Below, piece by piece: positions 1 to 64,000 of a stretch of 64,000 nucleotides of DNA (position 1 is the first letter of the stretch; every line of letters begins with the position of its first letter). The notes beneath the pieces are model-generated. The model searched no databases, was not told the DNA's origin, and saw only the letters and a list, made by a program, of their open reading frames with translations. The position numbers and the translations under genes were made by a program. The stretch covers positions 248,001 through 312,000 of the forward strand of contig JAIVFI010000010.1 of assembly GCA_025558095.1 (NCBI GenBank). Direction: 5' to 3'. This DNA is from Hyaloraphidium curvatum SAG 235-1. Its lineage: Eukaryota > Fungi > Monoblepharomycota.

Positions 1-170
1 TCGTCGGATTCGACGACGCTGCAGTCAACAACGTTCAACCCTACGCTTGGCACCAGCACATCGCACCGCTAGACGACGAGAACGTTGATTCTTTGCCGTC
101 GCTAGCACCTAGCCGCCCTTTTCGGCGGTGTCATTCTCTTTCGTGCCCTCTGGGGACGGTCTTCCCCGTC

Positions 171-1673
171 ATGGCGTCTCTTCTCGGACGGCTCTTCCGC
201 GTGAGTGGACACCTTTAATGCTCTCTCATGGAAGCCATCTGATGTCTTCGCGATAGAATCCTCATTTCCATGCTCCGTTTTTGAGGACTCTGGGCTATTC
301 ATCGCAGGGAGGTTCGGAGATTGGTGAAGCGTTCGTTACGGCCGAGCGCATCATCAATTCGGGGTCGGAAACGCGCCGAGCGTGGTGGGAAGCGTGGTCG
401 AGCATGGCGAGATTCGTCCAGGTTGGGGGCGAAGAGAGTCTCGCCAGGGGTCACTTCGTGAGCGGTCGAGTCCTCGCTCCGTCAAGCAAACGTTGATCTG
501 AAACTCCGCAGACCTCTGCGCGGGCCAGCTTGCTGCGTGCCACGGAGTACTATCGGGCATCGACGGCCTTCTCGGACTCGACGGACCTGAACACTCGGGC
601 GGCGTACCACAACATGCGGTCCTGCTACGAGCATGCCGCCGACATTGCCCCGTTGAGCGTTGTCAGGACTATCATTCCCGTAGCAACGAGCTCGGGGACG
701 ATCGACGTTCCGATCGTGTACCACCAATGCGCAGCTGCGCGGCGGGAACCCCGGCCGACGGTCCTCGCAGCGGCGGACGATTTTCTTGAGGAGACGGAAT
801 TCTCTGTTGCCCGGCCGATGTTAGAGCGGTCTTTCAACGTCCTGACCTTTGAGGGCCCGGGTCAAGGGAGGCTTTTGAGGGACAGCGGACTGCCCATGAG
901 AACCGATGGATGGGGCGAGATAGCCGAGGGACTCATCAAGTGGTGCGAAGCACGGGAAGATGTCGATTCTTCCAAACTGGTGGGTGATTTCGCTGGCGCA
1001 AGGGTCGCCTCCTTACGTATTGCTACAGGTCCTTTTTGGCCGGGGTTTTGGAAGTTACGCGGCTTCCAAGGCTGCCAGCCACGATTCTGTTGCTGCGAAG
1101 GTCGCAGCCCTTGTTTTGGATCCCGGAGCGACGGACCCCGAATCAATGCTGCAGGGAGCGATCGATGCGGCCGGCTCCCCGGACTTCCTGGAGCTCTACC
1201 GGAAGGCGGACCTGACCGGCATCGACCACTGGTACCGCACCCACGTCTCCACGCCGTCGGACGCGGCATTCGAAGAGGTGCCCGGCTACGATGCCTTGGA
1301 CATGCGGCGCTTCTACTTCGAGAAGCGATTCGTGGCGTTTGGATCGATCACCCTCTCGAGTTACCTGTCGTCGATCAAGGCGTTTGACGCCGCAGCATTC
1401 GCGGGTCAGATCAGGTGCCCAGTGCTGATCTGTACGAACGATTCCATCCCGGCGGTGGCGCAACGCTCGACCACTCGCCTCCTGGACTCTCTCAATGGGA
1501 CGCGAGACAAGATGATTTTGGCGTTCGATTCCCGTCGCGGAGAGTTTGGAGATTGCCAGCCGGTTGGCCACGAGGCGTTCTACCGTCAGGTGTCCTACTG
1601 GCTCAAGGATGTGCTTTTCCGCAACGGGCGCTGGGAAGGGGAACGGAAGGAGAAGGTTGCCGCGAGCGTCTGA
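171..1673 (+). CDS. Alpha/beta-hydrolase-fold protein (FrsA/dihydropseudooxynicotine-hydrolase-like), spliced; catalytic residues appear degenerate
   Basis: ATG at 171 (MASLLGRLFR), intron 201-256, then FLRTLGYSSQGGSEIGE, LRATEYYRAS, FNVLTFEGPGQG, LFGRGFGSY and GQIRCPVLI, joined across ORFs 281/530/960. Confidence 0.75.
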
Positions 1674-1770
1674 CAATGACGGTGTTCTATTCGGACGGCC
1701 CAATCTGAAAATCTTCCCACCATTTCCTGCATTGCTGTCGTCCAATGCTTGTGTGATTCAGCTCGGAACT

Positions 1771-3122
1771 CTACGTGAGAGTCGATCCCATCGGGTTCGC
1801 CCACGCCTGGAACGAAGTCACGAGCTCGTCGAGCTGGCTCGGCAACGTTCTCTGGTTGAAGCCATGGATATTTCAGAAAGCCAGAACAAAGTGCGTTCCC
1901 AATGCTCACCTGAATGAACGCGACGGCGTACTCGCTGAAGGGCACACCGATGTGGGCCGAGTCCTTTTCGAGTCCCTGCTTGATCAGCTCCGCGGTGCGC
2001 TTGGTGTTCTTGAGAGCCCAGGGAGGCAACGTGGCGGACTTGTCGGCGGCGAGCATGCTGTTCGTCATCTTGCTTTCGATGGCTCCGGGGTAGATGGTGC
2101 TGCCATCAACAATCCGGATCAGCTGTGGCAGACGCCGAGTATGAGTAGACAAAGTACCTTACGAAGATGTCGTCCTTCCGCAGCAGGAAGCGGAGGTCCT
2201 TGCCGAGAGTATCCGTCGCCGCCCTGCTGCTTGCGTAGAAGACGTCTGGATGCGTGTCAATGATAGCACGGAGAGGCGAAAAACCACCGATCTGCTTACG
2301 GGGAGGGTACGCCATGAAGGCTTCGATGGACGACATGATAGCGACTTGGCCTCCGCGGTTGCGCTGCCTGTTGCGCATGAGCTTGACGCATCCCATCGCA
2401 GCACGGATCATCCCGAGAGTGTTCGTCGCATAGATCGCCCGGTACTGGTCTTCGAAAGCCTCCTCCTTGTCGCCCTGAGTGGTCGTGACGATTCCGGCAA
2501 TGTCGATGAGCAGATCGATCGGGTGCGTGGCTTCAAACTCCTGGAGGGCGCTCTCGAGGGGCGAATCGGGCGCGGCGATGTCGATGGACCGGATCGTGGC
2601 TTCCGCGCCCAGGCGGCGGCACTCGTTCGCGGTCCGCTCCAGGCGCTCCTCGTTGCGAGCGATCAGAAGAAGATTGACGCCGGGCTTGGAGTACGTGACC
2701 GCGAGGGCTTGGCCGATGCCGCTGCTGGCGCCGATGACCACGATGCTGCGAGGCGTCCGCGGCCTATCAACGGAAACGGCGTTTCAGGGCACACGTCAGT
2801 GATGAAATCGAGCTTTGCGCACCTGCTGGTCAGCCCAAAGAGGGACAGGAAGACGTTCTTGGCGAGAAGCGCGAATGTGACCGGGATGCCGATGAAGACG
2901 TGGGCGAAGATTGTTCCGTACACGAGTCCGATGTTCTGAATCGACTCCTGTGGTAGCGGAGGATGAGCGCGTCCGATGTGGGCCCGATGCGTTGTCGCGA
3001 GGTCTCACCGTGATGTTGCCGCCACGCAGCAGGCTGCCGAAGCTCGTGCCGTACTGGCGGGGAGGCACCATAGAGCGGCCCTGGGGCGTTTCGTAGCGCT
3101 TCGACAGTTCCGGGTACGACAT
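1771..3122 (-). CDS. Short-chain dehydrogenase/reductase with N-terminal hydrophobic segment, multi-exon
   Basis: VIGASSGIG Rossmann motif, LLIDIAG, YASSR (YxxxK-like) and IYPGAIES; the last exon after the intron at about 1852-1909 ends ...GSTLT* at 1771. Confidence 0.8.
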
Positions 3123-3311
3123 GGCTGTCGATGCAGTGAGTGATGAGGCAGAGCCCGATGCGAATGGCCTTATGTACTTCGTGATGGGTGACGTGGCTCG
3201 CGTTCCTGCGGGCCGCCAGAAAATCCGGGAGTGTCTCCCCCGCCACAACAACTCCTAAATCTCTGCCGAATCCTGCGTCGTAAAGCCTTTCCTTCCTGAG
3301 AATCAGCCCGA

Positions 3312-4577
3312 ATGGCGCCCTCCGACCGAATTGCCGCCCTCACTGGCCACGTCGCTCCCGGTGGCGACGCGCCCACCGCGATTCTCGCCCACGCGCCCAC
3401 CGCGGGCTCTGGGAAGCGCCTGACGAAGCTCTCGCGCTCCATCGCGGGCAAAGTCGCCATCGTGACCGGGGCAGCAAGCGGACAGGGCCGTGCCACTGCT
3501 CATTTGTTTGCCGACGAAGGTAGGCAACGGCACATGGACGTCAGGGCGGATCCCAGCTCATGCATACGCGATAAGGCGCCAAGGTTGCCGTCGTCGACGT
3601 TGGCTCGGAGCGCGTGCAGGCCGTCGTGGATGAAATCAAGGCCTCTTACGGTCCGGACGTCGTTGAGGGATACGTCTGCGACGTCTCGGACAAGGAACGA
3701 ATCAAGTACGTCGTGGAGTCTGTTGCCAAGAGATTTGGAGGCATTGACATCCTCGTTAACAATGCCGGCGAGTACACGAGCCGGAAGAGACGTATCCTTG
3801 CTGATTCGTGTCCTGCAGGAGTTTCGTTGGGTGGAGGTGCCGACACAGACGAGGAAACGTTCGAGAAGAACTGGCAGAAGGTAACCACGAGAAGAATTCA
3901 AGGGGGCTTCAGCTAAAGATCAACTCTCTCATTGTTTTAGACTGTCGACATCAACCTCACGGCCCTGGCTCGCTTCATCAGGGCCTGCCTGCCGTACCTG
4001 CTCAAGTCTCCGACGGGTGGGCGGGTCGTCAACATCGCTTCGACCGAGGCGATCGTGACCACGGCGGGCAATGTCGCCTGTGAGTCGCGGCGTGAATGCG
4101 TGCCGCTTGATTGCTGACGTTCTGGGGCCACAGACACCGCGACCAAGGCCGGCGTTGTCGGGATCTCTCGTGCTTTTGCTGTGGAATTGGGGCGCAAGGG
4201 AGTGACGTTCAACACGTGGGCCGGCAAAGCAATCGCGCGAACATTGTCTGACCTTCCTCAACAAGGATTCTGCCGGGGCCGATCCGGACCGGAATGACGT
4301 CGAACATTACTGAGGACAACAAGAGCACCTATGCCAGGAGGCGTGTTCCGCTACGGTGAGTTTGGCCGAGATCGGGAACGACCGTGGCTCACGGCCCTGT
4401 ATCAAGGCGGTACGGAGAACCCGAGGAGGTGGCCCATATGACGCTCGCGTACTGCCTTCCTGCTGCGTCGTACGTGAATGGGGGCGTCCTCGCTGTGGAC
4501 GGTAAGCTTCCGATCGCAGGTCTCTCCATAGGTTCTGATCTGTGCTTGAAGGCGGCATGGTCGTTCGGCACACTTGA
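3312..4577 (+). CDS. Classical SDR (3-oxoacyl-ACP-reductase-like), multi-exon
   Basis: GKVAIVTGAASGQG, GGIDILVNNAG, GRVVNIAS, YTATK (spliced), PGPIRT, RYGEPEEVA and YVNGGVLAVDGG; divergent from the previous SDR. Confidence 0.85.
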
Positions 4578-4748
4578 ATGTCAGAAGCCTATGTGTAGTC
4601 TTTGGATGTAGTGAGGTCATTTCGCTCAGGAATGGACGCGAACTTTTGATATCTGTCAACATTCGCGGAGGGAGTGGTGGGGTCCCAGCGCGGGGTGACG
4701 GAGTCGGAGTGGACGATCTCCAACTTCCACATGTCGACATGGCAGGGA

Positions 4749-5891
4749 ATGTCGCAGGCCGCGAAGGACTCCATCGTGAGCTTACCTTGTCCAAACGACA
4801 TTTTCACTCGGTATGCTGACCACGCATGCCTGTCTCCCGGGCGCGATGCAACCCGCGGGATGCTCCCTCGCCGGCCGGAATCCACCCACATTCCTGCATC
4901 AAATCCTGAAGGTTTCCGACATCTATGAGGACATTCTGCAGGACCTGGCTATGGACCCGGTGTTCACCGTACACAGGATCCAGAAGCTAGCGAAGTCGAT
5001 ATGCCAACTCTGTGGCCAGAAGTGGGTGTGAAGGACCGCCGAAGCGGAGGACTCCTGACCCTTAGCATCGCCCCTCAATTGCTCCAAAACGTTGGTTGCA
5101 GGTGTCGACATTATGGTGAGCCGCCTTGAGGCCCTTGGGACGTGTTGAAACCGCTCACACCGGGACTCGCCATAGCACTCGGCCACGGTCGGGACATTTA
5201 CGGCAACGACGCGTCGCAGCTGGCCGGCGAAAAGTACGATTGCCCGTCTTGTCGGAGGCCATATCCGCCGGCCAAATTTGCGATGCACTTGGAGAAATGC
5301 CTCGGACTAGGCCGGACCGGGATGCGGGCGGCGGCGCGGTCTGCAAACGCTGCCATTTCCAACGACGGACGCTCGGTCTCCGAAGCGGAGACTGAATCGG
5401 ACTCTGACTCCAAGAAGAAGAAGAAGAGCGGCTCGAAGAAGAGCGGGAGCAGGCCCAGTTCCGTCCAGCCGCCAAAGAAGAACGGCAAAGCAGTTTACGG
5501 GCCTCTGGACACGTACCTCACGCCGATGCAGCCTGCTCCGCCTGCGGGAAAACCCATCATCAAGATCAAACTGTCGAATCGACCCGCCAACCCCTCGCCG
5601 CTGCAGCAGTCGTCGTCTTCGGTTCCTTCCGAAGCAATGACGCCATCGTCAAACAACGACATGAGCGAAGATTGGGACATGGGGAACGCGGAGACAGAGG
5701 AAGACGACCTCGGGGACGAGGACACGGATGATGGCTCGGCTTTTGCCTCCTTCTCGCAGCAGAACAGGCGGAACAGCTTCGCCGGCAAGACGGTGCCCGG
5801 CCAACGGCAGGATGCCGTCGACTCCTGGGTTTCGCTGGGCGATGACGACATGGAGAGCAACCAGTTCTCGTTTTTCCCGAGTGTGACGTGA
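4749..5891 (+). CDS. SGF11: SAGA deubiquitination module subunit Sgf11/ATXN7L3
   Basis: IYEDILQDL helix, DIYG, and zinc finger CPSCRRPYPPAKFAMHLEKCLGLGR followed by a low-complexity tail; the start is approximate. Confidence 0.8.
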
Positions 5892-5992
5892 TGATCTATT
5901 AGCGAAAAAAGCTGCAGTCGATTGAGGTATCATTTCCAGTTGGATGCGATCCGAAACCCAGTTCTTGCCGCGGGCCATACCGACCCGACGCT

Positions 5993-8900
5993 CTAGCCCA
6001 TCGTCTTCTGCCCGTCCCAGTCCTCGTTCTCAATCCACAAGCACCGCGACCGCAAGGCCGCAGCTCCGCCGCCGAGCAATCTGAAACCGTTCCTGCTCCC
6101 ATCCAGAGTTTCCTCGCTGGCCCCGCTGGGCTGCCGTCTCCTCTTTGCCGGCAGCTCCAGAGAACCAATGTCCAACCCTGCTTCCGCGAGTCCTCCAAAC
6201 TCGCGGGCGTTGCGCTCCCGAACCTTGCGCCACCCATGCTCAAAGCGCTCCCAACACAGGAGCATGCATCTCTCGACGTCCCTCACCCAGCGCGCCGTGT
6301 CGAAGAGAGGAATCTTGTCTCGCGTCAGAAATAGCTGCCGCCGCAGCCGAACAAGAGGTCCCGACGGCGTGTAGATGTGCGTAGGCGCCGCACGGTCCGG
6401 GAAGAAGCGATCGACACCGCCACCATCGACTTGCGGCACGGTCGGGCAGCCACGGATGTCCTTCCACCGCCACTGCACACCGGCCGCGAACCGAACCGCG
6501 CGCTCCTCGTACTCCTTGTAGCTGGTGCAAACCATCAGGTGGCCTAGCAAGTTGGGGTTCTGCAGGGTTTCCACTCTGCTGCCTTGTCCGTTGCGGAGCT
6601 CGCGAGCGGCGGGGGACCGCGTCCACCAGTCCAGATCGCCGGTCCCCGTGACCGCCTTGGCCTTGCTGCGCGCGATCTTCTGCGCCAGCTCGGCAACGTC
6701 CGACGTCGTGGCGTCCTTGTCGATGCTGCACAGTTCCGAGAGCATCACCGGGCTGTCGGCCGCGTCCCACGACCCAGTTGCGTAGGCGACGCTGGCCGCA
6801 ACCCGGCTGCACATCTTGAACTCGTACTTGGGGAAAGTCACAAGCGGCGTGCCGCTCCAGAGGATGTCGGCCGCCGTCGTGTGCGCGTTGCACTCCGGCG
6901 TGTCAAGGAAAATGTCGGCCACGCGGCCCCGTTGGATGTGCAGATGCTTCGGTGCGACGTCTGCGTTGTCGGGTATCGGAAGGTAAGAATCATGCTCCGG
7001 CAGCGCCCCGCGTTCAATGCTCACCGGTGAACAGGATCCTGTCCGCAACCGCCTCTCCGGCCCGTCCGACGGCCCAGCGCTTCAGGTGCTTCTCCGCGGC
7101 CGGCGGGAACCGCAGCAGCCACAAGACAGAGTTCGGCACGCGGCGCAGGATGTTGAGCCACGTCTCGAAGATGTGCGGGTCCACCTTGTACGACTGGTTC
7201 ATGTTGGCAAAGATGACCGTGTCCTCCCTGATGCCTGGGAACAGCTCCTGCCGCATCTTGAGCCGCAGGAACTGTTCCTTGGTCCACTGAACCCAGTCTC
7301 CGGGCGAGAGGTGGTCTTCCCCGTCGGCAAAATCGGACGCAGGCGGCCGCGCGGTCCCGGCGAGGCGGACCAGGTCGGGAACCAGCTTCTCGACCTCGTC
7401 GTCCTGCAGGTCCCGGAAACCCTGCCTGTGGTCGTTGACGAAGTAGCTGTGCGGGAGGTAGACCACGTTCTCCGTGTAGACGCGGTTCGTGTCCGTCGCG
7501 TTGCGCCTCTTGTGCGTCGGCGGCGGAGGCAGGAAGCCGCCCTGGAGCACCTGCTCGACCTCGATGTCCCTCGGCTCGCCCACGACCGTCCTGCGCGGCA
7601 GCGCGATCTCATCCGCGACGAAGTAGTCGATCCAGCGCTCGCGCATGGTGTCGAAGAAAGCCAGGTCCGGGTCCGGATCGACCGCCGCCGCGTCGCCCGG
7701 GCTGGGCTGGACCCCCGCCGGGGCCACCTCGTCGAGCACCGGCCCCGCGCCCATCGTCCCGGCGAACCCCATGAACTGCATCGACAGCGGCGCCGGCCTG
7801 GCCGCGAAGATCTCGTTGCGCCCGCCCTTGGTGTACCCGTTGAGGTTGACCAGGATGTGGATCCCGTCGCGGGCGATCTCGGCGACGATGTCCTGCACCG
7901 ACATGCTGCTGGCGTCCACGAAGCGCTCGCACTCCCCGGCCACCTTGCGGCTGTAGGTCGAGTCGTCCGGCTTGGACAGGGCGTAGCAGACCACCATGAA
8001 GCGGCTCCGGTCGTGCATGCCAAAGACCGACTGCATCAGGTGGGACAGCGGGTGGTCCTTGATGTCGGACGAGACGTAGCCGATCCGGAGCCGCGGGTCG
8101 GGCATCGGGGGCGGCGGGCGCGGGAACGGGAAGTGCACGGCCGTCGACGCAAGCCGCCGCAGCGCCTCCGTGAAGCTGTTCCACGACTCGGAGCCCCGCG
8201 AAACCGACGGCAACGCCGCCAGGGCGGACGAGGCGACGTCCGCGGGCCGCTGCGGGAACCCGGGGAACCACGCCGACGAGGTCACGTTCCAGAGGATCCT
8301 CTCGGCATTGCACCGGCTGATCTCGCGGACCTGGTACGCCGTGAGCGACGCGTACGTGAAGGTGTGGAAGGGCAGCACGGTCGGGATGCTGACAGGGTTC
8401 TGGCGACGCGCGGCACGGAGCTGCTCGTTGACCACGTGCGAGATGCGCACCAGGTTCTCGTCCCGGTCCGTCCAGTCGCACACGAAGAGGAGCGAGTTGA
8501 CGTAGTTGCAGAAGGCCTCGACAAAGTCGGGCTTGCAGGCCAGCGCGCGCCGGTACAGTCCGATGGCGTCGTCGACCCTGCCCTGGTCCTTGTACACGTT
8601 GGCCAGGTTGGCGAGGGCGATGTAGAAGTCGGGCTGGATGGCGATCGCGCGGCGGTAGCACGCGATGCCCTCCTGCACCATGCCGCGGTCCTTGAGCGCC
8701 GATCCCAGGTTGGTGAGCACGTGCGGGTGGTTGGGGTCGAGCCGAAGGCCGACTTCGTACCACGCGATGGCCTCGTCCAGCCGCTGCGACGACAGGATGA
8801 TACCGAGGTTGTTGCACGAGTTGGCAACCGCTGGAAGGAACGGCGTGAGCCGACGCCAAAAGAGCGCCAAACAACGAGCCACCCACGGTGGAGTGAGAGG

Positions 8901-11001
8901 GAAAGGTAGTAGAACGCCACGGCAAAATGCAGCATCCCCGCATCCTGGTATATCTTGGCGAGCGTCTGCATCATGAGCGAGGTGGCCGCGGCCTGCTGCG
9001 CCGCCGCGCCGCGCTTGGACGGCGACCCCTCCTTGCGTGCGAGCACCTGCGCCGGCGACACGGGCGGCGCGGGAAGGATCCCCGGGTGGCACGAGTTCAT
9101 GACCCGCACGACGTCGATCCCCGACACCACGAGCGCCTTGAGGTACTCCTTCTTGGCCTCGGCCGCGCTGCCGACCACGTAGAGCAGGTTGCCCTTGGCG
9201 TAGTAGAGGTCCCTGCGGGTCTCGAGGTTGTCCCAGCTGCTCCTGTGCGTGCCGGGCGGTTTGCCCGACGCGCGCTCGCGCTCCGCCCTGCGCCGCTCCG
9301 CGTCCTGCACCGCGAGCACGTACGCCCTGTCCGCCAGGTCGCCGCTGCCCACAACCTCCAGACCCGCCAGCCTGTCCGCGGGTTCGACCGTCTTCTCCAT
9401 CGCCGCCTCCAGGTCCGCGTACACCTCGACGGCCTCGGCGAACCTCCCCTGCGAGCTCAGCAGCCCCGCGAGGTTGACCGCGGCGTCCCAATACCGCGGG
9501 CGTATGGCAACCGCGCGGCGGTAGAACCTTTCGGAGGCCGCGACCAGCTCCGCCTGCGAGACGGGCATGCCCGCCGGGAACGCGGTCCCGCGGGACGCGG
9601 CCGAGAGCAGCTGCGCCCAGTTTGCGAGCGCCGCGGGGCCGGCCTGCGCCATGGCGCGGAAGGTGGTCCCGAGGTTGGAGTAGGCCTCGGCGAAGGAGGG
9701 GTCCAGGGCGAGGATCTCCTCGTTGTAGCGGACCGAGAGGTGGTGCATGCCCATGCTGTAGCAGGTGCATCCGAGGAGGAGCAGTACGGGGAGCTTGCGC
9801 GGGGCGACGGCGTAGAGCTCCTGGAGGATGACGAGGGCGCCAGGGTAGTCTCCGGCGTTGTACTTGGCGTGCGCGTTCTGGAGAGCGTTGTCTGTGGATG
9901 ATCGTTCACAGATCAGCTATGGCGGCCGAACGAAGCCCTCGACAACCCACCGATGAACTGCTGCGACGGCTCCGGCAGCCCGTGGAAGAAAAACTGCGAC
10001 GCCGCCGGGTCATGCGGCACGATGAGCCCCGCGGTCGACGCCGGCACGGCCGACTGGTACCCCTGCTGCACCTGCGCCCCCCCCTGGGCCAAAAAGTGCT
10101 GCAGCAGCGCCAGGTCCTGGTGCGACAGGTTCTGCGCGTGCGGCGGGACCACGATCGGCAGCACGGCCGGCATGTGGCCCAGCGACGGCTGGTGCGCGTA
10201 ATGCAGCTGCAAGTACGGGTTGGCGGCGAGCACCGTGGCGGGGTAGATGCCCTGCGCAGAGGAGCCGGCCGCAGCGAGCTGCTGCATGAGCTGTTGGTGG
10301 TGTAGAGAGGCGAGGAGCTGCGACGCCGCCGCGGGTTGGTAAACCTGGTTCGCGTGCATGGTCGGCATTGGGCTGCCCTGCGGCGTCGGCAGGTAGAAAG
10401 AGGCCTGCGGTGCGCGCACGGGGGAGGCCGAGGGCGGGTATCTGGCGTAGAAGGTGGCGGGGGAGCCGCTCGGAGCGACGGTAAAGGCGACCAGAGGGCT
10501 GCCGCCCGGCAGGTTGGTGGCCGCCTCCCAGTCGATCGACATGGAGCTCCTCCGGGACTCGGCCGCCGACGCGACGTTGTCCTCTGGGTCGCTCGCGAGC
10601 TCGGCCTGGTGGCCGGGCTCCGAGACCTGGGGCACCACAATGGTCGGGCGGGCCGGCGCCTCGTGCGGCATGCGGTCCTGCGAGTGTGCCAGGCGCCCCA
10701 CGCCCGACGGCACGCCGAACGACACGGTCCTCGACGGTGCGATGCCGGGAGGCGCGGGTCCGGGCGGCCCCTGGAGCTGCACGCCCTGCCCGGCCGCCCA
10801 TGAGGCCGCCTTTGCCGGGTGCCCGTGAGCCGCCGGCCCTTGGTCCGCCTTCTTCGCGCCCAGCGGCGCCAGCGGCGCCACGATGTTCGAGCCCATGCCG
10901 AGGCCGCCGAGGCCGCCGAGGCCCTGCCGCAGCGAGTCCCACAGCAGCTGCCCGGCGGGCTGCCGCGGCCCGCCCCCGGGATGCGTCGGGCTGCCCGCCA
11001 T
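5993..11001 (-). CDS. OGT: O-GlcNAc transferase (GT41) with TPR repeats and a long Q/P-rich N-terminus
   Basis: TPRs (AEAYSNLG, LTNLGSALKDRG, LANLANVYKDQG), RLRIGYVSSDIKDHPLSHLM, HILVNLNGYTKG, FMGFAGTMG, NQSYKVDP, VLWLLRFP, ADIFLDTPECNAHTTAADILWSGTP and SRVAAS. Confidence 0.92.
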
Positions 11002-11505
11002 GTCACCTCCGGCGCGTCCGTCCGCCCGCGCGCTCCGACCCGCGGAGGTTCGGATGACGTGGACTCGCGACTCACGCGCGCAGGGCCCCGAGCACGGCCG
11101 CCGGGGCCGCAACGCGCATGCCTCGCATATGCCGCGGCTGCCGGGGCACCGCGGGTTGCGGCGGCCTGCCGGCGTTGCGTCGGGATCGGCAGGTGAACCC
11201 TGTCGGGGGTGGGCGTCCAATCGGAACAACCCGCTTCATTTTGCCTTTTCCGCTGATGGCTCTGCGCGGGACGCGGATTGTCCGTTCGCTCCCAAACTCC
11301 GAGACAGATGCAATCATGTATTCTTCCGGCATCGCGTCCCGGGGTAGCGCACCCCAGATTCGCGGCCCCCGAGCAGGAATCTGCCTTCCGGCCGGGCACC
11401 TCGGGTAACACCCGACAGGCAAGCAACCAGCGGATCTGCTCCGGAACGCCCCATGCCGGCAGCTCCCAATATCCCCCTTCTCGATCGGCACGTTCCGGCG
11501 CCCGC

Positions 11506-12102
11506 CTACTTGATCGGCACGTTCCGACGCCAAAACTCGACCGCCTCCATGTACTTCTCCCTGTCCAGGGGCACCCCGCTCCCGCCCTCGGCCTTCCCCA
11601 GCGCATTCCGCATCATCGTGATCGGCGTCATGCTCAATTCTTTGTCCTCGAGCTGGCCTTTCACGGAAATGATGCCCCAGGGACGGTCGCTCGACGGCGG
11701 ATCCATGCCCATGGCCTCGCACTCCTCCACGATCTGCTCCCGCGAGTAGAGGATGACGTCCAGCCACGTCGCCTCGGGCGGCTCGAACCGCGTCCGGTCG
11801 ATGTACTGCACCAGCACGGGGAGCTCCTTCGGCGTCCGCGCCTCGTACCCGCTCTCCACCAGACCGCGGTTCTCCTCCGTCAGCGGCGCGTACCCGCACC
11901 GCAGCCCGGGCACGAAGTTCCGCACGAAAATGTGCTTGCAGAAGGGCGCGTAGCCGTCTACCAGCGGCGCCCCCGCGGCGTGGAGCTCGTTCACTTTGGC
12001 CTCGAACGCGGCGGGGTCGTAGGGGATTCGCGTGCCCGTATAGGTCGGATCGTTGAATTGGCGGAGGCAGAACGCGTCCAGGAAGAGCTGGGGGGCGGAC
12101 AT
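11506..12102 (-). CDS. DUF3228-family protein, intronless
   Basis: LVDGYAPFCKHIFVRNF, SGYEARTPKELPVL, LDVILYSREQI, WGIISVK and PITMMRNALG..GGSGVPLDREKY match my recollection of DUF3228. Confidence 0.8.
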   Translation of the reverse strand: MSAPQLFLDAFCLRQFNDPTYTGTRIPYDPAAFEAKVNELHAAGAPLVDGYAPFCKHIFVRNFVPGLRCGYAPLTEENRGLVESGYEARTPKELPVLVQYIDRTRFEPPEATWLDVILYSREQIVEECEAMGMDPPSSDRPWGIISVKGQLEDKELSMTPITMMRNALGKAEGGSGVPLDREKYMEAVEFWRRNVPIK

Positions 12103-12290
12103 GGTCCTCTTGATCGCTCTGGACGCGTGGCGGGCTGCGAGCATGTCGCGCCGTAAACAGCGTGACGCACGATCGGAGGCGGTATCGCAGATAATCGAGT
12201 GACTGCCATCACCATCAGCCGCTTGAATACTCTGCTAGAAGGTGGGCATGCAGCCGTGCCCCTAGCTTGCGATCGCCTGAGCCCTGAACG

Positions 12291-13589
12291 CTAGAACCTC
12301 GCCTTCGTCCCGGCGACGATCCAGCCCCTTAGCACCACGCCGCTCACCGTCTCCTCGAACGGCATACCCCCGGCGACCTCGCCGACCCCCGGCCCCGCGA
12401 GAATCCTGACCGATCCCGGTGTGCCCAGCTCGCCGGCGAGCTTGGAAGCGAGGTTCACCGCGCCGCCCGAGACGACGGTGCCCCCCGGGGCGCGGGAAGG
12501 GAGCACGAGGATGTCGCCCTGGGCGATGCCGATCGAGGGCGGGCCGAAGGAGGTGTGGAGGGCGGTTAGGGTGCGGGAGAGTGAGAGCGCGGCGGGGATC
12601 GATGGGGCGAGGAGGAGCGCCGCGCCCGAGGCGTTCTCGACGACCGTGCAGCCGGGGACGGAAGCGGTCGCGTGGGCAACGAGGTCCGCGGCGGCTGCTT
12701 GCAGAACAAGGGTGTCGAGGATCTGCGAGGGCCGGCCGGTCGCGCGGAGCCGGAACTCGACCATCACCACCGTGCATGGGTGGGCGTAGCCGCGCGAGAG
12801 AGACTCGAGCAGCGCTTGGCGGGAGGTCGCCGGGGCTCGCTGCAGGGTGCCGAGCTGCTCGTAGACGGAGTGCGAAAAGGGCACTGGCGGGTAGTGTTCC
12901 TCGGCCCCTGCCTCTTCGCGATCGGCGACAACTGGCGACGACACGCCAATGCTGTCGACCGGTGTCCGCGGGGTGACAGTATAAACCTCGAATACTTTCG
13001 GAACCAGGTCCTCCCTCTTTGCAAACGCGAACGAATCGCGCCCGCCCGGATCCATCGCGTCGAGCGCTGCCCTTGTGACCAGGGTCTCGCCGCCCGAGGT
13101 GCATTCCTCGGCCAGGTGCGAGACCGTTTCCGCGTCGCCCCCGTAAAGTACACCTCCGATGGAAAAGAAGTCCCCGCAGTGAATGCAGACGCCAATGGAA
13201 ATCCCGCCGGCGCGCCGCGCGTGGGCTTCTAGGGCGGCGCGGACGGCGTCGACCACGGGCACCGTCCGCGGGTAGAAGAGCACCGTGTTGTCCGCCTCCC
13301 AGGCGGCGCCGTCCAGCGGGACGCTGCCGTAGGAAAGGCCCAGCGAGTGCACGGACGCCTTCATCTCGGTCAGCGCGGCCAGCACTTCCAGCGGCCCGCG
13401 CGCGGCGCTCAGCCGCGAGAGCCCCGCAGAGTCGCTTGCAGCAACCGTGCCGGATAGTTTGAATGGCGCCAGCAGCTGCGAGGCGCGTTCGTCTGTCCGG
13501 GACCCGCTTTGCCACGCGGAGATCAAATCCGGCGGGGCACCGTGTCCTGCCTCGCGCCGGTCGTACAGCGCCGGGGCCGACGCCGCCAT
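12291..13589 (-). CDS. Soluble tandem class III adenylyl/guanylyl cyclase-like protein, intronless
   Basis: Domain 1: SDSAGLSRLS, WEADN, IGVCIHCGD, LYG..E.VSHLAE and GETLVT. Domain 2: IGIAQGD and SGGAVNLASKLA. Confidence 0.75.
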   Translation of the reverse strand: MAASAPALYDRREAGHGAPPDLISAWQSGSRTDERASQLLAPFKLSGTVAASDSAGLSRLSAARGPLEVLAALTEMKASVHSLGLSYGSVPLDGAAWEADNTVLFYPRTVPVVDAVRAALEAHARRAGGISIGVCIHCGDFFSIGGVLYGGDAETVSHLAEECTSGGETLVTRAALDAMDPGGRDSFAFAKREDLVPKVFEVYTVTPRTPVDSIGVSSPVVADREEAGAEEHYPPVPFSHSVYEQLGTLQRAPATSRQALLESLSRGYAHPCTVVMVEFRLRATGRPSQILDTLVLQAAAADLVAHATASVPGCTVVENASGAALLLAPSIPAALSLSRTLTALHTSFGPPSIGIAQGDILVLPSRAPGGTVVSGGAVNLASKLAGELGTPGSVRILAGPGVGEVAGGMPFEETVSGVVLRGWIVAGTKARF

Positions 13590-13828
13590 CGGTTGCTGGC
13601 AAAATTGGCAATCTTTGGAAGGTGCGCTCAAGACCCTCCGAAGTCACAGGCGCGTTTGCGTCGGCGAAGGCGGGCGCGTATAAACAAGGCGACGCGATCG
13701 AGCCGATCGCGTAACTACTCCGACACCTTTATTACTCCCCCAGACTGCGGCCCCGGCGCGTCGCCGTCTTCAGTCCCAAGGCGTACGATAAGCGGATCGT
13801 GCACGCTGCGACAGCGAGTCAGGCCGGC

Positions 13829-14946
13829 ATGGCCTCCGGACCGCATCCGGACATTCCGATCATCGATATCTCGCCCTTCCTTTCCCCGAACTCTCCTTCC
13901 GGGGTCCTGGACGCCGTCGCCGCCCAATGGGACGCGGCCTTTAAAGCGTCTGGATTCGCGATTCTGACGGGCCACGGAGTGCCCCCTTCGGCGTTCGAGG
14001 AGCTGGAACGCGACGCCCGCGCCTTCTTTGCGCTTCACGCGGAGGTCAAGGCGGAGCACTTCCATGGCGCTTATGGGAACGACTCTGGTGGATACACACC
14101 GCCTGGAATCGAGGCGGTAGGGCGGTCGCTTGCGGACGGCAAGGCCAGGCCGGACCCGGTGGAGAACTTTGCCTTTCGGGGGATGCCCGCCGATTACCGT
14201 GGGAAGGACGGGAAGCCCGCGGCGCCGTTTCCGACGGCGCAGAGCTATGCGGAGAGGATGGAGGCGCTGCTCAAGGTGCTGCACAGGATAACGGCGCGCT
14301 CGCTCGGACTGTCGGACGCGTCATTCTTTGACAAGTTCTTTGGGGACCCAACTGGGGCAGATAAAAACGGCAATGCTTTGCGAATCGCCTTCTATCCTGC
14401 TCCGGCCGACCTTGCACCGGAACTCGAGCTCGGAGAGGAGCGATACGGTGGTGAGCACCTAACTCGGGCACTTCCACGCGCAAAGCATCTCATTTTCGCC
14501 AAGCCCACACCGATTATCAGACCTGGACGATATTGCGCCCTGATCCACGGGACTGGGAGCCGGTCGCTCCGCCCGAAAGCGGTAAGGTCCGCACACGCGG
14601 GGGCCTCGAGGTCTTTCTAGAGGATTCGAAGGACTGGGTCCCCGTTGTGCTCCCTCCCGATGCTCTGGTTGTCAATGCTGGCGACCTATGCGAGGTCTGG
14701 ACGGACGACAGGTGGCATTCTGGGCTACACCGCGTGGCGGGGATGGGCACGCCGTGCGACGTCGGGAGGGCGGCGGAACTCTGGAAGGGGCCGGATAAAG
14801 GGGAGGGCAGGCTCGCGCTGGTCTACTTCACCGGCCCGCTGGACAAGGCGGTGATTGAGCCGCTGCCGGGGGTAGGCAAGGGGACGAGGAAGGCGGTGAC
14901 GGCGGGAGAGCACCTCCGCAGAAAGCTGGGAATAACCAATGTTTGA
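13829..14946 (+). CDS. 2-oxoglutarate/Fe(II) dioxygenase (IPNS/clavaminate-synthase-like)
   Basis: DIPIIDISPF, GFAILTGHGV, LRIAFYP, HTDY after an intron at about 14450-14503, GGLEV, LVVNAGDL..WT.DRWHSGLHRV. Confidence 0.9.
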
Positions 14947-15189
14947 TTGACGAAGTGAACTGAATCGATTGGTACAACTAGTCTGAGTTTGCGAATAAGA
15001 CCTCAAAGGGTATCGACGAAAGAGTCTGCGGGAATCGACATAAAGCGAAACGACTTCAACGCGGTATCGATCTGGTAAAGTCTGAATCTGAGAAAGAGTC
15101 CAACAGGGTATCGTCCGAGAATGCGAGAGTCTGACGGGGTATCGTTCTTGTGTTCGCGAGAGAGTCTGACAGGGATCGCAAGGTGATGC

Positions 15190-16484
15190 TCAGAACGGGC
15201 AGCCGCGCCATTCTTCGCCGTCCACGAGGCCATCCGCGATGGTGAGGCGCTTGGGCTCGATCTCCACTTGCATGTCGTTGGCACGGGCCAGTTCGAACTC
15301 GTGGATGTAGATGCGGAGCTGGCAGAGCAGCACGTAGCCGTCCTCAACGGTCCGTACGTCGAGGTAGTCGTTGGAGACGGTGAACGGGAAAGACGTCGGG
15401 GCGTTGGTCAGGAGCAGCGCGGACGGAGGCGGGTCCTCGTCGACGTAGTCGTCGTCGAACTCGGGCTGCAGCTGCACGGCGGCCTTGATACGCGCGGAGC
15501 GGATGCGACTGTCGTCGAGCACCACGGCGGCCATCGCGGATTGCCCCATCAGCCAGACCTGGAAGCGGAACTTGATTCCTCCGACAAAGACGGCCTTGGG
15601 CTCGAGGTCGATCCGGTTGGCGGCGGGCAGGTCCACTGCGGGCAGCTCGAGCTCGAAGGTGTTGCACAGGTACGACCGTTCGCCTTCTTTGGGGATTGAA
15701 AGGAACGAGATGGCGTATGCCAGGTGCTCCGCGGCGGCTGCGTCCATGTGCGCTTGGAGGTCGCGGCTTTTGCACTTCCAGTTCAGGTTAGACGACACCT
15801 AAGCCAAGATTTCCCACAGTACCCACTTTGTGCGAGCAGCCGGGAAAGGAACACGGAACTATCCTGTGCGGGCATTCGTTGCGGTGCTGGGCGAGGAGCT
15901 GCCGCGCGAAGAAGTTGTTGCAGCCTTCGATGTCGCACGCGAGCAAGGTCTCCGGGCAAACGTCGGCCTTGTGGTGCTGCAAACGGCACGTTATGATCTG
16001 CGGCGTGCAAAGCGGCATTGATCCGTACCTGCATGTTGTCGGGAGGTCTCACGACGGTGTCGCAGTCCTCGCACCGCGCCTTGGTGCACCTTGTCTGGTA
16101 GTGCTCGTCGAAATGGCCCACCGTCGCCTTCCTGCCGCTCTCGAGCGGGCAAGGAATGTTCGGCACTTTCATGTAGCGGCGATAGAGGAGCACCTTCGTC
16201 GCCAGGTCGAGAACCTGCTGAAGGTTGCAAGGCCTGCGGCAGACGGGGCACGCAGTCCCGCCGCGGCGGATAGCGCCCGTAATGCATTCGCGGCAGAAGA
16301 AGTGGCTGCAGGCCTCCAGAATGACGGGCTCCATGTGGGGGAGGACGAAGTCCATGCAGATGGAGCACTCGTGGTCCCGTCGGGCCTTCGCACCCGCGCT
16401 CTCGCGTCCGGCCGCCGCGGCAGGCGGTCCAGCGCTCAGCGCGGCGTTCGCCATCGCGGGAAGCGGCTGCGCAACGCTCGCCAT
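15190..16484 (-). CDS. TRAF-like protein A: RING + TRAF-type zinc fingers + divergent MATH-like C-terminal domain
   Basis: C3HC4 RING CSIC...CSHFFCREC...CPVC; fingers HHKADVCPETLLACDIEGC and HRNECPHRIVPCSFPGC; LQAHMDAAAAEHL; beta-rich tail with AVFVGGIKFRFQV; two introns. Confidence 0.75.
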
Positions 16485-16632
16485 TGCTGAGCAGCTCTGT
16501 TCGCGCGCTCGCTACAAAGACTCGCGCGCGAGAGGGCGGCGGGGATCACGGTCGAGGCGGCCTCTTTCCCACTCACCCCCGGAACCGCCCCTCAGCGCTC
16601 GAGGGCGGCGAGGCCGAGGCACGGAACGCGCG

Positions 16633-18278
16633 ATGCTGACGTCCGACGACGACCAGAGGGACGCGCGCTTCGAGAGGGCCGAACATGCGCAGTTCGAGTG
16701 CGCCGCGTGCCACCGCTTCTGCTTCCCGCACCTGGACCCGCGAATCGTCGATGTTGCCGACTGCTACCACCTGCTATGCGGCGTGTGCGTGGACCGCGCG
16801 CTGGCCGGCGAAGGACCCAGCCGCAGTTGCCCCGATTGCTCCGCGCGCTTCTCCGCCAGGGACGTGAAGCCGCTCGATCACGACATAGCAAACTGGAGGC
16901 TGCTGCTCGGCACCTTGCACGGCTGTCCGCTCGGGTGCGGCTACAAGGGCGACGTGCAGAACATCGAGGCTCACCTCCTCACTTGCCCGAAAACGCGGTG
17001 CGACCTGTGTGGAATCACCGTCGCGGTCCCGAGGACCGTGGAGGAGCACCAGCAGAATGCCTGCCCGAGGTTTCGCGTACAGTGCAAGCATGCAGGCTGT
17101 CTGGCATCGCTGCCACGCGAGACGGTCGAGACGCACGACATGTTCTGCGACTTCAAGGTCGTCGAGTGCAGGTCGCCCGGCTGCAAGCACAAGGTACCCT
17201 GGAGAGCTGGTGCGGTCTTTGCATGCTGACGCGTCCCTCAGTGTCCGAGGAAAGACTTGAAGGAGCACGAGAAATCGGCCGCGCTCGAGCACGTCAAGCT
17301 GGCCACGGGACTCTTGCACAAAGCCGAAAACGAGGTAGCTGTCGTCATTGCCCTACTGGGAGATCCGTTCACGTGAATTGCTTTTAGGTCTCGCGCATCA
17401 CGAGCCAGATGGCGCTGAAGACGGAAGACAACCTCCGGCTGACCCGTCAGAATGCGACTCTGGCTCCCATGCAGGCGGAGGTGAAGCGCCTCAGCGATCT
17501 CCTGAAGACGAGCGAGAACACGGTGGGATATCTCACTGAGAAAATGCAGAACGCGGAGCGCACACGGGTGGATTCGCAGCGGGTCGAGGCGGCGCTGCGG
17601 GCCTCGCTGTCGGCGAAAGACGCAGAGATCGCGCGGCTCTTGTCGTCCGTCAAGCTGCACGAATCGGATGCCAAGGTCAAGGATGCCGAGATCGCGAACC
17701 AGCAGGCTGAGCTGGACCGGATCAGCGACGAGCTGCAACGTCTGCGTCCTCCCTCGGTGCCCGCTGCAATACGTGCCGATTCCAGCTACTCTGCGATTGG
17801 GAGCGTCGAGTTCTCGGTTCCGCACGGTTTCGGCCCTCCAACTGGTTCGCAGACTGCTGATCCGAACTGGAGCCTCTGCTTCCCTTCCAAGCCTATCCTC
17901 GTTGGCCCCATCGAGCTCCTGGCTCATGCTCGCGTGACGCATGCCGGGTTGGGCGTGGGTTTCGGCTTGGCAGACGCTCGGGTGCATCACATCAAGGCAG
18001 TCATTGCCCAAAGCTTGCTCCACAGCCCATCTCAACACCGCGTTGCGTCAACTCAGGTGCTCCACCACAGCGGCTCTTGGATTCCCGACATTCTGCATCC
18101 CGCTACCTCTGGAAGCATCTTCGACCCGGGCTGCCCCATCATTTCCAGCAGCGCTGAGAACGCGGAGAAGCACATCGTTGTTTCGTTCCATATTTCGACG
18201 CTGCGGATCGTGCTCAAAGGCAGCGAAGGCGCCGACGCCCCTTCGCGGACCGCTCGGCTTCCGAGGATCGCGAACTGA
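16633..18278 (+). CDS. TRAF-like protein B: RING + zinc fingers + coiled coil + MATH-like domain
   Basis: CAAC...CYHLLCGVC...CPDC, CPLGC..HLLTCP, HQQNACPRFRVQCKHAGC, HDMFCDFKVVECRSPGC, LKEHEKSAALEHVKL, coiled coil, FPSKPILVGPI. Confidence 0.8.
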
Positions 18279-18656
18279 CTGCGGAGGAGCGCATCCGCCA
18301 CAAGACCGTCGCAGAGCTTTTGCGACGCGCATGATGTCATCTTTACCTCTCTCCTTCGCACCTCTTGCACGGCCTGATGCACGATCAGGAACCTGTCGAC
18401 ACCTAGCCGCAGTCCGGCACCACGACGAGCTCGCTGCGCACTCCGTCGCTGATTGCACACTCAGTCACCACGTTCGCGATGTTTCGACTTCGTCTATTCA
18501 CTTTATCTCGTTTCGGGCACTAGTTTAGGTCTGTAAATGCTGATCAATTCAATCCACCACCCCCTATGTTTGGCGGTTGGCTTTGCATGGGAGACGGGCG
18601 GGGGAAGCCACTCCAAAGCTGTCGTCTCTGCCCCATTTCCGCCGACCGAGCCCGCC

Positions 18657-20174
18657 ATGGGCAGGCGGCTCAACCTTTTTGTAGCCGCGCTCGCCGCAGC
18701 GGGCGTCGTCGGCTGGCTGCTCGAGCCGCTGGGGAGCGCAAACACCGGCCGCGGCGGGCAACCGTCCCCCGGCGGATCTCTCGCGCACCACAAGCTGGGG
18801 GCGCGCAACGGAGGGCAGCATGCAATTAACGGGGCCTCCGTGTCGTGGAGCCCCGGCTGGTCCGACTTCCCCGGGCCTCCCGGCGGTTCCCTCGAGGGCG
18901 GGGCTGCCTGGTATGGGGGCGAGCTGTGGGTGGCCGGTGGATATCCTTGCGCTCACGGCACGCCGTTCGAAACGGAGAACGTGTGGAAGTACTCGCCAGA
19001 GTCCCGCTCTTGGTCTCCAGGCCCCAAACTGCCGGGGTTCCACGCGCACCACGCATTCAGCACGCTCCAGGAGACCAAGCACGGCCTGGTATTCTTCGGC
19101 GGGGTGAGGCAGCACTTCGACAAGGACAAGGACGGCAACAGGCGCCTGATCAACGACACCGGTGGCCTGCTGGTCATTCCGCCCGGCGCAACGACGTGGG
19201 AGCAGAGGCCTCCCCCTGGCGGCGTTGACATTGGGGGCATGGCCCACTGCACGTCCATGCGCCACGGACCCAATCGCCTGCAGTACTGCCTGTTTGGCTG
19301 CGGCGGCGACTACCTCAACGACACATTCCGGTTTTACTCTTTCGACCCAAACGCGCTGACATTTGACGCGCTGCCGGTGCCGCCAATGCCGACGACCCAC
19401 GCCCCGCTGCTCCTAGATGCCCCTCGCGAGCGCGTGATCATCATTTCAGGCCGGCCAGACAGGACCAAGGACCGCACTGCGCGCACCGAGGTGATGGCGT
19501 ACGAGATCCGGAACCGACGGTGGACGCCGCTCGGCAACATTCCGGACTGGGTCTACGTCTGCGAGGGTCGCGGCTACGTGCAGATTGACGACGGCTCGGC
19601 GGGGGGTAAGCCGACCGCGTTCCTCTTCGGCGGGCAGAACAACGCGGCCACAGAGTTCACGGTGCGCGACCTCTCGTACAGGGTTACTATCGAGGACGAC
19701 GGCTCGCTCAAGTGGGAACCCTGGACGAGGCTCCCCTTTGCCTCGTTCGGCCAGGCAGTCGTGGCCGCCCGGCCCCCCGTGGGCGGAAACGAGGACATGT
19801 CCGGGGGTATGCTGGTGCTGGGCGGCTCCGTCTCGGTCGGCGCGCACTGCACCTCTGCGTCTTTCGTGTACGACGGCTCCCCGGACCCGGCCGTGCAGGC
19901 TTCTGCTCCTCGGCTGCTGGCCCGCGCCGGCACGCCTCCGCGGGTGGTCGCTGCCTTCCTCGGGCCGCACCTGGTGACTGCCAAGCTGCAGAGCCTCCTC
20001 GAATCGGGAGTCGACAGGATCCACATGAACATCCTGCCAGATCTCGGGGTCCCCGAGATGAAGGGCGTGACGCTATCCAAATGGCCTTTGGTTGCCGTCA
20101 TCGACGTTGCGGGCGAGATCAGGACGGTGAGCTGCCCGGTCGACAGCGGATGCCGCTTCTACGGCTTCTTTTAG
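18657..20174 (+). CDS. Kelch-type beta-propeller protein with N-terminal signal/anchor, intronless
   Basis: Hydrophobic N-terminus LFVAALAAAGVVGWLL; kelch blades LWVAGGY...VWKY...W, LVFFGG, LFGGQ and LVLGGS. Confidence 0.75.
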   Translation: MGRRLNLFVAALAAAGVVGWLLEPLGSANTGRGGQPSPGGSLAHHKLGARNGGQHAINGASVSWSPGWSDFPGPPGGSLEGGAAWYGGELWVAGGYPCAHGTPFETENVWKYSPESRSWSPGPKLPGFHAHHAFSTLQETKHGLVFFGGVRQHFDKDKDGNRRLINDTGGLLVIPPGATTWEQRPPPGGVDIGGMAHCTSMRHGPNRLQYCLFGCGGDYLNDTFRFYSFDPNALTFDALPVPPMPTTHAPLLLDAPRERVIIISGRPDRTKDRTARTEVMAYEIRNRRWTPLGNIPDWVYVCEGRGYVQIDDGSAGGKPTAFLFGGQNNAATEFTVRDLSYRVTIEDDGSLKWEPWTRLPFASFGQAVVAARPPVGGNEDMSGGMLVLGGSVSVGAHCTSASFVYDGSPDPAVQASAPRLLARAGTPPRVVAAFLGPHLVTAKLQSLLESGVDRIHMNILPDLGVPEMKGVTLSKWPLVAVIDVAGEIRTVSCPVDSGCRFYGFF

Positions 20175-20366
20175 GAGGTGCATTTGTAAGAACAAAGGCT
20201 TTCCAAGCGTCTGTACAGCGCGAAGGGAAGTAGAGTGAAGGGTGGGCACCGGCGCACTGTTCGGGGTGTATTAATGGTGGCCAAGGTCCCGGCCCTCCAA
20301 GAGTTGTTCGCACGCACCTCACCGCGTTCGGCTCGAAGGCCGCTGGGTCGAAGCGGAAGACGCACG

Positions 20367-22186
20367 ATGCTGGCGTCCGAGGACGATCCGCAGCAGTTCT
20401 CGCAGACCTTCAGCCAGAAGGAGGAGCGCTTCGAGGACGACTCGCGAGCGCAATTCGAATGCGTCGCGTGCCACAGATTCTGCTTCCCGCATCTGGACCC
20501 GCGCATCATCGACGTCGAAAATTGCTCGCATGTGCTCTGCGGCGCGTGCTCGGACCGTGCTTTGGCCGGCGAGGGGCCCAGCCGCAGCTGCCCCGAGTGC
20601 TCCGCGCGCTTCTCCGCCAAGGATGTGAAGCCGCTCGGTCACGACCCCGCAAACCTGCGGCTACTGCTCGGCATTGAGCACGGCTGCCCACTCGAATGCG
20701 GCTTCGAGCGCGACGTGCAAAGCATCGAGGCCCACCTCCGTACTTGCCCGAACGCGCGGTGCGACTTCTGCGGAGTCACGGTTGCACTCCCGAAGACGGT
20801 GGTCGAGCACCAGCAGGACGAGTGCCCGAGAGCGCCGGTGCGGTGCAGGCACGCGGGATGTCCTATGTCCGTGCCTCGCGACAACTCGGAGACCCACGAG
20901 CAGTTCTGCGACTTCAAGGTCATCAAGTGCGCGTCTCCGGGGTGCAAGTTCGAGGTTTGCCCAGACGTTGGGCGCAGTGGAAGTGCACTGACCGTCGCAT
21001 CTCGCTGCAGTGCCGTCGCAAAGACATGGCCGGGCACAGGAACCTCGCCATGTTCACCCACCTCAAGCTCGCCACGGAACGCCTTGCCAAGGCCGAAAAC
21101 AAGCTGACCAAGGCCCTCAACGACCTCGCCCCTCTGCAGACCTCCCTATCGCACAAAGACGCCGAAATCTCGAGGCTCGCGGGCGAGCTGGCCGGCAAGA
21201 AGAACGACCTGCTGCTGCTCAATGCGTCGCTTGCTGAGAAGGTGGCCGAGAACGGCGCGCTGAAGGGGGCTCTCGAGGCTTGCGACGCAAAGGCCGCCCA
21301 GGACCGCGGAGCGCTCGCAGCCAAGGATGCCGAGGTCGCGCGCCTGCTCTCGGCCGTCAAGCTCCACGAGGCCAGCGCAACGGCCAAGGAAGGCGAAGTT
21401 GCACTGCTTCTTTCCGCTATCAAGCTCCAGGAGAACGGTGCCAGGGCGAAGGATGGCGAGATTGCGCGCCTTCGTTCCGCTGCGAAGGTCTACGAGGACG
21501 GCGCGAAGGCCAAGGACGCCGAGATCGCGCGCCTCCGTTCCGCTGCGAAGCTCCACGAGGACGGCGCAAAAGTGAAAGACGCGAAGATTGCCACCACGCA
21601 GGCCGAGCTGGATCGCATCCGCGCCGAGCTGGAGCAGCTTCGTACCGCGCAATCTCGCAGGTCGATCGTGTCCAACCAGCGTCACGTTCTGCGCGCATTG
21701 GTCGACATTCCGCTTCCCCGGGCGTTCCAACCTCCTGGGAAGAAACAGCGAAAGAACCCGAAGTGGGCTCTCTGGTTCCCCGCTGCGCCCGTCACGGTCG
21801 GCCCCATCGATCTCGTCGTGAACGCGTTGATCACCCACGACGGCCTCGAAGTTGGAGTTTCCCTGGCGGACAACCGCGTGCACCACCTTCGGGCGTACAT
21901 CTGGATGTCCGTGGACGGCCAGCGGTACCGGAACGTCGCCTCGTTCGAGTCGAAGCAGCTCCTGCACCACGGGGGTGACTTCCTGACCGACGTCCTCTAC
22001 CCGGTCGCGGAAGGGGAGATGTTCGACCGCAGGTGCCCCATCATCTTTGGCAGCGGCACGCCGGACAGGTACATCACCCTGAACGTCGACATCACCGTGT
22101 TCGACGTCGTGCTCAAGGGCAGCGAAGGTCCGACGCCTCCGACCAAGTCGTACAGGCTTTTCGACGACTACTACGACCACTACTAG
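20367..22186 (+). CDS. TRAF-like protein C (close paralogue of B) with expanded coiled-coil repeats
   Basis: RING start nearly identical to B (FECVACHRFCFPHLDPRIIDV), the same zinc fingers, an intron at about 20955-21010, coiled coil, and C-terminal WALWFPAAPVTVGPI...VLKGSEG shared with B. Confidence 0.8.
21320..21592 (+). repeat. Intragenic 63-nt (21-aa) tandem repeat, 4 full copies plus a partial copy
   Basis: Units start at 21320, 21383, 21446, 21509 and 21572, with consensus AKDAEIARLRSAAKLHEDGAK. Confidence 0.85.
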
Positions 22187-22511
22187 CCGGACATGCAGCG
22201 ATATCCGGACTCCATTCGCCTCCCTCTTGACTCTATCTCTATGTCTGAATTCGATCGACTCCGTCTTCCGTGCCTCGCACACTTCGACCTTTTCTCGTTG
22301 GACCCAAGCTCGATACCCTTTCTCGACGCACCTCACTCTCTGACGCTAATTCCTAATGATCGATTGTTCTGTTTTCTGTCTCTCGCTCTCTCTCGCTCCT
22401 TAGTCTATTGGTTGTTGTGTATGCGTTTCATTCACTCCGTTTCTCTCGCGATCCTTGTCAAAGCCCCCGTCCGCCTCCGCGATCAGCGATCTCCGCCCCG
22501 AAGCGCCCCGT

Positions 22512-23739
22512 CTACAGCCTGTTCCCCCTGAGCTGCTCCCCCGCCGCGTCGATCACCCGATCCACGAGCGCGTTGAACTCGTCCCTGCTCCTCTCGTGCG
22601 GCGGCACGTGCCCCACCCCTTGCATCCACACCCCCTCCGCCTTCCCCCCCAGGAACCCCTCCGCCAGCCTCTTTCCGAGCGCGAAGGGGACCACCCTGTC
22701 CCTGTCCCCGTGCACCACGACCACCGGACCAGGGAGGCGGCGGATGGCGGCGGCCTCGGAGGGGGAGAGCGAGTGCGAGGCGCAGGCGCGGCCCTGCTGC
22801 ATGATGCCGACGGGGTTGGGGATGGGGGAGGCGAGGAGGGTGGAGAGGACGAGGGGTGTGAGGCGGGCTATGTTCAGGGGGTTGATGATGAAGTCCTGCG
22901 GGCGCGGGGAGGTGAGGGAAGCATGCGAGATCGGGCGCGGCTTGGCTTACGGGCGCGTACAGGGAGCCCATGGCTTCTTTTGGGTTCTGCACGAGGTTGC
23001 CCACGTCGAGATAGACTCCCATGTTGCGGATGGCCTGGTTTCCCGCGGCGATCGCTTCCCACCGGCCGTAGGTCGAGCACAGCACGAGGCCGCCGACCCT
23101 CCCCTCCAGCCTCGCGCCGATCTTCTGCGCTATCATGCCGCCCATGCTCACGCCCAGAACGACAATCCTGGGCGGGACGCGGGTGCCGTCGCCCAAGACG
23201 ACGTCGTCGAGGAAGCCCGTGCCGCGCATGAGGTCGATGGCGTCCTCGGCGAGCATGTCGGTGGTGTAGGAGTGGCGCTCGGTGGTTTCGGAGCGGCCGC
23301 AGCCGCGGTTGTCGAACGTCTGGGGGTGATCTGGTCAGGCGGATGGAGGTGGTGACGTGGCAAGGCGGCAGCGGCCACGCACCAAGATCCTGACGGCTCT
23401 GTCCGGGTCCGGCCCCGAACTGAACGGCCACCACCCCGAAGCGTTGCGCTTCTCCATCAGATGGTTGACCTGGAACCGCCAGAGCCCGCCCGAGGCGCCC
23501 CAGCCCATGACGAAGAGGACGCGGTTCCTGGCGCTGTCCGGCCCCGCAATTTCGTAATACAGCCTCGCCGGGTCCCTGCGGGACTCGCCCACGGTGACAT
23601 AGAAGGTCGATGAGGCGGCGGTGTTGCGGGAAGCCATGAAGTTCTTCGGAAGGACACTGCGCGCAAGAACCACGGCGGAGAGGGCGGAGAGGCCGGCAAA
23701 GGCGGTCGCTGCGAGACTGACGGTGGCGAGGAACGACAT
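22512..23739 (-). CDS. Alpha/beta hydrolase with N-terminal membrane anchor
   Basis: LYYEIAG, VLFVMGWG, FDNRGCGRS, nucleophile motif GVSMGG, VHGDRDRVVP and GVGH; two introns. Confidence 0.85.
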
Positions 23740-24010
23740 GCGGTGGAGCTAGTGGGCAGCAGGCGTAACGGCGGCCCGTGCCGTGCCGCTCGCAGTTCGG
23801 TTGAGAAGAGTTGCGTCAGCAGCGTGATGACTTGTCCCCTACTCAGTTCGCCCACAGCCTGCTCCTTCCGTCCCGGTCCCCCTCGTTCGGCACAGAACAG
23901 CTCATCAGAGCCCGGAGTTTGGCTGCGCGCGGTGTCCGAGGGGTGAGTCGTCCGCCGCCGCTGCGCGGGCGCCGCGCTGACCCGTCATTCGTCGCAGGGG
24001 CGCGCCGCCG

Positions 24011-27000
24011 ATGGAGGCCGGTCGGGGCAGTGCCGGCCGGCCGCCGCACGACGGCCGGCCGAGTGGGGCCGCGCCGCGCGGGGACGGTGAGGCGGCCGAT
24101 GCGTCGTTCGCCCCGCCGAGGCACGGCGGCGGCCACGGCGGCGGGTCGATCCCGCAGCAGCAGCGGGGAGTTCGCCCCTCTTCGACGGCACCCGGGACGC
24201 CGCAAAACCGGACCGCCGTCCCCGACCGCAGTCAAACCGACCCCGGCGTGCGCACGCGCCCGGGTGCTGCGAGCTTTGGCGGACCTGCCCGGAGCGGCTC
24301 GGCCTCGCCCGCGGGGCCCAGCATGACGGGGGCACGACCGGGACCCCCGGTGCCGCCTCCCGCGCACCTCGCCGTCGACCAGCAGTCGATCAGCTTCGTG
24401 AACAGCGCCCTCGCGTGGCAGGCGCAACCCGGCACGCCGCCCACCCAAGAACCGACCACAAACCCGTATGCGAAAGCCCGGAATCCTTTGGGCCCCCTCC
24501 ACCATGCTGCAACCTCCAGCGGCCCGCCCGGGCCCGCGGCCGCTGTGCCCGCTGCCCCTGCCGCCCCTGCCGCCCGGGCCGTGGCTGCCTCTGCCGCACG
24601 CCCCTTGGTGCACCATCCGCAGGCTGTGCCGGTCCCGACTCGATATTCGACTCCTCCGCCCCCGCCAAACATCCCCAGCCTGGTTTACTCGACTGCCGAG
24701 CCGCACGCCGGCGCGGCCGACCCCGTGCCTGCGAGCACGACCAACTCGCCCAAGTCCCGCACACCGCCGCCGCCGCCCTCGCCCCAACGTCGGCCGGGCC
24801 TGAGCAAGCGGACCCGCACCGACGGAGGCGCGCAGGTCCCTCGCCCGGGGCCGAACGTGGAGATGGCGGACGACATCGTGAGCACGGGCGAAGCGGGGGT
24901 GCAGCCCGAGGCCCCGGGTGCGTCGGGCTCGAACAACACCACTTCGAGCGAGGAGAGCATCGTAGAGGGCTCGGCCGGGGTGGCGCCCGGTGCATCGCAG
25001 TCGCAGGAGCTGAAACTCATGGCCATGGACGAGGACCCGATCGTTCCGTCGACGGCGTCGTCGGCAACGAGTGCGATGGCGGTCGACGGTGAGGCCCTGT
25101 ATGAATTTCGCTTGCTGGTTCGCTCACGCAAATGCATCCCAGAGCCCGGCCATGGAGGACCTCCGCCGCCACCGGTGGGTCCGGTTCCGGTGGATGTGGA
25201 CGAGAGCTGCTTGCTGACGTCGGACGAGGAGCGGGAGATGAACAACTCTGCCGCGCGACCCGAGGCACGCGATGTGCCGGTGCAGATTCTCTACGTCGAT
25301 GGTGCGCCGGGTGTCGTGGAGTGTTTCAGCACGCACTGACCCATCGTCCACGCCAGGTGCCGAAGGAGGACCTCAACCTGTCGACGCCTCCACGTTCGGA
25401 TACGTGGATGCGGGCATGGACGAAGAGGCAGTGGGGCTCCCAGCGAGGACGGCGGACCTCACCGCCGGGACGGGTGCCGGCCCGGCGATCCCTGCGGCCC
25501 CAAAAGCTTCGGAACCCGCCCAGCCTGCCTTGGACAAGAAGTGGCAGGAGCAGTTCGTCGAGGACGACGAGGACGGGATCCGGCGGCACCACCTCACCGC
25601 CACGCTGGTCTCGCAGTTCCGGCACTACCACTGCGAAAAGTACCTGCACCTTGCTTCCCGCAAGAAGGCCCCGGGCGGGGCGGGAGCGCGCCCGCGGATC
25701 GGACCGGACGCCGCCGCCGCGGCGCACCTGGAGCGGGGCAACCGGCACGAGGAGGAGATCAGGCGGCTGCTGCAGGCCGCCGCGAGCGCCGAAGGGTCCC
25801 GGCTGCGCCACGTGCTGTTCGAGGACGCGGTGCACGGGACGGACCCGACGGCGGAGACCATGAGGAGGATCACGGAGGATGTGGCTTCCCTCGCCCGGGA
25901 CACGATAGATCGCGAGGGCGGCGGCGACGACATCAAGCCGCAGGTCATCTGGTTCGACCAGGCACCGCTCCGGATACAGCCGGACACGCTCCAGCCGAAG
26001 GAGGGCGCCGTGCGGGTGAACGACGACGGGTCGTTGAGGTGCTGGAGCCTGATGGACGAAGCCGGGAAGCCCGTCGAGATCACCTTCGGAACACTGAAGC
26101 CGGACCTCATCGAAATCACGCTCATCTTCAAGCCGCCGGAAGTGCCGGCTTCCAAGCCTTCGCCCAGACGCGGCGAGCAGGCGGCGCCGGCGGAACCCCG
26201 CAACGAATGGAGCGTAGAGGCTCACTGGAAAGTCCTCGACGCCAAAAGCTCCAAGAAAGGTTCGCTCGCGTGCATGTCAGCTATGCTTTCGATGAGCTGA
26301 CTTCCCTGGCCTCAGCCAAGGAAACGCACATGGTCCAGATTGCGCTGTACCACTTGGTCTTGTCGGAGCTCTTCAAGAAGTGGACCTCGGACGCGAAGCC
26401 GACCGTCTCGTACGTGGGGCATCAGAACGGTGCTGTTTGGCTTCCCTGGATGCCTTCGGGGACCGGGGACGGCACGGTGCCGCCCCCGAACGCCCTCGAA
26501 CCCTTCCCGGTCGGGCTCGTCGTGCCGCAGATCCGCGGGCTCCTCGAGTGCGGGATACCCCGGGTCCTGCGCAAGGCGTTCTCGGCCCTGAAGTGGCACT
26601 TCAACCCGGTCTGCCAGACCTGCGATTTCCGGACGGCCTGCAGGCAGATTGCGAAGGAGGAGGAGCGCATCGGCAGCCTGCCCGGCATCTCGATCATGGA
26701 GGAGGCCGTCCTGCAGCGCGCCAGGCCCCACGCACCGGGCAAGACGGAGCTTAAGGACATCGAAGATATGGTCGAGGCCTGTACGGACGGCACTTCTCAA
26801 GGCCGACTGCGGAGCGACGTACGCCGTATCCTGAAGGTATCGGGGTCCCGGAGCCCGCTCATCGAAGCGCATCGCCACAATGTCGTCACCGTTTACGACG
26901 GCTACAACACGAGCCTTCCTTCCGGCGAGCACCTTGCCATCTTCATTGCGCTTTCGGTCGATCCTTCTTCGGAGGATTATGCGCTGGACAACGATTCACC

Positions 27001-30000
27001 CGCATCCATTGGGTCGGGAAGTGTCTTCGGCATCCTTGCTGGCTTTGCGATCCGTTGCTCCTTGGGAGATTCGCATCCTCCCTGCAATGAGAACTTTGGG
27101 TCTCTGCTGGGAGAAGCCCACGTCGAAGAGCGTGCTCTGACTTCGACCACCGCGTCGTCTGACCTAGCCAAATCGCTTGTTAAGAAGCTGAGCGAGATCC
27201 TGCGAGTGCTCAAGGGCAAGGACAGCGCCCGGTGTCAGTTCTACTGCTGGTCGTCGCGGGAAGTGCAGCTCCTGAACCGGATCATCATCGCTGGAGCATG
27301 TCAGCTCTGGGACGGGCCGGCTCGCGAGGAATGGCTACCACTGCAGGAGGATTTACGGCTTTGCACGGCAGCGCTTGTCACGGACACTGCTGCGATGCTT
27401 TCGCCCTTTGTTCCTTCATTCTTCCGGCCGGACTACCATTCTGGCTTATACGAGGCAGCAAACAGGCTCCGTATGACGAAGCTCTGCACCAGTGATATGG
27501 CTGACGTCCTGCTCGCAGTTCATCAGAGGCTGCGCATGGCAAACCCGAGCATGGACTGCCAAATCCCTAAGAGCAACTCCGCAAGTCGACTAAAGGACGA
27601 CATTCGCAGTCTGCTTTCTAATCTCGAGAATAAATGCCCCGCCAAAGACGAGGACGGTCCCAGATTCCCCAAGCTTCTTGCTCTTGAACCTGCATTCAGT
27701 CGAACCGTTTGTTTGCCTGTGGCTGGCTGGCTAGAGCTCCCCGATTACTGCAAATGGTTCGAACTTGGCGGTCAGCCGGAGGGTGCTCAATCGCAGCCTG
27801 CTCCTCGACTTGGCTCTCAGCTGCACGTACTAAGAGAGCTAACGGAGCGCGTGCGAGATCGTGTACGGAATGCGCGGAGGCATCATTCAGACCCCCGCGT
27901 GGTTGGTCCGGAGCTAGCTTTCGGAGCCTCTCATTTCTTCCTCAGCTCTGTGGACCGCGCGGTGCGCGATCGGAACCTGCAGTTGCTCTGGTTCATGGCA
28001 GAGCACGAACAGCACTTGGAGCTGAATGATGTTCGGAGCCGCGGGCAGTTGTTTGACAGCGAAGCGGGCTACGTCATCGAAGTACAACGCGACTTGGTTG
28101 ATGCCGGGGCACTTGGTGCTGATTCGAATGCGATCCGGATCTTGAGGAGGCCCGACAAGGAACCTGAGCTCAAGACAAAGGATGTCGTTCCCGGGAAAAA
28201 GCACGCCGTCTTTGCGAACTACGTTGCTGTTCCATCGAGCTTGATATCAGGACAATGGACTGTACCAGAAGTGTTTCGCAGGTTTCGCAACCTGCAGTGG
28301 GCCTCGCGTTCCAATTTGGCGTACAAGAACGCCCCGTGGCTCAGCAAGCGCATGTTTTTCGCGACAAGCGCCGCCAACCACGCCTTCGGTGCTGAGAACC
28401 CTGCTGCGCTTGTCCGGGGTGATAAGGGTCACAGAATCCCCCATGACGCTTTGGTGCTGCAAGAGCGCCTATGCACACCGAACTACGGGAAAGTGCTCGC
28501 CAATCTTTTTATTCTAGACTGCTCCGCCGAAAGCTTGTTCTGCAGGCTTGTGCGAGAGCCGGCTAGGTTTGGTCCGGGACAGAATGATGAACCGAGCGAT
28601 GTGAAAGATTGGACAAGACGCGGGATGAACATCGATGACTCTTGGAGGATGCGGAAGCAACATGGCAGCGAAAGCTCGTCGCTTCAGCTGACACCTAGCC
28701 AAAAAAGCGTTTACCAGAGTGTGTTGTCTTCACGGTTGACTGTTGTTTGGTAGGTCGGTTTGTTCCTTTCGAAGTTATTCTCTGACATAATTTGAAAGGG
28801 GCCCGCCGGGATCCGGAAAGACACATACATTGGCTGTTGTCTGCACTCGGCTTCTGCACACGCTGCAAGCATGGCAGGAACAGGCACCGGCGCAAGCACC
28901 AAGAACGTTCCGGATCCTTTTCGCTGCCAGCACTCATGCAGCTGTCGACACGTTCTTGAGAAAGCTCTTCAAAGTGATCCAGGATGCAAAGGCGACGGAC
29001 AATTCGACTTCTGGCCATCGTTGGTCGGAGCACGCCGCTCAGAACGTGATCCACGTTCTTTCTCATGGTTTCCGGCGAGGCGAGCGGATGACAGACTTAT
29101 CCGACGAAGAAGGAGAGGATAGCATCGAGTTTCCGCAGATATGCGTTTGTGCCGGCACCGTTTGGGCCGTCTACAAGTGCGTAGCAATCTGAAGGCCTTG
29201 TTGCTGGCATTGGCTAAAGTTCGCCGTAGCAACGCCGACAAGGGGACGCTGCTGAAGGATCTTAGCAAGGCCGACAAGGGGAAGCAGAAGGATCTTGCCA
29301 AAGCCGACAAGGGGAGCCTGACAAATTTGTTCGACCTCGTTATCATCGACGAAGCGAGCCAAATGCCGGTAGCGCATGCTGCAATCCCGATCAGTGTTGC
29401 GAAGCCCGAAGGCTCCCGTATCATTGTTGCCGGCGATCACCTTCAACTGGCCCCTATTCTGCGGGGAATGTACCCTCTCTTTCCGCCTTCGGAGCCTCAG
29501 TTGAGCGGTTCCTTTATGGAGTGCGTGATGAAGGACAAGGACGGGAACAATGTCCTGGTCGGCAGCCTTCTGGCGGGTTTGCGGCCCAGAGCAAAACGCA
29601 CGGTAGCGGTGGAAGGCGAAATCGGGAGGGACAAAGCCGGGGTCACTCACATTCTCAGAGACAACTTTCGTATGGTGGGTTTGCCCAACGCCGTCCCTGT
29701 GCGTGGTTCCTGAATGCCTCTCAAGAGCGACGGGCTTGCCAAGTTCACGGAAAGGGCGTACAACCAGGACTTCGTCGCCGCGAATAAGGATGCAAGGCAG
29801 ACGCGTTGCGACAAGATCATTAAGCAGCTTGTTAGAAAGCTCGAGCCTGGAGAATCAACGCTCTCTGCGGAAGCTTCGGGCTTTTTCACTCGGCTTGACA
29901 ACGAGCCTACATCCTTGGCAACAATTGCGCTCACGTTTGATGCGGATACAGCGGCTTCGGCTTCCTACGAAACGCATGTTGAACGTGCTTGCCAAGTTGT

Positions 30001-30703
30001 TCGGGAGCTTGTGGAGCACCTTTGGACGGCGGATGGAAGCGAGGAGCCGGGTTCGGCCAGTCCGGAAAAGGACCCTCTGCGGATCTTCATCGTTACGCCG
30101 CACACCATTCAGAAGGAAACGTACAAGAGGTTGTTTACGAGCGGCACGGAAACCCATGCGCGGCTGAATGACCGAGAAAAGCTACGGATTGATACGACGG
30201 AGACCATGCAAGGTAAGGACCTTCCTTGGCAATGTTCGCCACTTCGTTTTGGCTGACTGTGTCGGATGTAAGGTGACGAAGCCGACATCGTCATCGTCGA
30301 TTACGGATACACGTCCTACATGTGCAACGCCACTGTCAGCGACACGGAGCTCGATTTCACATGGAAGCACAATCGGCTCCACGTGGCGATCTCTCGGGCC
30401 AAATCGCTCTGCATTCTGATTGCACCAAGACAGCTTTTGTATCTGAGCCAGGCATCCGGCCCCTCTGGACCGATGGACTACCAGGACAACGTTGGACCGC
30501 CTCTGAACGTCGTGATATCCCCCGAGCGCCGCCGGGCTTGGGCTTTGCTGAATGACTTTGCCTGCGAGTCCAGATTTGTCTACTCGTGGCAGGTTGATCA
30601 CGCTGCGGTTGAAGCTGCAGCTGCGGCCGGGTCTTCGCAGCCGCATGCGGCGAGCGCCGGCGAGCCGATTTCGGGCGAGAATCACAGTATATCCGGTCTC
30701 TAG
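24011..30703 (+). CDS. Very large PD-(D/E)xK Cas4/RecB-like Fe-S nuclease fused to an SF1 (Dna2/Upf1-type) helicase, multi-exon
   Basis: Nuclease: LTATLVSQF..HCEK, LKPDLI, VLDAKSS, HMVQIALY and CQTCDFRTAC. Helicase: WGPPGSGKT (spliced), STHAAVD, IIDEASQ, GDHLQLAP, NFRM, VTPH..Q, IDT.E.MQGDEAD and NRLHVAISRAK. Confidence 0.8.
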
Positions 30704-30751
30704 CACACTGTAAGATTGAGCCTTTGTCGTTTCTTTTGAGCGAATCTTCCA

Positions 30752-33001
30752 TTACCCGATAGATGTACTCCCATCCCTGCTTTCTGCCCTCTTTGCCGCC
30801 TCCCGCAGCGCCAGCTCCTCCTCTACGACTTCCATCACCGTCCTGTCGGTAGGCTCCACAACCTCCAAATTCGCCCGTCTTGATCTGCTGCGACCGCGCA
30901 AGGACCCTGGCGGCAACGCCGCTACGAACCGTTCCCGCCACACTGCGTAGGGCACGGAGTCTTCCGAAGAGCTGCGCCATGCTTCGTAAGCCGACTCGAT
31001 GTGCACTTCAGTCCCGTCCGTGCCTTCAAACAGGTCAAGCAAAGGAAGGCGCCCGGCAGAGAAGCTCTGCTCGTCCGCGTCTCCGTCAAACAGATCCCGT
31101 GCTGCTTCGTCCGATATCTTGGACCTGAGCTTGGTTGCTTCTTCCTCGAGATCCAAATAGTCCGATTGCGTGTCACTGCGAACGGGAGGCTCGCGAACCT
31201 CCGAACCAGCACGCCACGGAATCGCTTCCGCTTCATTTCCGTCCAACCCTTTCCATGTCCATCCCGGAGGTCGAACGAAGGATTCATGCCTGGCGACGGA
31301 CGAATGACGGCCATCAAGCAACGGATCCCCGCGGTCGACCCAATCTTTCCCCCCGTAGCTCCTTCCTGTGGCGGCTTCTTTGCTTTCGAGCTCCCAATCC
31401 GAGTCATGCAAGAGGTCTTCGCCCCCATCGAACTCCTCTGATGCAGCACTGAGCTCATCGGGCGAAAGCTCGCCGTCCGCATCGTCAAACTGAGAGCTTA
31501 GATTCTCCGGCACATGGTCGGATTCCCCAAACGCGGTTATCGACGAGTTCGTCCGACCACTGGTGCCAACACTCTGCCGACCCTCGGTCCGATCGTGCAT
31601 TTCGAGCGCCAATCGTGCGCGCCTTCCCATCTCCTCCGGAGGCGGATCCGTGATGTACATGCCCGCGACGCGGATGCCGGGCGGCTTCCCAGCTGCCCTC
31701 CGTTCCTTTGCGTTCTTTATCCTTTCAACGTCGAGAAGAGTCTGAAATCCGTAACCAGGATCGATGAGGGGTGGCTCTGGTTCCACGTTGAGCTTCGCGT
31801 CGTCATCCCCACGCGACCAAGGCAGGCGGAAGGCGTCCGGTCCGACGGTCTTGGGAACGTCCCATCCTATGTCCGGAAAAGGCGAATCGGCGGCTTTTTT
31901 CAGCTCAAAGTCAACGCTCGTAGACGGCCTAAGTGGTCCATCGGAAGCAGGCTCCGCAGGTAAAGGTGGGATCGCCCAATCGCGCTGAACGCGAGCTCCC
32001 CGTTTGCTCCTTTTAATTGGGGCTGGCAACGAAGCACCATGATCTCCCGAAATAGAAAGCCGTTGAGCGGCTGAGCCAGCGCTGTCTGTCGTCCACGGAA
32101 GGTGAAGAGAAAGGCCTGACCCAGCAGACTCCTCGGGATCAGACCGAGAAGCTTCTTGAGGCAGCTCCCCATGGCAATCCACCGCTCCTCCCATATCCGA
32201 TAGGGGCTTCGATGCCGCCGATTCGCTTCCGCCATTACGAGCCCACGGAAGGTGGAGCGAAGTGTGGGATGACTCGGGCGGATGTCGTTGGGGAGCTGCC
32301 GATCGCGACGACTCGCCAATCGTAATCCTTTCTGCGTCCTTTTCACGCCTCTGCAGAGTCCTTTGGCTCCAGCTCTCTGGAAAAAAGTCGATGACCGAGC
32401 TTCGAGACCGCCGGCCCTGGCTCGATTGCGAGATTTGCTCGGCAGCAGAGGACGACCCTGGTGCTTCCGGACGCGGAGGACGATACTGAGTGGCAGAACC
32501 TGGCATCCCTTCGTTGACGTTTGCCTGGGCATCGCGAGCAGCATGCAGCCCGCGCCCAATGTCTGAAGTTCTGTCCATCGGATCGGCGAGCCGAGGACGT
32601 TCCCCGTCGCGCCCTTTCCAATCCCGTCGGGACGGCATGGTTCGGCGGAAACGGTCGGAAGATGAGCTGTCCGTAAGGTTCCAGAGGGAATCCTCAGCAA
32701 TTGACGGCACTGTGTCCCTGGCCTCCAGTGAGAATGACACGTCTGCGGCCAAGTCGGCCCGCTCGGCATCAAAACCCAATCCTGCCGCGTCCGTTCGCGT
32801 TCCAGCTGAGGTCGCGAGAGGCTGCTCATTGGCAGCGACGCCGACCAAAGACTCCGCAGAGCGTGGACGGCGCCGCGCAACTGTCCGGGCAGCACGGCGC
32901 CCGGCTGCCACCATGCCGGTAGCGCATATTGCACATATTCGTTCTGATAAGATCCCCGAGAGGCCAGGCCCCGCGATGGGCCGCAGCTGCCTGGCGAGCA
33001 T
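30752..33001 (-). CDS. Hypothetical, largely disordered protein with an Arg-rich, possibly mitochondrial-type N-terminus
   Basis: Uninterrupted reading frame of about 750 aa in a lower-GC region; MLARQLRPIAG...RRAARTVARRRPRS; no recognisable domain. Confidence 0.55.
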   Translation of the reverse strand: MLARQLRPIAGPGLSGILSERICAICATGMVAAGRRAARTVARRRPRSAESLVGVAANEQPLATSAGTRTDAAGLGFDAERADLAADVSFSLEARDTVPSIAEDSLWNLTDSSSSDRFRRTMPSRRDWKGRDGERPRLADPMDRTSDIGRGLHAARDAQANVNEGMPGSATQYRPPRPEAPGSSSAAEQISQSSQGRRSRSSVIDFFPESWSQRTLQRREKDAERITIGESSRSAAPQRHPPESSHTSLHLPWARNGGSESAASKPLSDMGGAVDCHGELPQEASRSDPEESAGSGLSLHLPWTTDSAGSAAQRLSISGDHGASLPAPIKRSKRGARVQRDWAIPPLPAEPASDGPLRPSTSVDFELKKAADSPFPDIGWDVPKTVGPDAFRLPWSRGDDDAKLNVEPEPPLIDPGYGFQTLLDVERIKNAKERRAAGKPPGIRVAGMYITDPPPEEMGRRARLALEMHDRTEGRQSVGTSGRTNSSITAFGESDHVPENLSSQFDDADGELSPDELSAASEEFDGGEDLLHDSDWELESKEAATGRSYGGKDWVDRGDPLLDGRHSSVARHESFVRPPGWTWKGLDGNEAEAIPWRAGSEVREPPVRSDTQSDYLDLEEEATKLRSKISDEAARDLFDGDADEQSFSAGRLPLLDLFEGTDGTEVHIESAYEAWRSSSEDSVPYAVWRERFVAALPPGSLRGRSRSRRANLEVVEPTDRTVMEVVEEELALREAAKRAESRDGSTSIG

Positions 33002-33105
33002 CCGCGGCCCCGGTGTTTGTTTTGGTGCGGCGTCGCGGCCCTCCACCCGCTTCTCCCAAAGCTGAAGGGGCGGAGGCTGGAATACCCCTGCAAATTGAAC
33101 ACGAT

Positions 33106-34056
33106 ATGGCTCCGTCGTGCATAGGATCCTTGCTCCGAGGCTTTCTGGGCTCGCTGAACTTTAGTGTGGTGGCCATGGGGCTTGCCGTCGTCGGACTTGG
33201 CGCTGCCGCTCTCGCTGGTAAGGGCGGAGCCTGCCACAAGCGCCATCGGCGGTCTAATACTCTGAACTATGCATTTGAAATGTGCACCAGGCTATCTGCC
33301 CATCGTGCGGGATTGGAACATGTACGTTACAATAGCCTTCATGGTCCTCGGCGGTCTCTCGACCTTTCTCGCAGGTGAGGCGTTTGAGAAAGGCTTTGAG
33401 CACCGACTGAGGTTCTCGTGGCCTCCGACGACGAAACAGGAATGTGCCTCTATGGGCTCATAGCCCGGTCGAAACCTGCCATCTGGATCTACGCCATCGT
33501 CGTCATTGTTCTTATCGGTGGTGAGCTGGCTCTCGCGATCCTCGCGACCCAGTACCGCGAGACGTTTGACAAGGCCGGGGAACTCATTTGGAGCCTTCTG
33601 GGGGTGGATCTGCAATCGCTCATTGGCTGGGCACTGCAGTGCGCCGACTACACGACGTGCACGCAAGTGGGTCGTGCTCGTTGTCCGCAACAGGAAAGCA
33701 CCGTGACCGTTTGCCTTCACAGGCCCTCATTACCCTTGCGAGCCAGCAGCTTACGATTGTGTACGCTGTTCTCTTTACGTGGGTCTGAATCTGCTCTCGG
33801 ACCGGCTCCATCGCTTACTCGACCGTCGACAAGCTTGCTGGGCCTTGAGGTCCTATCCGTTGTGGCGGCATTCGTCACCATCTCGGAGATGCGCCACGGC
33901 AGAAGTCTTTACCACCTATGTGATGGGCCGCCGAGGCCCATCGTGTATCCAAACCAGCCAGCGCCGCCTCCAAAGCCCTATCTGCAGGACGCCCAAGCCA
34001 CACAAGGACCGTCGAGGGGAGTAGTGATCGAAGAGACCCGACGTTACGTCATGTGA
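33106..34056 (+). CDS. Four-TM tetraspanin-like membrane protein, multi-exon
   Basis: TM1 FLGSLNFSVVAMGLAVVGLG, TM2 ...FLAGMCLYGL, TM3 IWIYAIVVIVLIGGELALAIL, a loop with LQCADYTTC and TM4 LLGLEVLSVVAAF. Confidence 0.6.
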
Positions 34057-34153
34057 CGCATGAAATCGACAATCAATTGGATTAGAATAACGACACAGGC
34101 AGTATACGCCTACGCATGCCTCCCGCGTACCACAGAGAACAGACTCCAACTTG

Positions 34154-36598
34154 CTACACGTCCTCGCGATCCTTCAAATCCTCGGATGCGCGCCGGCCTT
34201 GGTCCCTCGTGACACTCTCCAAGCCGATCGCGTTCGATTGTCCAACGGATAATGCTCGTGATCGTCCGGCGATCCTGATTTCACCCCGGACCTCGTCTTG
34301 CGGGTTTCCGCCCGTTCCCGGCTCTTCGCGGTCCAAGTTGATGCCAAACGGTGCGTCCTCCTCCATGGCGTCATAGCCATAGTCGGAAATCGAAAGCGGA
34401 GAGCGACTGACAAAGTTTGGCGGCGATGGATTGTCGGCCAAAACGGGCGAGGGCCTGCGACCGTGACGAGAGAAACCGGTACGAGCTCCGCCAGCACCGG
34501 CTGGCGACAAACGCCCATCACCCAAATCATCGACATCGCTCGCAGGGCCAGACTCCCCCTCACTGGCCGGGCTGCTCGAGAGGATGGCCGTATTCGGTTC
34601 CAGCAACCTGACTCTCGCCCTGGGAGACGCCGGCGACCCAGAGTACAGGAACTGGCCCAGGCGCGAGGAAGGGCTGCCGATGGCATTCCGTTTCGCGGAA
34701 GCGCCGCCAATGATCAGGGATGCGACGTTGGGCACACTGCCAGCAGCGGATCGGGCGATGTTCATGTAGCGATCCCTGGCGTGGGCCTGGTCCAAAAGGT
34801 TTGGCAAGGGTGGTTCCGCAGCAGCACTGTCCGAACTGTCATCTGTGGCGGCTCTGTCCTCTCCCGCCAGTTGCGGAGGCTGGCCCTCATTTCGACTCTT
34901 CCGGCGCTGCTTTTGCTCCTCCTCGGCTTCGTCGCCGAGCTGTATCATGCCTCTGAAAGACGAAGGGTATGGAATACTGCGGCCGAGAGGCGAAAGGAAC
35001 GGAACGACAGGAGCTGGGGAAGAGGGGAGGGGAGGGGGACGTTGGCTAGTGGGTATCGCCATCGGAGACGACGCTGAGATCGTCGAGGGATTACTGTTGT
35101 CGGAGTGGGGAGCGCTAGTCTCCGAAGCGGTCCGTGATCCTGCAGAACCCGATGTCGGCGTGATTGGCGACTGAGACCTGTTTGGCCTTGTTGCGGCCGG
35201 TGTTTCGGAAACAGGATCCGACTTCCGGCCAGTAAGGGGCTGCGATTCGGCGTCGGCAAGAGCAGCTGTAAGGGCACTGCTGCTCGTGCGGACTGTGAAT
35301 GCCTTCAACGATGGAGCTCCAGAGTTGGGATAGGCGTCAGCGGCGTGCTCCGATCCGCCACCAGCCCTGCTTGTAAGTGTCGCACCCTCGAGCCGACTGG
35401 TGAAGCTGTCCACCAGATCCCCCTTTCCGTTGCTCGACGGGTGGTCGGAAGCATACAATGCATCTTCCAACTCGGCTTCCCGCATTGCTTCCGAGTTGAT
35501 CTCCCTCAGATAATCCAGGTAAGATTTCGGCACCATTCTCTGGATCCACGGGTGGTCCAATATCTCGGCGGCCTCGGGTCTGCGATTCGGGTCCGGATCC
35601 ATCAGCGACTTCACGAAAGACTTGGCACCGTCCGATATCGTCTTCGAAGCAATCACGAAATGACCGCGGATGATCCGATCGTAAGCCTCTAATATCGGTT
35701 GAGAAGGAGGGAAGGGCGAAAACCCAGTCAGGAGCAGGTGGGCCAGCACGCCGAGCGACCAAACGTCCGCGGGGTATGAGTAGCCCAGCTTCTGAACGAT
35801 TTCCTGGAGCGACGATGGCGGTTCAGCAGGGACCCTCTTCGGCGCGAAAGCACCCACGGGAGCAGCATAGCCTGGACTACCACAATAACTCTGCAGAAGC
35901 TCATCGGCAGAGTCCACAGACGTCGAAATACCGAAATCGACGAGCACCAGAGACGAGTCGGGCGACGAATCGCGGAACAAGAGGTTCTCCGGCTTGATGT
36001 CCCTGTGAACTATGCCGCGGGCATGCAGGAAGGCCACCGCGTTGGACACGGTGGCCATGACGATCGCGGCGTCGCGCTCGTTGAATCGTCCGGCGCCAGC
36101 TATCCGCCCAAACAGCTCGCCTCCCGTGCAAAGCGGAAACACCATGTAATAGTTGTCGCGCGTTTCAAAGACGTCCACCAGCTCGATTACGTTCGGGTGC
36201 TTGACACGGCGAAGGATCGAGATTTCCCGCTCGACGATGGACAGCGGCGAGACCGGCTGCTGCTGCTGCGGACCGGAACCCTTCGTCCCGGCTTTCCCGG
36301 TCCCGATTCGCTCCTTCAGCTTCGCCTGCTTCGCTTTGTAGGCCTGCCTCTCCTTCTCCTTCTTCAGAACGAGGCTCTTGTTGATGGTCTTGACGGCATA
36401 CTTCTCGCCCGTCCGGAGATACGTCGCCTCCTTCACGAGGCCGAAGGCTCCCTGTCCGAGCGTGGCACCGAAAGCATAGTCCGCGCGTTTGTACGCGGTG
36501 GCCGGCGGAGGCTCCTTGGCCGACGACGGCCTCGTAGGTGGCGCTTCCGGCAACCCGCCGGTGAGCCGATTCAGGAAGCCGGATAAGAAATTGGGCAT
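34154..36598 (-). CDS. CAMK-group Ser/Thr protein kinase with long disordered C-terminus
   Basis: LGQGAFGLV, YAVK, HPNVIEL, GGELF, HRDIKPEN, DFG, CGSPGYAAP(E) interrupted by an in-frame intron, and DVWSLG. Confidence 0.93.
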   Translation of the reverse strand: MPNFLSGFLNRLTGGLPEAPPTRPSSAKEPPPATAYKRADYAFGATLGQGAFGLVKEATYLRTGEKYAVKTINKSLVLKKEKERQAYKAKQAKLKERIGTGKAGTKGSGPQQQQPVSPLSIVEREISILRRVKHPNVIELVDVFETRDNYYMVFPLCTGGELFGRIAGAGRFNERDAAIVMATVSNAVAFLHARGIVHRDIKPENLLFRDSSPDSSLVLVDFGISTSVDSADELLQSYCGSPGYAAPVGAFAPKRVPAEPPSSLQEIVQKLGYSYPADVWSLGVLAHLLLTGFSPFPPSQPILEAYDRIIRGHFVIASKTISDGAKSFVKSLMDPDPNRRPEAAEILDHPWIQRMVPKSYLDYLREINSEAMREAELEDALYASDHPSSNGKGDLVDSFTSRLEGATLTSRAGGGSEHAADAYPNSGAPSLKAFTVRTSSSALTAALADAESQPLTGRKSDPVSETPAATRPNRSQSPITPTSGSAGSRTASETSAPHSDNSNPSTISASSPMAIPTSQRPPPLPSSPAPVVPFLSPLGRSIPYPSSFRGMIQLGDEAEEEQKQRRKSRNEGQPPQLAGEDRAATDDSSDSAAAEPPLPNLLDQAHARDRYMNIARSAAGSVPNVASLIIGGASAKRNAIGSPSSRLGQFLYSGSPASPRARVRLLEPNTAILSSSPASEGESGPASDVDDLGDGRLSPAGAGGARTGFSRHGRRPSPVLADNPSPPNFVSRSPLSISDYGYDAMEEDAPFGINLDREEPGTGGNPQDEVRGEIRIAGRSRALSVGQSNAIGLESVTRDQGRRASEDLKDREDV

Positions 36599-36829
36599 AG
36601 TCCGCGGCCATGCAATGCTACGCGATCCGCATTACGTTCCGCGGTCCCTCCGAGCGGGCCAGAACCTGGAGACGATGTTGTTGTCGGCCAGCCAGACCAC
36701 TCCGCCGAGAGACCAGCAACCGGGTCTGCCGACGCGACGACGGTACGTGGGAGTTTGCGGACCTCCTATCGGGCGCGTTGCCCGGGCCTGCGCCTGCTTA
36801 ATGGCGCGGCCTCGTTCGCCTTAGGGTGC

Positions 36830-36869
36830 GCTGTTCCAGTGTACGCGGACGAGCGGCGACTGCACGACC
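36830..36869. repeat. 40-bp direct repeat, copy 1 (copy 2 at 40467-40506)
   Basis: gctgttccagtgtacgcggacgagcggcgactgcacgacc matches copy 2 at 37/40 positions. Confidence 0.85.
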
Positions 36870-36970
36870 ACTCAGTCAGCGTCGAGCGATTCCTCGTTGC
36901 AGCGACTGCATTCCCAAGCCTTCATGCTACCAAATACACACGTGCACGGCACAGCTACAATGCATGCGCA

Positions 36971-40246
<3,276 letters not shown>

Positions 40247-40466
40247 TGTGGCCGAGGGCTCGGGGGCAACGCTTGTTGGGAAGGGCGCTGAACGGGCACA
40301 CCCGCGGTCCTCAGCTGCGGCTCAGCCGCCGTGCCGAGCGATGCCGGGCCGCGATATAAGGGCTGCGGCTCCCGATGGTTTGTCGGCCGCGATGGAGCCG
40401 CGGGCTCCCCGAATTCGAGACGAGGAAATGGAACCGCGATTTGGGACTTTCGTCACATTTCAATCT

Positions 40467-40506
40467 GCTGTTCCAGCGTACGCGGACGAGCAGCGACTGC
40501 ACAACC
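40467..40506. repeat. 40-bp direct repeat, copy 2
   Basis: gctgttccagcgtacgcggacgagcagcgactgcacaacc. Confidence 0.85.
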
Positions 40507-40645
40507 TCACAACAGTCGAAAGAGATCACTCTAAATCGCTCAAGAAACAGCCAGCTAAAAGATCAATGGATCAGGGTATAAGTGCAACCCTCTCAGACTC
40601 GTGCTCCTTCGCACTCCGAAGCCTCCAGCTCGGAACGGGTTCCCT

Positions 40646-42086
40646 TCACGCCCCCGACGCCTTCAACTCGGCACGGGCGGGTTGCGTGAGCTGCGACGCG
40701 ACAGGGTCAGATAAAGGTCATGCACGGCCGTCGAGAACGCACGTCGATCTCGTGCTTCTTCAGGAAACCCTCGACGCTGGTGGGGATCTGCTCCAGCAGC
40801 CGCTGCACGTCGTCCGAGACCATCTCCTGCTTGCCACTCCTAACCAGCTCATAGAATTCGAGGAGATAGTTGGCCTCCGAGTCGTCCAGACCCTTCTTGT
40901 TTGCCACAATCATCTCCGCCTCACGCTCGTTGATCGGCCTGTACTCCACTTCCTTGCCCAGGAGGACCGAGGCCGCCCTTGCGATCCGCGAACCGTCGAC
41001 GAGCTCGTTGCCTATCAGGCTGTAGACCTGCGCACTCATGTCAGCAATTGGCACCCGCAACGTGCTGCAATGCGAACCTGATGGTTGTGTGCTTCGATGT
41101 TGGCGCAGACCTGCTCGAAAAGAGGTCATGGCATGTAAAGCTCGATACGCTGTGGATACGCACCTTCATGGCGGCTCCGGACAGATCCTGAATGTCGACC
41201 GGGGCCATCTTTCCGGCGCCAATGGGCTGCCAACGTCCAACGATGGTCAGCCTTTCCGCAACAGGACTCGCACGTCCGACCCACGAGAGCAAGGTAGCCC
41301 TCGTTCAGCTGATCGGCGTAGAGCAGCATGTTCTGCGAGTAGAAGCCGGCACGGAGAATGCAGGACACGGGGAATGCGGCCTCCTTCAGGGCACGTTCGA
41401 TCTCGAGGAACTTGGCAAGCGAGGGCTGCGCCGCGGGCAGATCAGGCTTCAAGTCGTCATCCGGTTGCTGAACATCGATCAACGTACCTTGTCCTCTGCA
41501 TCAGCGCCGATGGAGGAGAGCACGACGCACTTGGTGATGCCAGCATCCCGGACCCCACTGAGCATGTGCCTGGTGAGCTCGATCTTGTCGTGACGCGCCG
41601 GCGGAACCAAGTACGCCACGTCGCAGCCTAGGGAACGATGAGAAGAACAGCTGTAGGGCGTGGGAACTCGTTTTGCGGACGCAACAGCTCACCTTGTGCT
41701 GCCTCGGCGATCGACCTGGGATCCTCGATGTTGACGGTCTTTGCGTTGACGGAGGTCGGGTCGAGTGTCTGCAGGACGGCGACTGCTTCCGGAGCAATGA
41801 CGGCGACGACGACTTCCGCGAAGAGCTTCATCCGGACTGATTCCTCGACGCTGGAAGTACGCGCGCCGAGCGGGTGACACGTGTCAACGCAGGAAGTGAA
41901 CGCCGAGGCCGCAGCCAGTACTGACGCGTAGTAGCCGGTGTAGCCGTCTCCGACAGCGACGAAGAGGCGCTTTCCGGCAATACCCATCGACTGTATGCTG
42001 TCGGTCGCGGGAGCCGACGCCGTCACCGCGCTGGTCAGAACTCCCTCCCGCATGCCGCTGGCGGAGAGAGCCGTAGGGTCCGACAT
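40646..42086 (-). CDS. NmrA-like NAD(P)-binding Rossmann protein, multi-exon
   Basis: VAVGDGYTG, AGITKCVVLSSIGAD, EIERALK, ILRAGFYSQN, MAPVDIQDL, YSLIG and LLGKEVEYRP. Confidence 0.7.
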
Positions 42087-42451
42087 GGTGACGACTTTGG
42101 GAGCGCGGAGAGTTGCTAAGAGCGTGCCGGGGGCTCCGAGCGAGTAGTTGCGTCCTTGTTGTGTCGACGAGGAAGCGATGACGGTGCGGCGAGAAGCCCA
42201 CTTGAGTCGCGCGCGGAGCAAGCATTCGCGCAAACACTTTCCCCACTTCCAAATCGGCCCAAAATGTCGATCAATCTGCGTGGAGATTCGATTATTGCTT
42301 AGCTAGCTTGGCCACGGCGCCGAATCCCAGGATCGCATGGGTCCGTCCATATGGACTACTGGTTTTTCTGACCATCTACCCGGCGCTCTCGGAGGCTACT
42401 TCTCTTCAGCAGGCTACTCCACCTGCCATCCTCGGAATCACTATGAGTTAA

Positions 42452-43063
42452 TTAACGCGTTGGCACACCGTAGCATAACTGGTCTGCCTCCCGGAGGACA
42501 CGATCGAGCACATCGCCCTTCAATTCAAGTTCCAAGTGGACTTCCTTGAAGAACTCTGACCGAGACACTTCGTTGAAGCCGAGTTTCTCAAATAGAGCAA
42601 TCGAGGCGTGGTTGTCCTCCAAGATCTGAGCCCGAAAAGTCCGTAGGCCGAGCTTTGAAGCCGAATAGGCGATGAACAACTGCAAGGCTTCCGCAGCGAT
42701 CCCCTTCCTTCTGCTGCCTTCCTCGGCAACCATGACTTCGATCTCCCCGCGTGTCCGATCGTGCGCGTCGTTCAAATAAAGATTCACGTCCCCGCACGCG
42801 CTGCTGACCTCAAAATCGTCCTCTGGTCCGCCCGAGGTCCTCAAAACATCAAGATCGAGAAGGATAAACGTGCACTTGTCCTCGTCCTCCCGCCAGCTAT
42901 CGCACATCGCGTACTCCTCTTCGAGGGTCAGAGGTTCCGACGCCGTCGTGAGCTGAAGGTGCGGGTTCTTCATCCATTCGTGATACTTGAGCACGTGGAT
43001 CTTCCGATAAGGAACGAGCCGTACGCGTTGGCCGGATATTGTGAGATTGGCGTTGGCTCTCAT
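42452..43063 (-). CDS. NAT9: N-acetyltransferase 9-like GNAT
   Basis: LVPY...HVLKYHEWMK, TASEPLTLEEEY, WREDEDKCTFI, GDVNLYL, GEIEVMVAE..RRKG and SIALFEKLGF. Confidence 0.92.
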   Translation of the reverse strand: MRANANLTISGQRVRLVPYRKIHVLKYHEWMKNPHLQLTTASEPLTLEEEYAMCDSWREDEDKCTFILLDLDVLRTSGGPEDDFEVSSACGDVNLYLNDAHDRTRGEIEVMVAEEGSRRKGIAAEALQLFIAYSASKLGLRTFRAQILEDNHASIALFEKLGFNEVSRSEFFKEVHLELELKGDVLDRVLREADQLCYGVPTR

Positions 43064-43145
43064 GCAGCAGATTGACGCGCGATCCTGCGCGCGATCGCGT
43101 CGCGCGGGTCGCGCGGCAACGCTTCGCAGTGCGCCTAAGCAAACG

Positions 43146-44903
43146 ATGTCCCTGGACCTGCTTGCCGAGCTCGATGATCTCGATGGAGGAGACGAGGAAG
43201 AGGTCGATGAGCTGCCGGTCGCCAACGGGCTCAAACGGACCCACGACGACATGGAGGGAGAGGGAGAGGGCGGAGACGAAGACATGTCGGACGACGACGA
43301 GGAGGCAGAGGCGCGGAAAAAGAACCTGGAGGCCCAGCTCACGGAGAAGCTGAAGGGCGCGGACGACGTCAAGACGGTCGCGAAGCTCCTGAACTCGAAG
43401 AACTTCCAGGAAACGCTCAAGGTGCGCCAACGATGCGTCGGAACTTCGCCGTTCACCCCTGACGCGCGGGCCGGCAGAAAATGGAGCACTTCAAGTCGAT
43501 TCCGCGCCTTCCTGAGCACAACACTGGACCCGTGGAGGACGATCCGGAGTACAAGCTGATAGTGCACGCCAACAACCTCATCTCGGACATTGACAGCGAG
43601 GTCCTCGTGGTGCACAAGTTCCTCCGCGATCAATACGCGCCTCGTTTTCCGGAGCTGGAGCAGCTGGTTCCCAGCCCGTATGACTTTGCCCGCGCCATCA
43701 AGGCGATTGGCACGGAGCCGGACGTGACCAAGGCGGACCTCCGGGCGGTCTTGCCGCCCGCAACGGTCATGATCATCTCGGTCACGGCGACCACCACGAA
43801 CGGGAAACCGCTTCCGTCCGAGAAGCTGCAGAAGATTTTCGAGGCGGTGGACATGCTGGTGGCGCTCGAGGACGCGAAGCGAAAGATCTACGAATACGTG
43901 GAGTCGCGCATGGCCTTCCTTGCGCCCAACATGACGATCCTTGTCGGGGCGTCGACGGCGGCGAAGCTCATGGGCGCGGCGGGAGGGTTGACGGCGCTGT
44001 CAAAGATCCCCGCGTCGAACCTGCAGGTGATTGGAGCCAACAAGAAGACCAACACCGGGCTTTCCGTCCTGGGACAGGAGCGGCACCGTGGCTTCATCTA
44101 TTACTCGGATCTTGTGTTGGACGTGCCCGCGGAGTTCAAGATGAAGACCACGAGGGTGCTGGCGGCAAAGTGCACCCTCGCGGCGCGGATCGACGCCGTC
44201 CGGGAGGCCGCGGACGGTCACCAGGGCCAACGCTTGCGGGAGGAGGTGGAGAAGAAGATCGAAAAGATGCTGGAGCCTCCGCCGGGGAAGAGCATCAAAC
44301 CTTTGGCGGCGCCAATCGAACGGACCAGCAAGAAGCGCGGGGGGCGGAGGGTCCGCAAGATCAAGCAGCAGTACGTCATGACCGAGGTCCGCAAAGCGGC
44401 GAACCGGATGGCGTTCAACGTTGCCGAGGACGAGGCGTTGTACATGGACAGCACCGAGGGCTTGGGGACCTTGGGCAACACCGGCAAAGTGCGGATGAAC
44501 GCGGACGAGCGGGTCAAAGGTTTGTCCCGTGTGACGCGGCAGTCCGAAAGAATGACTGATCTTTGCATTTGCAGTGAAAGTGAACGAGAAGAAGCACAAG
44601 CTGCTCAAAGTGCCAAGCACCTCGAAACCGACTTCCGGCCTGGCTTCTTCGATCGCATTCACCCCTGTACAGGGCATTGAGCTGGCGAACCCACAGGCCA
44701 ACGAGGAACGCCTGAAGCAGCTAAACGACAAGTACTTCAGCGGCTTCCAGAGCTACATCAAGGTCGGGAGCGGCACTCTTCCGGGATCGACAAGCTCGGC
44801 TCCCCCGGGGAGCATGGGACCGCCTCCGCCTCGGCCGCCAGCGGCTGCAGCACCTTCGAACGCCATGGGACCTCGTCCTCCGAGACCGCCGAAGCCGGCA
44901 TAG
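43146..44903 (+). CDS. PRP31: U4/U6 snRNP protein Prp31
   Basis: GPVEDDPEYKLIV, RFPELEQLV, ESRMAFLAPN, KKRGGRRVRK, NRMAF and SGLASSIAFTPVQGIEL. Confidence 0.96.
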
Positions 44904-44978
44904 CTATGTATTCGGGCAATCACTCTGTGATCCCCTGGCGTCTGATCGTTAACGGCCCGTCCACAACAACCGTAAACA

Positions 44979-47045
44979 ATGGCTTCCTCCGCTCCGGAGT
45001 CGGGCGCAGGGGTGCCAGAGGCCTCTTCGACAACCAAACCGGCCATACCAATGGTATCTTCATACCGCGGGCTCGTGGCCCCGATCAAACCGGAGTTCAT
45101 CGTCCCGTTCGTCCCCCCACCTCTACCGGTGGACGGTGCAGGTCCCGCGGACTCGGGAGACCCGAGGGACCGGAAACGCGGGCCGGAGGACGATGAAGGC
45201 CGCAGCGGCGGCAACAAGCGCGGTCGGGGCGGCAAAGGCCAGGGATTCGGGGCGAGGAGGGAACGGACGATTGTCAAGTTCGAGGAGGTGAACCTCTGCT
45301 CCGCGGTCGCGTTCGGCCGGCCGTGTCCTCGAGGCGAGGGGTGCAAGTTCTCCCACGATGTCATGGAGTACCTTGCTTCGAAGCCGGAGGACCTCGGCGA
45401 CACGTGCCCGGCCATGGAGGCCTTCGGACGCTGCCCCGTGGGCGTGAAGTGCAGGTTCGCAAGGGCGCATACCAACATGGAGAACGGAGAGCAGACCGTC
45501 GTCGACGGAAAGGAGGATCAAAGCAAACAGATCCTCAACGCCAACACCACTCAGCTCCAAAAGGACGTGCGGAAAGGGGTGTACCCGCTCAAACGGGCCG
45601 CCGAAGCCGCGGCAGCCATTCAGGCGGAAAAGTCGGCGAAGAAGAAGGACGGTCCTGCCGCTCCATCGGGTGGCGCTGCTGCGATTGCGGCCGCCGCTGC
45701 TGCGCGGGCAGCGTCGGTGCAGGAACCCGCCGCCGAGGAGCAGGTGGACGTTCGGGAAGGTCGGCTGCGACCGCAGGAGAAGAAGCGTATCGATTTCCGC
45801 GGCAAGCTTTACCTCGCGCCGCTGACTACGGTCGGCAACATGCCCTTCCGGCGTATCTGCAAGGGCTTTGGTGCCGATGTGACGTGCTCCGAGATGGCCC
45901 TGGCCCTGAACCTGGTGCAGCAGGACAACAAGGAGTTTGCGCTCATCAAGCGTCACAAGAGCGAGGACCTGTTTGGCGTGCAGATCTGCGGGAACAACCC
46001 CGACGTGATGGCCAAGGCCGCGGAGATGCTCTCTGCCGACACCTACGGCATGAGCGTCGACTTCATCGACATCAACCTCGGCTGCCCGATAGACATGGTC
46101 TACGAAAAGGGCATGGGAAGCGCGCTCCTGGATCGGACCCAGCGCCTTTCCGAGATCGTCCGCTCCGTGGACTACGCTACCCCGCACCCGCTGACGTGCA
46201 AGATCCGCACCGGGGTCTTTTCGAACAAGCCAGTCGCGCACACGCTGGTGCCTTTGTTCGAAAGCTGGAACGTGCAGCTGCTGACGCTCCACGGGCGGTC
46301 GCGAGAGCAGCGGTACAGCAAGCTGGCTGATTGGTAGGCTGCCTTGTCGTGCTGGTTGCCGACGTCACCTCAACACTTCTACAGGGACTACATCGCAAAG
46401 TGCAACGCTAACCGCACGCCGGGCTCCAAGATGGCCTTCTTCGGCAACGGCGACGTCCTCTCGCACGAGGATTACTACGCCGACCTGGAAAAGAGCGGCG
46501 CGGACGGCGTCATGCTCGCCCGCGGCGCCCTCATCAAGCCCTGGCTCTTCACCGAGATCAAGGAGCGCCGGGTGTGGGACATCAGCAGCCGGGAGCGGTT
46601 CGACATGATGTGCGACTACGCGCGCTACGGCCTCGAGAGCTGGGGCACCGACTCGATGGGGATCAACACCACGCGGAGGTTCCTGCTCGAGTGCTGCTCC
46701 TTCTTCTACCGGTACATCCCCGCGGGGCTGCTCGAGGTGCTGCCGCAGAGGATGACGGAGCGGCCGCCGCGCTTCCGGGGGAGGGACGAGCTGGAGACGC
46801 TCATGGCGAGCAACAGCGTGGAGGACTGGATCAAGCTGGTGAACAGGATACCCCTCTTGGGCAAGGCCCCCGAGGGATTCAGGTTGGTACGATTACGGCG
46901 CTGTGGCCGACAACAACCTGACGCCTCCTGCAGGTTCGAACCCAAGCACAAGTCAAACGCGTACGCGATGACGGCCGAGGAAGTTGCCGCCCTCTCGGCG
47001 CGCGGGGTAGCCCCGCCTGCGGACGACGATGAGGCCGAGGGCTGA
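44979..47045 (+). CDS. DUS3: tRNA-dihydrouridine(47) synthase Dus3
   Basis: Two CCCH fingers, [51 protein letters not shown] and RDELETLM. Confidence 0.95.
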
Positions 47046-47084
47046 ATGGTTCAGGAAGGGAATCAATAGATTGAATTACACGCA

Positions 47085-48676
47085 TTAGATCTCTGGCAGC
47101 TTGTTCGTTTCCGACGGCAACGGTAATCGGATATGGTAATCCGCTGGAAGAGCGTTTGAGCGCGGAGAAGCAACCAAGCGGCCAGAGACACCCACGTCCG
47201 TTCTGGGTGATGTAGCGCACCCACGGGAACGCCTGGTACCCGCTCTTCTCGACCACCTTCAGGTACCTGACCTGGATCCCCGACACGGTGAAGTAGGGGA
47301 TCTCGTACCGGACCACGATCGGCGGCCGCTTGTTTGGGTCCTCCGACTTGACCGACGGCAGCCCAAAGTGCGCGCGCATGAGGTACTCCCTCCCCCCTTG
47401 GAACTGCTTGATCTTCCAGACGAACGAGTTGCTCTCGGGCGCGTACGACACGGAGCCGATGGTCGATTTGAACCTCGGCGTGTCGGCGTCCTCGGGCACC
47501 GGCACCACGATCTCGACGTTGTTGGCCGTCGACCGGCGCTTGAACTGCGCCTTGGCCTTGACCATGAACTCTATCCGCGAGCCCGGGTGGGACTCGATCA
47601 CGGCCTCGCACCAGATCAGCGGCTTGACCTGGGTGTTGAGCCGGTAGCTCATGAGCTCGAACTCGCCGTCGGGGGGGATGAAGGAGATGGTGCGGTCCGT
47701 CTCGAAGCGCGAGAGGCGGACGCACTGGTGGAACTTGACGTCCTCCATCTCGATGGATTTGCCGCCCTTGGCCCCGTTGGCTGGTGGGCCGTCAATGGCC
47801 GAAGGAGAGTGCCCCGCGCCGGGCAACCCACCCTTGTCCGCCTCGAACACCACCTTGTCGTTCAGACCCAGCCGCAGCTCCGGCATCCCGCTCAGGTACG
47901 TCTTCATCTTCACCGACCCCACGATCTCGCTCCGCAGCACCGTGCCGCTGGCGTTGGCCAGCAGGTTCACCGACTCGATCACGTCCAGGAACACCTCGTT
48001 CTTGCGGTACCGGATCCCCTCGGACCGCCACGAGACCGCGCTGGTGACGGCCGATGGTGGTCGGACCACGTCCGTTTCGAGGCGGTAGAACTCCTGCGTG
48101 ATGTACCTGGCGGCGACGGGCCGCGGTCAGGTTGAGGTTCCGGGGTCCATACGGAGGCCACGCACTCCTTCAGGATGTTTGTCTCCGTCGTCTGCGGGTA
48201 TCCAAAGTCCATCATTTCGTCCAGCAGCTCGTAGATGACAACGAAGTTGTCCCTAATCGACTCCTCCTCCAGCTCCTTGAAGTACTCGACAAAGACCTGC
48301 CGGGACGCGCCGTCAGGGCCCGCACGCGCCGGGCGGCGGCCAGCGGGCGCGCACATTGATAAGCTTGTGAAGGAAGGCGAAGATGGCCGCGGCGTTGGAG
48401 TTCTTCTTTGTGACGGCGACGAAGTAGACGCCGTTGTGCAGCACGTAGAGGTAGTGCACGCCGTCCTCGGACGTCAGCACCGGCGTCGGCACCTCGCCGT
48501 CCTCCTCCTTCTCCATGAGCAGCGGCATGAACCTGTCGAACGCCGACATCTTTTGGGGCGTGAGCGGCGGCGGGGAGCGGACGCGCGAAGGGGCCCACGG
48601 GGATGTCGCCGCGGTAGTTGCGGGCGATGAGCGACTTGCCCTTCGCGTCCAAGACACTGATAGCGCTCGCGACCAT
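47085..48676 (-). CDS. APM1: AP-1 adaptor complex mu subunit
   Basis: LDAKGKSLIARNYRGD, EESIRDNFVVIYELLDEMMDFGYPQ, VSWRSEGIRYRKNEVFLD, SFIPPDGEF and SGYQAFPWVRYITQNG. Confidence 0.95.
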
Positions 48677-48970
48677 GGCGGCGGCGCCGCGGCTTTGCCG
48701 CAGGCCGGGGAGCGAGGGGCTCGGTGTTTCGTGTCGGGTGGTCTAAGCGAGCGATTTTAGGTGGACGATTTTGTTCGGGTCAAGGGTCTGCCCGCGATAC
48801 CATTTTTTGCCCTAGAATCGGCGGCTCCAATCCCAGCCATCGACGCGCCGCCTGACCGACGCCCTTCCGAATCTCCGCGGTCGTACGCCCGCCGATGGGC
48901 GCCCCGTGCCTCCGCGGGCCTCCGCGGCGCGCGCCGCTATCGGCGTAATGCGCGCCCGCCGGCCGACGGA

Positions 48971-50636
48971 ATGACGACGGCGTTGACGCGGCTCGGCCTC
49001 CAACGCGCCCCGCCGCCGGCACGCGACCTCCCGGCGGCACCCGCCCCGGCGCCCGCACACGCCGCGGCCGGGCCGCGCGAGCCGGATTTCATCTTCCCGG
49101 ACTCGCCGGCGCTGCCCGCCGGCCTCGGCGAGGACTCGCCCACAACCGCCGTCGACGATGGCCAGCTGCCCCCTTCAAAGATCGCGTTCCGCGACCCGCC
49201 CGGGATCGGCGGCCGTCCGCTGCGCGCCCTCGATGCCGCCCTGGCGGAGGAGCTTGTGCTGGCCGCTGAGGCCCGCCACAACCGCTCCGTATCTTCGAAC
49301 TCGTCGGCCTCCAACAAGTCGGCGAGCTCCACCGGCAGCGGCCCGCTTCCCCAGATAAGGGTGCAGCCGAAGCAGCGTCGCTTCGGGCCCGGTCTGGTGC
49401 ACTACCAGCTGCTCAGCAACATAGGTGGGAGGGGGCCGGTTGTGAGGCTTCTTGCCAGTGGCCAACGCTTCACCAGGCGGCGTCGAGGACATCTCCTTCC
49501 TCTTCTACGGCCGGCACATCCCCACCGGCGACGAGGTCACCCTCAAATACACCGACCTCGGCATCTCTTCCACACCCGAGCTGCTGGACAGCATGATTGT
49601 GGGCGCCCCTCGCAAACCTTGCCGAGTTTCGGCTAATCCTGCTACCGCTCCGATAGGCCAGCATCCGGAACGCCTTCCTCTGTCAACACGAATACATCCT
49701 CCCTTACCTCTGTTCCTATGTCGAAGATGGCTGCCTGTGGACGGTCTCGCCGCCCGTGCGCGCGGGCTCGTGCCGCAGCCTGCTCGAGGAGCACTTCCCC
49801 GGCGGGTTCGGGGAGGTCACGGTCGCCACCATCCTGCGCAAGCTGCTCCTGGCGCTGTCGTACATGCACGATAACTCGATGGTACACAAGTGGGTCCGTG
49901 CTAAGCCTCGTCTTGTGCTGCGGACCAACGCGCCCGCGCCCCAGCGACATCCGCGCCGCCAACATCCTCATGGACATCACCGGCGAGATCCGCGTCACCG
50001 GCCTGCACTCCGTCTCGCACCTCCAGGGCCCCGGCCACCTCCGTCGCACCGCCTTTTCCCCGCCCGGCTCCAGCTTCGAGCACGCGGCCCCCGAGATCCT
50101 CGCCCAGGCCGACGTCCACGACGAAAAGGCCGATCTGTATGCCGTCGGCATTACCGCGCTCGAGCTGGCGTACAACAGGACGCCGTTCGACGGGTGGCCG
50201 CCGCTCAAGGTGCGCCGAGCTCGCAGCACGATTGGGCCAGCCCGCGGTCCGCTCATTCTTCCGATCCCCGGCAGATCCTGCTGTGCAAGATGAAGTACCC
50301 CTGCCCGCCGCTGGCCACGGGCAAGGAGATGCCCGCCGAGTTCCACGACTTTGTCGAGCAATGCCTCCAGCGCGACCCCTCCAAACGGTGAGCCGCGCCC
50401 GTCCATGGTCCCCTCCCATGCCCACCCGCTGACCTCCCCGCAGCCCCTCCGCCCGCGCCCTCCTCAACCACCCCTTCCTCCGCGGCGCCAAGGGCAAGAG
50501 CCACCTCGAGAAGCACGTCGTCCGCCCCACGGGCATCCGCGAGCGGCACGAGCGCGCCGCGCGGGCGCACAAGGAGGAGGGGAGGAGGAGCCCCGGCAGG
50601 GAATCCGGGAGCCCTTCGAGGCCGCCTACGGCGTAG
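48971..50636 (+). CDS. STE20-family pseudokinase, STRAD-like, multi-exon
   Basis: HPNILPY..SYV....LW.V.P, GSCRSLL, ATIL, HNDIRAANIL, TGL in place of DFG, AAPEIL and ADLYAVGITALELA. Confidence 0.75.
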
Positions 50637-50659
50637 GCGGCCCCTGTATCGCTTTGAAC

Positions 50660-50880
50660 ACGCTGCGTCCGCAACAACGCACGATGCCCGGGAACGGTGA
50701 ACAGGACCGTCCGCTTTCCGCTGAAGAAATTGCGAATCTTCACGAGCGCATGTCCCGCCCTGTTCCAAAAGTACAGAAGATTAGAATCGATGGCATTTCG
50801 GGGTGTAGCACGGGTCCTTGCCATCATTTTGGTCCGCCGAGACCGAAACCGTTGCCTCAAGTGGCACCAGCTTCAAGGCA
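50660..50880 (-). pseudogene. Decayed inverted duplicate of the 5' part of the PRX5 gene
   Basis: The reverse complement reads VKIRNFFSGKRTVLFTVPG versus PRX5 VKTRDFFKGKRTVLFAVPG; flanking intron sequence is also similar, and indels are present. Confidence 0.75.
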
Positions 50881-50982
50881 AAGGATGGCAACGGCACAGG
50901 AATAGTCGCCGGCCCATGTGAAGCCGGAAAGGCGCTCCCAAGCAGCTCCCGGCGGCCATCGATCACACCATTGCTGCACAGG

Positions 50983-51523
50983 TCAGCCCCACGCGGGGGT
51001 GAGGCAGTAATTCACCACGAGGTCGCCCTTCGAGTCGCGGAAACACTGCCGCAAAGTCAGCAGGTGAGGCAAGGCACGAGAAAGGGGACCTACCCTGTGG
51101 AGGTTGCCGATGTCCTCGTCCGGCGACGGGGCAAAGGCGCTGTTGACGTACAGGAACTATTCCCCGGTCGGTACCGCGTTACAGAGCTACGACGGAAGGC
51201 AGGAACCAACCAAAGCATCGTTGGGCCCCACGCCGAGCTGCTTGCGCACGAAATCGGCCACCGTACCGAACCGGTGGGAGGCAGCGATCCGGAAGAAGGA
51301 CTGCTTGAGGATCGGCGCGTTTCCCGTGGGGCGGAGGTGCACGACGACTGGTTCGGGCGGTCAGCATGCGCGTCTTTCGGGGCCGTAACGCGTGGCGCGG
51401 CGGACCTTTGGGGGGCTGCGAGGGTTGCGGAGGGTTCGCGGTGCCGCCCGCGGGGAGGAGCGGGGAGGCCACCGGCGGGGACGAGGAGACGTCGGCATCG
51501 ACGAGAGGTGTCGGAGAGGCCAT
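50983..51523 (-). CDS. ATG12: Ubiquitin-like autophagy protein Atg12 (4 short exons, missed by the ORF track)
   Basis: Spliced product MASPTP...K|[25 protein letters not shown]|[14 protein letters not shown]|CF...[12 protein letters not shown]. Confidence 0.9.
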
Positions 51524-51825
51524 TCCAGGATCGGAAGAGGGGAATAGACGCGTCTGCGTCGTTCTCACGCGCGCTCTTGATTGGCCGCCGCCGGCCGTGA
51601 TCGGGAAGCGCGCATGCGGATCGACGCGTGATCAAACATTGGCTATACCGGCGAGGGGGCCAAGCGGCGCCAAGCGGCGTGAAACTGCTCCATCAACCTT
51701 GCAGGTGCGTCCTTTACATGATGTTCCATGCGATTGTGGAGAAAAGCGCGGCGAGGATGAGAAAACCGAGACATTTGCACGTCAGTCTTACGAACAGGAT
51801 GACGAGCCAGAGTTATACCCAAATT

Positions 51826-51887
51826 GATGAGCCAACACTACCTTGGGCTATCTGGGACCGTCGGAGGACGTGCTGGATTGGCTCTGA
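51826..51887 (+). ncRNA. Candidate box C/D (kink-turn) small RNA
   Basis: TGATGA-gccaa ... ttggct-CTGA gives perfect C/D pairing with an extended stem, in a gene-free interval. Confidence 0.35.
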
Positions 51888-51956
51888 CATTCCGCGCCTT
51901 CCAGGACACACACTTGATGATCAATTGTTTCAGACAAGCGCCACGAATACAATACT

Positions 51957-53969
51957 TCACACTGCCTTCACGACGCGCGGCCTCGTGGCCTCCGTGGATC
52001 GGTGCGGCACGCCGCTAGAAAGGCGCGGCGAGCGGTCGTCCGGGTCAGCTGCGGGCGCGGGATCGCGCTGTCTGACCGTCGACGACCCCGTGCGAACCGT
52101 TGAAGACACCGTGCGCCTGTCTTCGTCCTCGCGCGGCCTGTCGCCATCCAAGCCCGAAAGCTTCGTCATGTCCGAGAGCCGATTCGACCCGCTCGGCGTC
52201 CGCTTGCGCCCGCCGCCAAGCACACCGCCAACAAAGCCCAGGAGGCCCGATGGGACGCGCTTCAGCATCTCGAGCGGATCCTGCGCCTTCCTCGCCCTTT
52301 CCTCCATCATCTGCTGGTGTCTGTCAAAGGGGACCGAGTTACAAAAGAAAACGCAATCCGCACAATCTTGAACTCACAACTTCCTGTCCCGATACCAAAC
52401 GCGCCACGACCAGTATTCGGTCCTGCGCGAGTTGGCGTCCCCAAAGCGTTGCGACAGCCGCGAGTAGTTTCGCCAGGTGTCGATGACCTTTCCGACTTGA
52501 GCGACAACCACGGCGCCGCTCGTGATTCCGAACTCTTCCCTCGCGATGAGCGCCTGGTTCCGCATGTCCACGTCCTCTCCCATCCCCTCGGCATCGGCGA
52601 GTTCCTCCGCGCCCAAGACGCCCTTGCTGGAGGGCTGCGCAAAGTCTCGCAGGCTGCCGAAAGACTGAGAACGCTTGAGCCGGCGCATGAGCTTTTGGCG
52701 CGTGTACTGCGCCTGGAAGCGGCGCTTGATCCCCTCCCCCATGGTCTGCTGCCCCGTCTCCATCAGCTTCTCCCGCTTCTCGCGCGCGGGGCCGCCGTGC
52801 TTCATGTAGCCGTCCCAGGACAGGTTCTTGAGCCCGGCGCGGTTCGAGATGTCCGTCTTGACGCGGTACGCAAAGTCGGTGACGGACTCGTTTGCCCGGC
52901 GCGTCGTCGGAGGCAGGTACCAAACGTCGGCGTCCAGCCCCCAACGCGTCATCAGATACAGGATGTGCGAAACGAAGGTCTGCTCCCGCGTGTGCCTGTT
53001 CAAACTGCGAATGAGACAACTGGGACCGGCCAAGAAGAAGTCTGTCGACGCACCAGTACGGGTCAAGCCTGGTCTTGTCGTACTTGATGGCGACCGGGCA
53101 GACGTAGGCACCGTCGTATTCGAAGGCGCCCTTGTGGAAAAGAACCGTCGCTTCGTTCGACACGCAAGTGCCCTCGGGAAAGATGAGCAGAGGCGAGCGG
53201 CCGGGGTCGTAAACGTGCTCCCTCATCCTGCAAGGCCGGACCAGTCAGAGCAGTCGGCAACGATGAACCGGACCCGAGCCCACTTTTTCACGAGCGCGAT
53301 GCGGTCGTTCTTGATTTTGCGCTCAAAGACCAGCGACCCGTTGAGCCGCAAGATATACTTCTGGAACCATCCCATGAGGCCCCCTTGCTTCTGCATGATG
53401 ACCGCGTGCGGGAACTCGTGCGAAGAGAGCACGAGAAAGTCGATGAAGGAGGTGTGGTTCGAGACAAAGAGAGAGGGCCTGTTCTTCAGCAGCGGTTTCT
53501 CTCCGTGGAACCGGATGCTGGAGCCGAAGGACCGAACGAAGCCTTTGCAGTAGAAGGTGAAGAGCCATCTTTCGCCGGCTTTGGATCCGGCCAGCAAGAC
53601 GAACGGCAGCATGAGGAAGAAGAGGAGCGTGTGTCCAAGAAGGATGATCATCCGCCACGGGAACAGTATCACGTAGCGGATGATCCAGGAGCCGACGACG
53701 AGGGGCAAATCGGGAGTCCAGCGGTCCACCCAGCGGCGAGGCTTGGGCTGGAAGCACGCCGTGAACTGGTCCTGCACGATGGCCTGCGCCGCAAACGACA
53801 TGAAGGCCAGGCCATCTTCGAGCGCAAACACAGGCGAGGCTTGGGTCCGCGTGTGGGAGCGCTCGATGGTCGAGTGGAGCTCGGACACGGTGTCGCGGCC
53901 AAAAACGGCGGGCTCGGGGGGAGTAACGGCATCGGCGGTATAGCCGCCTCGGAGACGCGGCGAGTCCAT
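51957..53969 (-). CDS. Glycerol-3-phosphate acyltransferase, GPAT3/4 (GPAT9) type
   Basis: VSNHTSFIDF (HxxxxD), FER, LLIFPEGTCVSN, FHKGAF, PVAIKY, MTRW and WDGYMK. Confidence 0.88.
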
Positions 53970-54170
53970 CGTGCCGCTGATCAGCAGGGGGGCATGGTTG
54001 CGTGTTTCTTTACAGACGCCACGAGACCGCCGGGCACGACGCCGCGCCAGACCTTTGAGGCAATGATTCAGCTATATTGCACAACTAGAACGCATCGACA
54101 ACGGCGGCCGACCGTACATGATGATTCCACAGGATGATCAAACCCACACAAATCGTCCATCAAGTGTGCC

Positions 54171-55733
54171 TCACATAACCAGGCAACGCCGGCTGAACGG
54201 GGAAGAACCCCTAGCCAGGCTCTCCACGAGGGGCTCCAGAAAGTCCATGCGAGCCTTGAGACTCGTCATCTGCAGCAGCTGGAGTTTGACTGTGCGGCTG
54301 TGAGCGGTCCGACGGGAAGAGGCGCCAGCCAGGACCAACTCACGGGACTCCTCGTTACTGAGAAGCACGTTTGCGAGGAACCAGCCGAAATCCTCATCAT
54401 CTTCCGGTATCTGGCCGTACTGCGACTCGAAGTGCCGCCGCTCGAGATTGCTCAGCGAACCCAGGAGCTCGCCGATCCGGCCGCGGCAGTTCCTGATCTT
54501 TGCCGCGAGCGCCTGTGCCGAATCGGCAGCGTTGGTAGCCGGGGCCGGGCTAGCTTCTTGCTCGTCGTCGTCCGAAGTCTCCCACTCCTCCTCGGTCGCG
54601 GTCGACCGCTTGGTGACGACCTCGTCCGTCTCGTCCAAATCCTCGATTCTCTTGACGATGCCCGTATGGTAATTGTCCTGCATGCCCCGTTCCAGGACGC
54701 GGAAACGGTAGACCCCGTAGCAAGTCACCAGGAACCGCGGCAGGCCGTTGATGGTCTCGGTCGGGTTGAAAGGCTCGATGCTGCGAATCTCGAGCATGGT
54801 GCCGTACGAGGAGAAGCCGTCCCTGGTGTGAACGGCCATTCCGAAGCGCTTGTTCCCTTGCATGGCGCGATGCATCATGAGGCGGTACCTGCGAATTGTG
54901 TCAGAAGCTTTCTATCCGACGGGAAGATCTCGTACTCACCTGGGCTCGAAGATGTGCAAATGAGTAAAAGTTTTGGGGAAGCATAGGTTGCAAACGAAGA
55001 TCGGAACGAAAGCGTCGGAGCTGGTCAGGCTCCTGTGGACGAAGAGCTCGCGCTTCTGGTGCTCTTCGCGATGCAGCCCCTCTAGCAGCTCCGTGAAGAT
55101 GGCGTTGGCGGGGCGGTGGTAGAAGTGGCGGTACTTGGGCAGGGCCCCCCTGCAAGTCGGGCAAAGGCCTGCGGTTCCGTGATCGATGGCCGCCAGAAGG
55201 CATTCGCGGCACGCTAGGTGGCCGCATGGAGCAGTTATGGGATCGACGAGCAGCTCGTAGCAGACAGGACACTCCAAAAGGCTGTTCGAAACGGCCTCTT
55301 CGGAGAGCACCAAGTCCTTGTCACCCTGCGGAAGCACTTCGAGCACGCGCCTCAGCTGGACGTCGACCCTCTCCTTGCGGTAGAGGTGCCGCTCGTAGGG
55401 GCAGTCTTCCGCCGGGCACTTGTAGTACACCTGCGCGGAACCGACGTCGACGACCAGGCCTGCCGAGGTCAGGCTCGAGAAGCTGCCCATACGCGCCGGA
55501 GCGGTCGTGACGGGACTTCCGACGGGCGCATCACATGTCGGCGATGTCGACAGAGGGGTCTCGCTGACCGGAGACTCCGTGCTCGGAATCTCCGCGGCGC
55601 GGCTCTCCAGGACAATCCGCTTCAAACAGGCGCCGCATACAGAACGGCCGCAAGGCAAAGTCACGGGGTTTGCGAGCCTTTCGGTGCAAGCATGGCACTC
55701 GAACAGCTTGAGGGTCGGCCTCGAGTCCGCCAT
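54171..55733 (-). CDS. LON peptidase N-terminal domain and RING finger protein (LONRF-like E3)
   Basis: Two RINGs (CHAC..PVTLPCG.SVC and CPVC..PITAPCGHLACREC) followed by LHIFEPRY.LM and YGTMLEI. Confidence 0.9.
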
Positions 55734-55862
55734 CGCGTCTGGGGGATGCGAATCCGGATCGGGGTGATGAGCGTGCTCGATCGCGCCGAGAGCCGACCCG
55801 GTCCATCTCAAAACTCGCCTGCGATTGCACCTTCTTTCGGCGTCCTCCATCAGTTGATCGCG

Positions 55863-56578
55863 ATGATTGCCGTCGGCGACCAAATTCCGGAGGTATGCTC
55901 CGTCGTGCGCGCATTGGGCCTCCCGCTGAAGCCGTCTCCCACCTGCTAGGCCACGCTGATGATTTCGGGCAACCAGAATGATGGTACAAATCTCTGTTCC
56001 GCGTGAGATGCCACAATTCTGACTTGCTATTCCGGAACAGGGCAGGACGTGTGCTCCACGCCGAAGGCGGTGAAGACGCGCGACTTCTTCAAGGGGAAGC
56101 GGACGGTCCTATTTGCCGTCCCCGGGGCATTGTGCGTTGCTCGACGCGGCATCTCTGAGGCGCTGACCTCTGTCGACTGTGCCAGCACCCCGCTGTGCCA
56201 CATCCAGCACCTGCCCAGCTTTCTCAAGAACTACGACTCGATGAAGGCCAAGGGCATCGATCAGATTGCCTGCGTCAGCGTCAACGACGTGAGCCCGACC
56301 ACCGTGCGCTTCTTCTCTCTTTGATTCGCTCGCCCGGGTAGATTTTCGTTATGCACGCGTGGGGCCGGGCGGAGAAGGTTGGCGACAAGATCACTATGCT
56401 CGCGGATGGCAGCGGGGAGTTCGTCAAGAAGCTCGGCCTCGCCGCTGAGATCAAAACCTTCGGTCTACGCAGCCAAAGATGGGCCATGATTGTCGACGAC
56501 GGGGTGGTCAAGTACGTCGGCGTGGATCCAAAGGGCCTGGAGAAGTCGGGAGGCGAGGCTGTCCTTGCCAAGCTCTAG
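55863..56578 (+). CDS. Peroxiredoxin-5 (Ahp1/PMP20 type) with PTS1-like C-terminal AKL
   Basis: MIAVGDQIP, VLFAVPGAFTPLC (spliced), HLP, VSVND.FVM.AW, LADGSGEF, RSQRWAMIV and terminal AKL*. Confidence 0.92.
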
Positions 56579-56711
56579 GAATACAGCGATTCGGCGGTTG
56601 TCCTGTCGCTGCGTTTCGCGCGTTCGCCCACCGTGGGCTGCTAGTCCGGTGGCGAAGGCAGCAAGGGTCGTCGCGTCACGCCTGCCTGCGTTCGAACCTC
56701 GCATTGACGCG

Positions 56712-58117
56712 ATGCGGTTGCTCAAAAAGGCGATAGAGAAGGATAAGAGCGGCTTCGTGCAGCTCCTACCGGAGGAGAGCGAGGATATGTGGCGTGAGTC
56801 GCCGGACGGACGCGACTCTGGAGCTCCCGGACGTTCTAAGCGTGGCTGGACCGTGGTCCGGGCCTTTCGTCGTGCTCCAGACATCTACAACATCCTTCAG
56901 ATCGGGGACCAGCTCCGTGCTTCCACGCTGCGACGCGTGGTCACCGAATCCGCGTCCGGGGCAACGGACAAGTCGACGGTCCGCACGACGCTGACCATCC
57001 GGGTGACCAAGGTGGACTTTGACGTGCAGGGCATGATGCTGCGCGTCAACGGGCGCAACATCGTCGAGAACAAATGGGTCAAGCTGGGGCAGTACCACAC
57101 CTTGGACCTGGAGCTCAACCGGAGCTTCATGCTGTACAAGGCCGAATGGGACATGATTGCCCTGGACACCATCGAGGAGGCAACGGACATCACGAAGCGG
57201 GCAGAGATTGCCGCCATCGTGATGCAGGACGGGCTTGCCAACATCTGCCTCGTCATGGAGAGCCTCACTATAACACGGCAGCGGATAGAGACCTTCATCC
57301 CGAAGAAATGGAAGGGGACGACGAGCGGCCACGACAAGGCGCTGGTCAAGTTCTTTGACCAGGTGTACCAGGGGATCCTGCGGCACATCAACCTGGCGAT
57401 AGTCAAGGTCGTGATCATCGCCAGCCCAGCCTTCGTCAGGGTAGGCTCCACGTGACTGAGCTCAGCAGGGAACGAGTGCTGATGGATCGTTTCCAGGAAC
57501 GGATGTTCGAGTACATCCTCTCCGAGGCTACCCGGACCGACAATCGGCTCGTGCTCGAGAACCGGTCCAAGTTTGTGCTGGTCCACTGTTCTTCGGGACA
57601 CAAACAGGCCTTGCGCGAGGTGCTTGCGGACAAGGCGATCCAGTCGAAACTTGCGGACACGCGATATGCGCGGGAGAGCCGGGCGCTGGAGTTGTTTTTC
57701 CGGACCCTCAACGACGTTCCGGAGAAGGCGTACTACTCGTACAATCACGTGAGGCTGGCGGCCGATCTGGGTGCCGTGGGGACGCTTCTCGTGACGGACG
57801 CTCTGTTCCGATCTGCGGACATTCCGACGCGGAGAAAGTATGTGCAGCTGGTGGAGGACGTGCGGAACTCGGGCGGCGAGGTGATGGTGCTCTCGAGCCT
57901 GCACATTTCCGGGGAGCAGCTGCAGAGCGTGTCGGGCGTCGCGGCCATCCTCAAGTTCCCGATGGAGGAACCCGAGGAGGGCTTTGTGGAGGAGGAGATG
58001 CCGCAGGCCCAGGACTACGACAACATCGAGGACGAGCTGGAGGCGCTAAAGACCAGCAACAAAATGAGCAAGGGCCTCATCGACGATGTTTGGGCGGATG
58101 ACGATAGAATGATGTAG
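56712..58117 (+). CDS. DOM34: Pelota/Dom34 ribosome rescue factor
   Basis: PEESEDMW.IYN, GQYHTLDLELNR, IIASPAF, SSGHK.AL.EVL, LLVTDALFRS and SSLHISGEQL..GVAAILKFP. Confidence 0.96.
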
Positions 58118-58229
58118 CCGGGGTGTTGGTTCCCTATGGTGACATGCTCTTAGACGTCAGACCATTTGGGCCAGAGACGTGGTACCTTCTCTTTAGTCCA
58201 GTGGTCTAACACGGGGCTCTGCAACAACG

Positions 58230-59258
58230 TCAGCTACCTTCCCTCGTGACCCCGTCCCTGATCGAACTGTGGCCTACGAGCTCCGTGTCGGCTGCCTGCG
58301 ACAACACCGGCGGCTCCATCCACCAGATGCCGAGCCCGTGACCCTGTCCTTGCCGCCAGTTGTAGTCCTTTGTCTGGTCGTCCATCATGTGATCAATCGG
58401 TAAGGACAGGGGTAACCGAGAGATCATGTCCAGCGCACCCGAACGCGAGACGACGTAGGCATGGGTGCACCGGGCTTTGAATGCCCTGAACACGCGGGGA
58501 TTGGAGAGGGAGACGTTGTAAAGATCGAGGATGACATTGAGCGACGCCCCAATGGGAGGCTTTCCCGGTGCAGGCTCGGGGCCGTGAACATTAAAGCAGG
58601 AGCCGGGGAAGAAGAGCGAGTAGTTGCTCGGCAGCCAGCTGCCTGCCCGCACCATCGATGTGAGCGCGGCGCGGAAGTCCGCGGCCACAAACGCCTTCAG
58701 CTCCGGATCGACAGCGACGTCGTCTTCCAGGATCAGCGCGTTCTTTAGTCCCCTCTGCAAAATGTCCCAGTAGATGGCATAGTGCTTCGCGCCTAACGAC
58801 ACTTCGCCGGCCGCGAGCTCGTACCACGTATCCCGGGGCGGAATCGCACCTAGCCGACCGTCTGTCGAGTTCGGTCCGGGGGCCAAACACCGCCGGTCGT
58901 GGGCAGTCAATGCTTCCCTGTCGAAGCCAACGACGAGCTCCGGTGCCGGTTGAATCCCAGCCAAGATTGTTCGCAGATAGTCTCGCCGCTGCTTGAGCGG
59001 AGAGTAGTGTGCGACGTAAATCGCTTCGGGGAAAGCAGGGGCCTGTCCGCGACCCTGGTCCGGGAACAAAGGGACGAAAACTTTGTCTCTCGACGGGCGG
59101 TCGAAGATTTCGAGGGCGCATTTCAGGAACGGATTCGACAGGGCAGCTCTGTAGACGCGACCCCGAGGCGGAGACATGTCGTCCCGTCCGTGCCAGATCC
59201 AGCCCGTCAGCGAGGCAAGCAAAATCAGCAACAGCAGAGGTCTCCTGTGCCGCGACAT
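58230..59258 (-). CDS. GT25-like glycosyltransferase, type II membrane protein, intronless
   Basis: N-terminal TM, SLGAKHY, ALILEDDV, CTHAYVVSRSGA and LPIDH. Confidence 0.75.
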   Translation of the reverse strand: MSRHRRPLLLLILLASLTGWIWHGRDDMSPPRGRVYRAALSNPFLKCALEIFDRPSRDKVFVPLFPDQGRGQAPAFPEAIYVAHYSPLKQRRDYLRTILAGIQPAPELVVGFDREALTAHDRRCLAPGPNSTDGRLGAIPPRDTWYELAAGEVSLGAKHYAIYWDILQRGLKNALILEDDVAVDPELKAFVAADFRAALTSMVRAGSWLPSNYSLFFPGSCFNVHGPEPAPGKPPIGASLNVILDLYNVSLSNPRVFRAFKARCTHAYVVSRSGALDMISRLPLSLPIDHMMDDQTKDYNWRQGQGHGLGIWWMEPPVLSQAADTELVGHSSIRDGVTREGS

Positions 59259-59360
59259 CTCGACGCATCGCTCCCACGCGTCTTGAGTTTGAAGTCGATC
59301 GCGCCGCGTCCCAAACTCACCCGCGATCGATTGATCGCGCAGTCCACGTCGCGGTCGGAG

Positions 59361-61383
59361 ATGGTGGGCTGGCAGTCTTTGCGCCATGCGACTGCGGATT
59401 TAACGAATTGATTCCTGTGTCGGACTCCGCGGGGCCGCAGCACGGGCGAAAGATCGTCCGTTCCTCGGCGGAGGCCGCCGCGGCCAAGAAGGCCAAGGAC
59501 GCGCAGAAGATCGCGGCCTACCGCGATGCGACGTCCAAACTCGCAGTCAAGGTTCTTGTGGCTTACCATGCCCCGTGAGACGGTTGCTGACGGCCGTCGA
59601 CGCGACAGAGGGCCGCCGGGGAGCTGGACGAGGAAGCGTTCGGTCTGACGTCGACCTTGCTGGGTCAAAACCCGGAGTTCTACACCGGTTGGAACATCAG
59701 GAGGGAGATTTTGGAGACAATTTTCAGCGGCGCGTGGGAATTCCTCGCGAATGGCTTGGGAGGGCGCTGACGGCCGTGCGCGCCAGATCGGAGGAGGAGC
59801 GGCAGTCGCGGTGCAAGGCGGACCTGAGGTTCGGCGAGGACTCGATCAAGCAGAATCCAAAGTCGTACTGGGTGTGGAACCACCGGCGGTGGATCCTGGA
59901 GCACATGCCGCAGCCCGAGTGGGAGCGCGAGTTCAAGCTGGTCACGGCGATGCTGGCCCTCGACGCTCGGAACTGTTCGTCTCTGCACTCCTCCGACGTC
60001 GGCATCTGTTGACGCGCACTGTTTCTGCAGTCCACGGATGGGATTACCGCCGCTGGCTCGTCCAGTCGAGCGGCCTCACGACGCCCAAGGACGAGCTCGA
60101 CTACACGACCAAGAAGATCAACGAGAACTTTTCCAACTACTCGGCATGGCACTACCGTTCCCGGCTGATACCCGCCGTTTACCAAGACCGCGAAGGGCTG
60201 GCGGCCGCCGTGGCGCGCGACCTCGAGACCGTGCGCAACGCGGTGTTTACCGAGCCCGCTGACCAGTCCGCGTGGCTGTACCAGCGGTGGCTTCTCGGAC
60301 GCGGTGGGCTGCACCCAGGTTCCGGTCTCCGCTCGAGCCTAGACTGCTTTCTACACAGCCGATCCGGATCCCACCTGCATTTGCGTCTCGCAAGCCGGCG
60401 GACGACTCTTTGCCCTCTTCAACAACCCCATCCTCTCGCCCTCCGACGCCCTCGACGCCACCCTCACTCCCGCATCCGGAACCGCCCACCAAACCTCCTT
60501 TTCGCCCTGCAGATCTGGCCCTAAGCAGTTTTCCCGGCTCTGGGAATGCCGGCTGCCAGCGGGCCTCGACGCCGCGGGCGCCACCCTCGACCTCTCCCCC
60601 GCATCTGCAGCCGACGCCAAAGGCAGGCCACTATCCTGCAAGCCGCTCACCGTCGGTGCACCACTTTCCCCGCCGGAACCGGAACCGGACAGCGAGGCCC
60701 TCGCCGCCGCCCTCCGTACCGAGGAGGGCTACCTCCGCGAGCTCATCACCCTTGAGCCCGACAGCAAATGTGGGTGCCTCCCCCACCCCTCCGCCGCATC
60801 CTCTCACAGCCGCTCCGTCCCAGGGCCCCTCCTCACCCTCGCCTTCTTCCTCGCCCGGCAGCACGAGCTCCTCCCCTCCTCCCCCTCCCCCGCCGAGGAA
60901 ATCCTCTCCCTCGCCGCGCGCCTTGAGTCCGCGGACCCGGCGCGGGCGGGGCACTACCACGACCTCCGCAGCGCGTGGCTGGTCAGGCGGGCGCTGGCGG
61001 CGCCGGGGAGCGCGCTGGACCTGAAAGGCACGGGGCTGACGGGCGTGCCGGACGCCGAGGCGGCGTTCGATCGGCGGGAGGTGGACCTCTCTGGGAACCC
61101 GGGGCTGCGGACCGCGCCGCTGCACCTCTTCCGGTGCGCGGAGACGGTCGTCCTGGACGGCACCGCCGTCTCTCGGCTGCGCGGGCTGGCGGGCTCGCCC
61201 TCGCTGCGCCGCCTCTCTGCGCGCGGCTGCCCCGTGTCGGATCCGGACGAGGCGGAGGCGGTGCTGCGTTCGTGCCCGGCGCTGGAGGCCTTGGACCTGG
61301 GCGGGTGCCCGGTCGCGGCGGACCCGGGCTTTGCGACCCTGCGTCAGAGGTATCCTGTTCTGTTGGCCACGGCGGAGCCGTAA
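59361..61383 (+). CDS. BET4: Rab geranylgeranyltransferase alpha subunit with C-terminal LRRs
   Basis: M|[61 protein letters not shown] and LRRs (VDLSGNP, LDLGGCP). Confidence 0.88.
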
Positions 61384-61491
61384 CACGAAAGACATAAACT
61401 AATCTATGGGACCGCCCTGCTGCCTCCGCATCCACCGATCCGTTCACATCCCACCTTGCCACGCACGCCCGCGGGCGGAGATGCCGGCGAA

Positions 61492-63327
61492 TCACGCCCA
61501 CGGCGCGCGCGCCTTGTTTGGCGAATCCGACTCCCCGAGCGCCCTCCTCGGCACCGGCGCCACCAGCAAAGGCACCGTCCTCTGCACCTTGCCCTTCCCC
61601 CCCTCTGCGTTCTCCCCCTTCCTCTTGGGCGGCCGCGCGCCCTGCAGCAGCGCGCGGCCCTCGGGCCCGGCAAAGGGGTTCCCGATCCGCGCTCCCTCGG
61701 CGGAGAAGTGCCCGCTGCCCTGCGGCCTGGCCTCTGGCGGCGCGGGGAGGCGGATGACGAGGCGCGGGGGGTCCAGCGGGGAGAGGAGGTCCGCCCCCGC
61801 GGGCGGGGAGAGCAGGTCCGAGGGGGGGCCGCCGGGCGAGAGCACGTCGGGCTCGTTGCCGGCGTGCTTGTGCTTGCCGCTGCGCCGCCGGCTGGTCCGC
61901 GCGCTGCCGTGCTTGCGCCCGCGCTCAAAGTGCCACAGCGGGTGCGCGGCGTCGGCGTCGGGGCCGGGGGGCCGGAAGGCGTCGAGGAAGTCGGGCCGCA
62001 CGGCCCAGCAGTTGCCCTTGCTGCGCGGGCCGGAGCCGCCGAAGGTCGGGCTCAGGAAGCCGTCGGGCGAGGAGAGGTCCGGGCCGGCGTGGTCGGCGGG
62101 CGGGCCGGCGGGGGGCACCTTGACGAAGCAGTCTTGGATGCTGAGGTTGTGCCGCACGCTGTTTGCCCACGGCCCGTCGGCGAAGCGCGCGGGGGCCGCG
62201 GCGCGCATCCACGACAGGATGTACGACAGCGGGGCGCAGCGGTTGGGGTGGTTGAGGATGGCCGAGCCGATCATGGTAACGTAGGTGACCTTGCCGTCGT
62301 CGCGGGGCGTCGACGACGGCGGCGCGATCGGGGCCGGGACGGGGCCGGAACGCGGCGCGGGGGTGCCGACCAGCGTCGCCGTGCTCACGGGCCGCGGCCG
62401 CTGCACGACGGTCGGGTCCGCGGCAGACGGGCTGGGCATCGACGCGGCCGACGACGTGGGGAGCGGGAAAGCCGGCACCTCTCCCGCGCGGCGGGGCGAC
62501 CGCCTCGCCGACGAGTGGTACCGCGGCGTGGAGAGCTGCAGCAGCGCCTTGACGGGGCTCGACGCCGCGATCGCCGCCTCGAGCAGCGCGTCGCTGGGCT
62601 CGGGCGCGGGGGCGCGTGAGGTTGCGGGGGTGTGGAACGCGCGGGCGGGGGATCGCCGGGCGAGCGAGGCCTTGTAGTTGATGGGCGTCTTGAAGGGCAT
62701 GTCGGCGCCGCGCGCGGGCGACGAGGTGGGGGGCACGTCCTCGACGCTCTCGAAGCTGTCCTTGCGGGCCGCGAAGGCGAGCGCGGCGAGCGGGTCGGGC
62801 GGCTGTCACACGTGGTCGGAGGGAAGTGTGAATTGGGATCGCGTGGCGTTTGCGAGTAGCCAACTCACCTGCTCCATCCGCTCGGCGGGAGCGCCATGCG
62901 CGGGCCCCTCGTCCTCCTCCGGAACATCTTCCTCCGAAACTTCCTCGCGGGGCTCGTCTTCCGCCTCCAGAGATCCGTTGTCTTCGGTCTCTTCCTCCTC
63001 CGGCGCCTCCTCGGCCGCATACTCGCCTTCATCAGGCCCGTCTTCTGGCAGGATCAGGATCCCGTTGTCTTCCGACGCCTCCGACGCCGCGTCGTCCGCC
63101 TCCACTTCATCCTCCACGTCGCCTCCAAAGCTCCCTTCTCCCTCTTCCCTTGCAGGCTCGCCCCACTCCGCCCCATCACCGCCGTCGGGACCCTCCCAGT
63201 TTCCCTCGCTTGCCAGCCAGTCCGCCTCGCTCCGCGGGTCGTCCGCGCAGCTGCTCAGGAAGGTCGAGCTGCCACCCAGGCCGAGCGGCACGGCGTGGGG
63301 GCCGGGCGTCAGCGCCGGCGGGGGCAT
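61492..63327 (-). CDS. Forkhead-box transcription factor with acidic N-terminus
   Basis: TYVTMIGSAIL, LSYILSW, WANSVRHNLSIQDCFVKVP and KGNCWAV; one intron at about 62805-62868. Confidence 0.85.
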
Positions 63328-64000
63328 GTCCCGGCGGGCGCGGGGTGATCAGCGGCAGGGGTGCAGGTGGGGGTGCTGCGGGGGTCCAGGCAGGGTGCAC
63401 GGGGTGCGGAGTGCGGCGGCTAATGCGGGGCAGGTGTGCGGGGGGGTGCGGCGGGGTGTGCGGGGGCGCGAGGGGCGTTGACAGATGACAGCTGACAGGC
63501 GCGGCACTGTTTGCCGGCGCTCCCCGGCGTGCGTGCGGCAGATCCGGCGCGACCACCGCCGGGGCGAGTGCGGCGCGGGCCGGCCGTGCGCAGTACAGGG
63601 CGCACCGGGCCGGCGGACGTGCGTGCAGCGTGCCAGCCGGGTAGGATCTGGGAGGCGGGGCCGTGTTTGGGTCGCGCGTGGCTCGCGGGACTCGGCCTAG
63701 GCAATTGCCGCGCTTCGTCCGGGACTCCACTTCCCCGCCTCCCACGATGCGGCCGGCCCTCCGCTGCCTGTCTCGGGCGGCACCGCGATTGGCCGCCCCT
63801 CTGCGCGCACCCCCCGTGCCCCGCGCCCTCCCCGCCGTCCTCCCGCGGCCACCTCCCGCCGCCCTTGCGCGACCCGCTCCCCCCGCGAGTTTGGCCCCGC
63901 CCTTCCGCGGCCTCGCCTCCGCTGCCGCCGCCGCCCTCCCCGCCGACGACGACGACCGCCCCTTCTCGCCGCACCCCCCTCCCACCCCCGCCGCACACGC

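Follow-up and report, generated by a model that had tools for sequence, protein, structure and literature searches.

A gene for a putative two-domain class III nucleotide cyclase, probably of bacterial origin, among spliced eukaryotic genes

The window, that is, the whole stretch of 64,000 nucleotides analysed here, contains eukaryotic genes encoding O-GlcNAc transferase, Sgf11, RING/TRAF fingers, an MCM protein, Prp31, an adaptor mu subunit and a forkhead protein. Among such spliced genes, on a contig of 818,743 bp, lies a gene for a short protein, named P0001, which a preliminary description had read as an intronless soluble cyclase with an active site divided between two domains. The locus raises the question of whether P0001 is indeed such a cyclase, from where its gene was acquired, and which cyclic nucleotide it would make.

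Reading frame and surroundings

The minus-strand frame at 12291-13589 is open over 432 codons, and all the motifs quoted in the preliminary description are real: SDSAG (D53), EADN (D100), AETVSHL (residues 153-159), VVEN (E318) and VNLASKL (N379 and K383). The features referred to below are listed here, with conservation counted over an alignment of 76 rows, comprising P0001 and 75 near-full-length matches, with fragments and long proteins omitted.

12291..13589, minus strand: coding sequence of P0001, a fused two-domain class III nucleotide cyclase-like protein of 432 aa (open reading frame, homology, model, probable RNA contig)
12969..13547, minus strand: predicted domain 1, C1-like, residues 15-207, with N-terminal helices (model; profile match, E 3e-16)
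12306..12896, minus strand: predicted domain 2, C2-like, residues 232-428 (model; profile match, E 1.8e-17)
13431..13433, minus strand: Asp53, first metal-binding Asp (76/76 aligned members)
13359..13361, minus strand: Lys77, a family-specific conserved Lys (73/76)
13290..13292, minus strand: Asp100, second metal-binding Asp, in the motif W-x-A-D-N (76/76)
12636..12638, minus strand: Glu318, first purine-reading position (Lys in 60/76, Glu in 6/76), at the predicted interface
12474..12476, minus strand: Val372, at the second position that reads the purine (Asp/Glu in every Lys-type member) and at the predicted interface
12441..12455, minus strand: Asn379-x3-Lys383, motif for the ribose and the transition state, in which Lys stands where Arg is usual (74/76 each)

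One contig of run X1, a single run that is taken as RNA by guess only and may derive from the window's own sample, spans 12293-13369 (83% of the gene length) gap-free and with no differing letter; in genes neighbouring P0001 the same run leaves out GT..AG introns, which are 48-64 nt long. The first 73 codons lie outside this contig, where absence is no evidence either way, and are collinear with the bacterial relatives. The best-looking GT..AG candidate in this uncovered 5' part, of 60 nt, is unlikely to be an intron because its splicing would remove the family-conserved D10, P19 and W26. The gene thus appears to be intron-free, as had been described, an intron in the first 73 codons being unlikely.

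Neither a Pfam search (E<=1) nor an NCBIfam search returned a cyclase, LRR or PP2C match. The maximum 19-residue hydropathy is 1.63, at residues 130-148; since this peak is a strand in the predicted model, P0001 would have no membrane helix, and the reported absence of TM, LRR and PP2C parts holds. With P0001 alone as query, no cyclase was found among PDB sequences (the DARPin matches obtained are due to chance), a word-index search returned only the protein itself, and a first GTDB scan found no relatives. In the ESM Atlas its nearest neighbours are two clusters from bacteria, one of 447 and one of 401 aa (score 0.97), in which about 30% of the members carry PF00211.

Some other particular features of the window were recorded. 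A DUF3228 gene (11506-12102, minus strand, E 4.9e-80), covered gap-free by a probable RNA contig, lies directly downstream of the P0001 gene on the same strand. A cluster of RING/TRAF zinc-finger genes occupies 15190-22186, in which 16636-18278 and 20319-22186 look paralogous, with coiled-coil repeats, and a Kelch-repeat gene (18537-20174, plus strand) lies between them. At the start of the Sgf11 gene (5024-5175) run X1 has a joint that leaves out 150 nt; its ends are non-canonical and 10 other letters stand in between, perhaps a micro-exon with an intron on each side. A match resembling glycosyltransferase family 25, a family common in bacteria, is found at 58233-59399 (minus strand, E 7.9e-08).

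Predicted fold and active site

The AlphaFold2 model of P0001 built with the 76-row alignment reached pLDDT 90.2 and pTM 0.89, against pLDDT 38 when folded without an alignment. Its top Foldseek match is human sAC (E 1.6e-12), the sAC matches as a group having E about 1e-12 and TM 0.54-0.56. In VIA-align, residues 7-431 span both C1 and C2 of AC5 (Z 25.9, 333 aligned residues, rmsd 3.8), followed by AC9 and AC8, sAC (Z about 21) and the two-domain PycC 6YII (Z 19.9). When residues 15-210 and 228-428 were folded as separate chains, they paired with a score of 0.80, the best of three controls scoring 0.01; runs shared at least 76% of contacts, with partner pLDDT of at least 78. In the calibration of such pairing, run without the ligands that the P0001 runs included, 51 of 78 solved pairs attained the mark, as did 2 of 108 mismatched ones; the pass of P0001 may reflect likeness rather than binding, because like complexes are already solved. 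The predicted interface comprises residues 56-59 and 94-99 of domain 1 and 318, 372, 379, 383 and 415-418 of domain 2, and residues of both halves therefore fit one composite site. The fold and the pairing of the domains are predicted, and the model is of a class III fold arranged as a head-to-tail pair, so that a soluble, C1/C2-like single-chain cyclase fold with a single composite site is well supported at the level of the model. The C1/C2 pseudo-heterodimer of the preliminary description is in agreement with this structure prediction.

The positions of the site were fixed by alignment to Ma1120 by way of a single-domain bacterial family described below. Domain 1 carries the metal-binding Asps and the phosphate loop and lacks the purine, Asn and Arg/Lys residues, while domain 2 carries the base-reading residues, Asn379 and Lys383 and has neither the second Asp nor the DxSG loop. 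The predicted composite site (site A) comprises D53 and D100 with E318, V372, N379 and K383; the mirror-image positions (site B) are E278 and G322 with A96, V147, E154 and H158, and site B should be dead because domain 2 has no phosphate loop. The complementary split reported earlier is present and family-wide, its motif being N-x3-K and not N-x3-R. The statement that domain 2 lacks the Asps needs one refinement, namely that Glu278 occupies the first metal-Asp position, where E is found in 31 and K in 21 of 80 rows.

Both metal-binding Asps characteristic of the class III superfamily are present as D53 and D100. In the usual Asn-x3-Arg motif the Asn is kept as Asn379 and the Arg is Lys383, with Lys in 74/76 members and in 30/32 single-domain relatives; PycC enzymes may also use Lys in this motif. 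P0001 lacks the triphosphate-positioning Arg of beta4 and Lys of beta7-beta8 listed among class III site residues (PMC2576301): the former aligns, from Ma1120, with Gly133 (Gly in 68/76) and the latter appears, as read off the model, to be replaced by Ser416 at the last hairpin turn. Membership of the canonical site is not claimed, because the losses of basic residues are family-wide. On the alignment, the three missing canonical basic residues are family traits rather than damage in P0001, and K77, R59 and S416 may act as stand-ins for phosphate binding. By the same comparison, the preliminary description overlooked the family-wide nature of the split, the Lys for the catalytic Arg and the loss of two phosphate-binding basic residues. 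W97, N101 and E161 are each kept in 75/76 members. P0001 keeps 33 of 41 conserved columns, which places it among the lowest five of 80 and on a long branch; two of its missed columns look like alignment shifts.

A bacterial family of fused cyclases and its origin

A phmmer search with P0001 against 1.84 billion representatives gave 145 matches at E<=0.001, 108 at <=1e-10 and 28 at <=1e-30, the full-length relatives being mostly about 400-420 aa. P0102, a repeat protein of 4004 aa, is a chance match. Only 15/76 aligned members match PF00211 at E<=0.01. When PDB sequences were searched with a profile of the 76-row alignment, class III cyclases were matched, with Rv1900c and Ma1120 ranking first (E about 3e-10) and no sAC among the top profile matches. 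A GTDB scan queried with an 18-row Lys-type sub-alignment, and therefore blind to Glu-type members, matched 206 stretches, of which 80 were kept, and a metagenome scan added 45 loci. The family is present in cyanobacteria, Patescibacteria, Gemmatimonadota, Myxococcota, Actinomycetota, Bacteroidota and others; phylum counts follow record titles and may be off. P0001 belongs with these proteins by full-length homology, the D,D / N,K split and W-x-A-D-N, and the complementary site is, judging from the alignments, the standard design of this bacterial family and not an invention of the eukaryote carrying P0001.

The distribution is patchy: the family occurs in 16/401 Myxococcota genomes and in 1/401, 1/201 and 3/401 genomes of three other samples, centres included. 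No member of the Glu clade was found in the four phylum samples, all matches there scoring 175-321 bits, and the eight closest relatives of P0001 were not found across 1,404 sampled genome slots. Plasmids, phages and viral contigs held no relatives. A search for members longer than 768 aa found none at E<=1e-15, but was weak, having missed three such relatives known from phmmer. Over 125 family loci, no conserved neighbour was found beyond close kin or genus-level synteny. For 102 same-strand neighbours, 74 were scanned at E<=1e-8, after dropping near-duplicates and cutting long ones to 600 aa; they belong to mixed housekeeping families, with no cNMP-binding or TIR family among them.

Several loci show local peculiarities. 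The family gene is split by frameshifts or stops at L075:6001-7102, L124:3095-4223, L125:3-1119 and L186, the break in L075 falling near the domain boundary. In a sub-clade comprising P0016, P0156 and P0157 the catalytic Asn is replaced by Tyr/Phe and the phosphate loop is altered, making them probable pseudo-enzymes. In some Patescibacteria-like loci (L014, L092, L095 and L097) greA/greB lies directly downstream, as a local linkage, and in Pseudanabaena (L028-L069) the family member is adjoined by genes for a LuxR response regulator, a lipoxygenase and a TPM-domain protein.

Two further proteins, P0146 and P0126, led to a bacterial family of about 205 aa with a single domain, present in 40/121 Myxococcota genomes and bearing the motifs DLSGFS / KxE(G/A)D / VNxASKLGED (P0146, P0126, L141-L170). 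In its 32 rows all six site residues stand in one domain, with Asn in 32/32 and Lys in 30/32. It has Cys for the beta4 Arg, and no solved structure is closer to it than Ma1120. In hhalign comparisons, domain 1 of P0001 matched this family at E 3e-16 and domain 2 at 1.8e-17, against 1.4e-10 and 2e-16 for six ordinary cyclases, so that the margin is small for domain 2; the two halves matched each other at 2.7e-07. Because both halves resemble the single-domain N-x3-K family, the fusion is likely bacterial and apart from sAC, tmAC and Pycsar enzymes. These comparisons are most simply, and likely, explained by a tandem duplication in bacteria from the single-domain family, after which the two copies underwent complementary losses.

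The sequence of P0001, the conservation of its residues, its bacterial relatives and its eukaryotic setting are all observed directly. In the trees, P0001 is nested among bacterial rows, which agrees with the bacterial derivation proposed earlier. It groups with eight proteins, presumably bacterial, with SH-aLRT 97 in a quick tree (LG+G4, 83 hand-chosen rows) and support 98 in a FastTree of 194 rows. Transfer of the gene from bacteria is likely on this evidence. Three longer proteins, P0094, P0104 and P0110, together with the fragment P0085, are of 822-1172 aa, with low-complexity extensions or inserts, and look eukaryotic. These proteins share the fused cyclase of the family, in its Lys/Asp version, and make up a clade of their own (99) at a distance from P0001. 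Constraining the three together with P0001 was weakly rejected (p-AU 0.042); if they are eukaryotic, this suggests that they were transferred separately, and their placement hints at a second transfer, into protists.

A search of openly accessible papers, by title or abstract start, found no description of the fused family, which is apparently undescribed; no assayed member of it or of the single-domain family was found. According to a 2022 perspective, no fused dimeric class III adenylyl cyclase is known from bacteria, and it asks what fusion serves (PMC9552081); among pyrimidine cyclases, clade A PycC with its two domains is an exception already. The fused family described here, which has the adenine pair in several phyla and stands beside its likely single-domain parent, makes this question testable with small soluble proteins. 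It also poses the question of whether Lys can replace the catalytic Arg, and its natural Lys/Asp, Glu/x and Gly/Gly variants are a resource for tests of base choice.

Base choice and relation to known cyclases

The first purine position is Lys in adenylyl cyclases and Glu in guanylyl cyclases, and P0001 has Glu318 exactly at this position, not merely near it as the preliminary description had placed it. Glu/Cys as opposed to Lys/Asp sets the purine choice in class III cyclases (PMC2576301); P0001 has the Glu of the guanylyl cyclase signature and Val372 in place of its Cys. In the 76-row alignment all 60 rows with Lys318 have Asp/Glu at 372 and 15 of the 16 others lack the acid; in a set of 194 rows the figures are 155/155 and 37/39. 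These changes are not independent, because most non-Lys rows occupy one region of the tree. In the nine rows of the P0001 clade, Glu318 is found in seven, the catalytic Asn is lost in three, and residue 372 is V, Q, S, S, G, G, N, N and D.

Adenine reading is clearly lost in P0001 as judged from these residues, and a preference for GTP would be likely, though Glu by itself does not secure it. Of the two products suggested previously, cGMP, still a prediction, gains support from the loss of both Lys318 and the acid at 372, and nothing positive emerged for a non-standard nucleotide.

A neighbouring clade of 23 rows (including L082, L083, L088, L094, L100, L102, L106, L108-L110, L112, L117 and P0008) keeps D, D, N and K, but the residues at its two purine sites are small or vary, being for the most part Gly/Ser and Gly. 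Its members are possibly base-blind or act on another substrate, and adjoin autotransporter and outer-membrane barrel genes.

The reading preferred here, to which we give about an even chance, is that this intron-free eukaryotic gene, likely of bacterial origin, encodes a soluble single-site two-domain cyclase making cGMP over or alongside cAMP; its activity, its GTP preference and any regulation are what we infer. In the proposed mechanism, two metal ions would be held on domain 1 by Asp53 and Asp100, with loop 54-59 binding the phosphates. Domain 2 would close over domain 1, Asn379 orienting the ribose and Lys383 taking over the role of the usual Arg, while Glu318 would read guanine and Val372 would mark the lost adenine-reading acid. 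The mirror-image second site would be dead and could have the role of glue or of a regulatory pocket. A compact single-chain maker of cGMP/cAMP could be a scaffold for tools.

A bolder and more tentative reading is that the C1/C2 single-site design arose independently in bacteria, in a minimal enzyme of 400 residues that binds phosphate by a chemistry of its own. One branch of the family would then have changed from ATP to GTP, and the family would have been captured by eukaryotes at least twice, giving the organism that carries P0001 a bacteria-derived cGMP source invisible to Pfam; its dead site might be gated by a ligand, for which the forskolin and bicarbonate pockets are the model.

Among the rival explanations, the one that survives best, unlikely as it is, holds that P0001 is a pseudo-enzyme or decaying gene, which has kept the fold and maybe binding of nucleotide and metal and makes no cyclic nucleotide. 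The three replaced basic residues and the position of P0001 among the most divergent members are in line with this, as are the absence of a sensor domain and of a conserved partner gene, and the loss of both purine readers in the neighbouring 23-row clade. Variation at the second purine site and loss of Asn in three of the nine rows of the P0001 clade would also fit relaxed selection. However, D53, D100, N379, K383, W97, N101, K77 and E161 are all kept at a best identity of just 38%, the frame is intact, and a probable RNA contig covers the gene.

It is rather improbable that P0001 is active and base-relaxed with cAMP still as its main product. Lys/Asp is the common state of the family (155/194), and Val372 differs from the Cys/Gly of typical guanylyl cyclases. 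In Ma1120, K101E/D157G lowered AC activity by 84% and raised GC activity by 414% at pH 7.5, and such E/G mutants turn over ATP faster than GTP, this one still favouring ATP (kcat/Km 1.92 vs 0.29; PMC4215837). Against this, both adenine readers are gone from P0001, and Glu in seven of nine clade members looks selected rather than random.

Still less credible is a pyrimidine or other non-standard product, as in the two-domain clade A Pycsar cyclases (PMC11224242), to which the 6YII match and weak PADLOC PycC matches of 25/76 members, to one model and at best 5.5e-07, would point. P0001 itself matches no PADLOC PycC profile, ordinary purine cyclases match it better than 6YII, the adenine pair prevails in the family, the 74 scanned neighbours contain no cNMP-binding or TIR family at E<=1e-8, and Val372 does not obviously narrow the pocket.

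Bacterial contamination or mis-assembly, to which the intronless gene, the exclusively bacterial named relatives and a probable RNA contig not joined to the neighbours might point, is very improbable, since the flanking genes lie about 150 and 240 bases away on the 818-kb contig, composition is host-like (GC3 0.84 vs 0.72-0.95 in six neighbours), the nearest relative is just 38% identical, and run X1, which splices the neighbours, holds the gene without a differing letter.

The preferred single-site cyclase can be compared with several known systems. Like P0001, mammalian tmACs (AC1-9) have one chain with the metal Asps in the first domain and the base, Asn and basic residues in the second, and AC5 is its best structural match. 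P0001 differs from them in its 9-14% identity, short linker, N-x3-K motif and Glu/Val at the purine sites; its halves are closer to the bacterial single-domain family, and the absence of the two six-helix membrane anchors excludes it from the transmembrane enzymes. The sAC protein (ADCY10) and bacterial sAC-like enzymes, among which the enzymes of Chloroflexus are cited as relatives that bicarbonate activates (PMC11006738), share the soluble C1/C2 pseudo-heterodimer with one site, but the whole of P0001 is two domains only, and sequence kinship was rejected at 12-14% identity, the halves being nearer the single-domain N-x3-K family.

Pycsar clade A PycC, bacterial like most of the fused family, has two consecutive cyclase domains, and PucC, the Pucsar cGMP cyclase, reads guanine by Glu (bioRxiv 10.64898/2026.08.12.744502) as a single-domain homodimer, in contrast to the two fused domains of P0001. 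The pairing of a cyclase with a cNMP-binding TIR/TM effector that defines these systems was not found at the family loci, among the 74 same-strand neighbours scanned. Ma1120 and Rv1900c, the closest solved sequences to the family (single-domain TM 0.78-0.79 by target length), differ from P0001 in forming homodimers of a single domain and in having Arg at both the transition-state and the beta4 position. The single-domain family of about 205 aa, itself known only by automatic names, shares with P0001 the N-x3-K motif, the acidic motif that follows and the N-terminal helices, and would be a two-site homodimer because its six site residues stand in one domain. DUF2652 cyclase-like proteins have one domain only, whose residues are E,K/H,R or K,E/R (PMC4886424); DUF2652 is not among the two Pfam families matched by the 76 members, and the published residue table differs.

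P0001 has none of the LRR, PP2C or rhodopsin/TM parts of Cyr1 and chytrid nucleotide cyclases. Fungal Cyr1 has RA, LRR and PP2C domains, and P0001, with no such Pfam match and 432 aa only, was rejected as a Cyr1 protein. Bacterial-like tandem AC domains are reported in Blastocladiella (PMC9730499). Surveys of chytrid cyclases used PF00211, to which P0001 gives no match, indicating that counts based on this family overlook real candidates. P0001 is accordingly assigned to none of the tmAC, sAC, Pycsar and Cyr1 groups, and on its predicted structure it would work like the catalytic core of tmAC and sAC.

Follow-up and report, generated by a model that had tools for sequence, protein, structure and literature searches.

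We analysed a window of 64,000 nucleotides from Hyaloraphidium curvatum, a monoblepharid (i.e., chytrid-like and early-diverging) fungus of the Monoblepharomycota that lies outside Dikarya, and found in it three related genes, here called A, B and C (Table 1). A and B are arranged head to head, and one RNA contig crosses the short intergenic region between them and spans both genes. The introns are small, with two of 52 nt in A, one of 48 and one of 53 nt in B, and a single one of 56 nt in C, all of them GT..AG; transcript contigs (run X1), including one over C that starts at 20313, show all five spliced exactly as modeled. The resulting proteins are 100% matches to the NCBI models of H. curvatum (identifiers in Table 1). 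A, B and C are thus intact, expressed genes.

Table 1. Features of the three-gene locus, in positions of the window (aa, residues of the respective protein).
Feature	Position	Strand	Details
Gene A	15190..16484	-	396 aa; P0004, NCBI DFJ74DRAFT_28621; exons 16029-16484, 15827-15976, 15190-15774
A C3HC4 RING, aa 40-82	16239..16367	-	Pfam zf-RING_2 E 4.8e-9, zf-C3HC4; regex match
A predicted divergent MATH-fold domain, aa about 236-396	15193..15675	-	AF2 pLDDT 83; structural search; no Pfam match
Divergent A/B intergenic region, putative shared promoter region	16485..16632	.	148 bp between start codons
Gene B	16633..18278	+	514 aa; P0003, KAI9026145.1; exons 16633-17193, 17242-17334, 17388-18278
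B C3HC4 RING, aa 23-69	16699..16839	+	All eight ligands; weak Pfam RING matches
B four TRAF-type zinc fingers, aa 98-204, across intron 1	16924..17292	+	PF02176 32.5 bits, above cut-off
B coiled coil, aa 200-332, across intron 2	17278..17729	+	Heptad power 1.91 vs. 0.19 shuffled; 0/2000 shuffles as high
B linker and predicted divergent MATH-fold domain, aa 333-514	17730..18275	+	Alignment with C and paralogues; profile match E 1e-55
Gene C	20367..22186	+	587 aa; P0001, DFJ74DRAFT_704652; exons 20367-20954, 21011-22186
C C3HC4 RING, aa 32-78	20460..20600	+	Ligand regex; zf-RING_5 E 0.004
C four TRAF-type zinc fingers, aa 107-213, across intron	20685..21061	+	PF02176; regex match
C coiled coil, aa 209-401	21047..21625	+	Heptad power 2.51 vs. 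0.17 shuffled; 0/2000 shuffles as high
C tandem repeat	21320..21570	+	Four units of 63 bp; 21 aa, or three heptads, per unit
C linker and predicted divergent MATH-fold domain, aa 402-587	21626..22183	+	AF2 pLDDT 81, pTM 0.79

All three proteins have a C3HC4 RING near the N-terminus, followed by several zinc fingers in the arrangement seen in TRAF6. Each RING retains eight of eight zinc ligands, with Pfam RING models matching strongly in A (E 5e-9) and weakly in B and C (E 0.004-0.02). For the fingers, the best zf-TRAF scores (PF02176, cut-off 27 bits) were 29.5 bits in A, 32.5 in B and 30.3 in C (the latter from the genome scan, with 26.1 bits on the ORF), hence at or above the cut-off in all three, and the pattern of a complete finger (C-x(2-6)-C-x(10-13)-H-x(3-8)-[CH], i.e., CCHC or CCHH) occurs four times in B, four times in C and three times in A, where an additional first finger is short of one cysteine. 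The sole PDB match to cover RING and fingers together is the TRAF6 RING-ZnF (chain 5vo0), which aligns with residues 37-189 of A (E 3e-5), and the finger part of B best matches the fingers of TRAF5, TRAF4 and TRAF6 (E 0.005-0.05).

At the residue after the first RING cysteine pair, B and C have alanine (CAAC and CVAC) where A has isoleucine (CSIC), and an isoleucine at this position presumably contacts the E2 in TRAF6-Ubc13 structures, so that the ligase activity of B and C might be weak or absent. This substitution and the poor Pfam scores of both RINGs would suit a role as non-catalytic scaffolds, comparable to TRAF1 and TRAF3 in some settings, in which the RING does not engage an E2 and partners are oligomerised through the coiled coil and the MATH domain. 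We consider such a role quite unlikely for B and C given their full sets of zinc ligands and the strong conservation of the RING/finger exon, which is the most conserved part of the two genes (dN/dS = 0.29, B vs. C); this conservation points to a maintained function, though not necessarily to catalysis.

A coiled coil follows the fingers in B and C, placed immediately ahead of the TRAF-C position as is the TRAF-N segment, and its heptad power exceeds that of all 2000 shuffles in both proteins. The same periodicity test detected no coiled coil in A, where the short linker before the MATH domain has no heptad periodicity and the TRAF-N position is not occupied. Within the coiled coil of C, the tandem repeat (TRF: period 63, 4.0 copies, 76% matches) adds whole heptads, which makes this coiled coil ~60 residues longer than that of B.

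The C-terminal domains are beta-rich and include a strand with the motif xxVG[GP]I. Pfam returned no match to these domains at E-values up to 10 for any of the seven members of the subfamily, the curated thresholds of MATH (PF00917), MATH_2 (PF22486) and TRAF-mep_MATH (PF21355) were not reached in A, B or C, and a PDB sequence search with the three domains was likewise without a match. Their assignment to MATH therefore comes from structure prediction and from profiles that reach MATH by way of an intermediate subfamily. For the AF2 models, which are of the monomeric domains of A and C, the best nine matches in an exhaustive structural search (VIA) were all MATH folds, with Z-scores of 10.3-8.0 for C (next match 5.8) and 9.2-7.5 for A; by the tool's own note, Z-scores of 8-10 are slightly above the range that unrelated models can reach, and the argument for MATH lies in the uniformity of the best nine and the drop to the next match. 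The MATH folds matched were those of USP7, TRAF6, TRAF1, SPOP, Siah1, TRAF3 and meprin. Foldseek placed SPOP and USP7 MATH first for the model of C (E about 1e-4 to SPOP MATH), and an Atlas fold search agreed. On the profile side, the subfamily of the window (A2) aligns with a second subfamily of the same family (A3; hhalign probability 90.5%, E 1.3e-6), whose profile in turn retrieves only SPOP or USP7 MATH among its best 29 PDB matches (E 0.0017-0.02), and one A3 member (ORF L008:3850-4776) has sub-threshold Pfam matches to MATH_2 and MATH. From these models and profiles, the C-terminal domain of A, B and C is predicted to form a sandwich of eight beta-strands and to represent a very divergent form of MATH/TRAF-C.

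An earlier, sequence-only reading of this DNA had described the same architecture, and every feature it ascribed to the three genes was recovered where it had placed it: the head-to-head pair separated by ~150 bp (148 bp as measured between start codons), the C3HC4 RING and TRAF-type finger run in all three proteins (borne out by the RING ligands and PF02176), the coiled coil added in B and C, and the beta-rich C-terminal domain with a MATH-like strand. That reading had also allowed that the last domain might fold otherwise, and both predicted structures came out as MATH.

Lacking the coiled coil, A joins its fingers directly to the MATH domain, and this layout of RING, zinc fingers and MATH-fold substrate-binding domain is that of SIAH1/Seven-in-absentia. 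The three genes, and A above all, could in principle then be housekeeping E3 ligases of the SIAH/SINA or ZFTRAF1/CYHR1 type, with a dimeric substrate-binding domain and no TRAF kinship. Structurally, the Siah1 substrate-binding domain is level with TRAF domains (Z 8.0-8.8), and ZFTRAF1/CYHR1 shares with A the RING, the zf-TRAF fingers, a TRAF-C-like end domain (in ZFTRAF1/CYHR1 that of the Pfam 38.1 model CYHR1_TRAF_C, PF28124) and a length of about 350-400 residues, with a language-model feature score of 0.90-0.91 to A. However, the fingers of A are of TRAF type and number three to four, against two Sina fingers in SIAH1, the Sina_ZnF matches (PF21361) amount to 13.7-18.4 bits for a cut-off of 32 while zf-TRAF attains its own, and the Sina_TRAF model has no match in A, B or C. 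In addition, TRAF5, TRAF4 and TRAF6 outrank SIAH1 among the PDB matches of the finger regions, neither SIAH nor ZFTRAF1/CYHR1 proteins appear among the C-terminal profile matches given below, and the domain and terminal tail of A (DGEEWRGCPF-COOH) recur in paralogues that do possess coiled coils. We thus regard a SIAH- or CYHR1-type identity as very improbable, and A is better described as SIAH-like in layout but TRAF-like in its fingers.

At the scale of the genome, about 14 full copies of the family were found in small clusters on contigs C7, C10, C15, C16 and C17, with decayed or fragmentary copies at other places. The cluster that the sequence-only reading had noticed, and for which it had proposed a genome-wide paralogue count, is therefore real but one of several. 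The window's C-terminal subfamily is rare: its profile had 17 matches among 1.84 billion proteins, which belong to H. curvatum itself, to two SRA assemblies without annotation and to a small number of metagenome fragments, a distribution with no sign of the common single-copy fungal orthologues that the same reading had named as evidence against itself. Its view of C as a paralogue of B, with conserved N-termini and diverging C-termini, holds well, as the two proteins share 70% identity over RING and zinc fingers (about 80% at the DNA level for the RING/finger exon) and 37% in the MATH domain. B and C are recent sisters, and A forms an old, separate branch of the tree. The proposed local expansion is upheld in that the family is locally duplicated, but A, which stems from that older branch and has no coiled coil, does not share in a single recent expansion.

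The sequence-only reading took the locus for a non-self surveillance system. In such an innate-immune system, positive selection would diversify the MATH domain for the recognition of molecules from pathogens or other foreign sources, a role also proposed for the TRAFs of animals and Dictyostelium; the rapid divergence of the C-terminal domain relative to the N-terminus, the small clusters with lineage-specific duplications and the decayed copies speak for it. In the case of the Dictyostelium TRAF-like proteins, a part in cell-autonomous defence has been proposed but not proven (PMC5758549). Here, all three domains have dN/dS values under 1 (0.29, 0.48 and about 0.3), with saturation of dS in the MATH domain, so that positive selection is not demonstrated, and ordinary subfunctionalisation also predicts a faster divergence of the peptide-binding domain. 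A genome scan detected no TIR_2 or Death domains, a weak negative from which animal-type upstream partners appear to be absent. An immune role for this cluster is, in our view, unlikely.

Taken together, A, B and C are probably functional, transcribed members of a ~14-gene family of TRAF-like RING E3 ubiquitin ligases, B and C having the classical TRAF order of RING, TRAF zinc fingers, coiled coil and MATH. In such ligases, RING and first finger would recruit the ubiquitin-loaded E2, the coiled coil would oligomerise B and C, and the MATH domain would bind short linear motifs of partners or substrates, each paralogue thereby steering ubiquitination to a different set of targets. The family grows through local duplication; since the split of B and C, the RING/finger exon has been kept, the coiled coil has altered in length through the 63-bp repeats, and the MATH domain has diverged. 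This pattern fits a catalytic part that is conserved while the choice of targets diversifies.

Among known systems, animal TRAF2/3/5/6 share the domain order of B and C, and the likeness extends to A through the TRAF6 RING-ZnF alignment and to the TRAF-C domains of TRAF6, TRAF1 and TRAF3, which are among the best structural matches. The H. curvatum proteins differ from them in a MATH domain that the three Pfam models do not recognise, in the absence of a coiled coil from A, in a W-x3-PF-COOH tail that most paralogues keep but B and C lack, and in a genome without detected TNFR, TIR or Death partners. Dictyostelium discoideum, with >40 predicted TRAF-like genes of which 16 have the full architecture (PMC5758549), offers another non-animal RING/zf-TRAF/MATH expansion (DG17, DdTRAFa-p); its members have a Pfam-detectable MATH_2, unlike those of H. 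curvatum, and belong to Amoebozoa rather than Fungi. TRIM37 (subfamily A TRIM), an ancient eukaryotic ligase reported from a few fungi (PMC3503706), also combines RING, coiled coil and MATH, but was rejected as an identity here since no B-box is among the Pfam matches and TRAF fingers lie between RING and coiled coil. Protein-language-model neighbours of the family, taken as leads only, were animal TRAFs, ZFTRAF1 and Dictyostelium DG17, the cluster of the latter being among the closest feature neighbours of A.

In animal innate immunity, TRAFs hold a central place as adaptors and E3 ligases, and to our knowledge discussion of the full TRAF architecture outside animals has centred on Dictyostelium. 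One survey considered all TRAFs known at that time to be animal (PMC3503706), and our literature search turned up no account of TRAF-like genes from chytrid-like fungi. With a transcribed family of this size and full layout in a monoblepharid, the known range of the architecture now includes Fungi; since this fungus is not a dikaryon, the contrast with Dikarya drawn by the sequence-only reading has no bearing on it. This distribution suggests that the layout may be older than the divergence of animals, fungi and amoebozoans, with a later loss in Dikarya, the fungi studied best.

A bolder scenario, to which we assign little probability, would trace the family to a RING/zf-TRAF/coiled coil/MATH ligase from which animal TRAFs and the TRAF-like proteins of Dictyostelium also descend, and which a zoosporic lineage of fungi retained while Dikarya lost it. 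The family would then serve a fungal cell-autonomous danger or non-self response, with MATH domains diversifying against changing targets and the W-x3-PF-COOH tail gating the MATH groove as a pseudo-ligand within the same molecule. The locus also exposes a blind spot of annotation: MATH domains missed by both Pfam and PDB sequence search were recovered only through structure prediction and profile chaining, so that similar families may be under-counted in early-diverging fungi.

Gene models for A, B and C, the three TRAF-like RING genes of the window, were built from the ORF map and the sequence, and their spliced products are identical to the stored proteins P0004, P0003 and P0001, the last being a Hyaloraphidium curvatum entry that NCBI lists as hypothetical. 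Exons were queried singly and joined for local alignment and dN/dS estimation, and the stored proteins were used for database and fold searches. Contigs of sequencing run X1 skip exactly the five modelled introns (52, 52, 48, 53 and 56 nt), all bounded by GT..AG (CT..AC for the minus-strand gene), from which we take X1 to be a transcript assembly; this shows that A, B and C are all transcribed and spliced as modelled. A single X1 contig spans A and B through their 148-bp divergent spacer. With intact ORFs and spliced RNA, a reading of the three as decayed pseudogenes was ruled out. The host (Monoblepharomycota, a group of the fungal chytrid clade) is an early-diverging, zoosporic-lineage fungus and not a dikaryon; the window is C10:248001-312000 of its genome.

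Between B and C sits an intronless gene of the kelch/galactose-oxidase beta-propeller type (Kelch_6 E 1.3e-9), with a hydrophobic N-terminal segment and a transcript of its own, i.e., an X1 contig separate from that of C. Because this contig begins at 18611, the true start of the kelch gene is probably an internal Met near 18657 rather than 18537.

Coordinates of the genes and other features discussed (window coordinates unless a contig or locus excerpt, L, is named)
Feature	Location	Strand	Remarks
Gene A	exons 16029-16484, 15827-15976, 15190-15774	minus	396 aa
Gene B	exons 16633-17193, 17242-17334, 17388-18278	plus	514 aa
Gene C	exons 20367-20954, 21011-22186	plus	587 aa
Tandem 63-bp units in C	21320-21570		four units
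B-C exon-1 comparison	16663-17193 vs 20400-20954	plus
Kelch gene	18537-20174	plus
Kelch RNA contig	18611-20198
W-x3-PF tail	15193-15222	minus
W-x3-PF tail	L012:5019-5048
W-x3-PF tail	L003:5551-5580
Second tandem gene, contig C17	L001 (G000:C17:521000-530999) 5494-7267	minus	P0016, 281 aa, in NCBI
Stopped segment of this gene	L001:6141-6572		ORF
Complete second copy	L001:5494-6129		ORF
A3-type genes, contig C16	G000:C16:21000-31000 (L008)		at least two full genes
A3-type fragment	C16:22057-22269
SRA loci	L016, L017, L020		SRR26194948; L016 an 80-kb contig
SRA loci	L018, L019		SRR23967301

The best-supported reading of our analysis is that A, B and C make up a TRAF-like RING E3 family. The RING of A is strongly recognized (zf-RING_2, E 4.8e-9), and those of B and C score weakly in Pfam yet keep 8/8 C3HC4 ligands. 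PF02176 (zf-TRAF) was at or above its cut-off in each gene, and a pattern scan found four complete TRAF-type fingers in B, four in C and three in A, where the second Cys of an additional first finger is replaced by Ser. The last finger is split by an intron at an identical position in all three, between C-x-H/F-K/E and the Cys that follows. In PDB sequence searches, the TRAF6 RING-ZnF structure (5vo0, E 3e-5) was the sole match covering RING plus fingers of A, while TRAF5, TRAF4 and TRAF6 were nearest to the finger region of B, SIAH1 being weaker. Sina_ZnF (Pfam) stayed far below its cut-off on the N-terminal halves of all three. A TRIM37-like identity was rejected, as no B-box was found in A, B or C.

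Residues 200-332 of B and 209-401 of C show a hydrophobic 3.5-residue periodicity far above all of 2000 shuffles, whereas the same test detected none in the short linker of A. The sequence-only reading had proposed a RING with a run of TRAF-type fingers in all three genes, and a coiled coil in B and C, and both proposals held. The longer coiled-coil rod of C is accounted for by four tandem 63-bp units, each of 21 residues, i.e., three heptads. A, which lacks the coil, is laid out like SIAH.

The C-terminal domain gave no Pfam match, and nothing was found in a PDB sequence search, with the seven-member alignment A1 (A, B, C and four further copies from the H. curvatum genome). An AlphaFold2 model of the C domain built from A1 (pLDDT 81, pTM 0.79) is an eight-stranded sandwich, for which MATH domains of SPOP or USP7 made up all the top Foldseek matches (E 6e-5 to 1e-3, TM by target 0.6-0.68). 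An exhaustive structural alignment that covered 48,161 chains and did not depend on Foldseek placed MATH folds in the first nine positions (USP7 Z 10.3, TRAF6 9.3, TRAF1 8.9, SPOP 8.8, Siah1 8.8, TRAF3 8.2 and meprin 8.0 among them) before a drop to Z 5.8. A model of the A domain from the 17-sequence alignment A2 (pLDDT 83) returned the same nine families (Z 9.2-7.5), and an Atlas fold search returned plant MATH families.

A second paralogue subfamily, A3 (with copies on contigs C15 and C16 and at C10:214k), shares a C-terminal tail with the window subfamily and matches Pfam MATH_2 and MATH below threshold. Its profile found SPOP or USP7 MATH in all of its top 29 PDB matches (E 0.0017-0.02), and hhalign aligned A2 with A3 over 133 columns (probability 90.5%, E 1.3e-6). 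From these models and this profile chain, which agrees with them, we conclude that the C-terminal domains of A, B and C are predicted to be highly divergent MATH domains, as had been supposed from their beta-rich sequence. In both subfamilies, with the SRA homologues counted in, almost every copy ends in a conserved [DE]-x-E-x-W-x3-PF-COOH. B and C alone have lost this tail, which might bind the MATH groove of its own molecule as an intramolecular ligand, or else serve in docking.

In a tree of the C-terminal domain, B and C are sisters (100/99), as are the pair on contig C7 and one SRA pair; A stands alone on a deep branch and the A3 subfamily falls cleanly apart. The proposed local expansion stands for B and C, but the deep position of A argues against the three-gene cluster being one burst, and a single recent triplication was rejected. 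The expected contrast between conserved N-termini and diverging C-termini is borne out by the B-C comparison, with 70% identity in RING and fingers (dN 0.19, dS 0.65), 47% in the coiled coil and 37% in MATH (dN 0.64, dS about 2, saturated). The dN/dS ratio is below 1 in every domain, the MATH value being subject to that saturation, and thus gives no evidence of positive selection. DNA identity between B and C is about 0.8 over exon 1 and steps down, precisely at the first intron, to about 0.5, with pS of 0.44 and 0.70, respectively; either gene conversion confined to exon 1 or tighter constraint on it might explain this step.

On this analysis, a conserved catalytic RING/finger platform would be joined to a fast-diverging, peptide-recognition MATH domain, with a coiled coil of variable length serving in B and C as the putative connector between the two. 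How A, B and C oligomerize, which E2 they use, what they bind and what their biological role is are inferred from the families named here, and an immune role of the cluster, or the non-self surveillance suggested by the sequence-only reading, is a matter of speculation. TIR_2 and Death domains were not detected in a scan of the H. curvatum genome, exon by exon and hence weak.

Word-based protein searches (with the C-terminal region of C and the whole of A) returned the query alone, these sequences being too divergent for the method. When A1 was run in full with HMMER against 1.84 billion representative proteins, only 17 matched: seven from H. curvatum, five from the SRA assemblies SRR26194948 (three) and SRR23967301 (two), both unannotated, four metagenome fragments and one marginal insect sequence. 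For the window subfamily at least, the orthologues are therefore not single-copy genes widespread in fungi, which would have spoken against the sequence-only reading. The SRA loci carry RING or zf-TRAF exons upstream and share intron positions with the H. curvatum genes. Since the ABCF3 gene on L016 has its closest match in the monoblepharid Gonapodya prolifera (52%), the sources of both assemblies are, judging by sequence, probably undescribed monoblepharid-like fungi. TRAFs were taken as animal-only in a 2012 survey (PMC3503706); the nearest precedent outside animals for the H. curvatum family is Dictyostelium, with >40 TRAF-like genes, 16 of full architecture (PMC5758549). We found no relevant literature on TRAF for chytrids or early-diverging fungi, and in Dikarya "TRAF-type zinc finger protein" is known by annotation (e.g., Paracoccidioides PAAG_03923).

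Across the scanned H. curvatum genome (31.9 Mb, 55 contigs), zf-TRAF was found at no fewer than 20 places on about 17 loci. The A1 profile recovered seven full copies, plus fragments, in three clusters (three in the window, a tandem pair on C17, and a pair on C7 whose members are about 10 kb apart), and the A3 profile at least seven additional copies plus fragments. Canonical MATH (PF22486, MATH_2) was detected at just two places, on C9 and C34, neither with a zf-TRAF locus; scans with PF00917 and PF21355 gave no candidates, their controls being likewise silent. On C16, the full A3-type genes and a fragment lie within about 7 kb. In the second of the two tandem genes on C17, part of the gene is duplicated internally: a linker/early-MATH segment runs into a stop, and a complete second copy comes after it; NCBI annotates a truncated form alone, and the gene may be a broken copy or contain a mis-modelled intron.
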